A stretch of 64,000 nt of DNA from assembly GCA_963668545.1 (NCBI GenBank), contig OY764868.1, forward strand, positions 848,550-912,549, in the 5' to 3' direction. This document shows, one piece after another, positions 1-64,000 of this stretch (positions within the stretch are counted from its first letter, which is position 1; the number at the start of each line of letters is the position of its first letter). The notes under the pieces are model-generated. The model searched no databases. It had not been told where the DNA came from and was given only the letters and a program-made list of their open reading frames with translations. The translations under genes were made by a program, and so were the position numbers. The stretch is from Spirochaetia bacterium (GTDB lineage Bacteria > Spirochaetota > Spirochaetia > CADAEX01).

Positions 1-1
1 C

Positions 2-1636
2 GATATTGTTCTGGAAGAATATCAGAAAGTCCCGGAATATTCCGAATACATGTCAACAATAAATGCTTTTGCTGATGAAAATGTAGCTCTTGTATATATT
101 GTAAACAGCCTGAACGGAAGCCTTGCTCTTCATAAGTGGTTTGATCTTCCTGTTGATTACAGTGCCCTTTCAAAGGATTACTATAAGAAGCCGGTTGAGC
201 TTGGTGGATTTTATCTCTCTCCTCCATACCTCAATCCCCCTGATTCGGGGACTGACAGAATTGCAATAACATCAAGTTATCCGGTAAGAGATAAATCAGG
301 TAATATCCTTGGAATTACTGCAATAGATCTGTCCTTAACTTTTCTGGAGAAATATATTAAGGAAATAACTTCAAAATATAATGCTGATGTTTCTGTATTT
401 ACAGGTGACGGTTTTGTTATTTACAACAGAAATGTCGAGATTACACCTGAAACTGAAGAACTGCCTGATTTTGACAGATTTGCTGAACTGACCGGATTGA
501 AAAACAGCGACAGCTTTAAAAAATATCTCAGGGAAACATCAGAAAAGACACTGGAAAAAAGCTATCAGCTTGATTTTGAAAACAGGCCTTCAAAAATTAT
601 TGCGACTTCTGTTCTTCCCGGTACAGACTGGGTTGTTACAACAGGGTATCCGAAAAAAGACATTGATATGAGGATAATAGGCAGCGTTCTGAAAACAACA
701 GCAATGAATATTGTATTTGTTCTTCTGGCCCTTTTTGCTGTCTACGTTATAATAAACAGAAATATTGTCAGGGCTGTATTGAAGTCTTCTGAACTTCTTG
801 AGAAGGTTGCAGAGGGGAATCTCAGGATAAAAGTGGACAGGAAAATGATTGAACGAAGGGATGAAGTCGGTACTCTCGGAAAATCTCTAAACGCCATGCT
901 TTCAAGGCTTAACCAGATTGTAAGGGATGTTATTGCAGCTTCAGAGCAGATCAGTTCAGGGAGCAGGCAGCTTTCAAATTCATCCCAGGAACTTTCAAAC
1001 GGTGCAAGCCAGCAGGCTGCAGGTGCAGAGGAAATCTCCTCATCCATGGAAGAGATGAATGCAAATATCAGGCAGAATGCTGAAAATTCTATCAAGACAG
1101 AGGGTATTGCATCAAGCGGTGCTGAAAAAATCAGGGAAGGCAACAGGTCTGTAATAGCTTCGGTTGCATCAATGAAAAGTATTGCAGAGAAAATTACAGT
1201 AATTGAAGAGATAGCAAGGAATACAAATCTTCTTGCGCTTAACGCAGCTATTGAAGCGGCAAGGGCAGGGGACCAGGGCAAGGGTTTTGCAGTTGTTGCA
1301 AGCGAGGTAAGAAAGCTTGCCGAGAACAGCCAGAAGGCGGCTGCTGAAATAATAGAACTTTCCGGGAGTACGATGAAAGTGTCTGAAGAATCCGGAAGAA
1401 AACTGCAGGAAGTTGTTCCGGAAATAGAGGAAACAGCTGCCCTGATAGGAGAAATTACAGCAGCAAGCAAAGAGCAGCTGATCGGAACAGACCAGATGAC
1501 TGAAGGAATGCAGCAGCTGGATAAGATTATTCAGAGTAATGCCTCGGCGTCTGAGGAACTGGCAGCTACTGCTGAACAGCTTAACAGCCAGGCCATGTCA
1601 TTGCGGGAAATGATGAGTTTTTTCAGGACTGATTAG
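2..1636 (+). CDS. Methyl-accepting chemotaxis protein (Cache-like sensor, TM, HAMP, signalling domain); 5' end truncated by the window
   Basis: Frame is open from position 2; signature [33 protein letters not shown]; TM segment followed by HAMP ([15 protein letters not shown]). Confidence 0.95.
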
Positions 1637-1811
1637 AGTATTACTGTCTTTCGTTATATTAAAATATATCTTCTCTATTATTCATCATTCATAGTAAATG
1701 CCAAATCACAGGATATATGTTATATTATATCAAGGTAACCGGATTTTGCCCGGTTACAATAGATAAAAAAAGATGTTGTGTTATCTGTTTTAACTGAAAA
1801 AACATATCAGA

Positions 1812-1833
1812 GACAGAACAATATTGTTCTGTC
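1812..1833. promoter_or_regulatory. Perfect 22-bp palindrome, candidate operator or hairpin upstream of the ankyrin gene
   Basis: GACAGAACAAT|ATTGTTCTGTC; a second inverted repeat GTAACCGG-N7-CCGGTTAC lies at 1735-1757. Confidence 0.45.
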
Positions 1834-1888
1834 AATTAAATCATCAATTAAAAAGCAGATAAGCATTAAAAAAAAAGTGAGGTGCCTT

Positions 1889-3064
1889 GTGATTAAAAAA
1901 ACTGTTCTGTTACTGTCTGCTGTTTTTCTCCTTAATTCCTGTCTTTATATGATGGCATATAAATCAGCAGGGAATAATGGAAAATCCATTCATTTCAATA
2001 TAAGGAAAAACAACTTTGCAGAAGTTGAAAAAATGCTGATAGAAGACCCGTCACGGGCAAACCTTATAGAGGAGAGTGTTCTTTCATGTCCCCCCCTTGT
2101 TACAGCGGCCTATGATACAGTCAACGGACCTTCATTTATAAGGCTTCTTCTGTCATACGGTGCAGATCCCAATCTGAGGTGCAGCAGTAAATATAAAACC
2201 GGTAAAATAGCTTTTGAAACAGCAGTTGCTGCCGGAAGCTATGAATCAGCAAAAATTCTGATTGACGGGGGTACAGATCTGGATATTCTGTGTTCCGACG
2301 GTAAAACAATCCTTGAAAAATCCTTTGATCTTAATGAAGCCCTTGTAATTGACCTCCTTGAGAAGGGAGCTGTTCCCAAAAACGACAACCTCCTTTTCAG
2401 GACATTATCCAGGGGATATTCAGGCAGTCTTTTTCTGAGGCTTGAACAGAAAGGGCTTGATATATTCAGGACAGATGAAAACGGGCAAAGCCTGCTTCAC
2501 AGCTCTGCGGTTTTCGGCAGTGATGAGATTTCTGAATACCTGATCTACAGGGGGCTTGATGTAAACAGGAAAGATAAAATGGGGGAAACTCCTCTTCATA
2601 AAGCATCGGTCGGATCAATCTGCCTGATGAAAATCGGGGGATATCAGAGCCAGTCTGTTGTCCCTGTTTTCTGTGCCTCTGAACATACTGTGTCTCTGCT
2701 TCTGAATGCAGGTGCACTTGTCGATTCAGCAAACAATTATAATGAAACCCCTCTTCATCTTGCTTCAAGGTACGGACACCTGGAAGTTATCAGGCTTCTG
2801 GTTTCTGCAGGTGCTGATGTAAATGCTGTTGACAGCAGGGGCTATACCCCTGTCCTTTATTCCGCCCTGGGTATTGATATTGATATACAGAATTCAGATT
2901 ATCCTCCTTATCATTCAGATAATCCTGCTGCTGCTGAATACCTTATTGAGAATGGAGCTGATCCCTATGCAAGGACTCCCGAAAATGAAACAGCACTTGA
3001 TATTGCATCCCGGTCAGGAGCTTCTGATGGTTTGTTAAAGGTATTCGGGAAATATATAAATTAG
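1889..3064 (+). CDS. Ankyrin-repeat lipoprotein
   Basis: Repeats GETPLHKAS, ETPLHLASRYGHLEVIRLLVSAGADVNA, GYTPVLYS, ETALDIA; GTG start at 1889 after GAGGTG gives a signal peptide with lipobox LLNSC. Confidence 0.85.
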   Translation: MIKKTVLLLSAVFLLNSCLYMMAYKSAGNNGKSIHFNIRKNNFAEVEKMLIEDPSRANLIEESVLSCPPLVTAAYDTVNGPSFIRLLLSYGADPNLRCSSKYKTGKIAFETAVAAGSYESAKILIDGGTDLDILCSDGKTILEKSFDLNEALVIDLLEKGAVPKNDNLLFRTLSRGYSGSLFLRLEQKGLDIFRTDENGQSLLHSSAVFGSDEISEYLIYRGLDVNRKDKMGETPLHKASVGSICLMKIGGYQSQSVVPVFCASEHTVSLLLNAGALVDSANNYNETPLHLASRYGHLEVIRLLVSAGADVNAVDSRGYTPVLYSALGIDIDIQNSDYPPYHSDNPAAAEYLIENGADPYARTPENETALDIASRSGASDGLLKVFGKYIN

Positions 3065-3088
3065 ACTCAATAATCACAAAGATAAAGG

Positions 3089-3781
3089 ATGCAGACGATG
3101 AAGGAAATACTCTTCTCGGATAAACTGAGGGAAAAATACAGCAGAGCTTCAATCGCTGTGCTTGAGATGAGAGATATAAAAAACAGGGATGAAGGGGAGT
3201 ATCTTCTGAAGGTGAAAAAAGAGACAGAATCGGCTCTTATCAGGGGATATTCTGATATCGCCCGTGAAGATATGATAAAGGACCCTGTTCTGAAGGCTTA
3301 CAGGGATTATTACAGGAAGTTTAAAAAGACATACCATCTTCTTCTTCAGCTTGAATCTATTGCAAAAAAGGGGAGAAGTTTCCCTTCAGTCAATCCTCTT
3401 GCTGATTCCTGCTTCATTGCGGAAATGTCAACCTTTATTCTTACAGCCGGTCATGATGCCGATCTCCTTTCAGAAAAAATTGTTTTTGATCTGAGTGGAG
3501 AAATGGATGAGTTTACCCGGATAAACGGGCAGTCCATTGTTCTGAAACAGGATGATATGATTATGAGAAGCGGAGGTAAAAATGTCTGTTCTGTTATTTA
3601 CGGGCAGGACAACAGCACTGTTCTTTCTCCTGCAACGGAAAATGCTTTTTATGTTTCTTATGTACCTGAAGGAGTTCCCGGGGAAGCTGTTCTCAGAAAT
3701 CTTGATATGATCGAATCGCTTGTAAATCATTTTTCCCCTTCTGCAGAAACAGAAATAAAGCAGGTTTACAGACTGGGCTGA
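3089..3781 (+). CDS. B3/B4 (PheRS beta editing-like) domain protein
   Basis: DPVLKAYRDYYRKF, PSVNPLAD and GHDAD motifs of stand-alone B3/4 proteins. Confidence 0.75.
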   Translation: MQTMKEILFSDKLREKYSRASIAVLEMRDIKNRDEGEYLLKVKKETESALIRGYSDIAREDMIKDPVLKAYRDYYRKFKKTYHLLLQLESIAKKGRSFPSVNPLADSCFIAEMSTFILTAGHDADLLSEKIVFDLSGEMDEFTRINGQSIVLKQDDMIMRSGGKNVCSVIYGQDNSTVLSPATENAFYVSYVPEGVPGEAVLRNLDMIESLVNHFSPSAETEIKQVYRLG

Positions 3782-3831
3782 TACTTCCATTTATTGATAA
3801 AATAATGATGAAATAATATAATTTTCTCCTG

Positions 3832-4701
3832 ATGGCTGAATATATAAAGGCAAGAAAGCTGATCTCAAGATTTTCTGAAGACCCTTTTTTCGGTTTAAGA
3901 TATAACATAAACCTCTACAGGGGATGCCAGCACAGCTGTATCTACTGTGATTCAAGAAGCGAGTGTTACAAGCTCGGAGATCTTTCAAGGATCAGGATCA
4001 AGGAAAATGCCATTGACCTGCTCTCGGATGAACTTTCAAGGATAGGTGAAAAAGGTACGATAGGGACCGGCAGCATGAATGATCCGTACATGCCTGCAGA
4101 AAAAGACATGATGCTCACATCAGCTGCGCTTGATGTTATCGGGCATTACAGGTTCCCTGTTCATATAATAACAAAGAGTGATCTTGTTGTAAGGGATATT
4201 GAGAAGATCAGGAGGATTGGAAGGGTTTATTCAGCTGTATCTGTTACAGTTACTACTGCTGATGACAAGCTCGCTTCATACCTTGAACCTGATGCCCCGC
4301 CCCCTTCCAGGCGCTTCGAAGCAGTCAGAAAACTATCTGATGCTGGAATATATACAGGAATACTTATTACACCTGTTCTTCCCTTCATAACAGATTCAGT
4401 GCGGGGGATTGAAGAAATACTGGTGAATGCCGGGAAATCAGGTGCCAAATATGTACTTTTCTTTCCAGCCGTTACTCTCCGTGACAGACAGAGGGAATAC
4501 TATTACTCCGGACTTGATAAACATTTTCCAGGCATGAGGGAGCGTTATGAGAAAACATTCAGAGATAGTTACAGCTGTTTTCCCCCTGATCACAGGATTC
4601 TAAGCAGTTTTTTTTATAAAAAAGCCGGAGAAATGGGGATTGATACCGGAATGAAGTTTTATAGGAATCCGGCATCATCCCAGCTTGATCTTTTTCAGTA
4701 A
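3832..4701 (+). CDS. Radical SAM protein, spore-photoproduct-lyase-like (Rv2578c-type) family
   Basis: NLYRGCQHSCIYC (CxxxCxxC), DPYMPAE, ITKSDL, LEPDAPPPSRR; C-terminal QLDLF. Confidence 0.85.
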   Translation: MAEYIKARKLISRFSEDPFFGLRYNINLYRGCQHSCIYCDSRSECYKLGDLSRIRIKENAIDLLSDELSRIGEKGTIGTGSMNDPYMPAEKDMMLTSAALDVIGHYRFPVHIITKSDLVVRDIEKIRRIGRVYSAVSVTVTTADDKLASYLEPDAPPPSRRFEAVRKLSDAGIYTGILITPVLPFITDSVRGIEEILVNAGKSGAKYVLFFPAVTLRDRQREYYYSGLDKHFPGMRERYEKTFRDSYSCFPPDHRILSSFFYKKAGEMGIDTGMKFYRNPASSQLDLFQ

Positions 4702-4741
4702 AAACAGCTGAGTGATATCTTCAGGATAATTTCAGCTGTTT
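4702..4741. terminator. Probable bidirectional terminator between convergent genes
   Basis: AAACAGCTGA ... TCAGCTGTTT inverted repeat. Confidence 0.55.
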
Positions 4742-5636
4742 ATCCCTTTTTTATGACAGGTATGTATATATCAACCTCGCATTTCTCATCATCTGTTACC
4801 TTTTCATCATAGTATTCAAACTCAGGTGCAACAGCCCTTGCATAATCTGAATTCTGAAGCCATTCGCCGTAAATATAGCTCACCATATTCTGTACTGAAA
4901 AAGGGAGCTTGCCCTTTGCTGTAAATACAGCATACTCTGCTTCAGGAACAGTCAATGAAATAAGCCCCGGTGGAACAGTTTCGTGGGATGTTACCTCATA
5001 TGCAATGATGTATGAAAAAGTCCCTTCCTTGAAATTATAATCATCACATATACCCAGGCAGACTTTGGGATCCTTTTTGTCAGGTATTCTTTCTGCCGTT
5101 CTTTCACTCATGAACTGGTTCCAGAACTGCGGTATCTGCTTGAAATTGCTTCCGTTTGATGTGGATGTATCAAGCCTTGCCCCTATAACTTTGATTTTCT
5201 CCATTTTTCTGATAACAGGTTCCATTTGATAAGCCTCCTCTTTATTAAGTCTTAGAATTTTCCCGACATCAATTTTTTCAGCAGCCATTTTATATATATT
5301 GTTTTTCCTGTATTTCCCCGGTGTTAACCCGTATTCATTTTTAAAAGCCCGTGTAAAAGACTCCTGTGATTCATACTGAAGATCCATTGCAATATCAATA
5401 ATCCTCTTGTGTGTATAAAGGAGGTGATATGCAGCCCATGTCAGCCTCCTTTTCCTTGCATACTGCATAACGCTGTATCCGGAAATATGCATGAAGAGGC
5501 GCTGGAAATGATAAAGAGAGCAGTTTGCTATTTCCGCAGCATCCTCAACCCTGAAATCATCAAAAAGTCTTGTTTCAATGTAATCCACAGAAAGCTGTAT
5601 ACGTCTGATGTTGTTTCCGTTCATTGAATCTATCAT
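4740..5636 (-). CDS. AraC-family regulator with C-terminal GyrI-like effector domain (Rob-like)
   Basis: SLYHFQRLF, RKRRLTWAA, YESQESFTRAFKNEYGLTPGKYR; C-terminal YAVFT...YGEWL...EFEYY...DIYIPV. Confidence 0.9.
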   Translation of the reverse strand: MIDSMNGNNIRRIQLSVDYIETRLFDDFRVEDAAEIANCSLYHFQRLFMHISGYSVMQYARKRRLTWAAYHLLYTHKRIIDIAMDLQYESQESFTRAFKNEYGLTPGKYRKNNIYKMAAEKIDVGKILRLNKEEAYQMEPVIRKMEKIKVIGARLDTSTSNGSNFKQIPQFWNQFMSERTAERIPDKKDPKVCLGICDDYNFKEGTFSYIIAYEVTSHETVPPGLISLTVPEAEYAVFTAKGKLPFSVQNMVSYIYGEWLQNSDYARAVAPEFEYYDEKVTDDEKCEVDIYIPVIKKG

Positions 5637-5779
5637 ACCATTTCTTCAGAACCTGTTTTTGATATTTTGTGCTTTCATGAAGACTTAATCAGCAGATTCA
5701 TGATATACAGTTTTCTCTTATCATAAAAAGGAATAACTATTGTTAAATAATGATGTTTGCAGTATCATTTTGAAAAAAT

Positions 5780-6448
5780 TTGGAAATGCTGATGGAAAGA
5801 ATGAAAACAATTAAAGAACAGGTTTATGAAAAGTTGAAAAGTGATGTTCTTAACGGAATTTACAAACCGGGGGAACGTATTCAGGAGCTGGTGATTGCTA
5901 AAAAACTGAATGTAAGCAGGTCTCCAGTCAGGGAGGCCCTCAAAGAGCTTATAGGGGAGGGGCTGCTTGTAAGTGTTCCCAACAAAAGCATAACTGTGAA
6001 AAAACTTTCTGCAAAGGAAATAAAGGATATTTTCGATTTCAGAAACATTACAGAAAAATATGCAATAGAAAAGACAATTGAAAATATTGATGAGAGAATA
6101 ATCAAAAAACTTGAATCAATAAAATCTGAATTCATCAAGCTGTATCAGGATAACGACCTGCACAGATACTGCAAGGTTGATTCAGAGTTCCACAATTATC
6201 TGATTAAATCATCCGGGAATATCCTGCTTCACCAGGTTGTAGGCAATGTCATGGCGCTTATTGAACAGTTCAGGGTAATTTCCCTGAGCAGCAATCGGCG
6301 CTTTGAAGAGTCGATTGACGAGCATGTGACAATAATAGACAATATTCTCAAAAAAAACAAAGAAGCTGCATGCACTATCTGCAGTCGTCATCTTGATCTT
6401 GCCAAAGAAGAGATTATCTCCTATCTGAACAGTAAAAAAATAAGTTAA
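5780..6448 (+). CDS. GntR-family (FadR/FCD-type) transcriptional regulator; start may be a downstream ATG
   Basis: wHTH LNVSRSPVREAL..L..EGL; FCD motifs DSEFH, SGN, EH, HL. Confidence 0.9.
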   Translation: MEMLMERMKTIKEQVYEKLKSDVLNGIYKPGERIQELVIAKKLNVSRSPVREALKELIGEGLLVSVPNKSITVKKLSAKEIKDIFDFRNITEKYAIEKTIENIDERIIKKLESIKSEFIKLYQDNDLHRYCKVDSEFHNYLIKSSGNILLHQVVGNVMALIEQFRVISLSSNRRFEESIDEHVTIIDNILKKNKEAACTICSRHLDLAKEEIISYLNSKKIS

Positions 6449-6479
6449 AAAAATATTGATATCCATTGATAAAAAAATC

Positions 6480-6525
6480 TTGACAATTTCATTATGTATA
6501 ATGTATACATTATACATAATGAAAT
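6480..6525 (+). promoter_or_regulatory. larA-operon promoter (-35 TTGACA) directly followed by a perfect 40-bp palindrome, probable GntR operator
   Basis: TTGACA 6480-6485; ATTTCATTATGTATAATGTA|TACATTATACATAATGAAAT 6486-6525 with a TGTATACA centre. Confidence 0.75.
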
Positions 6526-6542
6526 ATACAAATTAACAGGCA

Positions 6543-7832
6543 ATGGAGTCAGCTGTGAAAAAAAGCTTTCAATTACCCTATGACACAAGGTTTCTTCAGC
6601 TTGAACTGGATGAATCGCAGATATCAGGGGTTTTAACAGCAAATCATGTACATGATCAGATTGGCAGATCGGAAATTGAAATTGTAAGGAATGCACTTGA
6701 AAATCCCGTGTCCTCTCCCAGGCTTTCTGAACTGGCGGCAGGCAGAAACAGGATTGTCTTGATAACGAGCGATCATACAAGGGCAGTCCCCAGTGCAATA
6801 ACCATGCCTCTTATTCTTGAGGAAATAAGAAAAGGCAACAGCAATGCTGATATAACTGTTCTTGTTGCAACAGGACTTCACCGCGGAATGACTGATGATG
6901 AGAAAAAAGATAAATTCGGTATAAAAATATATGAAAATGAAAAAATAATTAATCATGATGCTGATGACAGGGATAATCTTGTCTACCTTGGAGAACTACC
7001 TTCCGGAAGTAAGTGTGAAATAAACAGGATAGCTTATGAAGCGGATCTTGTTATTGCCGAAGGATTTATTGAACCCCATTTTTTTGCAGGATTCTCAGGA
7101 GGCAGGAAAAGCATACTTCCCGGAATAGCTTCAAAAGAGTGTGTGAATATCAACCATTCATCAGTAGCTATAGCAAGCGAAAAGGCAAGAAACGGAGTAC
7201 TTGATGGGAACCCCATACATGAAGACATGGTCAGGGCCGCAGAACTTGCCAGTCTTGAATTTATACTGAATGTTCTTCTCGATGATAACAAGAAAATAAT
7301 TGCAGCCTATTCAGGCGATTTTAAAGCGGCACACGGAAAGGGATGTGACCATCTCATGAGCATGTGTTCTGTAAAAGCGGTAAAATCTGACATTGTAATA
7401 ACCACCAATGGAGGATATCCCCTTGACCAGAACCTCTATCAGTGTCCCAAAGGTCTGGCTGCTGCATCTGACTGTATTAACGAAAACGGAGTCATTATTC
7501 TGGCAGCAGGATGCAGAGACGGTCTTGGAGGGGAGAATTTCGGTTCAATGATGCTTAAGGGAACTCCTGAGGAACTTATGGAAATGGTGCTTTCAATAGA
7601 ACCTGAGAAGACAATTTCAGAACAGTGGTGTGTACAGAGATTTGCAGAACAGCTTATGAAAACAACAATCATTCTGGTAACAGAGTACCTTGATAAGGAA
7701 CTGGTTGAAAGGATGAATTTTATACATGCTTCAGATTTGAATGAAGCTCTTGAAAAAGCATATCAAATTAAAGGTCATGACTCAAAGATAACAGTAATAC
7801 CTGACGGTGTTGCTGTAATAACCAGGAGGTAG
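6543..7832 (+). CDS. larA: Nickel-pincer-dependent 2-hydroxyacid racemase/epimerase (LarA family); GTG at 6555 after GGAG is an alternative start
   Basis: SDHTR, ATGLHR, EPHFFAGFSGGRKSILPG, NH, PLDQNLYQCPKG, EQW, IPDG. Confidence 0.9.
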   Translation: MESAVKKSFQLPYDTRFLQLELDESQISGVLTANHVHDQIGRSEIEIVRNALENPVSSPRLSELAAGRNRIVLITSDHTRAVPSAITMPLILEEIRKGNSNADITVLVATGLHRGMTDDEKKDKFGIKIYENEKIINHDADDRDNLVYLGELPSGSKCEINRIAYEADLVIAEGFIEPHFFAGFSGGRKSILPGIASKECVNINHSSVAIASEKARNGVLDGNPIHEDMVRAAELASLEFILNVLLDDNKKIIAAYSGDFKAAHGKGCDHLMSMCSVKAVKSDIVITTNGGYPLDQNLYQCPKGLAAASDCINENGVIILAAGCRDGLGGENFGSMMLKGTPEELMEMVLSIEPEKTISEQWCVQRFAEQLMKTTIILVTEYLDKELVERMNFIHASDLNEALEKAYQIKGHDSKITVIPDGVAVITRR

Positions 7833-7835
7833 AAA

Positions 7836-8150
7836 ATGGATAGCATGATAAAGGCTATTAAAAACCATGACAGCGATAACGTTGTTACAATTTTCGGGAA
7901 TGCCGGAAAAGGAGATACGGTAGAAATATTTGACAAGAAAGGAAACAGAACCACTCTTGTTGTAAAAAATGATATTCCATACGGGCATAAAGCTGCGATT
8001 TCTCCTATTGCGGTTAAGGAACAGGTTACAAAATACGGTGAGGAAATCGGTATTGCCACAACAGAAATCACTGCAGGTGAACATGTTCATATTCACAATA
8101 TTGACAGCATCAGAGGCAGGGGAGACTGGGTTAAAGAGGGGGACAGATAA
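7836..8150 (+). CDS. SAF-domain small subunit of a split UxaA/GarD-family dehydratase
   Basis: DNVVT, IPYGHKAA, VTKYGEEIG.A..EI.AGEHVHIHN. Confidence 0.85.
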   Translation: MDSMIKAIKNHDSDNVVTIFGNAGKGDTVEIFDKKGNRTTLVVKNDIPYGHKAAISPIAVKEQVTKYGEEIGIATTEITAGEHVHIHNIDSIRGRGDWVKEGDR

Positions 8151-8152
8151 TT

Positions 8153-9313
8153 ATGAAATATATGGGTTACAGAAGGGAAAACGGAAAAGTCGGTACAAGA
8201 AATCATGTTGCAGTTATTCCGGCAGTAGTCTGCGCAAATGAAGTTGTTGAAAATATTGTCTACTCGACACAGAATACCCAGCCTATCCTTCATCATCAGG
8301 GATGCTGTCAGACTCCCCCGGACCTCGAGAGAATTACTGACTGTCTGATTAAAGTTGGTGAAAATCCCAATGTAGGGGCAGCTCTTATTGTAAGTCTCGG
8401 ATGTGAAGGTGTTGATACAGACAGACTTGAAGAGGCAATCAGGGCTACAGGCAAACCTGTTGAAAGAATCAACATTCAGGAACTCGGCGGAACAAGCGCT
8501 TCAATCCAGGCTGGTATTGATATGGCCCAGAAGCTTGCCCTGAGAATTACCGGACAGCAGAGAGAGGAAATTGATTTTTCAGAATTTGTAATGGGGATAA
8601 AGTGCGGTGCATCTGATACAACTTCCGGTATTGCTTCAAACCCTGTTATCGGTTATGTGGCAGATAAAATTGTTGATCTCGGGGGAACAGTGATTTTCGG
8701 GGAAACAACTGAATTTATCGGTGCTGAACATATCCTTCAGAGAAGGGCGAAAAATGATCATGTTGCTTCCGAAATAAAAAGGATTGTTGATGAAATGGAA
8801 AACCGTGCAAAGGCAATCGGCGTTGACATGAGAAAAGGTCAGCCTACACCGGGAAATATTGAGGGCGGTTTAAGTACAATTGAGGAAAAATCACTTGGTG
8901 CAATTGTCAAGTCGGGAACAAGGACTATTGAAGGGGTTATCGGATATACAGAAGTACCCGGCGGAAAAGGTCTGTGGATCAAGGATTCCCCGGGAAGGGA
9001 AATTGAACTTCTATCAGGCATGGCTGTAGGCGGTTCCCAGATTATTCTCTTTTCTACCGGTAGAGGTGCTCCCCAGGGATTTCCTGTAGTACCTGTAATG
9101 AAAATCTGCGGAAATCCGGTTACCTATGACAGGATGAGCAAGGATATGGATATCAATGCAGGTAGAATTGTTAACGGTGAAAAATCAATAGAACAGGTTG
9201 GAGAGGAGACTTTCGATCTGCTTGTCAGGGTTGCTTCAGGACAGATGACAAAAGGAGAAGCAATAAAATATACAAGATCAATGGATTTTTACACATTGGG
9301 TCCTGTTATTTAA
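8153..9313 (+). CDS. UxaA/GarD-family (altronate/galactarate dehydratase-like) catalytic subunit
   Basis: GYRRENGKVGTRNHV, HHQGC, NPNVGA, SLGCE, KCGASDTTSG, ETTE, PGNIEGGLSTIEEKSLG, FSTGRG. Confidence 0.9.
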   Translation: MKYMGYRRENGKVGTRNHVAVIPAVVCANEVVENIVYSTQNTQPILHHQGCCQTPPDLERITDCLIKVGENPNVGAALIVSLGCEGVDTDRLEEAIRATGKPVERINIQELGGTSASIQAGIDMAQKLALRITGQQREEIDFSEFVMGIKCGASDTTSGIASNPVIGYVADKIVDLGGTVIFGETTEFIGAEHILQRRAKNDHVASEIKRIVDEMENRAKAIGVDMRKGQPTPGNIEGGLSTIEEKSLGAIVKSGTRTIEGVIGYTEVPGGKGLWIKDSPGREIELLSGMAVGGSQIILFSTGRGAPQGFPVVPVMKICGNPVTYDRMSKDMDINAGRIVNGEKSIEQVGEETFDLLVRVASGQMTKGEAIKYTRSMDFYTLGPVI

Positions 9314-9356
9314 ATATCTGCAAAGATATATAATATAAAAACATGGAGGAATTTTT

Positions 9357-10733
9357 ATGACTGATGTGAATGTTGTACGGATTATTATTGGTCTGGCTGT
9401 TGCTATCGTGGCCATACTGATAATGGTTACCCGTACAAAAATACATGTCTTTCCTGCTATGATTATCAGCAGTATAATCGCAGGTTTGATTGGCGGATTA
9501 CCGGCTGATTCTGTAATAAATGCAGTTAAACAGGGTTTCGGCGGTACAGTGGGCGGCATCGGAATTATTATCGGATTCGGTGTAATGATGGGTGCCATCT
9601 TTGAAGTAAGCGGTGCTGCAAAACGGATGGCTCTTACCTTTATAAAAATGATGGGAAAAGGCAGAGAGGAAATTGCAATGCTGATAACAGGTTTTATAGT
9701 ATCAATTCCTGTTTTCTGTGACTCTGCATTTGTAGTCCTTTCACCTCTTGCAAAATCACTCTCACGTAATACCGGAAAGAACCTTTTAACATTAAGCTGT
9801 GCTCTGGGTACTGCTCTTCTTGTAACGCATTCTCTTGTACCTCCTACACCTGGTCCAGTGGCAATAACAAACTACTTTCAGCTTGATCTCGGTATATTCA
9901 TGATTTACAGCCTTATTGCAGCTGTTCCTATTACAATTTCAGGTCTTCTTTATGCAAGATGGCTTGGAAAAAAACTGTTCAAACTTCCAGCTCCTGAAAA
10001 CCATGATGAACTGATTGACAGACCATATACAGAAGAGGAACTTTCATCAACAGTGAATATTCATGATGAAAAACTCCCGGGAACTTTCATATCCTTTGCC
10101 CCTATTTTTATTCCAATAGCCCTCATTCTTCTGAGTACTGCTACATCACTTATGGATATCAATGGTGTTGTAAAAACCTGCATAAAAACACTTGGAAATC
10201 CTATAGTTGCAGTCGGGATTGGTCTTTTAATTGCAATTTACGGTCTTGCAGGTAAAATTGAAAGGAAAAAAGTTGTATCAATACTTGATGATTCAATAAA
10301 GCATGCAGGTATAATAATTTTTGTAACAGGTGCCGGCGGGGCCCTCGGAATGGTTCTTAAAAGCAGCGGAGCAGGAAATGTGATTGCTGACTGGCTTACA
10401 ACTACCAATATTCCCGGGATCCTCCTTCCTCTCATCATGGCATACCTGTTAAGAATTATTACAGGTTCTGCCACTGTTGGTATGCTGACTGCAGGATCAA
10501 TCGCAGCTCCTATTCTTCTTACAATGCCTGAAATAAACCCGTATATGGCCGGTCTTGCATGCTGTATCGGATCTCTTGGTATAACCAACTTCCATGACAG
10601 TTATTTCTGGGTTGTCAACAGAACAACAGGGGTAACAGATGTAAAGGAAATGCTCTGGCACTGGTTCGGTGCCGTACTAACACTTTCAACAACAGGTATA
10701 ATTGTTCTCTTTGTTATGGACTTTATTGTATAG
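9357..10733 (+). CDS. GntP-family permease
   Basis: Polytopic; SIPVFCDSAFV, HSLVPPTPGP, GSATVG, FHDSYFWVV. Confidence 0.9.
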   Translation: MTDVNVVRIIIGLAVAIVAILIMVTRTKIHVFPAMIISSIIAGLIGGLPADSVINAVKQGFGGTVGGIGIIIGFGVMMGAIFEVSGAAKRMALTFIKMMGKGREEIAMLITGFIVSIPVFCDSAFVVLSPLAKSLSRNTGKNLLTLSCALGTALLVTHSLVPPTPGPVAITNYFQLDLGIFMIYSLIAAVPITISGLLYARWLGKKLFKLPAPENHDELIDRPYTEEELSSTVNIHDEKLPGTFISFAPIFIPIALILLSTATSLMDINGVVKTCIKTLGNPIVAVGIGLLIAIYGLAGKIERKKVVSILDDSIKHAGIIIFVTGAGGALGMVLKSSGAGNVIADWLTTTNIPGILLPLIMAYLLRIITGSATVGMLTAGSIAAPILLTMPEINPYMAGLACCIGSLGITNFHDSYFWVVNRTTGVTDVKEMLWHWFGAVLTLSTTGIIVLFVMDFIV

Positions 10734-10758
10734 CCTGAAATTGGAATAGAATTACAAT

Positions 10759-10796
10759 AAAACAGCATCCTGTCTATCAGACCGGGTGCTGTTTTT
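10759..10796. terminator. Bidirectional intrinsic terminator
   Basis: AAAACAGCATCC...GGGTGCTGTTTTT between convergent genes. Confidence 0.7.
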
Positions 10797-10797
10797 A

Positions 10798-11040
10798 TCA
10801 GCTGATAATTCTGAGTGCCAGATACGGAACAAGGTTGAAGAATATGATTGCTGTTTTATAGAAAAGCATGCAGTTGTAGAAAATAAGATTGAATTTTTCC
10901 TCCGGTATGTCATACCACTTTCCATGCATCCTGATTATGAACTTCTTCATAGTTGCAATAAGAATAAAACTCAGAAAAAAAATTGCAAAGTTGATCACTG
11001 TACACCAGAGGAAAAAGTCCTGAAAAAGTTTTATATCCAT
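10798..11040 (-). CDS. Small membrane protein (DUF6868-like)
   Basis: FFLWCTVIN...H.KW...YK..IIFFNLVPYLAL pattern; GGAG RBS upstream. Confidence 0.7.
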   Translation of the reverse strand: MDIKLFQDFFLWCTVINFAIFFLSFILIATMKKFIIRMHGKWYDIPEEKFNLIFYNCMLFYKTAIIFFNLVPYLALRIIS

Positions 11041-11144
11041 AAATAAACTCCATATGCAAAAGTTACTCTGAAATATATATTTTTAAGCTCCATATACAGA
11101 TTATAAATCAGTTTGCGCAAAAATACATAATTATGTACTGATGA

Positions 11145-11175
11145 TAAAATAACAGGGACTTTTATAAGTCCCCGC
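11145..11175 (-). terminator. Terminator of the cit operon
   Basis: Minus strand GCGGGGACTT-ATAA-AAGTCCCTGT followed by TATTTT. Confidence 0.6.
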
Positions 11176-11208
11176 ATTAATAAGTATCTGATTAATTACT
11201 GTTGAGTT

Positions 11209-12618
11209 TTATTCAGAAACGGAAAGAATCTCATCAATTCTGGACCCATCCCTGTAGATTACTTCTGCAACAACTCTCCCTTTTTCTTTCTCCCTGATCC
11301 TCGGGGACCCGGTTATTTCAACTGCCTTTTTCATTAGATCATCTATAGATACAACGTCAAGACCGTAGTTTTTCAGGTTTGTTTCAAGCTCCGGCTTTAA
11401 AGGATTCACTGCAATTCCCCTTTCAGTGACTATGACATCCACAGTCTTTCCAGGTGTTGTTACAGTTTTCACCCTGTCAACTACTATCGGAAGCCTTCCC
11501 CTCTGAAGAGGGGCAACAATAATGCTTAATGATGAACCTGCAGCAGCATCACAGTGTCCTCCGGATCCCCCTATAATCAGACCGTTCGAATCTGTATGCA
11601 CATTCACGTTGAAATCCCTGTCAATTTCTGTTGCCCCGAGTATTACTGCATCAAGCGAATCGACAACGCAGCTCTTTGAAGAGGGATTTGCATAGCGGGA
11701 AGCGGAAATTTCCTGATGGAAAGGGTTTGATCCTATTGATTCAACCGCATCAAGGTCGAAGCACTGTACATCCAGGATAGATTTGAAAAGCCCCTCCTTT
11801 ACGAAATCCACAAAATATTTTGTTATCCCCCCGAGGCAGAAGCTTCCTGTTATACCTTTTTTTATCATGAGGTTTCTCAAACAGGCGGCAGCAGCAAGCG
11901 ATGCACCTCCGGCCCCTGTCTGGAAGGAAAATCCCTCCCTCATTACACCTGATGCAGCTATAACACTGGCAGCATTGTCTGCTATTTTAAGTCCTACAGG
12001 GTCTCTTGTAATCTGTGTCGTACCTGACACAATTTTTGACGAATCTCCGATTTTGTCGATAACCACAACATAGTCAATATCCTTTTCATTAATCGATACC
12101 GGTATGTTGGGGTAATCAACAAGGTTGTCTGTTACAACAACTGTTTTAATTGCATTCTCAGCATCGGGAAATGCATATCCGAGCGAACCGCATTTTGAAG
12201 GCCCTCTAACGCCATTGATATTTCCCATGCAGTCTGAGGAGGGGGCTGCTATAAAGGCAATATCTATTTTGAGATCCCCGGTTTCAATTGCATTGGGTCT
12301 TCCTCCGTGGCTCCTGAATATGACAGGTTTTTCCATTCCCCCGTTACTGATGAATTCCCCGAGCGGGCCTGTCATATAGTTTGTATCTATTCCTGTAACA
12401 GTTCCGTTTTTTATATGTCTTACAAGATTGTCATGGACAGGAAAGAGTGAACTCATTGCTATATTGAGATCCCTGAATCCCTCTTCAGCTGCTTCATCTG
12501 TTACAATATTGAGAACATAATCCCCGTTTCTAAGATGATGATGAAACGAAAGAGTCATTCCGTCTTTCATTCCGCATAGTCTGAATACCTCTTTGAGTGA
12601 TTTTACTACCTTGCTCAT
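11209..12618 (-). CDS. citF: Citrate lyase alpha subunit (citrate:acetyl-ACP transferase)
   Basis: DGMTLSFHHHLRNGD, RSHGGR, CGSLGYA, FQTGAGGASLA, GGSGGHCD. Confidence 0.95.
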   Translation of the reverse strand: MSKVVKSLKEVFRLCGMKDGMTLSFHHHLRNGDYVLNIVTDEAAEEGFRDLNIAMSSLFPVHDNLVRHIKNGTVTGIDTNYMTGPLGEFISNGGMEKPVIFRSHGGRPNAIETGDLKIDIAFIAAPSSDCMGNINGVRGPSKCGSLGYAFPDAENAIKTVVVTDNLVDYPNIPVSINEKDIDYVVVIDKIGDSSKIVSGTTQITRDPVGLKIADNAASVIAASGVMREGFSFQTGAGGASLAAAACLRNLMIKKGITGSFCLGGITKYFVDFVKEGLFKSILDVQCFDLDAVESIGSNPFHQEISASRYANPSSKSCVVDSLDAVILGATEIDRDFNVNVHTDSNGLIIGGSGGHCDAAAGSSLSIIVAPLQRGRLPIVVDRVKTVTTPGKTVDVIVTERGIAVNPLKPELETNLKNYGLDVVSIDDLMKKAVEITGSPRIREKEKGRVVAEVIYRDGSRIDEILSVSE

Positions 12619-13481
12619 TTTATCCCTTTCCCCCCAGCCAGCTGAATTATTCTTCTGGCCCTGTTGACTACAGGCGCATCAATCATTTCACCGTTTAGCG
12701 AAACAGCACCCTTTCCCTGCCTTTCCCCTTCGGCAATAGCTTCAAGCACCTCTCTAGCATATTCAATTTCCTCTTCAGATGGGAGAAATGTATTATTTAC
12801 AGTGTCAATATGCCTGGGTGAGATTACCGCCTTTCCTGAAAATCCCAGATCTTTTGCAAACAGGGTATCCCTTTCAAGTGATTCAAGATCATTTGTGTCT
12901 GTGAATGGTGTATCTATCGCATCAACAGAAGCTGCTTTCGCAGCAATTACAACACGGGAACGTGAATAGAATATTTCATCCCCCTTCTTTGTCCTTCTGG
13001 CGCTGATATCAGCTGTAAGGTCTTCCGCTCCCAGGAAAAGCGCATCAATCCTTTCACCGGCAGATGCTATCTGAAAGCTGTTTTCAATTCCGAGGGCTGA
13101 TTCAAGAATAGGGATAATATTTATTTTTTTTGAAATTGAGTATTCCTCTTCAAGTCCGGACAGTTCTGAAGAGAGCATCCCGATATCTTCAGCAGATTCA
13201 GCTTTAGGCAGTACTATGCTGTCAACACGGTATTTCAGTATTTCCTTCAGGTCTTTTTTCCAGAAAGGGGAGGCAGTGCTGTTTATCCTTACACACACCT
13301 CATATCCGGAAAAATCAAACGTTGAAAGGGTGTTTCTTACAAGTATCCTGGCAGCATCCTTCTGGTTTTCAGATACTGCATCCTCAAGATCAAATATTAT
13401 ACTGTCGCTTCCGAAAACTGTAGAGTTCATAAGCATGGAAGGGCTGTTGCCCGGAATAAAAAGCATGCTCCTTCTAATCAT
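12615..13481 (-). CDS. citE: Citrate lyase beta subunit (citryl-ACP lyase)
   Basis: RRSMLFIPGN, FDLEDAV, LESALG, GAEDL, DTPF, GEMIDAPV. Confidence 0.95.
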   Translation of the reverse strand: MIRRSMLFIPGNSPSMLMNSTVFGSDSIIFDLEDAVSENQKDAARILVRNTLSTFDFSGYEVCVRINSTASPFWKKDLKEILKYRVDSIVLPKAESAEDIGMLSSELSGLEEEYSISKKINIIPILESALGIENSFQIASAGERIDALFLGAEDLTADISARRTKKGDEIFYSRSRVVIAAKAASVDAIDTPFTDTNDLESLERDTLFAKDLGFSGKAVISPRHIDTVNNTFLPSEEEIEYAREVLEAIAEGERQGKGAVSLNGEMIDAPVVNRARRIIQLAGGKGIK

Positions 13482-13749
13482 TATTCTCCCCTCCAGATCT
13501 TAACAATGCAGTTTCTACCCTGGCTTTTATTGTGCATTCAAGCGCACCCCTGTCTTTCACAGTTATCCGTCCTGATGAAACACCAAGTTCACTGCATACT
13601 TCCATTACTGATTTACGTATATCATCTCCGAACTGATGCATGACAATACTTTCCACGTACAGTTCAAGCTCTTTTCCTGAAGGCTCAGCTGTAACCATTG
13701 TATCGCTTGATTCAAGTGTTCCTGCCGATGCTCTTTTCTGAAGTACCAC
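13474..13749 (-). CDS. citD: Citrate lyase acyl carrier protein (gamma subunit), 91 aa
   Basis: GTG start at 13749 after GGAGG; AGTLESSD attachment motif, QFG, DRGALECTIKARVETA. Confidence 0.92.
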   Translation of the reverse strand: MVLQKRASAGTLESSDTMVTAEPSGKELELYVESIVMHQFGDDIRKSVMEVCSELGVSSGRITVKDRGALECTIKARVETALLRSGGENND

Positions 13750-13759
13750 CTTTATCCTC

Positions 13760-14779
13760 CTAATGACGTGAGCTGCTTTTTTTGATTTTTCTGATAATGC
13801 TTTCAGCCTCTTCTGAAACCAGAAAGCTGTATGTGACGGGGGGAAGAAACTGTTCTGCTTCCTCAATTTTCCCTTCCCTTATAAGTGATCTGACTTTTGA
13901 TGCGCTTATGATCTCTTCCCCTTCCTTCAGCCGTTTTATTTCAACTGCTTCTATTCCTGCTGCAGGGAGAAGTGTTTTAATGTATCTGTTGTATATTGAA
14001 GTAACAGGACAGTAGGGTTCCTCCCCTATGAATCTTTTTTTTATATTCAATGCTTCTGCTGTATGTGTAATAAAGATATCAAGATCAAGGGAAGCGAAAA
14101 GTTCAGTATGCTGGTTTTCCTTTGCAAAGTATGAGGGAAAAGTAGCAGATGAAATTGTGTAGCTGCCTCCCGGTATAACATCAATGTTTTCAAGGTGTTC
14201 AGTCCCTCTTTTTACAAGTTCCATTCTTTTTTCAAAAGGGAAGACTGACTTGTCCTCTTCCACAATAAGGATGAAAAGATGATCTGATTCTGCAGAAGCT
14301 TTTTCAATAAGATAAAGATGACCTTTTGTAAAAGGGTTGCAGTTCATTACAATGCATCCGTTTTCTCCTGTATATCCCGATGAAAGATTTTTCAGTTTTT
14401 CCCTGTATCTCTTTAAATAACTGCTGTCGTATTCGAGGAGAGCAGCTTTATCTTTTACTGATCCGACAACGGAAAATCCCAGACTTTCAAACTTCTCCAT
14501 TTCGGAATATTTGGTAAATATGAAAAAGTTGTCCAGACCCTTTTCAAGGCACCTGGAACTGAGGTGAGTGACAATCCTGGCTGTTATGTTTTCTCCCCTG
14601 TAGTCTCTGTGAACAGCAATCCCTTTAAGAATTCTGCCGCTTATCGAACCTGTCCCTATCAGTTCCCTGTTGTGGAAAAAGCCGGCAGTATAATCTGTAT
14701 CATCCGGGACAGAAAGTCCGGAGGAGAGGAGAAGAGCTCCGGCTTTTTCCAGTGTTATTTCTTTTTCTTTAATTACCAT
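13760..14779 (-). CDS. citC: [Citrate (pro-3S)-lyase] ligase
   Basis: GNAT-like N-domain; IVMNCNPFTKGHLYL, YTISSATFPSYF, GEEPYC, ISASKVR; ATG at 14779 just after the malic enzyme stop. Confidence 0.93.
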   Translation of the reverse strand: MVIKEKEITLEKAGALLLSSGLSVPDDTDYTAGFFHNRELIGTGSISGRILKGIAVHRDYRGENITARIVTHLSSRCLEKGLDNFFIFTKYSEMEKFESLGFSVVGSVKDKAALLEYDSSYLKRYREKLKNLSSGYTGENGCIVMNCNPFTKGHLYLIEKASAESDHLFILIVEEDKSVFPFEKRMELVKRGTEHLENIDVIPGGSYTISSATFPSYFAKENQHTELFASLDLDIFITHTAEALNIKKRFIGEEPYCPVTSIYNRYIKTLLPAAGIEAVEIKRLKEGEEIISASKVRSLIREGKIEEAEQFLPPVTYSFLVSEEAESIIRKIKKSSSRH

Positions 14780-14780
14780 T

Positions 14781-16088
14781 TTATTCTGCAAATCTGCTGA
14801 TTGAATTCCTGAGCCTTGAATCAAGATTTCTCCTGTATTCTGAAATGGAGCTGTACGGTTTAAGTGCAACACCGCTTTCAACAGCAGCTTCCGCCACAGC
14901 AGATGAGACCTCGATAAAGACCCTTGAATCAAAAGGTTTCGGGATTATGTAGTCCCTTCCATATGAAAGGTTTTCAAGGCTGTAAGCCTTTAATACAGTG
15001 TCAGGTACTTCAAGCTTTGCTACAGAAGCAAGAGCTCTGGCAGCTGCGACTTTCATCTCTTCATTAATTGATGTTGCAGAGACATCAAGTGCTCCCCTGA
15101 AGATAAACGGGAATCCCATGACATTGTTGACCTGGTTGGGGTAATCAGACCTCCCTGTTGACATGATGACATCATCTCTTGCCGCAACTGCATCAGGATA
15201 TGTTATTTCAGGATCAGGATTTGCAAGTGCAAATACTATCGGATCGCTGTTCATTGTTTTCAGCATATCCTTTGTTACAGCCCCTTTAACTGAAAGGCCG
15301 AGAAAGATATCTGCTCCGGTTAATGCATCGGATAGTGTTCTTTTATCTGTATCAGATGCGAATTCCTCCTTGAAGGTATTCATCCCCTCAGTCCTTCCCC
15401 TGTATATGACTCCTTTTGAATCACACATAACAATGTTTTCTTTCTTTATACCGAGGGATATATAGAATTGCCCGCACGCAATCCCTGCAGCACCGGCTCC
15501 GTTGATCACAACCCTGACCTCATCAATTTTCTTTCCTGCAATTTCAAGAGCGTTTAAAAGAGCTGCACCTGTAATTATTGCTGTCCCGTGCTGATCATCG
15601 TGAAAGACAGGTATATTCATTTCCTTTTTAAGCCGGGATTCAATCTCAAAACATTCAGGCGCTTTTATATCTTCAAGATTGATTCCCCCGAATGTGGGTT
15701 CCATTATTTTAACTGCATCAATCAGCCTGTCTGTGTCCTCTGTATCAAGTTCAATATCAAAGACATCAACATCTGCAAATCTCTTGAACAGGACCCCTTT
15801 CCCCTCCATGACAGGTTTCCCGGCTGCGGCACCTATGTTCCCGAGTCCGAGAACAGCTGTTCCGTTGCTTATTACCGCAACTAGATTGTTCCTGTTTGTA
15901 TATCTGGATATTTCAGACTTGTCTTTTTTAATTTCAAGGCAGGGGTAGGCAACGCCCGGTGTATATGCATAGCTGAGATCCGCCTGTGTAAGGCAGGGCT
16001 TTGACGGTATTACTTCGAGTTTTCCCGCAGTCGGGTATGAATGATATTCAAGTGAGTTTTTTTCAAGTTCCATATAGGTTTTCTCCAT
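14781..16088 (-). CDS. Malic enzyme (MaeB-like catalytic domain without the PTA domain); probable oxaloacetate-decarboxylating step
   Basis: [58 protein letters not shown]. Confidence 0.93.
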
Positions 16089-16090
16089 AA

Positions 16091-16123
16091 AGATAAAATG
16101 CGGAACTGATAAACAGTTCCGCA
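16091..16123 (-). terminator. Intra-operon hairpin with T-tail between transporter and malic enzyme
   Basis: TGCGGAACTG-TTTAT-CAGTTCCGCA then TTTTATCT on the minus strand. Confidence 0.6.
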
Positions 16124-16130
16124 GAAGCTT

Positions 16131-17414
16131 TTACAGTATTATTTGAAGAATTGCAGTAGCAAGAAGTATCATGAAAGCTCCCCCCAGACGGGAAGAGATC
16201 TGTGCGAAAGGCATCAGTTCCATCCTCTTTGCAGCTGAAAGTACTGCAACATCTCCTGTTCCCCCCATGTTTGCCATGCAGAGACCACCTGTAATGGCTG
16301 CTTCGGCAGGGTAGAACCCGAGAAGTTTTCCGACAAAACCTGCCCCTATAATTGATCCGATGACAGTTACAAGTACAAGGATCACATACTGGATGGTAAA
16401 AGCAGATGCAAGCTGGGGGAGGTTGATATAGACAATTCCAATACCAACAAGGAGAGCACTGGTGAAGTTTGTTGATACAAACTTGTACCACTGTGCACAG
16501 CCCTGTTCATATTCATCCGGTACCAGGTTGAGTGCCTTGAAAACTCCTACAGAAATAATCATCAGTGCATAACTGTGTATGGGGATGAATTTTGAAAGTA
16601 TTGTACCGAATACATAGAAAGTGCCTGCAACAGCAATACCAATACCCATCAGTTTATAGTCAAGAGGAAGGGGTTCCCTGGTATCTTTGATAAACTCATC
16701 TTGTTTTTTCATCAGTTTCCCCTGTCCGGAAAGTGAGGGTTTGTTCTTTCCCAGTTTATCTATAAGACCTCCAAAAACAATTGCTGCAGCATTGCCGAGA
16801 GCAAGGGCAGGTACCATTATCGAGAGTATATTGCCCGGGTCTTCATTCATTGCTGAGCCGAATATTTCAGAAAGTGGTATAGCGCCGGCACCCATTCCGC
16901 CGCCCATGATAGGAAGTGCCACATAAAGAACTGCACGCTGGAATCCGAAACCGATTAAAGCGCCTACAATGCCTGTAAGCCCGAGTGCAGCTATAACACC
17001 CCCGAGTATTATGGGAAGGTATCTTACAAATGCCCTGATAAGGAATTCCCTGCTCATGCCGAGGATTGATCCGCAGATAAGTGCTGCAATATAGAAGTTG
17101 AGGAACTGCCCCCCCTTCATAAAAGTTGTAATGTTCTTGACAGTAGCCTCCGGAAAGATTCCGATATAGGCAAGTATTGCAGATCCGAAAATTACAACTA
17201 TTGCTCCGCCGCCCAGATAGTCTTTTACTATTGGTGTCCTGTTGCCGATTTCATCTAGCAGTGCTCCGAAAATCATCATTGCTCCAAGAACAATAAGTCC
17301 TCCCGGGAGTTTTCCCATATACATTGCGACAGCCAGAACTGCTGTCAGAATGAGAAAAACAGGCCATGAGATACCCATAATCTTATAGGTTTTCTCTTCT
17401 GTGTTTGTACTCAT
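16131..17414 (-). CDS. 2-hydroxycarboxylate transporter (2HCT; CitS/CimH/MaeN family)
   Basis: PIMGGGMGAGAIPLS, GLCMANMGGTGDVAVLSA, MPFAQISSRLGG. Confidence 0.93.
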   Translation of the reverse strand: MSTNTEEKTYKIMGISWPVFLILTAVLAVAMYMGKLPGGLIVLGAMMIFGALLDEIGNRTPIVKDYLGGGAIVVIFGSAILAYIGIFPEATVKNITTFMKGGQFLNFYIAALICGSILGMSREFLIRAFVRYLPIILGGVIAALGLTGIVGALIGFGFQRAVLYVALPIMGGGMGAGAIPLSEIFGSAMNEDPGNILSIMVPALALGNAAAIVFGGLIDKLGKNKPSLSGQGKLMKKQDEFIKDTREPLPLDYKLMGIGIAVAGTFYVFGTILSKFIPIHSYALMIISVGVFKALNLVPDEYEQGCAQWYKFVSTNFTSALLVGIGIVYINLPQLASAFTIQYVILVLVTVIGSIIGAGFVGKLLGFYPAEAAITGGLCMANMGGTGDVAVLSAAKRMELMPFAQISSRLGGAFMILLATAILQIIL

Positions 17415-17500
17415 AAATTCCTCCGATTATAATTCTGGTAATAAGGGTATGAGCAAATAACTTATATTGATAGGCATAGTGAAATATTTAAAATCTTTGA

Positions 17501-17554
17501 TAATTAAAATAAGAAAATTAAGTAAACTAACTATTTCAAGTAAAATAAATGAAG
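17501..17554. promoter_or_regulatory. Six tandem 9-bp A/T-rich repeats upstream of the cit transporter; candidate response-regulator sites
   Basis: TAATTAAAA TAAGAAAAT TAAGTAAAC TAACTATTT CAAGTAAAA TAAATGAAG. Confidence 0.55.
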
Positions 17555-17643
17555 ATAGGGATGTCTTTTATGATCAGTAACAATAAAGCCGGCTTTATAC
17601 AGTGCTAAATGCTGATTTTTGAGGTTTGAATGATATCAGTCAA

Positions 17644-18315
17644 TTACTGGACAAGTCTGTAAAGCGATTTCGGACGACCCCCGGTACCGTAGAATATTTC
17701 AGATCTGATCTTACCTGTTTCCTCAAGGTAGTCAAGGTAGCGTCTTACAGTTACTGTGCTTATTCCTGATTTTTCAGATATATCATCAGTATCAAACTGT
17801 TTTGCTGCTGTGAATGATTTTATTATTTCGCTTATCATTTCCAGTGTTTTTTCCTGAAGCCCTTTCGGGAGCCTTGTTCTCTCATTTCCACCTCTGGTCA
17901 GTCTGTCGAATTCCTCCTGTCCTATTGATTTTCTGCCGTCCATTATGGAAAATCGCTCTCTGTACTGTTCAAGTGTGGAAATAAGCCTGTCAAATTTGAA
18001 AGGCTTGATCAGATAGTCAACTGCCCCGTATTTCAGTGATGTTTTTATATCATTTACATCATTGGAAGCAGTTACAAAAATAACATCTGTCTCGATCTGA
18101 AGTTGTCTCATTTTCTTGATAAATGTTATCCCGTCCATTTCAGGCATATATATGTCAACAACAGCAAGGTCTATGCTGTTTTCTGCAAGGTATGAAAGAG
18201 CCTCGTTGCCGTTTTTTACAGAACCCATCACCTTGTAACTGCTTACACTCTCAATATAGCCCCTGTTTATTTCAGATACCATGGGATCATCTTCTACTAT
18301 CAGCACTTTTATCAC
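17644..18315 (-). CDS. CitB/DcuR/MalR-family response regulator
   Basis: IVEDDPMV, DIYMP, DYLIKPF; C-terminal HTH GISTVTVRRYLDYL...YGTGGRP. Confidence 0.92.
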   Translation of the reverse strand: MIKVLIVEDDPMVSEINRGYIESVSSYKVMGSVKNGNEALSYLAENSIDLAVVDIYMPEMDGITFIKKMRQLQIETDVIFVTASNDVNDIKTSLKYGAVDYLIKPFKFDRLISTLEQYRERFSIMDGRKSIGQEEFDRLTRGGNERTRLPKGLQEKTLEMISEIIKSFTAAKQFDTDDISEKSGISTVTVRRYLDYLEETGKIRSEIFYGTGGRPKSLYRLVQ

Positions 18316-19919
18316 AGGCTTGCTCCTTTTTTCAGGGTTATATTGATTTCAGTCCCTTCTCCAGGTTCCGATGAGATCTCAAACCTGCCTTTCATATTGT
18401 TTACGCTCTTATTTACAAGATCAAGGCCCACACCGTTGCTGTTTGTCTTTGTTGTATATCCCCGTTCGAAAACAGCCCCTGGATCGGGGCCTTCTATCCC
18501 GTTTCCCGTATCCCTGACAGAGATTTTAATTACATCCTGTTCATCACTGATGGAAAGGTATACATTCCTGTTCTGAACCGGCTTTTTTTCCACTGCCTCG
18601 AAACTGTTTTCAATGAGATTCCCGATGATTGTAATCAGATCATTGTTGTAGATATAACTGGCATCATCTAGAAAAGAAATATCATCAATAATGAAATTAA
18701 TTTTAAGCTCTCTTGCCCTGCTCAGTTTCCCCAGAATAAGTGCTGCAATTGTTGCATTTCTGATTTTCTTTGTAATAGAGTAGACCCTCTGGTCCTGGTC
18801 TTCAGTAATATCCATGATGAATTTTTCAGCATTCCTGTAACTGCCCGAATGAATAAATCCCAGTATAACATGAAGTTTGTTTTTGAATTCATGGTTGCTT
18901 GCCCTTAATGCTCCGATAATCTGGTTTACACCTGTTATCTCCTCAGCCAGCAGAGTAAGCATTGTCTTATCCTGGAATGTTGCAATTGCCCCGGTAATCC
19001 TGTTCCTGTCTCGTATTACAATCCTGTTTGCTACTACAAGAGTCTGGTTTATAACATCTTCCTGGTTGTACTGGTTCTCCCCGTATTTCATGACATCAAG
19101 AAGTTTTGTTGAGGGAAATATATCAATTATATCCCTGCCTATTATTTCTGAAGGGTCTCTGTCCAGATTGAGGATTTTTACTGCAGATTCATTGATCATT
19201 GTTATTCTGCATCTATTGTCTATTGCGAGGATCCCTTCATGGATAGCGTTGAGCATTCCCTTTTTTTCGTTGTAAAGCTGTATTATCTCATAGGGTTCAA
19301 GCCCTAGAAGTGTTTTTTTTATATTTCCTGCCAGAAGTGCGGATCCGGAAAAACCGAACAGAAGTGATATTGCGAAAGAGATGTAAAAAAAGTAGAGTGA
19401 CTGGCCCTTTATTTTTGCAATATTTGATATAAGTGTTCCTGTCGTTACAAAACCTATCTGCCTGCCTGATTTATCCATAACAGGGGCGAATGCCCGAAGT
19501 GATTTTCCCAGTGTTCCTGTTGCTATTGATATATAGCTTTCACCTGTTTCAATAATCCTCTGATTGTCCCCCCCGACAAATTTCTCCCCCACTTTATCAG
19601 GATCCGGGTGGGCAAACCTGATACTGTTCATGTCGCAGACAGTTATAAATCTTATATTGGTAAGTGTGTTCCTGATATTGTTGACATAGCTGTTGCATCT
19701 GTTTTTGTCCCCTGTCAGAAGGGTATCAATAACTTCGCTGTCCTTTGCAAGTCCCTGTGCAATATTCATTACAGTGATTTCAGAATAATTCTGGATAGTT
19801 TTCATTTCCATCCATATGCTGAATACCCCTGAAATAACAAGCGATATAAAGATAACCACAGTGGTCAGTATTGTTATTTTTGCTGCAAGGCCGGTTTCCT
19901 TAAATCTGATATGTTTCAT
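18312..19919 (-). CDS. CitA/DcuS/MalK-family sensor histidine kinase
   Basis: Sensor motifs RFAHP, GTLGKSLR; PAS; LRASNHEFKNKLH; GNLIENS, DTGNG, GYTTK, GVGL. Confidence 0.93.
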   Translation of the reverse strand: MKHIRFKETGLAAKITILTTVVIFISLVISGVFSIWMEMKTIQNYSEITVMNIAQGLAKDSEVIDTLLTGDKNRCNSYVNNIRNTLTNIRFITVCDMNSIRFAHPDPDKVGEKFVGGDNQRIIETGESYISIATGTLGKSLRAFAPVMDKSGRQIGFVTTGTLISNIAKIKGQSLYFFYISFAISLLFGFSGSALLAGNIKKTLLGLEPYEIIQLYNEKKGMLNAIHEGILAIDNRCRITMINESAVKILNLDRDPSEIIGRDIIDIFPSTKLLDVMKYGENQYNQEDVINQTLVVANRIVIRDRNRITGAIATFQDKTMLTLLAEEITGVNQIIGALRASNHEFKNKLHVILGFIHSGSYRNAEKFIMDITEDQDQRVYSITKKIRNATIAALILGKLSRARELKINFIIDDISFLDDASYIYNNDLITIIGNLIENSFEAVEKKPVQNRNVYLSISDEQDVIKISVRDTGNGIEGPDPGAVFERGYTTKTNSNGVGLDLVNKSVNNMKGRFEISSEPGEGTEINITLKKGASL

Positions 19920-21312
19920 TGGCTCCGTTTCTTCCCGCTATTCTGCCGAATACAAGGCATTCTGTTATTGCGCAGCTTCCCAGCCTGCATGCCCCGTGAA
20001 CTCCCCCTGTTATTTCACCTGCTGCATATAACCCTTCTATCCTGTTCCCGTCAAGGTCAAGAACATGGGCTTCGCTGTCTATTCCGACCCCACCCATTGT
20101 ATGGTGTACCTTGGGCCACAGCCTGATTGCATAGAAAGGGGCTTTATCAACAGGGGAGGCATTTTCGAGCATGGGTTTTCCGTATTCGCTGTCGTTTCCT
20201 TTCATGACAGAACTGTTGAACTTTTTAAGAGAGTTTTCAAGCTCTTTGCAGTCAATAGAGTATTCAAAGGCAAGCTCAGAAAGGGTTTCAAAGCTTTTTA
20301 CAACCCCTTTTTTCATACACTTTTCAATATCCCACCCTGATTCTTTCACTGCTTTTGAATCTGCTATTCCTATACATGGATGTCCCTTCGCAAGTATTGC
20401 GTCTGAAACTGTTTTCCTGTTTCCAAGCTCATTCACGAATCTTCTCCCTGTTTCAGGGTCTATCACCAGTCCGTACTGAAACACTATATATTCAGAGAAA
20501 GAGGGCCCGTCCCCGTATCCTTTTTCATCTGGAGATGCCCAGGGACCTGTCTGAATGTGGGAAAGCTGAACAGGGGCGGCTCCTGCCCTGATTGCTTCTT
20601 TAAGGGGGTGTGAATCAGAAAAAACCTGAGTTGTTGCTGAAACAGTTTCATTAAGACGGGGATCCTGGACTGACCGGAAATATTTATCGCTTGCAAAACC
20701 CCCTGCAGCAAGGATCACTGCCTTTTCTGCCCTGATATTTATTTCCCTCCCTTTTTTTATTCCCCTGAAGTCATATCCCTCTTCAGCTGTAATCCCTTCA
20801 ATCCTTCCATTGCTGTTTCTTATGAGTTTTTTCATGAAACAGCTGTATCTGATTTCTATTCCCAGTTCTTTTATCTTCTCAATCTGTTTTTTTATTATTG
20901 TATGGCCTGTTACCTTCTCTGCAGTATAGCAGCGCGGAACAGAATGTCCTCCGAAAATATCAACCCTGTCAAGATATCTGACACCCAGGTATTCTTTTGA
21001 CCAGAGAAATGCATTCCTTGAGTTTTCAACCACTGTTTTGACAAGATCAGGGTGGTTTATTCCCATGCCTGCATTCATCATATCCCTGAAAAAGAGATCA
21101 CAACTGTCTTCAATTCCTCTTATTCTCTGCTCTTCTGTCCCGCAGGCTGCAATCCCGCCGTCGCTTATTACCGAGTTGCCTCCGGGGGCCTTCATTTTTT
21201 CTATTACAAGCACTTCAGCTCCGCTGTTGTGAGCTTCAATTGCTGCTGAAAGCCCTGCAAATCCTGATCCGATTATTATTATGTCTGTTCTGTTATCCCA
21301 TTCATTTATCAT
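19900..21312 (-). CDS. Flavocytochrome-c-type FAD oxidoreductase (fumarate/urocanate/acrylate reductase superfamily); no signal peptide or haem motif
   Basis: GSGFAG, GGNS, GGHSVPR, RFVNE, KVHHTMGG, GVHGACRLGSCAI. Confidence 0.88.
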   Translation of the reverse strand: MINEWDNRTDIIIIGSGFAGLSAAIEAHNSGAEVLVIEKMKAPGGNSVISDGGIAACGTEEQRIRGIEDSCDLFFRDMMNAGMGINHPDLVKTVVENSRNAFLWSKEYLGVRYLDRVDIFGGHSVPRCYTAEKVTGHTIIKKQIEKIKELGIEIRYSCFMKKLIRNSNGRIEGITAEEGYDFRGIKKGREINIRAEKAVILAAGGFASDKYFRSVQDPRLNETVSATTQVFSDSHPLKEAIRAGAAPVQLSHIQTGPWASPDEKGYGDGPSFSEYIVFQYGLVIDPETGRRFVNELGNRKTVSDAILAKGHPCIGIADSKAVKESGWDIEKCMKKGVVKSFETLSELAFEYSIDCKELENSLKKFNSSVMKGNDSEYGKPMLENASPVDKAPFYAIRLWPKVHHTMGGVGIDSEAHVLDLDGNRIEGLYAAGEITGGVHGACRLGSCAITECLVFGRIAGRNGANETYQI

Positions 21313-21333
21313 TATTTCCCTTCAATTAAAGAC

Positions 21334-21948
21334 TTATTTTCCTGCAATTATTTCAAAAACATGCTTGTCTTCTTTATATTTTGATGTTGTCTTTTCTGAT
21401 ACAGAGAGTTCTTTCCATCCTGTGAAAAAATTAATAACTGATTCCCTGTTAAAAAACCTCTTGTAATGTCCGTCCTGGTTGTAGAACCCTTTTTCAACTT
21501 CGACCCCTTTTCCTGCCCTGTAGTGGTAGTCCCTGTCCGAATTCACCCTGGCAAAGAGAAATCCCCCCCCTTTCAGTATTCTTTTCATCTCCTCAAGTAT
21601 TTCCGAAGTTTCCTCGGCTGAAAAATAGTGGAGACACAGGTCTGCAATTATAACATTGAATGAGCTGTTTCCAAAAGGAAGCTTCTGTGCAAGGTCAACT
21701 TTCATTATCTCCGCTTCAGGAACTCTTGCCTTGAAATTTTCAAGTGCTGTCAGGGAGATATCGGTTGATATGATACTGTAACCGCTTTTGAGAAGATGCT
21801 CGCTCAGGTATCCTTCGCCGCACCCGAATTCAATTATTCTGTCATCATCTTTAATCAGGTTCATGTAGCATTTGAGCCACAGGTCCTTCTCTGAAATTTC
21901 CAGATTTCTCATGTACATATCGTTCCAGTAATTTTCCCTGTTTTCCAT
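21334..21948 (-). CDS. Class I SAM-dependent methyltransferase
   Basis: IIEFGCGEG, TDIS, LPF, ADLCLHYF, RILKGGG. Confidence 0.85.
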   Translation of the reverse strand: MENRENYWNDMYMRNLEISEKDLWLKCYMNLIKDDDRIIEFGCGEGYLSEHLLKSGYSIISTDISLTALENFKARVPEAEIMKVDLAQKLPFGNSSFNVIIADLCLHYFSAEETSEILEEMKRILKGGGFLFARVNSDRDYHYRAGKGVEVEKGFYNQDGHYKRFFNRESVINFFTGWKELSVSEKTTSKYKEDKHVFEIIAGK

Positions 21949-22148
21949 TCTGCGCTGACTCTCCTGTTCCTGAAATATTTACCCTGTACTGTTTCAGGAT
22001 AATAAATGACTTATTTGATTTTACAGTCTGGAAAAATCAAAATCAAGAAATATATTTCCGCTTTTCAGGCAGTCAATAATATGTAAAAAAATATCCGGGA
22101 GAATTTAAAACTGTATAATCAGTAATCATTATTGATAAATCTTGTATA

Positions 22149-22206
22149 ATTCTTTATATAGTGTTAATATGTCCGATAATTTAAGTAGATACGCTATATA
22201 TGGTAT
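22149..22206 (+). promoter_or_regulatory. Tandem NrdR boxes upstream of nrdJ
   Basis: ATTCTTTATATAGTGT (22149-22164) and ACGCTATATATGGTAT (22191-22206), 42 bp apart; both resemble acaCwAtATaTwGtgt. Confidence 0.75.
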
Positions 22207-22229
22207 ATGTATTTCATAACGGAGGTTAT

Positions 22230-24464
22230 ATGTCTGAATTATCACAGAAAATAAGCAGTGAGATCTTTAAAATAAAATATATGCTTCACGGTGAAAAGGA
22301 ACCTGATGAAGTTTACAGAAAAATAGCAGATGAGATAGCTTCTGCGGAAAAAAAAGGAAGAAGGAAAGAGTGGGGGGATAGATTCTACAGTGAAATCAGT
22401 TCAGGACGTCTCATTCCAGCAGGGCGTATACTTGCAAATGCAAGGCCTGAAAGCAGAATGAAAAACTATAACAACTGTTTTACAATTGATATAGAGGATT
22501 CGCTTGAAGGTATTTATGATTCCCTTAAAGAGGATGCTGTCATAAGCAAAATGGGAGGGGGAGTGGGGTTTGATATATCAAAACTCAGACCTAAAGGTGA
22601 CAGTCTTTCAAAGGGGGGGGAATCATCAGGTGTAATATCCTTTCTCAGAATATTTGATCAGTCTGCAAAGACTATAATGACAGGGGGGCAGAGAAGGTCT
22701 GCACATATTGCTCTTCTTGATGTTTCACACCCTGAAATTGAGGATTTCATAACAGTAAAGCAGGGGGACGGAAACAGGGAGCTTACTCAGTTCAATATTT
22801 CTGTGAAGATAACTGATGATTTCATCAGAGCAGTTGAAAAGGGCGCTGACTGGAATCTTGTATACGGTGGAAAAGTATATAAAACAGTCAAGGCAAGGGA
22901 GCTCTACGATCTAATTGCAAGGAATGCATATCTTCATAATGAGCCTGGTATTTTCTATTCAGATACTGTTGAAAAATACAACAACGGATACTGGGCTTTC
23001 CGGATGGACAGGGTCAATCCGTGCGGGGAACTTGTAATGCCTCCCTATTCACTGTGCTGCCTTTCCGCTGTAAACCTTGTCCATTTTGTTGAAAATCCCT
23101 TTACAGATAATGCCTTATTTGACTTTCAAGGGTTTGCTGAAACAGTTTCAACCGGGGTCAGGTTTCTCGATGATGTTCTTGACAGGACTGCTTACCCTCT
23201 TGAAAAAATAAGGCAGTTTTCCCGTCAGTGGAGAAGGATAGGGCTGGGCTTTACAGGCCTGGGGGATGTTTTTGCAATGATGAAGATGAAATACGGTGAT
23301 GATGAATCACTTAAGCTTTCCGCTGAGATCGCAGAATCTCTCCGTAATGAATCCTATAGAGCATCAAGCTGTCTTGCAGCTGAAAAAGGGAGTTTCCCCG
23401 CTTTTGACAGCGATAAATTTCTGAAAGCTGAGTTTGTCATGAATCTTCCCCCTGATATAAGGGAAATGATCAGGAATCAGGGGATGAGGAATATCCAGCT
23501 TAATACGGTTGCCCCGACAGGAACTACATCGCTTTCTGTCGGACAGAACTGTTCTTCCGGCATAGAACCCATATTTTCCCTTACATTCAACAGAAACATA
23601 AGGACAGGGAAGGGTGATGAAACTGTGACAGAGGAGGTGTCTGATTATGCATACCTTCTTTACAAAAATATCACCGGGAGATCAGATGTGCCTGATTATT
23701 TTGTCACAACAAGAGATATAGATCCATACAAATCAATAGATATACAGGCTGTTTTCCAGAAGTATGTGGACCACAGCATTTCCAAGACACTCAATCTTCC
23801 TCCGGGTACCACTTATGATGAATATGTCAATCTTTTCATGTACGGATACAGGAAAGGCCTGAAGGGCTTTACAACTTTCAATCCTGAAGGAAGCATGAAG
23901 GGGATTCTTGAATACAGCGGCGAAACTGAAAAAATGACCAGGAGCCATACAGTAAAAAGGCCCCGGGACCTTGCATGCGAAATTCACAGAATTTCTTCAA
24001 AGGGTAAAAGCTATATAGTTATTGTAGGGATATATCAGGGTTCCCTTTATGAGCTGTTTGTAATTGATGATCCTGAAAAGGATATAGATCTGGGCAGCCG
24101 AAAGAGCGGGATTGTGAGAAAGGTCAGGAAGGGAAGGTATGACCTGATTTTTAAAAACGGGAAAGAACTTACCATGCTGAAGGATTTTACCCGTGAATAT
24201 GATTCTCCTGACGCTTCCCTTGCAAGGTTCATATCAATGGCTCTCCGTCACGGAACACCGCTTCCCTATGTTGTTGATCAGCTTGTAAAGGACACCAACT
24301 TTATTGATTTTGAAAGAAGCGTATCGCGGGTGCTTAAAAAATATATTAAGGATGGAGAAGAGGTTGTCTCGGGAGAGAATATCTGCCCCGACTGCGGCGG
24401 CAGACTCACCTACAGGGACGGCTGCATATCTTGTATTGAATGCGGATACAGCAAATGTTCCTGA
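22230..24464 (+). CDS. nrdJ: Adenosylcobalamin-dependent (class II) ribonucleotide reductase
   Basis: NCF, GGGVG, RVNPCGE, IGLGFTG, TVAPTGT, ISKTLN; C-terminal CPDC...CIEC.YSKC; ATG at 22230 after GGAGG. Confidence 0.93.
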   Translation: MSELSQKISSEIFKIKYMLHGEKEPDEVYRKIADEIASAEKKGRRKEWGDRFYSEISSGRLIPAGRILANARPESRMKNYNNCFTIDIEDSLEGIYDSLKEDAVISKMGGGVGFDISKLRPKGDSLSKGGESSGVISFLRIFDQSAKTIMTGGQRRSAHIALLDVSHPEIEDFITVKQGDGNRELTQFNISVKITDDFIRAVEKGADWNLVYGGKVYKTVKARELYDLIARNAYLHNEPGIFYSDTVEKYNNGYWAFRMDRVNPCGELVMPPYSLCCLSAVNLVHFVENPFTDNALFDFQGFAETVSTGVRFLDDVLDRTAYPLEKIRQFSRQWRRIGLGFTGLGDVFAMMKMKYGDDESLKLSAEIAESLRNESYRASSCLAAEKGSFPAFDSDKFLKAEFVMNLPPDIREMIRNQGMRNIQLNTVAPTGTTSLSVGQNCSSGIEPIFSLTFNRNIRTGKGDETVTEEVSDYAYLLYKNITGRSDVPDYFVTTRDIDPYKSIDIQAVFQKYVDHSISKTLNLPPGTTYDEYVNLFMYGYRKGLKGFTTFNPEGSMKGILEYSGETEKMTRSHTVKRPRDLACEIHRISSKGKSYIVIVGIYQGSLYELFVIDDPEKDIDLGSRKSGIVRKVRKGRYDLIFKNGKELTMLKDFTREYDSPDASLARFISMALRHGTPLPYVVDQLVKDTNFIDFERSVSRVLKKYIKDGEEVVSGENICPDCGGRLTYRDGCISCIECGYSKCS

Positions 24465-24468
24465 ATCA

Positions 24469-24500
24469 AGGCCGGATTTGTTTCCGGCTTTTTTTATTTT
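24469..24500 (+). terminator. nrdJ terminator
   Basis: GCCGGA-TTTGTT-TCCGGC followed by a T run. Confidence 0.75.
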
Positions 24501-25159
24501 TTTATCTGCCTGCTCAGGGAAATCTTGTTTCCCACTTTCTGCCCCAGTCCGTAGGATTCGGGGTCCACCCTGTTGTTGACCCGTTTCTTTCTTACAGTAC
24601 CATAGGTCTCTTCAAGATATCCGCTGTTTTCAGACCTTGTTTTCCCTTCCATTGAGAGGACAAGCTGTTTTTCGTCCTCTGAAGCAGTTTCATCAGCATT
24701 CATTTTTTTAAGCCTTTCATTGATATTTACTACCATGCCGTACCTGAAGCTGTCAGGGTGCCTTACCACAGGATTATATTTTCTGCTTATTCTTGTAATT
24801 GTTTCATGAAGGTACTGGAAAAGGTTCTCTGCCGCATTTACATTTATATCCCTTCCGATAATGTAGACCTTTCCCTCTCCCGGTTTATGTACAGCTTCCG
24901 TGTAGGTCGCGTTCATTATTGTTGAGAGTAGAGCTGATTCCCAGTTTCTCAGCCTTTTCTTATCAAGTATGCTTCTCTCTATTACAGTGTTTTTAGAATC
25001 ATGGCTGCTTATGTCTGTCATTGAGAGGCCGTGTTTAGCGAGAAGCAGGTGAACCTTTGCAAGGGCGGAAGCTGCTTCAGCTTCATTTGGGGAGTCTGAA
25101 AGTGCTATCAGCTTTTTAATTTTTTCAAATATTATTTTATTATCCTTTTCGTCATTCAT
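24494..25159 (-). CDS. DUF2786-domain protein
   Basis: KIKKLIALSDSPNEAEAASALAKVHLLLAKHGL; DSFRYG; C-terminal YGLG. Confidence 0.8.
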   Translation of the reverse strand: MNDEKDNKIIFEKIKKLIALSDSPNEAEAASALAKVHLLLAKHGLSMTDISSHDSKNTVIERSILDKKRLRNWESALLSTIMNATYTEAVHKPGEGKVYIIGRDINVNAAENLFQYLHETITRISRKYNPVVRHPDSFRYGMVVNINERLKKMNADETASEDEKQLVLSMEGKTRSENSGYLEETYGTVRKKRVNNRVDPESYGLGQKVGNKISLSRQIKK

Positions 25160-25319
25160 ACTTTATTCTCCTTGATTGTTGCTGATATGCCAGTAAAGAG
25201 AAACTGTTTTTACTGTATTTGAATACAGGGATTGGATTTAAGGCGGGGAGGGTGATATCCTCTGAAATTCTGTATCAGCTTAATTAATCCGTACTTTTTT
25301 AAATTATAAATCCTGATAG

Positions 25320-25517
25320 TCAGTCCTGTTTTATCTCTTTAACCCGGCCGACATCTCCCGATTCAAGACGTACTTTTATACCGTGCGGATGGAATGAGGA
25401 ATTTGTAAGAATATCCTTTACTGTCCCGTATGTCAGCCTGCCGCTTCTCTGGTCCTGCTTTAAGACAATTGCTACCTGGATTCCCGGTTTTATATCGTTT
25501 CTGTTTCTTCCGTCCAT
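25320..25517 (-). CDS. YwbE-family (DUF2196) protein
   Basis: IVLKQDQRSG.LT.G.VKDILT.S..HPHGIKVRL..G.VGRV. Confidence 0.9.
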   Translation of the reverse strand: MDGRNRNDIKPGIQVAIVLKQDQRSGRLTYGTVKDILTNSSFHPHGIKVRLESGDVGRVKEIKQD

Positions 25518-25519
25518 TG

Positions 25520-26734
25520 CTATTTCCTTTTTCCCGGATAATAAAGGTTTTTATCTGTCAAGTTTTCAAGAACATTACTGATGTAGAGAGAAGCTTCCGA
25601 TTTAGCACCATCAAGGTCCTGGTCCCTGAAATTACCGCAGTCTTCAGCTGTTGCCCCGGGAATTTCACCTTTGTAGTCTGCTATAAAGGTAAACATTTCC
25701 TTTATTACTTCTTTGACATCAGTGGATTTGAGGTCCCCGTGAAAAATGACATAGAAACCTGTCCTGCATCCCATTGGTCCGAAATACACAGTCCTGTCTT
25801 TCCATTCGCTGTTGTTTCTGAGGAATGTTGCCCCGAGATGTTCAATTGTGTGGAGTGCTGCAATATCAAGAACATTTTCCCTGTTGGGAAGCTTCATTCT
25901 GATATCAAATGTTGTAACTGTCTCTTTTCCAAGCATGTCCTGCCTTGAGACGAATATACCTCTATCCATTTTTGTATGATCAATAGTAAAACTTTCTATT
26001 TTATTCATTTCCATTTTATTTTCTCCTCCTGCCCCGGAAGCAAGCTTTTTTATAAGTCCTTTTAAAAGGTTCACAGAATTGGCAGCTGCCACAGGAAGGT
26101 ATTTGTCAAAAGAGATTTCATTACCTTCTGTAAAGATAAGATCAGATATTGACCTTATTATCAGGAAAGGTGTGCTGAACCTGTAACATGCCTGTGCAAC
26201 AGCGCCTCCCTCCATTTCGCCTGCAATTACATCAGGGAAATTGTCATTCACATTATCTATATGCTGCTTTTCATTAAGAAAAAGATCTCCTGAAACAATA
26301 AGCCCTTTATGGATTTTATATCGGCAGTCAAAAAGAGTACAGTCGTTTGCCATATTTAAAAGTTTCATATCGCTTTCAAAATAGAGAGGACAACCGGGAA
26401 CCTGACCTATTTCATATCCGAAAGCTGATACATCAACATCATGCTGTGCAACTTTTGTGGAAAGAACAATATCTCCTATCGAGAGTTTTTTTGAAAAACC
26501 CCCTGCCGACCCTGTATTGACAAGATAGTCCGGTTTGAATCTGTCAAGGAGTATTGCAGATGCTATGGCAACATTGACCTTTCCAATACCTGACTGAAGA
26601 AGGATAATGCTTATATTATGTATCTCCCCTGTAAAAAAGGTGAAGCCGCCTGTTATAATGGTCTTCTTCTTTTCAAGTTCATTGTTAAGGCCGCTTAATT
26701 CCTCCTCCATGGCAACAATAATTCCAAGTTTCAT
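25520..26734 (-). CDS. mtnN-luxS: Fused MTA/SAH nucleosidase (Pfs/MtnN, aa 1-~231) and S-ribosylhomocysteine lyase (LuxS, from Met241)
   Basis: Pfs: IIVAMEEE, SGIGKVN, NTGSAGG, EMEGGAVAQ, IRSISD. LuxS: ESFTIDH, FDIR, LHTIEH, GPMGCRTGFY, DCGN. No stop codon between them. Confidence 0.9.
   Translation of the reverse strand: MKLGIIVAMEEELSGLNNELEKKKTIITGGFTFFTGEIHNISIILLQSGIGKVNVAIASAILLDRFKPDYLVNTGSAGGFSKKLSIGDIVLSTKVAQHDVDVSAFGYEIGQVPGCPLYFESDMKLLNMANDCTLFDCRYKIHKGLIVSGDLFLNEKQHIDNVNDNFPDVIAGEMEGGAVAQACYRFSTPFLIIRSISDLIFTEGNEISFDKYLPVAAANSVNLLKGLIKKLASGAGGENKMEMNKIESFTIDHTKMDRGIFVSRQDMLGKETVTTFDIRMKLPNRENVLDIAALHTIEHLGATFLRNNSEWKDRTVYFGPMGCRTGFYVIFHGDLKSTDVKEVIKEMFTFIADYKGEIPGATAEDCGNFRDQDLDGAKSEASLYISNVLENLTDKNLYYPGKRK
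26012..26030 (-). promoter_or_regulatory. Internal Shine-Dalgarno and ATG at the start of the LuxS domain
   Basis: AGGAGGAG-AAAATAAA-ATG (ATG at 26014), in frame with the fusion. Confidence 0.75.
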
Positions 26735-27129
26735 ATTGCATCCCTTTTATCCTTTTATTAACTTTTCTACTATATCAGTATATAACAATATCGGTAATAT
26801 TAAATATTATTAAGTGCAACAAATATAATTCGAAGTTTTTCTGACCTGAAAAAAAGTATTTGAAAGAAGGGCTTCTTATAATTTGGAGCTTGTAAACATG
26901 ATTATAATTCAGAATCCCCGAAGGATTGATAACTCCGGGTAATTTAAATAACTTCTTGCTATATAAAGGTTTAGGGGTGGTTGATTAAATAGTTTTTTTT
27001 TAATACCATCACATTCCCTTCTTCAGGAAAATGCCCGGAAAAAGGATTGAAACTCAACCTTGGAAATTGCTTTATAACTGGATAAATTTCACTGAAGAGG
27101 GAAAAACAATTAACGGGGAAATTTAATTA

Positions 27130-27747
27130 ATGAACGAAACTTTTGTGGCAGTCAAGGACAATACTGCAAATCCTGCTCCTCTGGGGCTTATCGGATTCGG
27201 ACTTACAACAATTCTGCTTAATATCCATAATGCAGGATTCTATCCGCTCAACTCAATGATCATGGGTATGGGAATCTTTGTCGGAGGGCTTGCGCAGGTT
27301 GTTGCAGGCATACTTGAGGCAAGGAAAAACAACACTTTCGGTACGACAGCATTTACTGCATACGGTTTTTTCTGGCTCAGTCTGGTAGCTGTATGGGTAA
27401 TGCCTTCACTCGGTGTTGCAGAAAAAGCATCTTCATTTTCAATGGGATTTTATCTCCTTCTCTGGGGGCTTTTTACTCTAGGTCTGTTTTTGGGGACATT
27501 TAAGATGACAAGGGTACATCAGATCATTTTCGGCTCACTGGCACTCCTCTTCTTTCTTCTTGCAGCAGGGGATTTTACAGGAATCAGCCTGATCAAAGTA
27601 ATTGCCGGGTTTGTAGGAATAATATGCGGATTGTCAGCCTTTTACGGATGCATAGCACAGGTACTGAATGAAGTTTACGGGAAAACAGTTCTTCCCATGG
27701 ACAGGTTTCCTGCACTTAAAGTGCTTGCTGCTGCAATTTCTGAATAA
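27130..27747 (+). CDS. satP: Acetate/succinate transporter, GPR1/FUN34/YaaH family
   Basis: ANPAPLGLIGFGLTT, NTFGTTAFTAYGFFW. Confidence 0.93.
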   Translation: MNETFVAVKDNTANPAPLGLIGFGLTTILLNIHNAGFYPLNSMIMGMGIFVGGLAQVVAGILEARKNNTFGTTAFTAYGFFWLSLVAVWVMPSLGVAEKASSFSMGFYLLLWGLFTLGLFLGTFKMTRVHQIIFGSLALLFFLLAAGDFTGISLIKVIAGFVGIICGLSAFYGCIAQVLNEVYGKTVLPMDRFPALKVLAAAISE

Positions 27748-27798
27748 CAGGATTACAGAATCTCTTTTGTTGTTTTACAAGCTTTAAAACAGTAATTC

Positions 27799-27840
27799 AT
27801 CAGCTTTCCACAGTGTATGATTTTGGAAAGCTGATATTTT
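27799..27840. terminator. Probable terminator between satP and ogt
   Basis: ATCAGCTTTCCA...TGGAAAGCTGAT followed by ATTTT. Confidence 0.55.
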
Positions 27841-27920
27841 CAACCGGAAATATGGGGAGTAAAAACCTGTTTTATTATTACAGGAAGAATAATCCGTTTA
27901 AAAACTGAATTTTCAGACAA

Positions 27921-28412
27921 TTATTTATTGTCATCTGTATTCTGTGCTTCAAAGTCAAGCAGCAGTCTTTTCATCTCAAGGCCGTGGGCAAATCCTGTAA
28001 GCCTTCCGTCTGATCCAACTATTCTGTGGCAGGGGATAATGATCGGAACCGGGTTTTTTGAAACAGCCATTCCCGCAGCCCTTGCACTTCTTCTGTTCCC
28101 TGTTCTCTCCGCAATTTCCGAGTAACTGGCTGTTTCCCCGAATTTAACAGCTGAAACCTCTTTCCATACTTTTTTCTGATATTCCGACCCTTCAGGATTC
28201 AGTCTGATATTGAAGGCCTTTCTGTTCCCTTCAAAGTATTCTTTTAACTGAAGAGCAGTGTCTCTGAAAAAAATATCATTCCGGATCCAGCTGCTGCAGA
28301 TATCAAAGATCCTTTTCCCTTTTCCTGTATTCAGGTGCAGGTTTTTTAATCCGCTTTCATCTCCTGCGAGTATTATTTCACAGTATTCTGTATCAAATCT
28401 TGTATAGTACAT
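27921..28412 (-). CDS. ogt: Methylated-DNA-protein-cysteine methyltransferase
   Basis: GETASY.EIA, ARAAG, NPVPIIIPCHRIVG, K..LL..E. Confidence 0.95.
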   Translation of the reverse strand: MYYTRFDTEYCEIILAGDESGLKNLHLNTGKGKRIFDICSSWIRNDIFFRDTALQLKEYFEGNRKAFNIRLNPEGSEYQKKVWKEVSAVKFGETASYSEIAERTGNRRSARAAGMAVSKNPVPIIIPCHRIVGSDGRLTGFAHGLEMKRLLLDFEAQNTDDNK

Positions 28413-28503
28413 CTGGGTTCTCTCCCGGAAAACAGCATCTCTTACCTTGATAAAAAGAGGGAAAATCGAATAATCTTCTGGGTGCTGAAAAGGTTAATCA
28501 AAG

Positions 28504-28929
28504 CTACATTTTTGATGTATTGTAACTGACTGTTGTGCCGTCTGCATTTATGAGAACTTCATTATCCTTCTGAACATCAAATGTATCTATTTTCCACTCA
28601 AGGTTTTTTACAGGACCGCCTGTCAGTTTCAGAACAGCCTTCATGTTGTTCTTGTTTTTGAGAAATATTTTGCCTGATATTGTTTTGTACAATCCGTAGT
28701 TATCGACTTTCATGGCAGTTAAATCAGCATTATCAAAAGTTACAAGCTCTTCAGTTATGGTCACTCCCGGAGGAGTCTGCCCGAATGCGGCTGTGAGTGC
28801 AGATACAAAGTAAGCCTGGAATGAAACTCCGAAAGCCTGAACTGCCTCTTCTTCTGACGGTTTTGCAAACAGTACAGCAGGTGAAACAAGCAGTACCAGC
28901 AGTATCAACAGGATAATTTTCTTTTTCAT
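28504..28929 (-). CDS. Secreted hypothetical protein
   Basis: MKKKIILLILLVLLVSPAVLFA signal peptide; GAGG RBS. Confidence 0.7.
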   Translation of the reverse strand: MKKKIILLILLVLLVSPAVLFAKPSEEEAVQAFGVSFQAYFVSALTAAFGQTPPGVTITEELVTFDNADLTAMKVDNYGLYKTISGKIFLKNKNNMKAVLKLTGGPVKNLEWKIDTFDVQKDNEVLINADGTTVSYNTSKM

Positions 28930-29023
28930 AGCTACCTCTTTTTAAAAATACTGGTATAAGTATACTATACAGATGGGAATCAAAAAAACATTTTATCTGT
29001 TTATGAAAGGGAAAATGCAGAAA

Positions 29024-29722
29024 TTATCCCAGGAATCTGTATCCTGTACCGTGAACAGTAACTATATGCTCAGGCTTTGCAGGATTTTTTTCCACTTTCT
29101 GCCTGAGTTTTGCAATATGCTGGTCAAGAGTTCTTGTTGTTCCCGTATATTCAATTCCCCAGAATCTGTCAAGAAGATGATCTCTTGAAAGAACCTCATT
29201 TTCATGTTCAAAAAAATATGAAAGAAGACTGACCTCTTTTTCGGAAAGGTCAAAAATTTCAGAATCCCTTTCAAGTTTGAATTTTACTGTGTTTACCGTG
29301 CAGCTCCCGAAACTGAAAAACTCTTTTTTCCCGGAGGGGGATGAAGCTTCACTTCTGTTTCTGCTTCTTCTCATTACTGTCTTTATTCTGGCAAGCAGTT
29401 CCCTGACGCCGAACGGCTTTACAATATAGTCATCTGCGCCAAGTTCAAGCCCCACTACCTTGTCTATCTCCTCCTCTTTTGCTGTAAGGAATATTATCGG
29501 AAGCAGGTCATCATTTTTCCTGATTTCCCTGCAGACATCATACCCGCTCATTTCAGGCATCATGATATCAAGTATTGCCAAATCTATGTTTTCAGACCTG
29601 TAAATTTCAACAGCCTTCAAGCCGTTTTCTGCAGGAACTGCCTTATACCCCTCTGCCTCAAGAAGATCAATCAGTCCCTCCCTGATAGGTTTCTCATCTT
29701 CAGCTATCAATACTTTAAACAT
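29024..29722 (-). CDS. OmpR/PhoB-family response regulator
   Basis: VLIAEDE, LDIMMP, GADDYIVKPF, TRTLDQHIAKLRQK, TVHGTGY; ATG at 29722 overlaps the HK stop. Confidence 0.93.
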   Translation of the reverse strand: MFKVLIAEDEKPIREGLIDLLEAEGYKAVPAENGLKAVEIYRSENIDLAILDIMMPEMSGYDVCREIRKNDDLLPIIFLTAKEEEIDKVVGLELGADDYIVKPFGVRELLARIKTVMRRSRNRSEASSPSGKKEFFSFGSCTVNTVKFKLERDSEIFDLSEKEVSLLSYFFEHENEVLSRDHLLDRFWGIEYTGTTRTLDQHIAKLRQKVEKNPAKPEHIVTVHGTGYRFLG

Positions 29723-31760
29723 TATTATCATCCCCTGCTGTGATTGTTTCAGATCCATAATTCCTGCCCTTTGCAGGTGCGGGGAAAACAAGGGTGAAAA
29801 CACTTCCCTTTTTATAATCACCATATTCAGAAGGTCTGAAAACCAGTTCTCCGCTGTGCTGCTTCATTATTTTTTTTGCTATTGCAAGTCCCAGTCCTGT
29901 CCCTTTTGAATCCGAGGTAATGCTTGTGTCAATCCTGAAAAAATCCCTGAAAATCTTTTTTCTGAATTTTTTCGGGATACCTTTTCCCCTGTCTTCAACA
30001 CTGACATAGATACTTCCATTGTCCAGTCCGGTTGAAATTTTAATGTATTTTTCGTTTACTGAATATTTTTTAACATTGGAAAAGAGGTTTATAAGCACCT
30101 GGATTACGCCCTCCCTGTCACAGTTTACATAAAGAGGTGATTCGGACAGCACAGTTTCAAATGTAAAACCGCTTTTTTCAAAGTCCTCCCTGAAAGAAGG
30201 TACTATGTTTCTGATTATTTCATTGATATCTTCAGTTTCAGGATTAAACATCTTTGTACCTTTTTCAAGCTTTGCAAAATCAAGGACATTGTTTATCAGG
30301 CGGGTAAGCCTCTGGCTCTCGGATGCTATATATCCTGAATATTTCCTGATTTTTTCGGGATCTTTCTGAAATCCCTCTGCCATCATTTCGGAATACATCC
30401 TGATTGATGTAAGGGGGGTTTTAAGCTCATGCGATACATTTGTGACAAATCCGACCCGTTTCTGGACATTCCTGAGTCTTGATGATGAAAAACTGTAAAC
30501 AGCTGTGATCCCTGTAAATATCAGAAGGGACAGAAAAAAAACAATTACTGACATCAGGTATTTTGAATTTTCAATCTGCTCCTGGACCTCAGCGGGATTT
30601 TTGAGTAGTATAGCTGTCTCCCAGTAGGGGAGGAGCCGGCTTATTTCCTTTGCAACAAAAGGCTTTCTCCATTTTCCGCTGTCAATGCCGCTGAAATTTA
30701 TCAGAGGAGAGCCGCTTCTGTCTGTTATGTTTATATAACGGAAGGAATTCTCAACGCTTCCTGCTGCTTCTGTAAGTCGTCTTCGGAATTCCTCCATATT
30801 TATTTCACAGCCTGTTATCTGTTTTCCCCTTTTTTCCCAGAAAAGAAGTATGAATGTACTGTCAAATGTTCTTGGAATAATCCCATAGTCAGAATCTGAT
30901 GTTATTTCATCAAAGTATTTTGAAGATTCAATATATACAGACCTTATTACTGTCTGCGGAGTTTCTTTACGTTCAGTAAGGCTTATCTGAGGGATAATGT
31001 TCCTGGTAAGGTACTGCTGCCCCTCTTCCTCAGCCTTTGAATATATCCGCTCCTGGACAGCTTCATCTGATTCAAAGATTGTAACAGCTTTTTTTGATTT
31101 TGCTGCAGGAGAGGCTGTCAATGATGATCCGTAATCATCCCCCTCCTTAAAAGACTCTGAATCAGGAAATGCAGCTTCTTCAGGTATTTCTGCAGATTTT
31201 CTCAACTGTGACTGATCCTGTAATATATTATTTCCAATATCTCCTGACAATTCAGCTGTTTCAGGTTCCTCAGTTTCAAGGATATCTGTTTTATACTCCT
31301 CTGCAATATTTTTGTAGACAGGTATGGACTCGCTGTTGGAAAAGAGATTGAGATATCTCCAGTGAAAAAGGTCTGCTTCCTTTTTTTCATTCTCATTGCT
31401 GCTTCTTATGTCCGGATAGACAACAGATCTCTCTTCGGAAAGAAGGTATGTGGTCCCTGCAAGGGGAACTGTTTTTTTCCATTCTGCCAGTTTTTTTTCA
31501 TAATCACTGCTTTCGATATCCGGAACAGATTCATGAAGTTCCTGTATCATGCTCTCTATTGTAAGGTTTAGTATAGTATTTGTCCTGTCAAGTTCAAGAA
31601 GAAGCGTATCTTCGAGCTGTCTTCTCTGTACCATCTCCTCCTGACTGACAGCCCTTATAGCATAGAAGGATAGAATGACGGCAGGGACAAATGCAATAAG
31701 AAGAAATAATATGACTAATAGCTGCTGTCTGATCCTGACCATCATTCTAATTGTATCCAT
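29715..31760 (-). CDS. Sensor histidine kinase (HisKA) with a large, partly acidic extracytoplasmic domain
   Basis: Two TM segments; NVSHELKTPLTSI, NLFSN, DRGKG, GTGLGL. Confidence 0.92.
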   Translation of the reverse strand: MDTIRMMVRIRQQLLVILFLLIAFVPAVILSFYAIRAVSQEEMVQRRQLEDTLLLELDRTNTILNLTIESMIQELHESVPDIESSDYEKKLAEWKKTVPLAGTTYLLSEERSVVYPDIRSSNENEKKEADLFHWRYLNLFSNSESIPVYKNIAEEYKTDILETEEPETAELSGDIGNNILQDQSQLRKSAEIPEEAAFPDSESFKEGDDYGSSLTASPAAKSKKAVTIFESDEAVQERIYSKAEEEGQQYLTRNIIPQISLTERKETPQTVIRSVYIESSKYFDEITSDSDYGIIPRTFDSTFILLFWEKRGKQITGCEINMEEFRRRLTEAAGSVENSFRYINITDRSGSPLINFSGIDSGKWRKPFVAKEISRLLPYWETAILLKNPAEVQEQIENSKYLMSVIVFFLSLLIFTGITAVYSFSSSRLRNVQKRVGFVTNVSHELKTPLTSIRMYSEMMAEGFQKDPEKIRKYSGYIASESQRLTRLINNVLDFAKLEKGTKMFNPETEDINEIIRNIVPSFREDFEKSGFTFETVLSESPLYVNCDREGVIQVLINLFSNVKKYSVNEKYIKISTGLDNGSIYVSVEDRGKGIPKKFRKKIFRDFFRIDTSITSDSKGTGLGLAIAKKIMKQHSGELVFRPSEYGDYKKGSVFTLVFPAPAKGRNYGSETITAGDDNNV

Positions 31761-31769
31761 TATTTCTGA

Positions 31770-32894
31770 TTATTCAAGGATAAAACCTTTCTCCTTCACA
31801 GCATCCCTCAATGTATCAATTATGGCAGTATCAAGTGTGTTTTCCCCTGCTTCCTTTTCTCTCTCATTTCTTACATATTCATCCCGTTCCCTGCTCAGCT
31901 TTGTAATCTCATCCTGAATTGCTTTCCTTTCATTTCCAAGTGTTTCAATGTATTCCCTCTTTCCCCTGTCATCAAGACCTGCAATTTCCGGGGGAAGGTC
32001 TTCTGAATCCATTTCTTCAAGGTTTATTTCCCCTTCAGCATATGCATCCACTATATCCCATGATGAGTTTGAATAGCTTGAAGAGGATTTTACTTTTGCC
32101 CTTTCAAGAAAGCTTCCCATGCTCAGCTCTGATGCATTGCTGTCCTGTACTGCCTGCATTTCCTTTTTCTCTCTTCCCGCTTTTCCGTAACCGAGGTATG
32201 TACTGTTCAGCATCATGTTGAGTTCCTGTATCCTGTCATCCTGCGGTGCCTGGATATATCTTTCTGAATAATCGCTGTTGATATTCATGTAATTACCGTG
32301 TCCCAGACTTGCTCCATGCTCCCAGTATGTGGAAATCCCCTCCCTGTAATCGCCGCAGAAAATAGTGTTTACTGTAATGTCCCTGTCTACAGCTCGTCTG
32401 CATGATAAACTGTAATCCAGAGATCCCTGATTGAAAGGTTCATTTCCCGCAATAAATATCATTTTAAGTGTTGACGGGTTTCTGTCCCAGTCAAGTTTCC
32501 CTGCTGCTTTGCTTATTACTTCTCCGCAGTATTCACTTCCGCCGTTTGTTGTAAGCTGAAAGAGATTGTGGGATATGTAATCAAGGTCTGTTGTGAACGG
32601 GACAACCTGTCTTATATATCCATGCATTACTGAAAGTGAGTCATTTCCGTATTCATAAAGCGCTACTTCGAGAACAGGATTCTTTCCATCCCTTTTTGCT
32701 TTACCTGTTTCAGATACAATCTTCCAGAGCTGCCCTTTTGCCTGGTTGATAAGTCCGTCCATGCTGTTTGAAGTATCAAGAAGCAGCGCTATCTGAATAA
32801 CCGGTCTTTCATTCCAGCTCTGTGCTGAAAGATCCATAGTCTGTACAGCAAAAACAAATACTGCTGTAATTATAATTGAAGCTGTTTTTTTCAT
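31770..32894 (-). CDS. Secreted von Willebrand factor A domain protein with C-terminal coiled coil
   Basis: Signal peptide; MIDAS LLDTSNSM; IAGNEPF; TVNTIFCG. Confidence 0.88.
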   Translation of the reverse strand: MKKTASIIITAVFVFAVQTMDLSAQSWNERPVIQIALLLDTSNSMDGLINQAKGQLWKIVSETGKAKRDGKNPVLEVALYEYGNDSLSVMHGYIRQVVPFTTDLDYISHNLFQLTTNGGSEYCGEVISKAAGKLDWDRNPSTLKMIFIAGNEPFNQGSLDYSLSCRRAVDRDITVNTIFCGDYREGISTYWEHGASLGHGNYMNINSDYSERYIQAPQDDRIQELNMMLNSTYLGYGKAGREKKEMQAVQDSNASELSMGSFLERAKVKSSSSYSNSSWDIVDAYAEGEINLEEMDSEDLPPEIAGLDDRGKREYIETLGNERKAIQDEITKLSRERDEYVRNEREKEAGENTLDTAIIDTLRDAVKEKGFILE

Positions 32895-32925
32895 TTTATT
32901 TCACCTCGTGATTTAAGATGATTCA

Positions 32926-32992
32926 AGTGTATCTCTGCTTATGAAACAAGTTGTCATGGGGATGTAAAATGTTGTAAAAAAGTTGTAAAAAA
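32926..32992 (-). promoter_or_regulatory. Promoter of vWA-HK-RR with four helically phased direct repeats (OmpR/PhoB-type boxes)
   Basis: + strand GTTGTCA(32950), GATGTAA(32961), GTTGTAA(32971), GTTGTAA(32982); candidate -10 TACACT at 32926-32931. Confidence 0.6.
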
Positions 32993-33033
32993 GAAAAAGA
33001 AATCCTGGAATTTGAACCGGGATTATACAGGTC

Positions 33034-34074
33034 CTATAAATATTTAGTCTTGTCTTTGTACATTTTCTTGTCAGCAAGGCTGATAAAATCATCGAGAGAC
33101 AACTCCTGTGAGTACTGGGCAATACCGTAACTGAAGGAGATGGGATTTTTTGTTTTTTTGGAATCAGCTGCAGTCCGGATTTTTTCCATAACCATATGAC
33201 AGTCTGATTCAGGGCAGTCAGGAAAAATGATAATAAATTCATCCCCTCCGTAACGGAAGAGGGTATCCGAATCCCTGATGTTGTCCCTGATAACTTCAGA
33301 TATGGAACGTATCATCTCATCCCCTGCTGCATGTCCCTGCTTATCATTAACCTGTTTTAATCTGTTTATGTCGATAAAAGATATGGTAAGCGGAAGATCT
33401 TTACGGACAGCCAGAGCTATGTCTTTCTTAAGCAGTTCCAGACCTCCCCTGCGGTTGAAGCTGCGGGTAAGAATATCATTGTTTGCATAAAACTCAACTT
33501 CCCTGAGAAGTTCGTAGTTTTCCTTGTAAAGCCTGTACCTTATAAGGGAAACATATGGAAATCCAAGATAGCTCAGAATCACCAGGATCCCGTTATTTGA
33601 GAGGTAGATGTGAAACGGAAACCGGCCGGTAAATAATACGAAAAAAAGATAGGAAACAATAGTCAAGCATGAAATAATAATCCATTTAACAGGTGTTATC
33701 TTGAAAACAGCGGAAACAACGAATCCGTAAATAATAATGAGGCTTGTATCCCGGACAATTTCAGCAGCTCCGTGATTAGTGGCTATCATTACAGCACCTG
33801 CAAATGTTGTTGAAACAGAAAAGACAACTACCACCAGTGAACTTGGTATCAGCTTCAGCCTGAAAAGAAGATAGCACATGTATCCGAGAATAACTGCCCC
33901 TGATCGTATCAAAGTTATAAAGAGGGGATAATCGGAATACAGTATATCTGTAAAGAGAAGAATGGCAGCTATTGTGATGGTTATCAATGCTAGTGATCCG
34001 TTCTGTTTGTCACAGATGCCGTTGTAGTAATTATTCCAGTTCTGATGCGGAACTTTTCTGTTTGCTGTCTTCAT
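33034..34074 (-). CDS. Membrane-bound diguanylate cyclase
   Basis: Several TM helices; DILT..FNR, DINRLKQVND..GH..GD, I-site RDSD, YGGDEF. Confidence 0.92.
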   Translation of the reverse strand: MKTANRKVPHQNWNNYYNGICDKQNGSLALITITIAAILLFTDILYSDYPLFITLIRSGAVILGYMCYLLFRLKLIPSSLVVVVFSVSTTFAGAVMIATNHGAAEIVRDTSLIIIYGFVVSAVFKITPVKWIIISCLTIVSYLFFVLFTGRFPFHIYLSNNGILVILSYLGFPYVSLIRYRLYKENYELLREVEFYANNDILTRSFNRRGGLELLKKDIALAVRKDLPLTISFIDINRLKQVNDKQGHAAGDEMIRSISEVIRDNIRDSDTLFRYGGDEFIIIFPDCPESDCHMVMEKIRTAADSKKTKNPISFSYGIAQYSQELSLDDFISLADKKMYKDKTKYL

Positions 34075-34262
34075 GTCAATAAGTATACAGTAAAACCAGG
34101 ATGTGATAAATATGATTGGTTTTTAAGTTCGGCCAAATTTCAGCAGGCTCTCCCGTTTCCCGGATCAGAAAAAGATCAGATATAAAATTTGCTATTTCAG
34201 CTGCTTTATCCTAAAATTAATGATTAGTTTTAAACGTAATTTCAAAAAACAGGAGTAAAAAA

Positions 34263-34490
34263 ATGGCTGATTGTGAATGCCTTGAAGGCTGTCCTTTCTT
34301 TAATGACAGAATGGAGAGTATGCCGTCATTGTCAAATATCTACAAAAAAAAATACTGTAAAACAGATTCCTCCAGATGTGCCAGATATATGGTTTTTAAA
34401 GCTCTGGGGAAACCTGCAGTTCCTGTTGATCTGTTTCCGAACCAGATAGATATTGCTCAGACACTGATTCAGGAAAAAGTGAAGCTGTAA
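34263..34490 (+). CDS. Small cysteine-rich protein of unknown function
   Basis: AGGAG RBS; CECLEGCPFF...YC-x6-CARY...VPVDLFPN. Confidence 0.75.
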   Translation: MADCECLEGCPFFNDRMESMPSLSNIYKKKYCKTDSSRCARYMVFKALGKPAVPVDLFPNQIDIAQTLIQEKVKL

Positions 34491-34552
34491 AGATCTTCCG
34501 GATTATTATTCCCTGACTACTCAAGATTCAACTCTTTAATATTCAAAGGTAT

Positions 34553-34589
34553 AAAAAAAGCTGTAAAACTTGTTAGTCTTTACAGCTTT
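34553..34589. terminator. Bidirectional terminator (tRNA-Gly / small ORF)
   Basis: AAAGCTGTAAA...TTTACAGCTTT flanked by A/T runs. Confidence 0.7.
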
Positions 34590-34593
34590 CAAG

Positions 34594-34665
<72 letters not shown>

Positions 34666-34814
34666 TTGTTTATGCAGGCTGTTTAATGCCTGTTAAATGA
34701 TGATATATATATAAAAAAAAACAGAATAAATGTCAAGTAATTAACTTGAAATAAAATATGCAATAATGTAGATTTCATGCATCAAAATACCTCTATGAGG
34801 GACGGGAGTATAGT

Positions 34815-35045
34815 ATGGGAATTAGAGGTGAGGTTTTTTCATCCAGGGTGCAGACAGAACAGAGAACCTATTTTTTTAATGTAAAAGAGAACAGGAGAGG
34901 CGATCTTTTCATGAATATTGTTGAAAGCAAGAAACACGGGGAAGCCGGTTTTGAAAGACATTCTGTTCTTGTTTTTGAAGAGGATATTGAAAACTTTATG
35001 GAGCAGCTTCAAAAAGCTGTAAATTACATGAAGAAGAAACCCTGA
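34815..35045 (+). CDS. bpuR: PUR-domain nucleic-acid-binding protein (Borrelia BpuR-like, DUF3276)
   Basis: MG.RGEV.S...RTYFFNVKENR.GD.F.NIVESK...FERHS; lies next to rnhB and smc; TTGAAA-17-TAGATT promoter at 34746-34774. Confidence 0.88.
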   Translation: MGIRGEVFSSRVQTEQRTYFFNVKENRRGDLFMNIVESKKHGEAGFERHSVLVFEEDIENFMEQLQKAVNYMKKKP

Positions 35046-35580
35046 AGCTTTTTCTGTGAATAGGGGATAATCCGAGATTTTCCACAAGACTTCTGTGAAG
35101 TTTTGTGGGATAACCTTTATGCTTTTCAAAACTGTATTCAGTTTCAATCCATGAATATCTTGTCATCCATAAATCCCTGACAGTTTTTGCCAGAATAGAG
35201 GCAGCCATAATCTGGTGTATCTTTGAATCCCCCTTTACGACAGCTTCCCTTCTGCAGTCAATATCAGGTGTAAAAAGTCCGTCAATATAGGTTATCTCCG
35301 GGGTAATGCCCAGTTCCTCATAAGCCCTTTTCATTGCCAGAAGGGTTGCATTGTGAATATTCAACCGGTCTATCTCTCCCGGCCATCCCCATCCGATACC
35401 GTATGCAGAAGATTTGTCAATTATTATTCTGCAGGCGGAGATCCTTTTCTTTTCTGAAAGCTTTTTCGAGTCGTTTAGTATTTCAACAGGGAAATCCTCC
35501 GGCAGAACAACAGCTGCTGCTGTTACAGGACCTGCAAGGGGGCCTCTTCCTGCCTCGTCAATTCCGCATATACAGCTCAT
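34996..35580 (-). CDS. rnhB: Ribonuclease HII
   Basis: GIDEAGRGPLAGPV, DSKKL, IDG, KGD, AASILAK..RD, HKGYPT..H, HRKSF. Confidence 0.96.
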   Translation of the reverse strand: MSCICGIDEAGRGPLAGPVTAAAVVLPEDFPVEILNDSKKLSEKKRISACRIIIDKSSAYGIGWGWPGEIDRLNIHNATLLAMKRAYEELGITPEITYIDGLFTPDIDCRREAVVKGDSKIHQIMAASILAKTVRDLWMTRYSWIETEYSFEKHKGYPTKLHRSLVENLGLSPIHRKSFRVSSSCNLQLFEAAP

Positions 35581-35726
35581 ATCTACAATATATATCTCCA
35601 TGGACTGTCAGGTCAATTAAAGAGCTTGACCATAATCATTTCATGGTGTTAGATGTAATTTAACACATAAGGAAGATCAATATATTCTACAGATATTTCC
35701 AAATCTTATATTATCAGGTGAAGTGA

Positions 35727-38528
35727 GTGTTTCTAAAAAGTATAGAGCTATTCGGGTTTAAATCATTTGCAGACAGAAGTAAAATCGAGTTTGTTGACGG
35801 AATAACTGCCCTTCTCGGACCAAACGGCTGCGGCAAGAGTAATGTTGTCGATGCGATAAAATGGGTGCTTGGTGAACAGTCAAGCAAGAGTCTCAGGGCT
35901 GAAAAAATGGAAGATGTTATCTTCAACGGAACAGAGGGGCGAAAAGCTCTTAATGTTGCTGAAGTAACACTGACCCTTTCAAACGATTCAGGAATGCTTA
36001 ACCTGGATGTTCCTGAAGTTTCCATCAAGAGAAGACTCTACCGTTCCGGCGACAGTGAATACTATGTAAACAATACTCCTGTCAAGCTCAAGGAGCTTAA
36101 AGAGCTTTTCTTTGATACAGGTGTTGGAAAGTCAGCCTATTCCATCATGGAGCAGGGAAGGATAGACCAGATCCTTTCAAACAAGCCGGAAGAAAGGCGT
36201 TTCATATTTGAGGAAGCAGCCGGAATAACAAAGTACAAAGTCAGAAGCGCTGAAGCTGAGAGAAAGCTTGATAAAACAGAAGAAAACATGAGACAGGTTG
36301 AAAGCATCCTCAGTGAGGTGAAAAAGTCTCATGATACTCTCAAGATACAGTCTGAAAAAACTGTAAAATACAGGGAACTCAAAGATGATATTTTCAAGGT
36401 GGAAATAGATATACAGCTTCTAAAGCTCAAGAATTTTCTGGAACTCAAGGACAGTGCGGAAAAGGAACTTGGAAAGCTGAATGGGAAAAAAACTGACCTT
36501 GACAGTGAAATAGAGACACTCAATGAATTTCTCGAGGAGAATGCAGGTCTTATAAGCTCAATGGAAAATGAGCAGATTGAAAAACAGAAGAAACTCTACG
36601 GACTTGATCTTGAAAAGGAAAACAAGAAAAACCAGATGAGAATGATTGAGGAACGGAAGAAGGAGATTGACCGGCAGATAGATTCATGCATTCTCAGGGA
36701 GAAGTCTCTCAACGATAAGATATCATCAGTCAGGGAGCAGATTAAGGACAAGGAAGAGCTCCTTTCAAGTATTGATGCAAGGCTTGAAGAGGTCGGAAGC
36801 AGTATCAAAACATTTGAAGAAAAGATAAAAAAAGCTGCAGAAGATATTAACGACAATGAAAATAAAATCCTGGAAAGCGAAGAGGAGATAAAAACCCTTG
36901 AGAAGAGACAGCATGATCTTCAAAAAGCCCTCCGTGATATAACAGAGGATATTGTTCAGCAGCTTGACCGGGACCTCAAGGAGACCGGTTACTCATATTC
37001 AGAAAGAAAGAAAGCAGAGGAATCTGTTATCAAGAGTTTTGAGGAACTTAAAATACTTCTTGAGGGCAGGCTTAATATTATAGAAGACAGCCTTGAACTT
37101 GATATTTCTGACCGGGAAGAGTATTTCAGGTTTGCTGATTCTGCAAAATCAGCCTTTACAGACAGTGTTGAAAAGCTCAGGTCAATCAGGGAGCATTTTG
37201 AAAAATACAGGAACAGTGTACCGGTTTTTATTGATGAATTTCTTGCCCCGGAAGGTATTATCACCCGGAAAAGGGAAATTGATTCGGAAATTGTCAGATC
37301 AATAGAAAAAACTGCTTCCCTGAGGGAAAGAATCAGGAAGCTTCAGGGAGAGAACAAGGCTCTGTCTCTTAAAATCGAGGATTACAGGTCAACTCTTGAA
37401 GAGCTCAAGGTCGAGCAGGTGAAGATGAAGACACAGCAGCAGGCCCTTAATGACTCTGTGAAGTCCCTTACGAGGAATATAGAAGACCTTGAAAAACAGC
37501 TTTCTGACAACAAAGAGGAAATTTCAAGCTGCAATCTGAGAAAGAAGGAAATAGATATAAAAATCGGAGAGCTTGAGAAAGAGGAGAAAGGGCTGTTTGA
37601 AGCTGAAAAACAGCTTAAAAACGAGCTTTCAAAGCTTGAATCCGGTATCAGTAAAAAGAACAGTGACCTTGTAAGCAAGCAGAAATCGCTGAAAAATAAA
37701 AAAGAGGATAATGATAAAGTCATTCTCAGGATAGAAAAATACCATCTTGAAACAGCTACTTATGAAACTGAAATAAGAAACATATATGATAATTTCAGGG
37801 ATAATTATTCAAGGGAACTCTCGGAATTTGAGGACAGAATATTTGAGATAACTGTACCGTTTAAAGACCTTAAAGAGGAATTGAGAAAGCTTAAGGAGGA
37901 TGTCCGTAATATAGGACAGATAAACCTTATGGCGCCCGAGGAGTATGCAGAGGTCAGGGAAAGATATGACTTTCTTACAAACCAGATGAATGACCTGACA
38001 ACTGCAAGGGAAGACCTTAAAAAAATCACAAAAGAGATAAAAACCGAATCAGAAGAACTTTTCCTGAGGACATTTGATCAGATAAAGAAAAATTTCTACC
38101 AGATATTCAGGAGAATGTTCGGCGGCGGAAGGGCTGAAATAAAGCTTTCGGAAACTGAAAATGTTCTTGCATCGGGAATTGATATTTATGTACAGCCTCC
38201 CGGGAAAAAGCTTGAGAATATAGCACTTCTTTCAGGCGGGGAAAGGGCGCTTACAGGTGTTGCTCTTCTCTTTTCCACTTTTATGGTAAGGCCGTCACCT
38301 TTCTGTCTTCTTGATGAGATTGATGCTGCACTTGATGAGAATAATGTCGGTAAATTCGTCAATCTGCTGATGGAGTTTGGTAATAACTCCCAGTTTATAG
38401 TGATTACCCATAACAAAAAAACAGTAACAGGTGCAAAAACATTCCTGGGTGTTACTATGGAAGAATCAGGTGTTTCCAGGGTGATTTCCTTCCGGGTAGA
38501 TAAAAACGGAGAAAAGGTTGAAGCATAA
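35727..38528 (+). CDS. smc: Chromosome segregation protein SMC (short spirochaete type)
   Basis: GFKSFA, Walker A GPNGCGKSN, FEEAAGI, LSGGERAL, LLDEIDAALD, VITH. Confidence 0.93.
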   Translation: MFLKSIELFGFKSFADRSKIEFVDGITALLGPNGCGKSNVVDAIKWVLGEQSSKSLRAEKMEDVIFNGTEGRKALNVAEVTLTLSNDSGMLNLDVPEVSIKRRLYRSGDSEYYVNNTPVKLKELKELFFDTGVGKSAYSIMEQGRIDQILSNKPEERRFIFEEAAGITKYKVRSAEAERKLDKTEENMRQVESILSEVKKSHDTLKIQSEKTVKYRELKDDIFKVEIDIQLLKLKNFLELKDSAEKELGKLNGKKTDLDSEIETLNEFLEENAGLISSMENEQIEKQKKLYGLDLEKENKKNQMRMIEERKKEIDRQIDSCILREKSLNDKISSVREQIKDKEELLSSIDARLEEVGSSIKTFEEKIKKAAEDINDNENKILESEEEIKTLEKRQHDLQKALRDITEDIVQQLDRDLKETGYSYSERKKAEESVIKSFEELKILLEGRLNIIEDSLELDISDREEYFRFADSAKSAFTDSVEKLRSIREHFEKYRNSVPVFIDEFLAPEGIITRKREIDSEIVRSIEKTASLRERIRKLQGENKALSLKIEDYRSTLEELKVEQVKMKTQQQALNDSVKSLTRNIEDLEKQLSDNKEEISSCNLRKKEIDIKIGELEKEEKGLFEAEKQLKNELSKLESGISKKNSDLVSKQKSLKNKKEDNDKVILRIEKYHLETATYETEIRNIYDNFRDNYSRELSEFEDRIFEITVPFKDLKEELRKLKEDVRNIGQINLMAPEEYAEVRERYDFLTNQMNDLTTAREDLKKITKEIKTESEELFLRTFDQIKKNFYQIFRRMFGGGRAEIKLSETENVLASGIDIYVQPPGKKLENIALLSGGERALTGVALLFSTFMVRPSPFCLLDEIDAALDENNVGKFVNLLMEFGNNSQFIVITHNKKTVTGAKTFLGVTMEESGVSRVISFRVDKNGEKVEA

Positions 38529-38533
38529 GGCTG

Positions 38534-38956
38534 ATGTTTGATTTCAGGGAGATTACGGAAAAGTATATCAGGCCTCTGTATGGAAAACTTTCTTTTCTGA
38601 AACACTATATTTCCGGCAGGACAGCTTTGATTGCCCTGGCTGCAGTGATTGGAGTTTCGGCATTAGTAGCAGGAATAAGAATTATTCCTCCGCTTTTTTC
38701 AGGCAGCGGAAAAACAGAAAAGGCAATGCCCCCTGATGATCTTGTTGAAATTGAGATTGATATTTCCGATTTCCTGATACCGGAAGATATAAAGTCGATT
38801 GAAGAATTCCGCTGGGTTCCTTACAGGGGCATGAAGAAGAAATGGAGCAGGGAGGATGCAGAGGAATTCTGGATCAATCCTGAAGAAACTGTAAGAAAGG
38901 CAGCTGGGGAAAGAAACAGAAAGCATATGGAAGAACTTTTTGAGAGTATTCCGTGA
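38534..38956 (+). CDS. Hypothetical single-pass membrane protein
   Basis: One hydrophobic helix; R..KKKWS.ED.EEFW motif; tightly coupled to smc and the next ORF. Confidence 0.7.
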   Translation: MFDFREITEKYIRPLYGKLSFLKHYISGRTALIALAAVIGVSALVAGIRIIPPLFSGSGKTEKAMPPDDLVEIEIDISDFLIPEDIKSIEEFRWVPYRGMKKKWSREDAEEFWINPEETVRKAAGERNRKHMEELFESIP

Positions 38957-40464
38957 AAGAATTGAAAATAATTTTACTATTAATAATTACCGCTTTGATT
39001 AGTTCCTGTTCAACAGGAAACAAGTCTCTTCCTGATAATAATACTGATAGGGAAATCACTGTACAGGAAGCTGCTGTCCCTGAAAACAGAATTGAAGATA
39101 GCAGCAGCATAACTGCTGAAGAACCTGATACAGCATCTCCTGTTTCTCCTGAAAATCCTTCTGCTTCCACTTCAGCAGCTGAACAGCCGGCTGTAGCTGA
39201 CGAAGCAATAACTGATGGTAATATTTCTGAAACGGGAAGCCTTCCCCTTAAAGAGGGAACAGGAAGGTCATCAGGGACAGGATGGGCCAGGAAGATAAGC
39301 GGAGAGGGTAACTCTGATCCGGGAGAATCTGATGGAGAAAACAGCCCCGAATCTCCCGGAACAGCAGAAGATACTGATGATTCTTTAATGAAGTCTTCTG
39401 ACGGGGAACAAATATCCGGAATTGAAAAACCTGATGCTGAAATTTCTGATAATGAAAAGGCCGAATCTGTTGATGACAATCATGCAGAATCATCAGGAGA
39501 TCTGTCCCGGAACGGGAAAAAAGAAAATCCAGATCCCGCTTCAGAAGAAGCACCTGCTGAAATATCTCCTGATGCTGCAAATGAAAAAACAGCTTCTGTT
39601 TACGAAGAAAAGGCGGATAAATACCTTGCTGTTCTTGATAGTGAATATAGTGATGATTCTTCCGGCAATGCTGATCAGGACGGGTCAGGAGAGCAGGCAG
39701 ATAATAAAGCCGAAGTATCAGGCCGGGAACTTATTGCTGATAAAACAGCTCCTGTTATTAATGATCCTGTAAAAAGGGAAACAGAGGCTGATAAAATCAG
39801 ACTTGAGCCTGTTTATTTTGATGATCCTTCCAATATAGTGATAGTGCTGGACGGCTACGGATGGATTTTCCTCCGTCAGCTTGAACCTGATAGCCGGATT
39901 GAGCTTCTTTCAAAAACTGTGGATAACGGGAAAACTGTTTTCAGTTTCAGAACAGAGGCAGGCAGCAGCCTGGTACTTGAGTTCCAGCTTCAGAATACAG
40001 ACGGAAGCAGTAGAAGGGCGGAAATAGAGCTGAAAGAGAAAAAGCCCGCCGCTTCTGCAGGTTCTTCAGAAGCGGAACCTTCACAAGACCCGGAACGTGA
40101 TGCAGATGAAGCTGAAATATCAGTAAAAACTGCTCCTCTTCAGGAAGGACAGGCTATTAATGCTGAAGAGGAAGATGAAGCTGATTACGGAAAGCTGTTT
40201 GAAGAGGCTGTTGAATATATGGATAAAGGGGAATACAGCAGGGCTGCAGTGAACCTCGAAAAAATAAGAAAACATCCTGAACAGTTTTCCGAACCTGACA
40301 GGCTCTATTATCTTCTGGGGCAGTGTTATGAAAAAAACAGAGACCCGGTTGCTGCTGAAAAATATTACAGCATGGTCATAGATCAGTTTCCGTTCAGCCT
40401 GTATTATGACAGGTCTGAAAAACGCAGGCGTTATCTTCAGAAATATTTTATAAATATTCAGTAG
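38953..40464 (+). CDS. Lipoprotein with long acidic low-complexity region and C-terminal TPR
   Basis: Lipobox LISSC; S/E/D/P/A-rich middle; YYLLGQCYE...A..YY..V...FP. Confidence 0.8.
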   Translation: MKELKIILLLIITALISSCSTGNKSLPDNNTDREITVQEAAVPENRIEDSSSITAEEPDTASPVSPENPSASTSAAEQPAVADEAITDGNISETGSLPLKEGTGRSSGTGWARKISGEGNSDPGESDGENSPESPGTAEDTDDSLMKSSDGEQISGIEKPDAEISDNEKAESVDDNHAESSGDLSRNGKKENPDPASEEAPAEISPDAANEKTASVYEEKADKYLAVLDSEYSDDSSGNADQDGSGEQADNKAEVSGRELIADKTAPVINDPVKRETEADKIRLEPVYFDDPSNIVIVLDGYGWIFLRQLEPDSRIELLSKTVDNGKTVFSFRTEAGSSLVLEFQLQNTDGSSRRAEIELKEKKPAASAGSSEAEPSQDPERDADEAEISVKTAPLQEGQAINAEEEDEADYGKLFEEAVEYMDKGEYSRAAVNLEKIRKHPEQFSEPDRLYYLLGQCYEKNRDPVAAEKYYSMVIDQFPFSLYYDRSEKRRRYLQKYFINIQ

Positions 40465-40510
40465 ATTGAGTGTGTAACTTTGATAAATACATCTTCCGTG
40501 TTGTGATTGA

Positions 40511-41380
40511 ATGATGGAAAATAACTCAAAACTGCTGCCTTCAGTAATGCTCCTGACAGGAGCCATGATCGGGGCCTTAAGCGGGCTCTTTATTAAACTG
40601 CTACCCTTTTCAACCGGGGCCCTTCTGGGTTTCCGTTTCGGCATCCCATTTCTGCTGATGCTTCCCTATATAACCAGAAGAAAAAACTTCCTGGGAAGGA
40701 GAAAGGACAGAACCCTTCTATGGAGCAGTTCATTTCTTAATCTTCTGAGAATGGTATTCTATGTAACAGCATTCAGGCTTACTGCTATAGGGAATGCTGT
40801 TGTCGTGCTTTATCTGTGGCCGGTATTCTCTCTTGCTGTTGAAGCTGCCGTGGGGAAAAAGATCCCCGGAATAAAAAAAATCCTGATAATCTGTGCGGCA
40901 TTTTCAGGTGTGGTTATAATGAACAGCCACAGGGAATTCTCGCTTGATAATAATGATCTTTATGGAAGCATTTCCATGATACTCTCTGCATTTATTTTCT
41001 CTCTTGCAGTACTCCTGAACAAGAAAGCCCTTTCCGGTTATTCTGAAGGGGAGGTTGTTTACTTCCAGAGCAGTCTTGGAGCACTTGTTTTTATTCCCAT
41101 TCTGATAAGGGAAATTTCCATGTATAAGGGACAGGATATGATTTCAGGTTCAGTATATGGATTTCTTGTAGGGATTGTTGCTTTCATGCTTTTTTTCTAT
41201 GCACTGAAAAGGGTTTCTGTTTTCCATTACAGCATTATGACATATTCAGAGATTGTTTTTGCAGTATTGTTCGGTATTGTTTTTCTGGATGAAACTCTTG
41301 CTGTCAACCAGGTGGCAGGTATGATAATTGTTGTTGTTTCCAGTTTTGCGGCACACAGGGTTAAGGATGATAACAGTTGA
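40511..41380 (+). CDS. DMT/EamA-family transporter
   Basis: About 10 TM helices in two repeats; FRF, YLWPVF, SEIVFAVLFG..FL.E. Confidence 0.85.
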   Translation: MMENNSKLLPSVMLLTGAMIGALSGLFIKLLPFSTGALLGFRFGIPFLLMLPYITRRKNFLGRRKDRTLLWSSSFLNLLRMVFYVTAFRLTAIGNAVVVLYLWPVFSLAVEAAVGKKIPGIKKILIICAAFSGVVIMNSHREFSLDNNDLYGSISMILSAFIFSLAVLLNKKALSGYSEGEVVYFQSSLGALVFIPILIREISMYKGQDMISGSVYGFLVGIVAFMLFFYALKRVSVFHYSIMTYSEIVFAVLFGIVFLDETLAVNQVAGMIIVVVSSFAAHRVKDDNS

Positions 41381-41405
41381 CATTCCTTCTATTAAAAGGT
41401 ATAAA
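41377..41405 (+). promoter_or_regulatory. Sigma70 promoter of the ffh operon
   Basis: TTGACA-17 nt-TATAAA. Confidence 0.7.
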
Positions 41406-41439
41406 ATCTATAAAATTTAAAGGTGCGTGATAATACAGT

Positions 41440-42768
41440 ATGCTGGACGGAATATCGGATAAATTTTCAGATATAGTTAAAAGAATCTCAGGCAAAGGCC
41501 ATATAACAGAAAAAAATGTACAGGACGCAATTGAGGAGATCAAGGTTGCACTTCTTGATGCTGATGTCAACCTGAGGGTTGTAAGGCGTTTTATCAATTC
41601 AACACTTGAAGAGGCTGTAGGCGACAAGGTTCTTAAATCGGTTGATCCCGGACAGCAGTTTGTTAAGACTGTTTATGATAAAATGGTCAAATTTCTCGGT
41701 GACGAGAAGCAGGACCTTAACCTTAAAGGGCCGGATACTGTATCTGTTATCCTGATGCTTGGTCTTCAGGGATCAGGTAAGACAACAACAAGTGCAAAGC
41801 TGGCAAGCAGGCTTAAAAAAGAGGGGAAGCGTGTTCTCCTTGTTGCAGCAGACCTTGTAAGACCTGCCGCTGTTGAGCAGCTTACAGTGCTGGGGGCGCA
41901 GATAGGTGTTGAAGTCTACAGGGAAGATACGAATAAGCCTGTCAAGGTTGTTAAAAACGCCCTTTCATATGCAAAAAAGAACCAGATAAATACAGTAATT
42001 GTTGATACATCAGGACGTCTTCATATTGATGGGGCTATGATGGCAGAGCTTGCTGAAATCAAAAAGGTTTCAGCTCCTGAAGAATCTCTGCTTGTTGCTG
42101 ATTCAATGACAGGTCAGCATGCTGTTGAGATCGCCGGGGAATTCAATGAAAAAATAGGTGTTACCGGTGTAATCCTGAGCAAGTTTGACTCGGATACAAG
42201 AGGCGGTGCTGCCCTTTCCCTTAAAACAGTAACAGGACAGCCTGTCAAGTTCATAGGTACAGGTGAAAAGATTGAAGACCTTGATATTTTCTATCCTGAC
42301 AGGATCGCTTCCCGTATCCTGGGAATGGGTGATATTGTATCCCTAGTTGAAAAGGCTCAGGCTACAATTGAGGCTGATGAGGCTGAAAAACTTCAGGAGA
42401 AGATTACAAAAGCGACATTCACTCTTGAGGATTATCTTGATCAGTTTTCAAGAATCAGGAAAATGGGATCACTCCAGTCTGTCATTGACATGATTCCGGG
42501 TTTAAAGGGAAATGTTAATGAGGAAGATCTTGATGAAAAAGAGATGCGGAGGGAAGAGGCTATTATTCTTTCCATGACTGTTATGGAGAGGAGAAACCAC
42601 CGTATACTGGGTCCTTCAAGAAGAAAGAGAATTGCCAGGGGTAGCGGTACCTCTGTTGCAGATATAAACAGATTTATAAAGAAATTTGAAAAAACACGGC
42701 TGATGATGAAAAAAGTAGCAAAAAATAAAAAATATCAGGCTAATTTGTTGTCTCAGTTCGGTAATTAG
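41440..42768 (+). CDS. ffh: Signal recognition particle protein
   Basis: ALLDADV, GLQGSGKTT, DTSGR, SKFDSDTRGG, RILGMGD, M domain. Confidence 0.98.
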   Translation: MLDGISDKFSDIVKRISGKGHITEKNVQDAIEEIKVALLDADVNLRVVRRFINSTLEEAVGDKVLKSVDPGQQFVKTVYDKMVKFLGDEKQDLNLKGPDTVSVILMLGLQGSGKTTTSAKLASRLKKEGKRVLLVAADLVRPAAVEQLTVLGAQIGVEVYREDTNKPVKVVKNALSYAKKNQINTVIVDTSGRLHIDGAMMAELAEIKKVSAPEESLLVADSMTGQHAVEIAGEFNEKIGVTGVILSKFDSDTRGGAALSLKTVTGQPVKFIGTGEKIEDLDIFYPDRIASRILGMGDIVSLVEKAQATIEADEAEKLQEKITKATFTLEDYLDQFSRIRKMGSLQSVIDMIPGLKGNVNEEDLDEKEMRREEAIILSMTVMERRNHRILGPSRRKRIARGSGTSVADINRFIKKFEKTRLMMKKVAKNKKYQANLLSQFGN

Positions 42769-42805
42769 TGTATTACTATAGAATCACCATAAGGAGGAAG
42801 TTCGA

Positions 42806-43057
42806 GTGAGTGTGAAAATCAGACTGAAACGGTTGGGAACCAAAAAAAGACCGTATTACAGAGTTGTTGTAATGGATTCACGTTCTCCCAGAGACGGAAG
42901 AACAATTGACGAGGTAGGAATCTACCATCCAATCGAAGCAGAGGAAGTACAGGTAAGACTTAAAGAAGATAAAATTAAGGAATGGCTTTCAAAAGGTGCT
43001 CAGCCTACAGATACTGTAAAAAAACTCTTAAACAAGAACAATATTTTTGTTAAGTAA
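42806..43057 (+). CDS. rpsP: 30S ribosomal protein S16
   Basis: [35 protein letters not shown]. Confidence 0.98.
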
Positions 43058-43072
43058 GTCCGGAGAAAAGCT

Positions 43073-43312
43073 ATGACATTGGAAAAAGATCTTGTTGAAT
43101 ATATTGCCAGATCTCTTGTTGATGAACCTCAGGATGTAAATGTGAACCTGATAGAAGGGGAAAAATCAACTATACTTGAATTAAAAGTTGCAGCTGATGA
43201 TATCGGTAAGGTTATCGGTAAACACGGAAGAATTGCAAAAGCTATCAGAACTGTTTTAAGTGCAGCAGCTACAAAAAGCGGCAAAAGGGTTGTTCTGGAA
43301 ATTCTTGATTAA
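43073..43312 (+). CDS. khpA: KH-domain RNA-binding protein
   Basis: DIGKVIGKHGRIAKAIRT; located between rpsP and rimM. Confidence 0.93.
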   Translation: MTLEKDLVEYIARSLVDEPQDVNVNLIEGEKSTILELKVAADDIGKVIGKHGRIAKAIRTVLSAAATKSGKRVVLEILD

Positions 43313-43845
43313 TGGGTACTGCTGATAATAATTTTCTCGTAACAGGGAAAATCAGGACTTCATACGGCGTTAAAGGCTATATGAAGATTATAAGTTATTC
43401 AGGAGAAAAAGATCAGTTTTCCGAACTTAAGAATATAACTCTCAGATGCGGAGAAAGGGAGTTTGGAAAAAAGATTGAGGATGTCCGTGTGGCAAATAAG
43501 GACATTCTTATTAAACTTGAGGGAATAGATACGCCTGAAGAGGCTCAGAAATACAGAAGCTGTGAAATCCTTATTCCCAGGGAAAGTGCTTCGAAATGCA
43601 GAGAAGGGGAATTCTACATTGCTGATCTTAACGGATGCAGTGTTGTAAAGGATGGGAAAAACTTCGGAGAAGTAATTTCAGTTATAACCAACAGTTCTTC
43701 CGATCTGCTTGAAGTTGAATCTTCTGAACTTACCGGAAAAGGGAGAAAAAAGATATTCCTGATTCCTTTCAGGAAGGAATTTATCGGGGAAGTTGATATC
43801 GACAGAAAAGAGATACAGCTTCTTGAGGAATGGATTGCAGAGTGA
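43312..43845 (+). CDS. rimM: 16S rRNA processing protein
   Basis: GKI...YGVKG, EFYIADL.G, LIPF; operon position. Confidence 0.93.
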   Translation: MGTADNNFLVTGKIRTSYGVKGYMKIISYSGEKDQFSELKNITLRCGEREFGKKIEDVRVANKDILIKLEGIDTPEEAQKYRSCEILIPRESASKCREGEFYIADLNGCSVVKDGKNFGEVISVITNSSSDLLEVESSELTGKGRKKIFLIPFRKEFIGEVDIDRKEIQLLEEWIAE

Positions 43846-44510
43846 AATTTACGATCCTGACCCTTTTTCCTGAAATACCGGAAAGCTATTTTAAGAACTC
43901 AATAATGGCCAAAGCTATTGAAAAAGGCCTTGTTGAATATGAAATTATAAATATCAGGGACTTTGCCCCTGATAAGCATAAAAACTGTGATGATTATCCG
44001 TACGGGGGCGGTGCGGGAATGGTTTTGAAACCGGAACCGCTGGCATTGGCCCTTGACAGTGCAGGGGCTTCAGGGAAAAGGACAGTATATCCTTCTCCGT
44101 CCGGAAAACTGCTGAAACAGGAATATGCATCAGATCTCTCTAATGAGAAAGAGCTTGTTTTTATCTGCGGAAGGTACGAAGGTGTTGACCAGAGGATAAT
44201 TGACAGCTATGTGGATGATGAGATATGTATTGGGGATTATATCCTCTCTTCCGGCGAAATAGCAGCTTTGACTGTTATTGATTGTGTTTACAGACTGCTG
44301 GATGGAGTGATCAGCAGCGATTCTCTGGAAGAGGAGAGCTTTGCAAACGGACTTCTGGAATACCCCCAGTATACAAGACCTGTGGATTTCAGGGGCATGA
44401 AAGTACCTGAAGTCCTTCTTTCAGGACACCATGAAAATATAAGAAAATGGCGCCATGAAAAAAGTCTTGAGAAAACTGAAAATTACAGGCCTGATCTTTT
44501 AAACAGATAG
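43842..44510 (+). CDS. trmD: tRNA (guanine-N1)-methyltransferase
   Basis: LTLFPE, DDYPYGGGAGMV, CGRYEGVDQR, IGDYILSSGE, LEYPQYTRP; GTG overlaps the rimM stop. Confidence 0.97.
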   Translation: MKFTILTLFPEIPESYFKNSIMAKAIEKGLVEYEIINIRDFAPDKHKNCDDYPYGGGAGMVLKPEPLALALDSAGASGKRTVYPSPSGKLLKQEYASDLSNEKELVFICGRYEGVDQRIIDSYVDDEICIGDYILSSGEIAALTVIDCVYRLLDGVISSDSLEEESFANGLLEYPQYTRPVDFRGMKVPEVLLSGHHENIRKWRHEKSLEKTENYRPDLLNR

Positions 44511-44546
44511 TGATGGTAGTGAAAAATGTAAAGGAGGAAAGGATAG

Positions 44547-44900
44547 ATGGATTTGATTAAAGCAATTGAAGCTGAGCAGATGAAAGAAAATGTTGAAACA
44601 TTTGCAATCGGAGATACTGTTAAAGTACATTTTGAAATTATTGAGGGAACTACAAAACGAGTTCAGATCTTTGAAGGGCTCTGTATTGCAAAAAACAACA
44701 CAGGCGTAAGTAAAACCTTTACAATCAGAAAGCTTTCTTACGGTGTAGGTGTTGAAAGGGTTTTCCCTTTCCATTCACCGAGAATACAGAAAGTGGAGCT
44801 TGTTAGACGAGGTAAGATTCGAAGAGCAAAACTTTACTATATCAGAGACAGAGTAGGAAAAGCTGCCAAGGTTAAAGAGCTTATTAAAAAGAAAAATTAA
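44547..44900 (+). CDS. rplS: 50S ribosomal protein L19
   Basis: [33 protein letters not shown]. Confidence 0.98.
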
Positions 44901-44906
44901 GATAAA

Positions 44907-45818
44907 ATGCTTGAAGTTAACCTTTCTTCATTCTTCGGAAGCAGCGGAAAAGGTTTATTCAAGTCTGTAAAGATTCTTGAAAATCTTGAAAACGGTTTCT
45001 GGAAAGTAAGCACAAGTTCGGGTATTATCAAAGTTTTTTCTGAAGAAAAACTTATACCCGGAAAAACTGTAAGTGCTTTTATTCGACAGGAAGGAAATCT
45101 TATCAAACTGGAAACATTGAATCAGGAGAAAACAGCATTTTCTCCTGATTTTTTTTATCCCCATGCATTAATCCAGACAGATTATATAATGAAAACGGCA
45201 TCCAGGCTGAATATAAGGTTATCAGACAGTGATGTATATCTGCTCAAAAAATATCTGAAGAAAAAACGAAACCTGAAATTCATGGTCCCGTTTCTGATTG
45301 ATGCATTTGATAAAGGTTTCAGGTCGGAAATACAGCTTGGAGAACTCTGCGGCAGTTTTGATGGCAGGCGTGAAAAAAACAACAGCAGGGGAAAGATGAA
45401 GGAATATCTGAAAAAACAGGTTTCAGAAGCGGAAAACAGCCGATCAGCATTATTTCTTTACAACCATCTTAAAACCGGAAAAGACCACTGGGTGGTGGTC
45501 CCCTATAATATTGCGGGAAAAGAAAATATTGAAGGGGCTGTAAGGCTGAGGATCTCTGGGGGGGGGATAAAAAATATTATTGTAAATGCTGTAAAAGGTG
45601 AATCAGATGAATGGGGATTTTTTATTACTGCAGAAAACAAAAGTTATAATATGAGAATATACTGCAGTGAACCTGAAAAAATCAAAGAATCCGAATCTTT
45701 TGGTGAATTTCGAAAAAAACTTCAAAACCTGCGGGTTAAAATTGACGATAATGTTAAGGATATTGCTTATTTCAGCGGTTTTGGCGAGGAAAACACTGAT
45801 CTGGATATCTCTGTATGA
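44907..45818 (+). CDS. Hypothetical protein, possibly FliK-C/YlqG-like
   Basis: Directly precedes the FlhB-C homolog; ends in DLDISV, as FliK C-termini often do; weak evidence. Confidence 0.5.
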   Translation: MLEVNLSSFFGSSGKGLFKSVKILENLENGFWKVSTSSGIIKVFSEEKLIPGKTVSAFIRQEGNLIKLETLNQEKTAFSPDFFYPHALIQTDYIMKTASRLNIRLSDSDVYLLKKYLKKKRNLKFMVPFLIDAFDKGFRSEIQLGELCGSFDGRREKNNSRGKMKEYLKKQVSEAENSRSALFLYNHLKTGKDHWVVVPYNIAGKENIEGAVRLRISGGGIKNIIVNAVKGESDEWGFFITAENKSYNMRIYCSEPEKIKESESFGEFRKKLQNLRVKIDDNVKDIAYFSGFGEENTDLDISV

Positions 45819-46060
45819 AAAAGAGAAAAAAAGCTGTAGCATTGAGCTATAAGAAGGAATATCCTGCACCTGTGGTAATTGCCAAAGGGGAAGGATTGTT
45901 TGCTGACAGGATACTGGAAGTTGCTGAAAAGGAAGGAATAACTGTCTGCAGTGACACCAGTCTTGCCGAGGTTCTTTTTTCTGCTGATCTTTACAGTTTC
46001 ATCCCTGAAGAGCAGTATGAAATAGTAGCAGAAATATTAAGTTTTATAGTTAAAATATAG
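45815..46060 (+). CDS. Stand-alone FlhB C-terminal domain protein (FlhX/YlqH; EscU/YscU/HrcU family)
   Basis: KAVALSY...AP.VIAKGEG..A.RI..VA...IPEE.YE.VAEIL. Confidence 0.9.
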   Translation: MKKRKKAVALSYKKEYPAPVVIAKGEGLFADRILEVAEKEGITVCSDTSLAEVLFSADLYSFIPEEQYEIVAEILSFIVKI

Positions 46061-46076
46061 GTATGCTGAGAAGAAT

Positions 46077-47210
46077 ATGAAGAATATACAGGTAGCTGAT
46101 TTAGTTGAAGGTGTGAAATTTACAGAGGATGTGTATCTTGATAAAAGCAATATGCTTGTCCCTGCAAATGTAGCTCTAAAACAGAAGGAAATTGAACGTC
46201 TCTCAAAGTGGGGTATAGATGAGGTTTTTACAGATGGTGATATGCTCCTCCCTGCTCAGAAAGTTGACAGGTCTGAGAGAGGTATATCCAGAGATTCAAA
46301 ACTATTCAGTGAATATGTAGATCTTGTAGATCATTTTTCAATATTTATCAGGGATGCCTCAAAAGGGGTCAAGCCTGACCTTAAAATTATCAAGACAGTT
46401 TCTGATACAATAATTTCAAATTTTTCATCTCCTGACAGCTTCAGCGATGTTCATGAAATAATCAGCTATATAAGTAAAAGTGATAATATAGGTGAAAAAA
46501 GGGCTTCGAGCGGAGTCAACTGCGCTATTCTGTCTGTTCTGCTCGGCCTTGAATATAACATGACAGGGGTTCGTCTTCAGCACCTGGTAATTGCTTCTCT
46601 CCTGCATGATATCGGAATGCTTAAGATGCCCCCAAGTATTGTTGAAAAAAAGGGCAAGCTGGAGCCTGATGAACTGAAAGTGGTAAAGACACATCCGGTT
46701 TTTTCATATCAGCTGATTACCAGGAATTTCGGATTTCCGGAGGCAATAGGGCAGGCTGTTCTTTTCCATCATGAAAGGTGGGATGGTAAAGGATATCCAA
46801 AGAAACTGACCGGGGAAGATATTCCTCTCCTTGCAAGGATAATCGCAGTTACAGACTCTTTTGAAGCCATGAACAGGGTAAAGGCCTACAGGACATCCAT
46901 GATCGGATATGCTGCAATGAAGCAGATACTTAATGAGAATTCCAAAAAGTATGATGCACAGGTTGTCAAGCAGTTTATAAAGGTACTTGGAATATATCCT
47001 CCCGGAAGCATCGTTATAATGAATGACAAATCAATAGGAAAAGTAATCAGGATAAAGAAGAAAGCCCCTCTGCGTCCTGTTCTCCAGCTGATGATAAATG
47101 CCGAAGGAAGAAACTGCTCTTCTGATAATGAGATTGTTGATCTTATGGATAATAAATCGCTCTTTATTGTAAAAGTAATTGACAATAATGAGCTTGAAGG
47201 GAAAATATGA
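46077..47210 (+). CDS. HD-GYP cyclic-dinucleotide phosphodiesterase
   Basis: LHDIG, HHERWDGKGYP, ARIIAVTDSFEAM, IYPPGS. Confidence 0.9.
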   Translation: MKNIQVADLVEGVKFTEDVYLDKSNMLVPANVALKQKEIERLSKWGIDEVFTDGDMLLPAQKVDRSERGISRDSKLFSEYVDLVDHFSIFIRDASKGVKPDLKIIKTVSDTIISNFSSPDSFSDVHEIISYISKSDNIGEKRASSGVNCAILSVLLGLEYNMTGVRLQHLVIASLLHDIGMLKMPPSIVEKKGKLEPDELKVVKTHPVFSYQLITRNFGFPEAIGQAVLFHHERWDGKGYPKKLTGEDIPLLARIIAVTDSFEAMNRVKAYRTSMIGYAAMKQILNENSKKYDAQVVKQFIKVLGIYPPGSIVIMNDKSIGKVIRIKKKAPLRPVLQLMINAEGRNCSSDNEIVDLMDNKSLFIVKVIDNNELEGKI

Positions 47211-47256
47211 AATATCCGGAATTATGTGACTGCTCCGGAATTCGGGAGATTGTTTG

Positions 47257-47406
47257 ATGGTCAGAATTGCTAAAAAGTCAGATCCTGTGAAACTTAAAGA
47301 ATTAAAGGAAAAAATCAATGATGAAGAGTATTTGACTCTGGCAATACAGCGTATAGCAATGCTATTATCAAGTGAATTACTTGGTATGAATGAGGAGAAT
47401 AAATGA
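47257..47406 (+). CDS. Unannotated 49-aa ORF resembling the FlgM C-terminal helices
   Basis: GGGAG RBS; MVRIAKKSDPVKLKELKEKINDEEYLTLAIQRIAMLLSSELLGMNEENK; stop overlaps the next ATG (ATGA). Confidence 0.65.
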   Translation: MVRIAKKSDPVKLKELKEKINDEEYLTLAIQRIAMLLSSELLGMNEENK

Positions 47407-47921
47407 AACCTGCAAAGGAAAACAGCGGCAGAAACAATAACAGTGAAAACGCAGGAGAAATAAATAAAAACACACCCGGCCCTGGACAGGGAAGCAGCGG
47501 AAAAAAAGAGGGTAAAAGAGAATTCAGAAACAGCAGGCGATGGAGAAAGGGGCGGGACCGCTACCGCGATAAGGACCGGTCTGATGATAAAAGCAGGGAA
47601 AACAGCGGAAATGAAGTAAAAATCAGCAAAGCTGTTTACAAGTGTGATATCTGCGGCAAGGATATTAAAGAAATTTCATCTGCTATTGCATCCCCTGAAA
47701 CACAGAACCCTGTGCATTTTGACTGCATTATTCAGAAACTTAAAGATGAAAACACTCTCGAAAATACAGACAGGATAGTATATCTGGGGGCAGGAAGTTT
47801 CGGCATAGTACGGCAGGAAAAGAACAAGCCTGCAAAGGATTTTACAATAATCAAGAAAATAGAATTTGAAAACAGGGATGAAAAACCCGAGTGGAGAAGT
47901 AATCAGCTCAGAATACGGTAA
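47403..47921 (+). CDS. Hypothetical protein: basic disordered N-terminus and CxxC...HxxC putative zinc finger
   Basis: CDICGK...PVHFDC, YLGAGSFGIV; GAGGAG RBS. Confidence 0.75.
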   Translation: MKPAKENSGRNNNSENAGEINKNTPGPGQGSSGKKEGKREFRNSRRWRKGRDRYRDKDRSDDKSRENSGNEVKISKAVYKCDICGKDIKEISSAIASPETQNPVHFDCIIQKLKDENTLENTDRIVYLGAGSFGIVRQEKNKPAKDFTIIKKIEFENRDEKPEWRSNQLRIR

Positions 47922-47940
47922 AACTGGTATTCCATATATA

Positions 47941-47980
47941 AAAAAAGGGTTTCCTGCAGTATCTGCCGGAAACCCTTTCT
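47941..47980. terminator. Bidirectional terminator
   Basis: AAAGGGTTTCC...GGAAACCCTTT between convergent genes. Confidence 0.75.
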
Positions 47981-47998
47981 ATTTTATGAAATGAAAAA

Positions 47999-48703
47999 TT
48001 AATAATTTTTAAGTCTGTCGAGAAGCATGTCTGCCCATTTTTTTACATTCGGGCTGTAGTTTCCCTCTTTTATCTTTATTATTGATCTGAATATGAAGAA
48101 CGGATCAGGTTCTTCTTCAAAACCGCCGTTCTTTTTTGCAATTTTCTCTATTGCAAGAAGTGATGCAATTGCCAGGTTGTCATCAACCCTGACTTTTTTT
48201 GCATCAGCATCAATTACCTGGGCAATAGCTTCCAGGGACTGATTGTTTTCATTCATTCCGATTATACCAAGTGCATATACTGCCTGGGAAAGAACCATTG
48301 TCTCATCATCTTTTTGTGTTATATCGATAAGGGTATCCCTTGATATTTCCCCGCCAAGTTCTCCGAGAAGCTTGCATGCTCTTCTTCTTACTTCAGGATA
48401 GTAATTGGTTTTTCTTCTGTTTTCTGTGACAACAGTTGAGATACCTTCTCCTGACAGGCTGTTGAGAATGGCATGTATCTGGGGATCTCCTTTTTTGATT
48501 TTTCCGTCAGAGAACATCTCTTCAATACTTTCAATAGCTGCAAGTTTCTGGTCCCTTGTATCTGCCTGGGCAAGTTCCCTTATTATGCTTACTTCAACAC
48601 TGGTACTCAGGTATTTCTCTTCTACAGTCTGCTCACCGTCCTGGGCAGACACTGCTGCAGAAAACATGATTGCCAGCACTGTAAAAATTATTATCTTTTT
48701 CAT
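47999..48703 (-). CDS. Exported HEAT-repeat protein
   Basis: Signal peptide MKKIIIFTVLAIMFSAAVSA; PEVRRRACKLLGELG, VLSQAVYALG.IG. Confidence 0.8.
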   Translation of the reverse strand: MKKIIIFTVLAIMFSAAVSAQDGEQTVEEKYLSTSVEVSIIRELAQADTRDQKLAAIESIEEMFSDGKIKKGDPQIHAILNSLSGEGISTVVTENRRKTNYYPEVRRRACKLLGELGGEISRDTLIDITQKDDETMVLSQAVYALGIIGMNENNQSLEAIAQVIDADAKKVRVDDNLAIASLLAIEKIAKKNGGFEEEPDPFFIFRSIIKIKEGNYSPNVKKWADMLLDRLKNY

Positions 48704-48722
48704 CTTGTTTCTCCAAATTATG

Positions 48723-49283
48723 TTATAAGCCAATTTTCCAGCTGTTGTCTATGTATTTAAGGTTATAAAGAACAACCAGTTCACCTTCAATATTCATGTA
48801 AGCCTTTATATTATTATCATCTATAAATGAAATATCATCAAGGCTGACATCGGATCTGCTTGGTACAACTACATAGGTGAAGTAGTCGTTAAGAGATCTG
48901 ATTGTAATATTGTATTTTTTCAAAGTGGGTGTGTTGGAAATTGTCCTGAGATTTTCAGGATTACTGTAGTAATCAATATATTCTTTTGTAAGATATTGCT
49001 TCCACTCCCTGAAATTCTGGTCTCTGATAATCTTATTGAGGTCATCAATAAGCTTTTCAATATCTGTAAAGATTTTTGTATACTGCTCTTCCGAGACCTG
49101 AAACCCCTCGCTTTCTGCCGGTTTTTCTTCTGCCGGAGGGGGGGTTTCTGCTGCAGCCGGCTCTTCAGCCTGTACTGCCGGTTCTGTTGTACCGCAGGCA
49201 GCAAAAAACGTTATAACCATGAAAACAATTATTAAATAGCAAAATAAAATTTTAAGTTTGTCCATATCCCTTGTACCTTTCAT
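48723..49283 (-). CDS. Putative lipoprotein
   Basis: Lipobox FFAAC; P/E/A-rich tether; L.DYF.YVVVPSR motif. Confidence 0.75.
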   Translation of the reverse strand: MKGTRDMDKLKILFCYLIIVFMVITFFAACGTTEPAVQAEEPAAAETPPPAEEKPAESEGFQVSEEQYTKIFTDIEKLIDDLNKIIRDQNFREWKQYLTKEYIDYYSNPENLRTISNTPTLKKYNITIRSLNDYFTYVVVPSRSDVSLDDISFIDDNNIKAYMNIEGELVVLYNLKYIDNSWKIGL

Positions 49284-49365
49284 AATATAACATTATATTA
49301 TTTTACAGCTATTTGTCAAAACAAAATTATTTTTTTATATACAGTATAGTTACAGGATTATTCAG

Positions 49366-49851
49366 ATGGTAAAAGCGATATTTCCAGGTTCCTTTGACCC
49401 CCCCACAAATGGTCATATTAATGTAATTGAACGGGCATCCAAGATTTTTGAAGAACTGATTGTTGTAATTTCAGTGAATCCTCAGAAAAAATATTTTTTT
49501 GATGCAGAAGAAAGATATAATATGCTCAGGGAGATTATTAAAAACTATGATAATGTTCATCTTCATATGTGGGACAAGCTGATTGTGGATTTTGCAGAGA
49601 AGAAAGGAGCCAAGGTAATTGTCAGGGGGATAAGGGCACTCAATGATTTTGCATATGAGCTTGAACTATCGATGATAAACAAGGGACTTAAATCACATAT
49701 AGATACCCTTTTTATACCAACAGATCCGAGATATTCCCTTCTCCGTTCCTCTGCCATCAAGGAACTTGCATCTTTCGGAGGAGATATATCTCAGATGGTG
49801 CCTGCGAATGTGGAAAAAGCTATTAAAGAACGGCTTGCCATGAGTTCTTGA
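49366..49851 (+). CDS. coaD: Phosphopantetheine adenylyltransferase
   Basis: FPGSFDPPTNGH, VRGIR...DF.YE, RSS.IKE.A.FGGD. Confidence 0.97.
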   Translation: MVKAIFPGSFDPPTNGHINVIERASKIFEELIVVISVNPQKKYFFDAEERYNMLREIIKNYDNVHLHMWDKLIVDFAEKKGAKVIVRGIRALNDFAYELELSMINKGLKSHIDTLFIPTDPRYSLLRSSAIKELASFGGDISQMVPANVEKAIKERLAMSS

Positions 49852-49876
49852 CAATTATTATCCTATACGGTATCTT
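49848..49876 (+). promoter_or_regulatory. Sigma70 promoter for rpmF-acpP-rnc
   Basis: TTGACA-17 nt-TATCTT. Confidence 0.6.
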
Positions 49877-50015
49877 TTTCTGAAATTAATGTATTATTAA
49901 ACTGATTTCCCGGATGATTGATAATATTATTCATCCTGTTACAGCAGACAAAAGCATACAGACAGTTGAGCTGCAGTTGCTGTGTTATATATAACAACAT
50001 GAGAGGTTAAAAAAA

Positions 50016-50204
50016 ATGGCAGTACCTATACGAAAAACTTCAAAAGCTAAGACCAGAGGAAGAAAAGCTATCAACATGAAGATGACTGCACCGGGGCTTA
50101 CAGAGTGCAGTACCTGCGGAAACAAGGTCGTTCCACACAGAGTTTGCCCAAAATGCGGATTTTATAAAGGAAAACAGTATTTAGAGCTTGAAGAAATTGC
50201 CTAA
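50016..50204 (+). CDS. rpmF: 50S ribosomal protein L32 (zinc-binding type)
   Basis: MAVP.RKTSK, CSTCG, PHRVCPKCGFYKG. Confidence 0.96.
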   Translation: MAVPIRKTSKAKTRGRKAINMKMTAPGLTECSTCGNKVVPHRVCPKCGFYKGKQYLELEEIA

Positions 50205-50278
50205 ATAGTATATAAGTTTTTTCTTTTTTCAGCAGCTTATTAAAAAAGCTGAAATAGATCCAAAAAAACAGGAGAATA

Positions 50279-50518
50279 ATGATGGACGAACTTTTTGAGA
50301 AAGTAAAAAAAATTATAGCTGAAAAACTTGATGTGGAAGAAGCAAAAATTACAGCTGATGCTTCATTCAGACAGGATCTCGGAGCAGACAGCCTTGATAC
50401 TTATGAACTTGTTTATGCTCTTGAAGAGGAAATGGGAATCCAGATTCCTGATGAAAAAGCAAATGAATTTGAAACTGTAGGCGATGCTGTCGAATTTATC
50501 AGATCAGCTTCTAACTAA
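50279..50518 (+). CDS. acpP: Acyl carrier protein
   Basis: [13 protein letters not shown]....TV.DA. Confidence 0.97.
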
Positions 50519-50525
50519 GATTGGT

Positions 50526-51293
50526 GTGTTGAATTTTCAAAAAAGTCTTAAACTTAAATCACCGCAGGTAAGTGGAGAGAGAAAAAAAGAACTTTTATTG
50601 TTTGAAAATCATGCAGGCTTAAGGTTCAGAAAACTTGATTTTCTGAACCTTGCTTTTTGTCACAGGTCATATGCAAATGAAAGCCACGAAGATATTGATA
50701 ACAATGAAAAACTGGAATTCCTCGGGGATTCTGTTCTCGGTCTGATTACCAGCGAATATCTCTTCTATCTCCTCCCTGACGGGGTAGAAGGCGATCTTGC
50801 AAGGATAAAAAGCTTTGTAGTAAGTGAAAACAGCCTGAGTACCATTGCAAAGTCAATAAAGGTTGATAATTTCATCCTTATCGGAAAGGGTGAGGAGTAT
50901 TCAGGTGGAAGAAACAAAAAAGCAATACTTGCAGACTGCATGGAAGCCATAATCGGGGCATATTACCTTGATTCAGGTCTCAAGGCAGTTAGATCATTTA
51001 TACTGAAGCATCTTATTCCTGAAATTATAAAAGTGCTTGAAAACAAGCATGAAAAGGACTACAAAACCCTTCTTCAGGAATTTGTCCAGAAAAGGTATAA
51101 AACATATCCGAAATACAAGCTTATAAAAAAAATAGGCCCTGACCATGACAGAACTTTTCTTGTCGAAGTAAGAATAAAGGACAAGGTTTTCGGTCCGGGG
51201 GAAGGTAAAAACAAGAAGTCTGCAGAGCAGAATGCGGCAAGCATAGCCTACAGAAGCTATGTAAAGGATGCCGAGGCAAACACTCTAAATTAA
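50526..51293 (+). CDS. rnc: Ribonuclease III (start GTG 50526 or TTG 50529 approximate)
   Basis: NEKLEFLGDSVL, LADCMEAIIGA, DYKTLLQE, dsRBD GPDH...KKSAEQ.AA. Confidence 0.96.
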   Translation: MLNFQKSLKLKSPQVSGERKKELLLFENHAGLRFRKLDFLNLAFCHRSYANESHEDIDNNEKLEFLGDSVLGLITSEYLFYLLPDGVEGDLARIKSFVVSENSLSTIAKSIKVDNFILIGKGEEYSGGRNKKAILADCMEAIIGAYYLDSGLKAVRSFILKHLIPEIIKVLENKHEKDYKTLLQEFVQKRYKTYPKYKLIKKIGPDHDRTFLVEVRIKDKVFGPGEGKNKKSAEQNAASIAYRSYVKDAEANTLN

Positions 51294-52636
51294 TCGATAT
51301 CTATTCTTTCGTTGTAGAAATTACGGGCTATTTCTATAAGAATATCTCTTCTGTTCATTTCAGGGTCATCGAGAACTGATTCAAGAAGGAATTCAAGTAC
51401 TCTGCCCATTACAGGACCTTTTGGGATTCCCCCCTTTTCTGCCAGAATGTTTCCGTCCACTTCCAGGTTTCTGATGGTAAATGCATTTTCCTTTTCCAGA
51501 ATGCTGTTGATTCTGCTTATAAAGGACTTGTCGTTAATGCATTCAAATGGTTTCCCCTTCATTCCCGCCCTGTCAGCAAACCTGAGTCTTATAAGGTCCC
51601 TGATATTTTCTTTACCCACCCTGGAAATAAGTCTTCTCAGTGCACTGTCAGTCCATTCCGGAGTGTAGTTGAACATGTGCTCCCTTATAAGGTGTGTCAC
51701 CTGTTTTTCCAGTGCTTTGGGAAATTTAAGCCTTTTGAGTATTTCTGAAGCTGTTTCAGCAGAAATGATCTCATGGTTGTAAAAGGTCGGTACTCCCTCC
51801 CTTAATTCAAGGGAATCAGGTTTTCCCACATCATGGAGAAGGGCAGCAAGCCTTATAACAATGTTGTTTTCAGCAAAGTCAGCAGAATAAACTGAATGCT
51901 CAAAAACATCAAAGCAGTGCATTTCCCTCTGCTGTATCCCTATTCCGCGTTCAAGCTCGGGAACAATGTATTTGAGTATATCTGTATCTTTCATAATGAA
52001 AAAAGCTTTTGAAGGTTTTTCGGAAAGAAGAATTTTGATTAATTCATCACGTATTCTTTCAGCTGAAATATATTCAAGACGAAAACCCTGTTCCCTCATT
52101 CCTGAAAGGGTGTTTTCCTCTATTTCAAAATCAAGCTGTGAAGCAAATCTGCAGCCTCTCAGGACCCTTAGACCGTCTTCTGAAAAGCGCTTTACAGGGT
52201 CTCCTATTGCCCTTATAATCCTTTCTTTCAGGTCTTTTCTCCCATTATGGGGATCAAGCAGTATATCTTTAACAGGGTCATATGCCATTGAATTTATGGT
52301 GAAATCCCTTCTCTCAAGATCTTCGTAGATTGAACTGCTGAATTCTATTCTGTCGGGGTGCCTTGAATTTGAATAAATTCCGTCTATTCTGAATGTTGTG
52401 ACCTCAAACTGCATCCCTTTATAGAGGACTGTTACTGTTCCGTGTTCAATACCTGTCGGGATTACTTTTTTAAACAGGTTAATTATATCATCCGGAAGGG
52501 CATCAGTTGCAAAATCAAAATCAGCTGGTTTAATACCCCGTATAAAGTTTCTTACAGCTCCTCCCACAAGATAGCAGCTGAAACCTGATTTATTGAATAC
52601 TGAACAGAAATCTTTGATTTTTACAGGAACATTCAC
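51290..52636 (-). CDS. cca: CCA-adding tRNA nucleotidyltransferase with HD domain
   Basis: YLVGGAVR, DFDFAT, EVTTFR, RRDFTINS, EDGLRVLR, SAERIRDE, LLHDVGK. Confidence 0.9.
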   Translation of the reverse strand: MNVPVKIKDFCSVFNKSGFSCYLVGGAVRNFIRGIKPADFDFATDALPDDIINLFKKVIPTGIEHGTVTVLYKGMQFEVTTFRIDGIYSNSRHPDRIEFSSSIYEDLERRDFTINSMAYDPVKDILLDPHNGRKDLKERIIRAIGDPVKRFSEDGLRVLRGCRFASQLDFEIEENTLSGMREQGFRLEYISAERIRDELIKILLSEKPSKAFFIMKDTDILKYIVPELERGIGIQQREMHCFDVFEHSVYSADFAENNIVIRLAALLHDVGKPDSLELREGVPTFYNHEIISAETASEILKRLKFPKALEKQVTHLIREHMFNYTPEWTDSALRRLISRVGKENIRDLIRLRFADRAGMKGKPFECINDKSFISRINSILEKENAFTIRNLEVDGNILAEKGGIPKGPVMGRVLEFLLESVLDDPEMNRRDILIEIARNFYNERIDID

Positions 52637-52748
52637 AACAGACAGTAAATAATTAATAGATATGCAATGTCAATAAAAAAGTTGTTTTTAATAAGCCGGA
52701 GACAGGTGAAGGGGAATAATAATCTATAATTTACAAAAGTAACTGATT

Positions 52749-52782
52749 AAAATAAGAAAACCCCGGCGTTTGCCGGGGTTCT
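52749..52782 (-). terminator. flaB terminator
   Basis: AACCCCGGC-AAAC-GCCGGGGTT followed by TTCTTATTTT on the minus strand. Confidence 0.8.
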
Positions 52783-52802
52783 GATATTGTTTATATCTGA
52801 TT

Positions 52803-53675
52803 CTACTGGAAAAGCTGCATTACTGACTGGCTTTTCTGGTTTGCCTGGGCAAGCATTGCTGTTGATGCCTGAACAAGGATCTGGTTCTTTACAAAGTCTA
52901 CCATTTCCTTTGCCATGTCTACATCCCTGATTCTTGATTCAGCAGCCTGGAGGTTTTCAGCACCTACTGCAAGACCTTTGAGTGTATGGTCGAGTCTGTT
53001 CTGGTATGCGCCGAGATCTGCTCTCTGCTTGTTTACCTTTTTAAGTGCGCTGTCAATTACTCCTATTGCCATATTTGCCCTGTCAGGTGTTGAGAGGGAT
53101 ATAAATGTTGCAGTGCTTGGGAGACCTGCTGATCCCTGTATTCCGAGACCCTGAGCTGTCATTGTCCCGATAAAAACCTGCTCTCTCTGGTCCATGTTGG
53201 CGCCTATATGGAGCCACATTGAAGCTGTAACAACATTTTCTCCGGTTTCTCTTGCAAACCTTCCAGTAAGCATGTTGAGTCCGTTAAACTGTGCATGTGA
53301 AGCGATTCTGTTGATTTCATCAACAAGCTGTGATACTTCAACCTGGATCTGCATTCTGTCTTCAGATGTGTAGATACCGTTTGAAGCCTGAACAGCAAGT
53401 TCCCTCATCCTGTGAAGAATGTCCTGAGATTCCTGAAGATACCCTTCTGTTGTCTGGATGAAAGAGATACCGTCCTGGGCATTCTGTTCTGCCCTGTTCA
53501 GTCCCTTGATCTGCGCTCTCATCTTTTCTGAAACAGCAAGCCCTGATGCATCATCTCCGCCTCTGTTGATTCTCATTCCTGATGAAAGTTTTTCCATGTT
53601 TTTGTCTACGCTGAGATTGTTGAATTTCTGTGTCCGCTGAGCGAACATAGCGCTTAAGTTGTGATTAATAATCAT
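52803..53675 (-). CDS. flaB: Flagellar filament core protein FlaB (290 aa)
   Basis: [60 protein letters not shown]; AGGAGG RBS. Confidence 0.98.
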
Positions 53676-53703
53676 AGAATATATCCTCCTTGATATATGC
53701 AGG

Positions 53704-53721
53704 CCGGACATCCTTGTCCGG
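53704..53721 (-). promoter_or_regulatory. CsrA-binding hairpin in the flaB 5' UTR
   Basis: CCGGACA-AGGA-TGTCCGG with GGA in the loop, matching ACARGGAUGU; a second AGGA overlaps the SD. Confidence 0.8.
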
Positions 53722-53734
53722 TTTCCTACTTTTA

Positions 53735-53761
53735 CTTTCGGGATTCTGAAAAAAACCTTTA
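53735..53761 (-). promoter_or_regulatory. Sigma28 (FliA) promoter of flaB
   Basis: TAAA-15 nt-CCCGAAAG versus consensus TAAA-N15-GCCGATAA. Confidence 0.7.
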
Positions 53762-53899
53762 GAAAAAAATGAAAATATATTAGACTGCTTTTCTGTACAG
53801 TGACTTTTGTCATGGAACATGGTTTGTTGGCTGATGCAGAATTCTTAAAACAGATTGTATTCTTTTAAATTATTGAATGATAAAGAGCGGAATAAATAT

Positions 53900-54523
53900 A
53901 TGAACGGAATTCTTTTGACTGGGGGGGAAGCCCCTTCGGATCATAAATATATAGAAAAATATCTGATAGACGCTGATCTTGTATGCGCGGCAGATTCCGG
54001 AATATATCTGGCTGAAAAATACAGGCTCAGGCCTGATTTCATTGTTGGTGATATGGATTCTGTAAAAAATGCCGAAGATATAAAGAGACATGACTATGCT
54101 GAAATAATCGAATACAGCAGGGACAAGGATTATACAGATACTGAACTGGGTTTTTTTCTTCTTAAGGAAAAAGGGTGTGACAGGGTTGTCATTATAGGGG
54201 GAGGGGGGGGAAGGACTGATCATCTTCTTTCCATATTTTCCCTGTTCTACAGAGAAGTTCATCCCGATGTCTGGGTTATGAAAAGCGAGGAGCTTGTTGC
54301 TGTTGATGATAAAATCAGTTTTTCTGCTGTGAAGGGTGAAGATATCTCCTTTTTCCCTGTAACAGCCGGGGAAAACAGAATGAAAAGCAGAGGACTTGAG
54401 TGGGAACTTGATACTCTTGTATGGAGACCGGGAGATTCAGGAATCAGCAACAGGGCAAAGGGAAGCAGTGTAGATGTTGAGATGATAAAAGGTAGACTTG
54501 TCATGATCAGAAGTCTTAGATAA
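53900..54523 (+). CDS. thiN: Thiamine pyrophosphokinase
   Basis: AADSG, VGDMDS, KDYTDTE, GGR.DH, GL.W.L, GISN. Confidence 0.93.
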   Translation: MNGILLTGGEAPSDHKYIEKYLIDADLVCAADSGIYLAEKYRLRPDFIVGDMDSVKNAEDIKRHDYAEIIEYSRDKDYTDTELGFFLLKEKGCDRVVIIGGGGGRTDHLLSIFSLFYREVHPDVWVMKSEELVAVDDKISFSAVKGEDISFFPVTAGENRMKSRGLEWELDTLVWRPGDSGISNRAKGSSVDVEMIKGRLVMIRSLR

Positions 54524-54534
54524 AGGGCATTTTT

Positions 54535-56352
54535 ATGAGTAACACTATTTTTGACGACCTTTCTTCAAGTATAACAGAAAAAGAAAGGAAAGATCTTTTA
54601 AAGAAAATAAACCTCAGTATGAATATTAATCCCGGTATTGATGAAAGCATTTATAATGTTGAGATCAACAAGGATGAAAGAAACAGGATGTTACTTGATG
54701 ATCTGAAAAGGCTTTCTTTTCTTGAAAAACTGGTCATAAGGATAAAACAGCTTTTTACCGGCAAGTCTGAAGAAGCTGTTTATACATCGATAAGATTCAG
54801 GCATCTTAAAAAAAGCATAAACAGAAAAATGCCGGGAATTACTGGATTTGAAACAAGAAATATTTCCAGGAAAATGGCTGATATTGTTTATAATCTTTAT
54901 CTGAAATCAGCCCCCCTTATAGAGGTTTTCCGCGATTTCTGGAGTCAGGGGGAAACATTCCACCTTGTTCTGACAGAACTTATCAATGAAAGAATGGAGG
55001 GGGCTGTAAGGGATATTGATGATCTGGTAACTGATGAGGAGATAGAAAAGATACTCTATGACAAGGAGACAAAAAGCGCCATAAGGGAAGAGGTCCTGAG
55101 AATGCTCAACAGGCATGTGAAAAAAATACCTAAAAGAGTATTTGATGATATAGAAGAAGAAATAATGCCTCTGTATTATTTCCGTTCGGTAATTCTTTTT
55201 CCCTATTCAGCTTTTCTTAAGCTTTTCGGTTTTGATCCCACTCTCGGCGGAGGTTCATTTACATTTAAAAGTGCATCTGCAATGCTCTGTCTCGAGTACC
55301 TTGAAAAACTCTATTATGCAGTTTATATGGTCCAGAAAACACCTGTCCCGATAAAAATCAACGATCTTATCGGAAAGTATTTTGCAGTTGACAATTCTGA
55401 CTATGAATCAGGTGATGAAGAGGCAGCCCCTGATGAAAATGAAAACAGCAGTGCTGAAAAGGAAAACACCCCTCTTCAGAACGGTGAGCTCCAGCTCTTC
55501 TATTCAAGGCTTAATGATATATATTCCGAGTGCAGAAAGGTGAGCAGGAAAGTTCCCCTGATAGAGCTTATAAAGTATTTCAGAAATGATATCTATTATA
55601 AACTGGCTTTTTATATTCCGGGTCTCAGGCTAAGGGATTTTTATACTGCAAACCTCAAGATTCATCTTCTTGAGCAGGTGGATGAAAAATATACTAAGGC
55701 CAGAAATGTCCTGATTGAGAAAAACATAAACAGGTTTTTCAATAACCTTCAGATGAAAAAATTTCTCCATTACAGGTATTACACAAGTTTTGATTACAGT
55801 AAAATCGGTGTAACTTATTTTCACCATGTGAAGACACTTGAGATCCTTTATAACTACCTAGAACATTACTACAATAATAAATACAGAACAGTCATTGATA
55901 TAGTAACAAGAATAATATTTTCGCAGGATAAAATCACAATCAACAGTGTGATGGTACATCTTTCAGCACTTGATGATGCCTTTATCAAGATTCAGGATTT
56001 TGATAATTCTCTGGGGACTGATGAAGAGGACGGTAAGCTTTTTCTGCGGCTCAGATACGGACTGGGCAATGATAATGCTTACCTTAAAATGTATAAATCC
56101 TTTATAGCCCAGAAAAACAAGACAACAAAGGATATTATTATTAAATCACAGGATGCTTTTGAAGCAATTCTGAAGATTTTTGAGCAGCTTAAGGTTTCAC
56201 CTTCCTATGAAATCAAAAACAACCTTAAAAACAGCTACATGATAGGGGGGAGGACTGCAACATTTCAGGAGCACATTGACAGTTTTGTTGATAATATAAA
56301 ATATTTCAGAACTCTGCTGACTCAGCTTATGAAATTTGAGGAAGGGCGCTGA
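54535..56352 (+). CDS. Conserved spirochaete hypothetical protein (DUF5312-like)
   Basis: Long alpha-helical ORF coupled to thiN; family assignment from recall only. Confidence 0.6.
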   Translation: MSNTIFDDLSSSITEKERKDLLKKINLSMNINPGIDESIYNVEINKDERNRMLLDDLKRLSFLEKLVIRIKQLFTGKSEEAVYTSIRFRHLKKSINRKMPGITGFETRNISRKMADIVYNLYLKSAPLIEVFRDFWSQGETFHLVLTELINERMEGAVRDIDDLVTDEEIEKILYDKETKSAIREEVLRMLNRHVKKIPKRVFDDIEEEIMPLYYFRSVILFPYSAFLKLFGFDPTLGGGSFTFKSASAMLCLEYLEKLYYAVYMVQKTPVPIKINDLIGKYFAVDNSDYESGDEEAAPDENENSSAEKENTPLQNGELQLFYSRLNDIYSECRKVSRKVPLIELIKYFRNDIYYKLAFYIPGLRLRDFYTANLKIHLLEQVDEKYTKARNVLIEKNINRFFNNLQMKKFLHYRYYTSFDYSKIGVTYFHHVKTLEILYNYLEHYYNNKYRTVIDIVTRIIFSQDKITINSVMVHLSALDDAFIKIQDFDNSLGTDEEDGKLFLRLRYGLGNDNAYLKMYKSFIAQKNKTTKDIIIKSQDAFEAILKIFEQLKVSPSYEIKNNLKNSYMIGGRTATFQEHIDSFVDNIKYFRTLLTQLMKFEEGR

Positions 56353-56818
56353 AACATTTCTTAAGCATATCCCTGGTTTCGACAGGACTTTCGACCATAA
56401 CACGGCTGCCTGCAATAAGATCTGTAATTCCCAGTTCAGTTGGAAACCTGGGTATTATATGAAGATGTATGTGCTCTATTGATGCTCCCGCGTCCCGTCC
56501 CATATTATAGCCGATATTATATCCTGTAGGTGAGTAGCAGCTGTCAAGTACATCGAGAGATCTGTTTGTAAGTATATGAAGTCTTTCAGCTTCCTTATCT
56601 GTAAATTCTCTTGTATCATAGATATGCCTGAGAGGAAAAATTATAAGGTGTCCCGGGTTATACGGGTAAAGATTTACAGAAATATTAAAAAGGGTGTCTT
56701 CGTAAACAGTGAGGTTGACAATCTCCTTTGATCTGTTTTTTATATGACAGAGTATGCATCCGTCCGGCTTTTTTTCCTGAAGATAAGCTATTTTATCAAA
56801 GTTGAAGAAATATGACAT
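56327..56818 (-). CDS. HIT-family hydrolase (Ap4A/FHIT-like)
   Basis: CILC, NLYPYNPGHL, GYN.G..AGASIEHIHLHIIPR. Confidence 0.93.
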   Translation of the reverse strand: MSYFFNFDKIAYLQEKKPDGCILCHIKNRSKEIVNLTVYEDTLFNISVNLYPYNPGHLIIFPLRHIYDTREFTDKEAERLHILTNRSLDVLDSCYSPTGYNIGYNMGRDAGASIEHIHLHIIPRFPTELGITDLIAGSRVMVESPVETRDMLKKCFSALPQIS

Positions 56819-56820
56819 AT

Positions 56821-57639
56821 CTACTCCTTCAGTCTTTCGGTATTGAACTTGAGTATATCCATTTCAGGGTTTGCCCTGATATATTCAAGCAGGATAGGAT
56901 ATTTTGTAAGAAGTTCTCCGTATTTTTCAAGCAGTTCCAGCTGTCTCTCAAGTTCAGCATTTTCCCTTGCTGATCTGGTTTCAGACTGGAGAACCATGTT
57001 TTCCCTGTTTTTCAGGACATTCAGGTACTGTCTTTTTGCTTCATTGTAAAGATCCATATCAGGGATATTGAAGCTGTTGAGTGTTATTGAGGAAACTGTG
57101 ATATTCTCTATCTTGCTCAAAAGATAATCACCAAGCTTTTTTTCAAGTTCCGAAGAGTCTGTGATGGAGGCTGAGGAGCTTTTCATTGAATTTATGAAAT
57201 TCTTTCCTGTGCTTTCTATAAATCTGTCTTTTTCCTCATACCATGAAGCCAGTGTCTCCGGTGTTATTCCCCCTTTCTCAAGAAGCTGCGGGAGCAGTGA
57301 ACTGTCTATTGTGTATTTTATTGAAAAAGATATGCTGTATGCAAAATCAGGATTGCCGGAAATAATTGAGGAATATACATCCCCTGATGGGAGATTTCCC
57401 TCTGAAACTACATCTGCTGTGTGTGCTGTGCTGTCAAAGGTGTGGAGTGTAAAGGATTTTGGAATCAGTTTCTGCCATCTCCAGTGGAATGATCCGGATT
57501 TTATAACTTTATCCTCATATCCTGTTATGTTTGAGTAGACAACTGCCTGTGTATTCTCCGGGAGCCTTATCCATCCGAAATACAGGGCTGTTCCGGATGC
57601 AGTTAAAATAAGTATAAGCAGAAAGATAAACTTCTTCAT
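56821..57639 (-). CDS. Membrane-anchored protein, SPFH/band-7-like
   Basis: N-terminal anchor; GSFHWRWQKLIP; coiled tail ending YGELLTKYPILLEY. Confidence 0.55.
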   Translation of the reverse strand: MKKFIFLLILILTASGTALYFGWIRLPENTQAVVYSNITGYEDKVIKSGSFHWRWQKLIPKSFTLHTFDSTAHTADVVSEGNLPSGDVYSSIISGNPDFAYSISFSIKYTIDSSLLPQLLEKGGITPETLASWYEEKDRFIESTGKNFINSMKSSSASITDSSELEKKLGDYLLSKIENITVSSITLNSFNIPDMDLYNEAKRQYLNVLKNRENMVLQSETRSARENAELERQLELLEKYGELLTKYPILLEYIRANPEMDILKFNTERLKE

Positions 57640-57648
57640 TTAACACCT

Positions 57649-58548
57649 CTAATCTATTATATCACGAATCTGGCCAAGCTTTGTAATAACCATGTCAGGA
57701 AAAATTCCTCTGCATTCTGGGTTTTCTTTTCTCAATCTGAGGGACCTCATATCCCCTGCAAAAAGCAGTGTTTTCATTCCCGTATGACTTGCGGCAGTTA
57801 TATCATTTAACATATCGTTGCCAGTGTAAAGGACCTCTTCAGGTTTTATTTGATATTTTTTCCACAGTATATCCACGGCTTTCCGGAAAAGAAAACTGTC
57901 AGGTTTGCCCCGTCTGTAAAGGTATGAATAGATTGAAAGATCCCGGTCAAATCCGAGTTTTTCACAGCTTTTCCCGAACCAGGCTTCGAACAGAAGAGGA
58001 GTGTAAAACTGGGCATTGGAAATCATTCCTGTTATTATCCCTTTTTTTTTCAGATAAAGGATAAGCTTTTCTGTGCCGGGCATGGGGCATGTCCTGTTTG
58101 AAACAGCCTCATAGGCAGCAGCAGCTGTTTTAATGATTTCCTCTCCGAAGGATATCCCTGTCAGTTTTTTCAGGATCTTATCCCAGATTTCCGTAATCAC
58201 AACCTCCGGATATTCTATTCCCCTGTTTTTCAGCCTCATATGCTCATTTTTTATTTCAGCGATATATGCAGAAGGCAGGTGCTTAAGTATATTTTCACCG
58301 ATAGCTTCTGTGTCAATCCCCGCTTCACTCAATGCCATTGAAAAGATGTCTGATGAGGCTGAACTGCTCTTTGCATGTGAAATATCCCCTGCTTCGGATA
58401 TAAAGAGAGTCCCGTAAATATCAAACAGTACAGCCCTTGTGTTTCCTGTTCTGAAGAAATCAGGTTCAAGTCCGGTTTCAACAGGATCCATTTGTCCAGC
58501 GTGTTTTTTAATAATATCTGTAAGATGCCTGTTGTCTGGAAAGGCCAT
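57649..58548 (-). CDS. HAD-superfamily hydrolase
   Basis: LFDIYGTL, ISNAQ, KPD, YTGNDMLNDI. Confidence 0.88.
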   Translation of the reverse strand: MAFPDNRHLTDIIKKHAGQMDPVETGLEPDFFRTGNTRAVLFDIYGTLFISEAGDISHAKSSSASSDIFSMALSEAGIDTEAIGENILKHLPSAYIAEIKNEHMRLKNRGIEYPEVVITEIWDKILKKLTGISFGEEIIKTAAAAYEAVSNRTCPMPGTEKLILYLKKKGIITGMISNAQFYTPLLFEAWFGKSCEKLGFDRDLSIYSYLYRRGKPDSFLFRKAVDILWKKYQIKPEEVLYTGNDMLNDITAASHTGMKTLLFAGDMRSLRLRKENPECRGIFPDMVITKLGQIRDIID

Positions 58549-58700
58549 GACTCGATTTTACGACATATCATGGAAATCAGGCAAATCTTTTTTATCTTCA
58601 GGCTGCAGATTTAACTGCAGTATAGTAAAGAAATAATATCAATATTAAAAAGATTTTTCTGTATTGTAGGAGGGGAGATCGTAATGTAAGATAAAAGCAT

Positions 58701-59030
58701 ATGAGAGATTATACAACACTGTATTTCTTCAGAATTCTGGAGAAAACAACAGTATTTTTATACCTTTTTCTTCTGATGCTGTTCAGCCTTTATCTTTCTG
58801 GAAATTTTCAGTTTTTTCTTGATGAAACCCAGTATATGCTGCTTGTTTTATTGGAAGCTGTTTCCTTTGTGCTTGTTTTCATGAGTATCATGTATGGAGT
58901 TATTCTGATTGTATCCGGTGCAGGTCGGAAAATAAAATATATAAGAAAGTTTATCTTTTTTCTCCTCTCTTCAGTTTCCGGGACAGCAGTTTTTTTCTTT
59001 TCAAAGATTATAATTGTCTGGTCAGGTTGA
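58701..59030 (+). CDS. Small membrane protein (about 3 TM)
   Basis: Hydrophobic ORF with GNFQ.FLD.TQ motif, upstream of map. Confidence 0.65.
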   Translation: MRDYTTLYFFRILEKTTVFLYLFLLMLFSLYLSGNFQFFLDETQYMLLVLLEAVSFVLVFMSIMYGVILIVSGAGRKIKYIRKFIFFLLSSVSGTAVFFFSKIIIVWSG

Positions 59031-59075
59031 TTATCCCGTATGATGCTCCGATAAGTAATACAGACGGAGTATTAT

Positions 59076-59873
59076 TTGATAAAAAACATTCCCCTCAAAA
59101 CAAGTATTGATGTACTCAGGATAAAAAAGCCTTCAATGATTGCATCCGGCCTTTTGCGGGAGCTTTCAGCCTTTATTAAACCAGGTATTGCAACTGAGGA
59201 TATAGACAGATTTGCTGCTGAATATATCAGGAAAAACAAAGCTGAATCTGCTCTTTTCGGTTATAAGGGCTTTCCGGGAAATGTGTGTATATCTGTCAAC
59301 AATGTTGCTGCCCATGGAATAGGGGGAAGTTATGTCCTGAGTGAAGGGGATATCCTCACTGTTGATTCAACAGTAGGGTATGAAGGCTGGTATGGTGATG
59401 CTGCCTGGACATATGTTGCAGGGAAAACATCCCCTGAAGCAAGAAGGCTGATAAAAGGTGCCTGGAGAAGCATGCTTGCCGGGATAGAAGCAGCTAAAGC
59501 CGGCAACAGGTTCGGCGACATAGGTTATGCTGTATCATCAACAGCAGCAAAGTACGGATGCAGGGTTTTTGAGGATTTTGCAGGCCATGGAATCGGGAAG
59601 GAGATACATGAGGAACCGGTTGTCCTTAATTTCGGAAAGAAGGGAAGCGGCCGGCCGGTTGTCCCTGGTATGGTATTTACAATTGAACCTATCCTTACTC
59701 TAGGAAAGGCTGAAGTTGTTTATATGGATGATAAATGGTCTATTGTCACAAAGGACAGCAGCATCACAGCCCAGTTCGAATGCACAATAGCTGTATTTGG
59801 AAGCCGTACTGAGATTTTGACAAATAATAAAATAAATTTTGGAAACCATATTGACTTTCCTCCGATGTTTTAA
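59076..59873 (+). CDS. map: Type I methionine aminopeptidase
   Basis: GYKGFP..CISVN...AHGI, D..(GW)YGD, GHGIG..IHEEP, FTIEP, AQFE. Confidence 0.95.
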   Translation: MIKNIPLKTSIDVLRIKKPSMIASGLLRELSAFIKPGIATEDIDRFAAEYIRKNKAESALFGYKGFPGNVCISVNNVAAHGIGGSYVLSEGDILTVDSTVGYEGWYGDAAWTYVAGKTSPEARRLIKGAWRSMLAGIEAAKAGNRFGDIGYAVSSTAAKYGCRVFEDFAGHGIGKEIHEEPVVLNFGKKGSGRPVVPGMVFTIEPILTLGKAEVVYMDDKWSIVTKDSSITAQFECTIAVFGSRTEILTNNKINFGNHIDFPPMF

Positions 59874-59879
59874 TAATAT
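59851..59879 (+). promoter_or_regulatory. Sigma70 promoter for tRNA-Thr
   Basis: TTGACT-17 nt-TAATAT. Confidence 0.55.
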
Positions 59880-59958
59880 CGCATCATCAACTGAACGTAT
59901 AAAACATTCTGTTTTAACTTTTCAGGCAGCAGCATACTCGGCGAAGTAGGTTGTGCAT

Positions 59959-60032
59959 GCCACCTTAGCTCAGCTGGCCAGAGCACGTGACTTGTAATCT
60001 CGGGGTCGTCAGTTCGAATCTGACAGGTGGCT
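59959..60032 (+). tRNA. tRNA-Thr (TGT), CCA not encoded
   Basis: GCCACCT/AGGTGGC acceptor stem; loop CTTGTAA; GTTCGAATC. Confidence 0.93.
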
Positions 60033-60052
60033 AAAAGGTTTTGTAAAAGTGG

Positions 60053-60081
60053 TTGACTTTTTGTCGCTGCTTTGATAAAAC
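60053..60081 (+). promoter_or_regulatory. Sigma70 promoter for tRNA-Tyr
   Basis: TTGACT-17 nt-TAAAAC. Confidence 0.55.
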
Positions 60082-60092
60082 CTTCTTGATAC

Positions 60093-60174
60093 GGGGAGGT
60101 TCCCGAGCGGTCAAAGGGGGCAGACTGTAAATCTGTTGGCTACGCCTTCGAAGGTTCGAATCCTTCTCTCCCCA
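60093..60174 (+). tRNA. tRNA-Tyr (GTA), CCA not encoded
   Basis: GGGGAGG/TCTCCCC acceptor stem; GCAGA-CTGTAAA-TCTGT; long variable arm; GGTTCGAATCC. Confidence 0.96.
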
Positions 60175-60178
60175 TTAT

Positions 60179-60209
60179 ACCTGCAGGTTCTGCCTGCAGG
60201 TTTTTTTTT
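60179..60209 (+). terminator. tRNA terminator
   Basis: ACCTGCAGG-TTCTG-CCTGCAGGT followed by a T run. Confidence 0.85.
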
Positions 60210-60322
60210 GCTTTTTTATTCCGGATATAAACGTTTAAACACGTAATAATATTGATAATAATTATTCTGATATCAGAAAACAGTCCTGATCCGGGTCAGC
60301 CTGAACAAAGCTGGAGGTATTT

Positions 60323-60766
60323 ATGGAAGAACCTTTTTACAAAGATGGTCTTAATTTTGAGTGCCAGAGATGCTCTGCATGCTGCAGGCATGAACCGGGG
60401 TATGTTTTTCTTTCAAAAACTGACCTGCGTGACCTTTCTGTCAACCTTGGAATTTCCGAAAAAGAGTTCTGTGACAAATACTGCAGAAAGGTTGAAATAG
60501 GGGGCTTTTCAAGGGTGAGCCTGAGGGAGAAGCCAAACTATGACTGTATTTTCTGGGAAAACGGAGGATGTCTTGTCTACAGTTTCAGACCGCTTCAGTG
60601 CAGGACTTATCCGTTCTGGAGGCCCTATCTTGAATCTGAGGATGACTGGAATGCGCTTGCCGCTTCCTGTCCCGGCGTCAACAAGGGAAAGATCCATCCA
60701 TGTAGGGAAATAGAGGAAAAGCTTGAGCAGCGCCTTAAAGAACCTCTTATTGAAGATTTTGATTGA
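60323..60766 (+). CDS. YkgJ-family cysteine-cluster (CxxCxxCC) protein
   Basis: FECQRCSACC, CIF, C.VY..RP.QCRTYPFW, CPG; GGAGG RBS. Confidence 0.9.
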   Translation: MEEPFYKDGLNFECQRCSACCRHEPGYVFLSKTDLRDLSVNLGISEKEFCDKYCRKVEIGGFSRVSLREKPNYDCIFWENGGCLVYSFRPLQCRTYPFWRPYLESEDDWNALAASCPGVNKGKIHPCREIEEKLEQRLKEPLIEDFD

Positions 60767-60930
60767 CAAAGGAGAGGTTTCTTATAAACTTTTAAATAAG
60801 GAATTTTCTGAAGCAATAACCTGAAGTTGTTGCCTTTTTTGAAATTTAAAAGCTTCAGTTCTTACAATGGTATGTATTTTTCATACTGAATTAAGCTGTT
60901 GCAGTATTTATAAAATGCAGGTCAATAATA

Positions 60931-61875
60931 ATGAAAGTGAAATTCTGGGGAGTAAGGGGATCTGTCCCGGTTCCCCTTACCAACAGTCAGCTGCACAGAA
61001 GAATTTCTGCAGTTGTTCAGAGAATCAAGCCGGAGGATCTTGAAACTCCGGAAACAAGAGAAAAATTTATGGCATCTCTGCCTGACTATATTTTTTCATA
61101 TGTGGGGGGCAATACAACCTGCCTGGAGATAAGGCTGGATGATGACAATATAATTATTTTCGATGCTGGAACCGGTATCCGGGAACTGGGAAACAGTCTT
61201 GCCAGAAATAAGGATCATATAAGGCACTATCATATATTCTTCACCCATTTTCACTGGGATCACCTCCAGGGGCTCCCGTTTTTTTCACCTCAGGTTTATG
61301 ACAAAAAATGCAGGATTACTTTCTACAGCCCGTCGGGAAAGCTCAGAGAATATCTTTATAAACAGATGGAACCCCCGTTTTTCCCGATTACAATGGATCT
61401 TTTTGATGCTGATATCGATTTTGTAAAGGTTCCTGTAGAGGGAATCAGGATCGGCAGCGGAAGGGTTGTTCCCAGGGCTGTCAGGCATCCCGGGGGATGT
61501 TTCTCGTACAAGGTTGTTGAGGACAACAAGAGTATGATTTTTTCGACAGATACGGAACTCAGGGAAAGTGATTTTGAAAAAAGCAGTTCAAATATCGAAT
61601 TCTACAAAAATACAGATCTTATTGTGCTTGATACCCAGTATACACTGGATGAAGCGATTGAAAAATATGACTGGGGCCATTCATCATTCAGCCTGGGGGT
61701 TGAATTTGCTGCCGAGTGGAAAATCGGAAAGCTGGTCATGTTTCATCATGAACCTTTATATGAAGACAGGAAAATCCATGATATTCTCAACAAGGCTAAA
61801 TGGTATGCAGGTCATCTCTACAGCAACAGACCGGAAGTAATGATCGCAAAAGAAGGTCTGGAAATCGAGGTGTAA
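60931..61875 (+). CDS. Metallo-beta-lactamase-fold hydrolase (RNase Z/phosphodiesterase-like)
   Basis: FWGVRGS, GGNTTC, DAGTG, THFHWDH, HPG, TDTE, WGHS, FHHEP. Confidence 0.9.
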   Translation: MKVKFWGVRGSVPVPLTNSQLHRRISAVVQRIKPEDLETPETREKFMASLPDYIFSYVGGNTTCLEIRLDDDNIIIFDAGTGIRELGNSLARNKDHIRHYHIFFTHFHWDHLQGLPFFSPQVYDKKCRITFYSPSGKLREYLYKQMEPPFFPITMDLFDADIDFVKVPVEGIRIGSGRVVPRAVRHPGGCFSYKVVEDNKSMIFSTDTELRESDFEKSSSNIEFYKNTDLIVLDTQYTLDEAIEKYDWGHSSFSLGVEFAAEWKIGKLVMFHHEPLYEDRKIHDILNKAKWYAGHLYSNRPEVMIAKEGLEIEV

Positions 61876-61877
61876 CT

Positions 61878-62042
61878 GTGGATCTTTCAGAAGATGAAAA
61901 AAAATCTCTATACAGGCTTCTCAGAAAAAATGATAAATATCTGGATAAAACTTTATACAGTCTCAAATACAGGCTTGAAAAGGAACTTTTCAGCAGGCTT
62001 ACAATTGAGGAGATACAGGATATCCAGGCTGATAAGAGCTGA
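61878..62042 (+). CDS. Small hypothetical protein (54 aa)
   Basis: GTG start after GAGGTG, 2 nt past the MBL stop; helical LEKELF..LTIEEI. Confidence 0.6.
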   Translation: MDLSEDEKKSLYRLLRKNDKYLDKTLYSLKYRLEKELFSRLTIEEIQDIQADKS

Positions 62043-62155
62043 CAAAATCATCTGCAGGGAATAATGGAATTCAATAAAGTAACATCTGTTTATGCCAGAT
62101 GTTTAACAATATATCAGGGATAATTTATTATCCCTCAATAAACAAGGAAGAAATC

Positions 62156-64000
62156 ATGAAAACCAGAAAAATTATATTCCTGACAGTTTTTATTTTAATT
62201 ACAATTCCCCTTTTCAGCGAATACGATCCCCCTTCCCAGGGTGAAATGCTTTATGATTTTTACTCGCCTGAAATGATTTCTTCAGGGAGTCCTCTGGTTT
62301 CTTCGGAAGCTCCTCTTTCATGTTTCGTCAATCCCGCTTCAGGCGGGTTTCTCCAGCGCACAACAGCTGCCCTAAACTATACAGCACTGCACGGAAGCGG
62401 TTCAGATGAAGGCTGGGGCAATGCTGTTAATGCAGGTCTCTCAATCCCAACTGATATCGGGGTCTATACAGCTTCCGTTTTTTTTCTTAACAGTGATTTT
62501 GATTCACCGGATTACGGGACTCTCTCCCGTCTTGGTTTTGCTTTTTCAAAAGACCTGTTCAGCAATCTTTCAGCAGGTGCTTCTGTTACCCTTACAGCAG
62601 GGAAGAATGACAGTTCCGGCTGGGGCCTCGGAATGGATATTGGAATACTTCACTATCCCGATGCTTTTCTGAGCAGCCGTAATTTCAGATGGGGTGCTGT
62701 GTTTAAAAATATAGGCAAGGGATATTCTGTATCGGATTCAGCAGAAGGCTCTCTCCCTTCACTTTTTACACCGGGAATCGGGGCTGGTATAACCCTTTTT
62801 GAGACAGAGGGTTTTTCTTTTGACTTTTCAGGAGATCTTCTTTTCCCCTCTTTTCAGGATATACGGACAGAGATAGGAGCTGTTTTCAATATAAATAATC
62901 TCCTTGATATCAATCTTTCTGCAAGGTTTGATATGGATGAGATGTCGGATGATTTGAATCCTGCCCCATCGGCAGGGATCTCATTCGGTTTTAATGCAGA
63001 TCTGAGGAAAATTGCCCCTGCTTCAATTGACAGGGAAGACCTTGAAAAGACCGAGGTACATACTACATTCGGATTTGCCAGGATAAATGATAATGTAAAC
63101 AGCTACAGTGCCGGATTCAGGATCCCCTTCGGGATAAGGGATGAAGCAGGGCCTGATATAAAAATCGGGTACGACAGTGTCAGATATATATCTCCTGACA
63201 ATGACGGAAGGAGTGATAATCTTGTTTTCCCTGTTGATATAACTGACGAGCGTTATATCAGGGGATATGAATTTATTATTACTGATTCTGAAGGCAATGT
63301 TGTAAGGCAGTATGAAAACAAGGATGAAAGGCCTGAAAACATTTCTTTTGAGAATATATTTGACAGGTTAATGTATGTTAAAACCGGCATAGGGATACCT
63401 GAAAAATTCAGGTGGGACGGGAACAGCAACGACCGCTCCGAGGTCCCTGACGGGGAATATCTGTTTTATGTAAGGGCCTGGGATGATAACGGCAATATAT
63501 CGGAAAGTGAAAAACACAGAGTAGTTGTTGATACCGTATCCCCTGCTTTGACAGTTTCATCTCCGCCTGTCCTGGACCGGATATTTTCTCCCAACAATGA
63601 CGGGAGCCGGGATTTTCTTACCATAAGGCAGACAGGAAGCAGTGAGGATCTCTGGACAGCCCGGATTAAAGACAACAACGGGAAAACACTGAAGAAATTC
63701 CAGTGGGAAAACAGTTCCCCGACAGATATTTTCTGGAACGGGGCAGGGGATGATGGTATGCTTCTCCCTGACGGTGTTTACAGTTATCATATTTCATCAA
63801 CCGACAGGGCTGAAAACAGCAGCAGCGACAGTGTGGCTAATATAATAATAAGCACAATGAACACACCTGCATCCCTTTCAATCAGCAGGGCAGCTTTTTC
63901 TCCTGATAATGACGGTTTAGCTGATTTTCTTGATTTCAGTTTCAATGTACCTGTGAAAAAAGGTATTTCAGGATGGGTTCTTGATATCCTTGACAATTCA
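62156..64000 (+). CDS. Large exported protein: N-terminal PorV/FadL-like putative beta-barrel plus repeated FlgD-Ig/CHU_C-like domains; runs off the window
   Basis: Absent from the ORF track because no stop is reached; translated by hand from ATG 62156. Signal peptide, NPA motif, amphipathic strands (GLGMDIGI, RWGAVFKNIG), repeats ISPDNDGRSD / FSPNNDGSRD / FSPDNDGLAD with WDG..PDGEY and WNG..PDGVY. Confidence 0.8.
   Translation, partial: MKTRKIIFLTVFILITIPLFSEYDPPSQGEMLYDFYSPEMISSGSPLVSSEAPLSCFVNPASGGFLQRTTAALNYTALHGSGSDEGWGNAVNAGLSIPTDIGVYTASVFFLNSDFDSPDYGTLSRLGFAFSKDLFSNLSAGASVTLTAGKNDSSGWGLGMDIGILHYPDAFLSSRNFRWGAVFKNIGKGYSVSDSAEGSLPSLFTPGIGAGITLFETEGFSFDFSGDLLFPSFQDIRTEIGAVFNINNLLDINLSARFDMDEMSDDLNPAPSAGISFGFNADLRKIAPASIDREDLEKTEVHTTFGFARINDNVNSYSAGFRIPFGIRDEAGPDIKIGYDSVRYISPDNDGRSDNLVFPVDITDERYIRGYEFIITDSEGNVVRQYENKDERPENISFENIFDRLMYVKTGIGIPEKFRWDGNSNDRSEVPDGEYLFYVRAWDDNGNISESEKHRVVVDTVSPALTVSSPPVLDRIFSPNNDGSRDFLTIRQTGSSEDLWTARIKDNNGKTLKKFQWENSSPTDIFWNGAGDDGMLLPDGVYSYHISSTDRAENSSSDSVANIIISTMNTPASLSISRAAFSPDNDGLADFLDFSFNVPVKKGISGWVLDILDNS

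What the first reader, a model, noticed from the sequence alone, without database searches (positions are those of the whole stretch)
25520..26734. Natural Pfs(MtnN)-LuxS fusion: both AI-2/SAH-recycling steps in one ORF, with an internal start for free LuxS
Seen: one 404-aa frame holds a complete MTA/SAH nucleosidase and a complete LuxS (HTIEH, MGCRTG, CGN), joined by ASGAGGENK. The linker DNA is a strong Shine-Dalgarno (AGGAGGAG, 8 nt, ATG at 26014). Known: Pfs makes S-ribosylhomocysteine and LuxS converts it to homocysteine plus DPD/AI-2; both are homodimers, normally encoded by separate genes. Inference: the locus may make a channelling bifunctional enzyme plus stand-alone LuxS, and two fused dimerising domains could build higher-order assemblies. 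Caveat: an out-of-frame TAA sits 1 nt before the LuxS ATG, so one base missing from the GGGG or AAAA run would create the fusion artefactually or by recent mutation.
Basis: partly seen in the sequence, partly recalled or inferred. Interest (0 to 1): 0.72.

Follow-up and report, generated by a model that had tools for sequence, protein, structure and literature searches.

The report
Natural Pfs-LuxS fusion, spare internal start
One gene in this bacterium and its close kin joins two normally separate enzymes that are predicted to recycle the methylation waste product SAH and release the AI-2 signal precursor, and it keeps a strong internal ribosome-binding site that likely also yields the second enzyme on its own.

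Summary
Real, not an assembly error. The minus-strand ORF 26734-25520 (404 aa) holds a complete MTA/SAH nucleosidase (Pfs/MtnN) and a complete LuxS, with catalytic motifs intact. Three other protein clusters (79-84% identical) are also 404 aa and fused. One lies in a same-genus genome where silent sites are near saturation and both halves are under purifying selection. The fusion likely arose by stop loss in a pfs-luxS operon; such unfused pairs are common in the phylum. The internal Shine-Dalgarno beats 99.4% of internal ATGs and is kept in the relative, so a free LuxS product is plausible but unshown. New here: the genome also has an intact SAH hydrolase and a separate resident MtnN, and LuxS occurs in only 2 of 20 genomes of the order, both fused. 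So this is an add-on route, most likely salvaging homocysteine, with AI-2 precursor as by-product. The architecture is rare but recurrent (25 clusters, both orders, several origins). This scan earlier noted reverse-order fusions on other DNA. Engineered Pfs-LuxS fusions are published; 8 literature searches found no natural one. Channelling and higher-order assembly are untested.

The parts
25520..26734 (-). Fused pfs(mtnN)-luxS ORF, 404 aa
   Evidence: homologues fused and 404 aa
26042..26734 (-). MTA/SAH nucleosidase half, residues 1-231; E12, M174, E175, R194, D198 present
   Evidence: NF004079 and TIGR01704 over cut-off; aligned to solved MTANs; model matches MTAN folds at TM 0.92-0.96 by target length for the top hits; positions
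26015..26041 (-). Linker ASGAGGENK, residues 232-240; the fastest-changing part of the protein
   Evidence: residues 232-243 are 8-42% identical among the 4 clade members, against 83-90% (Pfs) and 76-84% (LuxS); the last Pfs helix runs to 236 and is followed by coil
26023..26030 (-). Internal Shine-Dalgarno AGGAGGAG, 8 nt before Met241
   Evidence: -11.0 kcal/mol against the genome's own 16S tail, matched or beaten by 0.59% of 14,168 internal ATGs
26016..26018 (-). Out-of-frame TAA 1 nt before the LuxS ATG; possible relic of the old pfs stop, absent in G010
25523..26014 (-). LuxS half, Met241-Lys404 (second in-frame ATG at Met243); H295, E298, H299, C323, C366 present
   Evidence: NF002604 over cut-off; aligned to solved LuxS chains; positions
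25320..25517 (-). DUF2196 small gene, 65 aa, starting 2 nt after the fusion's stop; likely co-transcribed; also present where the fusion is absent (G011)

Best explanation
This gene encodes one 404-residue protein joining an SAH nucleosidase to LuxS, predicted to convert SAH to adenine plus S-ribosylhomocysteine (SRH) and then to homocysteine plus DPD (the AI-2 precursor), and likely also to make stand-alone LuxS from an internal start at Met241. Shown: the fused frame, its conservation in a four-cluster clade, intact catalytic motifs, purifying selection on both halves, a strong internal Shine-Dalgarno, and an intact SAH hydrolase plus a separate MtnN elsewhere in the genome. Inferred: (1) it arose when the stop codon between adjacent pfs and luxS genes was lost, turning luxS's ribosome-binding site into linker code; (2) the lineage gained it as an add-on, since most of the order uses SAH hydrolase and lacks LuxS; (3) its main job is metabolic, giving irreversible SAH removal and recovering homocysteine from SRH, including SRH made by the resident MtnN, which free LuxS would take up, with DPD/AI-2 released as a by-product; (4) the halves help each other by being close, not through a tunnel.
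For: Fusion conserved at 404 aa in 4 clusters forming one clade (100/99 on LuxS; 100/100 on Pfs). G000 vs G010: pS 0.78/0.71 against pN 0.08/0.14 for Pfs/LuxS. Motifs present in 4 of 4 clade members. Unfused pfs-luxS pairs in 21 fetched loci, 13 directly adjacent, including a TAATG overlap (L026) and a 2-nt gap whose LuxS starts MDLKKI, like MDLKKI at position 241 in P0003. SD -11.0 (G000) and -9.0 (G010) kcal/mol, top 0.6% and 2.2% of internal ATGs, and stronger than either gene's own start (-6.2). Chance of keeping such a site under neutral change of the linker: 0.08-0.16 per lineage at distance 0.4, 0.02-0.03 at 0.8. P0002 and P0003 keep G-D-x-x-M at the same place. LuxS in 2 of 20 genomes of the order, both fused; SAH hydrolase in 16 of 20, including G000, G010 and G011, 481 aa and next to metK in G000. 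Resident MtnN over cut-off, only 31% identical to the fused half, in a separate family-wide clade (AU p 0.029 against grouping it with the fused half). Two homocysteine methyltransferase-domain genes in G000. No LsrB over cut-off among the 8 sugar-binding proteins scanned (best 118 bits against 384).
Against: No activity, transcript or peptide data. The SD test is partly circular (the site was chosen because it is strong, and the linker distance includes it), and DNA was available for only 2 of 4 clade members. Position 243 is M/L/L/M, so the Met kept in G010 may be kept for packing. Same-order fusions of other lineages have lost the LuxS Met (P0007, P0008, P0010), so an internal start is not needed by the architecture. 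Gain versus loss is not rooted: the LuxS sister grouping with G340/G177 had SH-aLRT 85 in the quick tree and collapsed in the careful tree. 25 dCache_1 matches (18 over cut-off) leave room for an AI-2 receptor, so a signalling role is not excluded.
Confidence: 0.62

Rival explanations
1. A dedicated AI-2 synthase: because SAH hydrolase already recycles SAH, the fusion is kept mainly to make the DPD/AI-2 signal, for self-sensing through a dCache receptor or to influence neighbours.
For: Metabolic redundancy with intact SAH hydrolase and a resident MtnN; patchy presence within the genus (G011, 97% complete, has no LuxS match); 25 dCache_1 matches, a domain class reported to include AI-2 receptors (PMC7584622, start of abstract in listing; PMC9540692 passages).
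Against: No LsrB over cut-off; dCache domains are generic sensors and were not tested for AI-2 binding; no lsr-like or luxPQ-like genes among the flanking ORFs scanned; both routes also co-occur with unfused genes (G397, 1 of 5 genomes tested; Bifidobacterium longum, PMC524169 passages).
Confidence: 0.25
2. A nearly neutral operon fusion: the stop was lost by chance and tolerated; only the full-length protein matters, and the SD is a relic that has not yet decayed.
For: pfs and luxS are often adjacent or overlapping (13 of 21 two-gene loci; 13 of 13 viral-contig loci with both genes are unfused), so fusions are easy to make; fusions recur in both orders; retention probability per lineage is as high as 0.16 at the linker's own distance.
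Against: The fusion has lasted to near-saturation of silent sites without fission in 4 of 4 clusters; a Gly-acidic pair followed by Met is kept in 4 of 4 while linker positions 232-236 vary freely.
Confidence: 0.3
3. A channelling or self-assembling enzyme: two homodimer-forming halves joined by about 10 flexible residues build closed dimers with direct SRH hand-over, or open filaments or cages whose size free LuxS would cap.
For: LuxS is a homodimer whose active-site access involves N-terminal residues (PMC5029033 passages), which is where Pfs is attached; linker length is fixed in 4 of 4 clade members; MTAN is a homodimer (recalled).
Against: Linker sequence is not conserved and the monomer model does not fix the inter-domain orientation (pLDDT about 72 over residues 231-250, pTM 0.63); both domain orders and varied linker lengths occur; SRH is a freely diffusing intermediate in most bacteria (established knowledge).
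Confidence: 0.15
4. Assembly error or very recent frameshift joining two genes.
For: Out-of-frame TAA 1 nt before the ATG and homopolymer runs in the linker; many single-member LuxS chimeras with unrelated domains exist in the database.
Against: Three further clusters at 79-84% identity with the same length, and G010 fused without that TAA; contigs of public runs show no indel.
Confidence: 0.02

Closest known systems
Separate MtnN/Pfs (EC 3.2.2.9; PDB 1jys, 4wkc, 4f1w) and LuxS (EC 4.4.1.21; PDB 1ie0, 1j6x, 4xch) of the two-step SAH recycling route
   Same: Both domains complete, over NCBIfam cut-offs, catalytic motifs present, same predicted fold for the Pfs half.
   Different: One polypeptide; none of the 49 PDB sequences matched covers both halves; present together with SAH hydrolase, which Sun et al. 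2004 found in only 2 organisms (PMC524169 passages).
Engineered AI-2 'nanofactory' fusion (Protein G-Pfs-LuxS chimera; Fernandes et al. 2010, as described in PMC3564257)
   Same: Pfs and LuxS in one chain converting SAH to AI-2; shows such a fusion can be active (passages).
   Different: Synthetic, with antibody-binding and affinity tags; this one is natural, has a linker of about 10 residues and carries an internal start.
Unfused pfs-luxS and pfs-metK-luxS operons of the same phylum (L026, G177, G340, G349, G397; metK-type gene between them in G412)
   Same: Same gene order; luxS preceded by its own SD; LuxS 53-61% identical.
   Different: Stop codon present; 4 of 5 such genomes tested lack SAH hydrolase.
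Other uncharacterised natural Pfs-LuxS and LuxS-Pfs fusions in metagenomes (P0005-P0014, P0130-P0132, P0138, P0145, P0211, P0222, P0254, P0294, P0363, P0379; earlier scan notes e1-1485935, e1-1376737)
   Same: Same two domains in one chain.
   Different: Separate origins (AU p 0.003 on LuxS; p 0.0016 on Pfs); 14 of the 25 clusters have the reverse order; several same-order ones lack the LuxS Met.

Membership tests
MTA/SAH nucleosidase (MtnN/Pfs) | Family HMM over curated cut-off | tested here: met
   NF004079 259.4 vs 169; TIGR01704 257.7 vs 73.8
MTA/SAH nucleosidase (MtnN/Pfs) | Catalytic Glu12 and Asp197, plus the ribose-binding Met-Glu and Arg | tested here: met
   E12, M174, E175, R194, D198, aligned; Glu12 and Asp197 are named in PDB titles; the roles of the other three are recalled
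MTA/SAH nucleosidase (MtnN/Pfs) | Nucleoside-phosphorylase-like MTAN fold | tested here: met
   AlphaFold2 model, mean pLDDT 94.3; Foldseek top hits MTANs, rmsd 1.5-1.8 A
MTA/SAH nucleosidase (MtnN/Pfs) | Hydrolyses SAH/MTA as a homodimer | not testable with these tools
   needs assay; complex predictor not available
LuxS (S-ribosylhomocysteine lyase) | Family HMM over curated cut-off | tested here: met
   NF002604 212.8 vs 158; PF02664 193 vs 27
LuxS (S-ribosylhomocysteine lyase) | Metal ligands His54, His58, Cys126; catalytic Glu57, Cys84 | tested here: met
   H295, H299, C366, E298, C323; B. subtilis numbering from PMC8233902 passages, mapped by motif and by alignments to other solved LuxS chains
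LuxS (S-ribosylhomocysteine lyase) | Cleaves SRH to homocysteine and DPD as a homodimer | not testable with these tools
   needs assay
AI-2 quorum-sensing system (Lsr or LuxPQ type) | Cognate receptor LsrB or LuxP in the genome | tested here: inconclusive
   8 sugar-binding proteins drawn from the 17 Peripla_BP_4 matches were scanned; none reached the LsrB cut-off, best 118 vs 384; the rest were not scanned; 25 dCache_1 matches untested for AI-2 binding
Gene with an internal in-frame translation start (two products) | Strong, open, conserved SD at a proper distance from an in-frame ATG | tested here: met
   DNA for 2 of 4 clade members only
Gene with an internal in-frame translation start (two products) | Both products detected | not testable with these tools
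   needs proteomics or start-site ribosome profiling
Substrate-channelling bifunctional enzyme | Fixed inter-domain geometry or tunnel; kinetic evidence of hand-over | tested here: inconclusive
   monomer pTM 0.63, variable linker; oligomer not modelled

The most novel reading that the evidence does not exclude
A natural one-gene AI-2 synthase, gained on top of a complete SAH hydrolase route and so free to serve signalling, that makes two products from one gene: full-length Pfs-LuxS, whose two dimer-forming halves link into higher-order assemblies, and free LuxS from a selected internal start that caps or tunes them. It would be the natural counterpart of the engineered nanofactory, and a system where luxS can be deleted without disturbing SAH recycling, separating signal from metabolism.
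Probability: 0.15. Interest if true: 0.75.

Novelty: new variant of a known kind. Interest (0 to 1): 0.46.

Why it matters
Natural Pfs-LuxS fusions were not found in print in 8 searches, though engineered ones are used as AI-2 sources; this clade offers evolved, catalytically complete versions. The long-running question of whether LuxS is metabolic or signalling is hard to test because deleting luxS disturbs the methyl cycle. A genus with SAH hydrolase, with members that have and lack the fusion, is a natural control. The retained internal start makes it a compact model of how operon neighbours fuse while still making one partner separately. The chemistry itself is textbook.

Tried and rejected
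Complex prediction of the homodimer: tool not available, no verdict. ESM Atlas search: not available. Sequencing runs: no RNA holder listed; only contigs, no raw reads. Rfam scan of 24000-28000 at E<=0.1: 0 matches, so no known riboswitch. Promoter/terminator scan: 6 and 2 sites against 6.6 and 1.7 expected by chance, uninformative. The upstream region is conserved with G010 mainly on the side of the divergent neighbour gene, not next to the fusion. Composition gives no sign of recent transfer: GC at the 33rd, GC3 at the 40th and codon adaptation at the 86th percentile of 1,653 long ORFs. Programmed frameshifting to the out-of-frame TAA to give free Pfs: rejected, as no canonical slippery heptamer is seen and G010 lacks the TAA. 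Idea that the divergent LuxS-Pfs family (alignment A2) is phage-borne: not supported; P0254 found nothing in IMG/VR, and of 32 loci found with A2, 13 held both genes, all unfused; the phage-collection hit H2 was also unfused. Tree result against my reading: on the Pfs half, with 44 rows that lacked the unfused viral-contig relatives, one origin of same-order fusions was not rejected (AU p 0.61); after I added those relatives, seen near P0130, it was rejected (p 0.0016). For the LuxS AU test I used 46 of the 94 rows, leaving out long branches (P0131, P0138, P0211, P0252, L105, L112) and near-duplicates. Literature: searches gave no natural fusion; subscription papers and all supplements were not seen, and the LuxS survey's supplements (PMC5029033) might list such proteins. 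Scan look-ups by sequence and by place gave nothing.

Full report
Observation. The ORF lies on the minus strand, 26734 to 25520, and encodes 404 residues with no internal stop. Pfam places PNP_UDP_1 at 2-228 and LuxS at 245-393. NCBIfam puts both halves over curated cut-offs: MtnN NF004079 259 against 169 bits, LuxS NF002604 213 against 158. The Shine-Dalgarno AGGAGGAG (26030-26023), the 8-nt spacer, the ATG at 26014 (Met241) and the out-of-frame TAA (26018-26016) are as described. A second in-frame ATG follows at Met243.

Is the fusion real? Yes. Among the 120 best of 901 homologues listed (from 7,992 candidates scored), 14 carry both domains; three besides the query are 84, 83 and 79% identical and exactly 404 aa. 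One, P0004, is the protein of the same-genus genome G010, which has the stop-free fusion in the same neighbourhood and no TAA at that place. Between G000 and G010 silent sites are near saturation (pS 0.78 in Pfs, 0.71 in LuxS) while replacement sites are not (pN 0.08, 0.14): the fusion is old and both halves are under purifying selection. Contigs from 4 of the 8 listed runs were laid: X1 and X2 match the whole stretch with no difference but are one sample and may be the source; an X3 contig reaches over the linker without a gap but too near its end to count as bridging; X4 does not cover the linker; no raw reads were held.

Active sites. The Pfs half has E12, M174, E175, R194 and D198, in register with solved MTANs; Glu12 and Asp197 are named in mutant structure titles and the roles of the others are recalled. 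The LuxS half has H295, E298, H299, C323 and C366, matching B. subtilis His54, Glu57, His58, Cys84 and Cys126 (PMC8233902 passages; mapped by motif). The AlphaFold2 monomer, from a 79-sequence alignment, has mean pLDDT 94.3 and pTM 0.63; the last Pfs helix ends at 236 and about 10 residues of lower confidence lead into LuxS. The domains fold well but their orientation is not fixed. None of 49 matched PDB sequences covers both halves.

Origin. In a sample of 401 genomes of the phylum, 54 matched at E<=1e-35 and only G000 gave a stop-free match over the full length. The phylum is likely Spirochaetota, inferred from named hits. Of the fetched loci holding both genes, 21 are unfused: 13 directly adjacent and 8 about 1.2 kb apart, with a metK-type gene between them in the one I read (identified by eye). 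L026 has a TAATG overlap. In G177 luxS starts 2 nt after the pfs stop with MDLKKI, the same words that P0003 has from position 241, so Met241 is likely the ancestral start. Stop loss in such an operon is the simplest origin (inference).

How common? Three searches gave 25 two-domain clusters counting the query: 14 of 120 listed, 8 more among 150 listed of 10,991, 3 more among 120 listed of 201 long LuxS proteins. Eleven have the Pfs-LuxS order and 14 the reverse. This is a lower bound, and single-member clusters may be mis-assemblies, since one search lists many one-off LuxS chimeras. The window's four clusters form one clade. All same-order fusions as one clade are rejected on LuxS (AU p 0.003, 46 rows). 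On Pfs they were not rejected in a 44-row set lacking unfused viral-contig relatives (p 0.61) and were rejected once these were added (p 0.0016). So the architecture is rare but arose several times. All 22 fusion proteins checked have Asp at the nucleosidase catalytic position, so the Asn-bearing fusions of earlier scan notes are not among them.

Internal start. Against the genome's own 16S tail the site before Met241 pairs at -11.0 kcal/mol; 0.59% of 14,168 internal ATGs and 4.3% of 1,594 first ATGs are as strong. G010 has Ser at 241 and Met at 243, with its SD moved one codon along (-9.0, top 2.2%). Both exceed the genes' own starts (-6.2), and both regions fold weakly (-3.5 and -0.4 against a median of -4.7). 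In the proteins, residues 232-236 vary freely while Gly-Glu/Asp followed by Met is kept in 4 of 4. Under neutral change of the linker, a site of -8 or better before an in-frame ATG survives with probability 0.08-0.16 per lineage at distance 0.4 and about 0.01 at 1.0; the observed linker distance is 0.82 in total. This is moderate evidence: the site was picked for its strength, DNA is known for only two members, and position 243 may need a hydrophobic residue. I put real use of the internal start at about 0.55.

Genomic setting. LuxS is found in 2 of 20 genomes of the order, G000 and G010, both fused; G011 of the same genus (97% complete) has none. At the same slot beside the DUF2196 gene G011 carries Dabb and DUF2148 genes instead. 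SAH hydrolase is found in 16 of 20, including all three genus members; in G000 it is 481 aa and next to metK. G000 also has a stand-alone MtnN over cut-off, 31% identical to the fused half, that groups with family orthologues in a separate clade. Sun et al. 2004 found both sahH and luxS in only two organisms (PMC524169 passages); later cases exist (PMC6022435 passages), and 1 of 5 unfused genomes I tested has both. No LsrB reached cut-off among the 8 sugar-binding proteins scanned; 25 dCache_1 matches are untested. Composition does not mark the gene as recently foreign.

Mechanism. Most likely the protein takes SAH to adenine plus SRH at the Pfs sites and SRH to homocysteine plus DPD at the LuxS sites (established chemistry; activity here inferred from motifs). 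SAH hydrolase is reversible and the nucleosidase is not (established knowledge). A resident MtnN without LuxS would leave SRH as a dead end, so LuxS, and free LuxS in particular, would recover homocysteine for the methyltransferases present. I rate this metabolic reading above a dedicated signalling role, which the redundancy nonetheless keeps open. Channelling and higher-order assembly remain untested: the complex predictor was not available, and the variable linker and the two domain orders argue against a fixed tunnel.

Comparison and novelty. Each half passes the sequence tests for its family. Engineered Pfs-LuxS fusions make AI-2 from SAH (PMC3564257 passages). Eight literature searches and word searches in PMC524169, PMC6022435, PMC6302742, PMC6090301, PMC9540692, bioRxiv 10.1101/2021.01.05.425418 and PMC5029033 (passages; for the last also abstract and section 7) showed no natural fusion; supplements and subscription papers were not seen. 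Earlier notes of this scan describe reverse-order fusions in gut Clostridia on other DNA. Verdict: a real, conserved, apparently undescribed architecture of two textbook enzymes, a new variant of a known kind. Its distinctive points are the retained internal start and the redundancy with SAH hydrolase. Interest 0.46.

Noticed in passing
proteins P0168, P0304, P0307, P0317, P0319, P0320, P0322, P0324, P0331, P0332, P0335, P0343, P0345, P0353, P0354, P0359, P0360: A recurrent GIY-YIG + LuxS fusion of about 238-244 aa makes up 17 of the 120 long LuxS proteins listed, from several sources; NUDIX-LuxS (4) and HAD-type-LuxS (3) also recur.
   Followed up: no
proteins P0132, P0145, P0211, P0222, P0254 (alignment A2): A divergent 357-386 aa LuxS-Pfs family whose nucleosidase half lacks part of the N-terminal strand region; host unknown; not found fused in IMG/VR.
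   Followed up: partly
L083-L087, L089, L090, L105-L109 (IMG/VR contigs): Viral contigs carry unfused pfs-luxS pairs, mostly with a 4-nt overlap; agrees with earlier scan notes on phage pfs-luxS-metK.
   Followed up: partly
window 22200-24464 (+): A 754-aa ribonucleotide reductase gene sits here in G000 but is absent from the matching locus of G010; similar genes lie elsewhere in G011 and G014.
   Followed up: no
window 25320-25517 (-): DUF2196 gene starts 2 nt after the fusion's stop; the slot upstream of it holds different genes in different genus members.
   Followed up: partly
window 26950-27010 and L071 equivalent: A conserved AT-rich block upstream of the divergent GPR1/FUN34/YaaH transporter gene (27130-27747) is shared by G000 and G010 and may be its promoter or operator.
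   Followed up: no
window 28504-28929 (-) and 31770-32894 (-): Two ORFs (141 and 374 aa) with no Pfam match, conserved in G010, flanking a two-component pair.
   Followed up: no
G397:C1:2804522-2805798 and 3318272-3319723: Another genome of the class with both an unfused pfs-luxS pair and SAH hydrolase.
   Followed up: no
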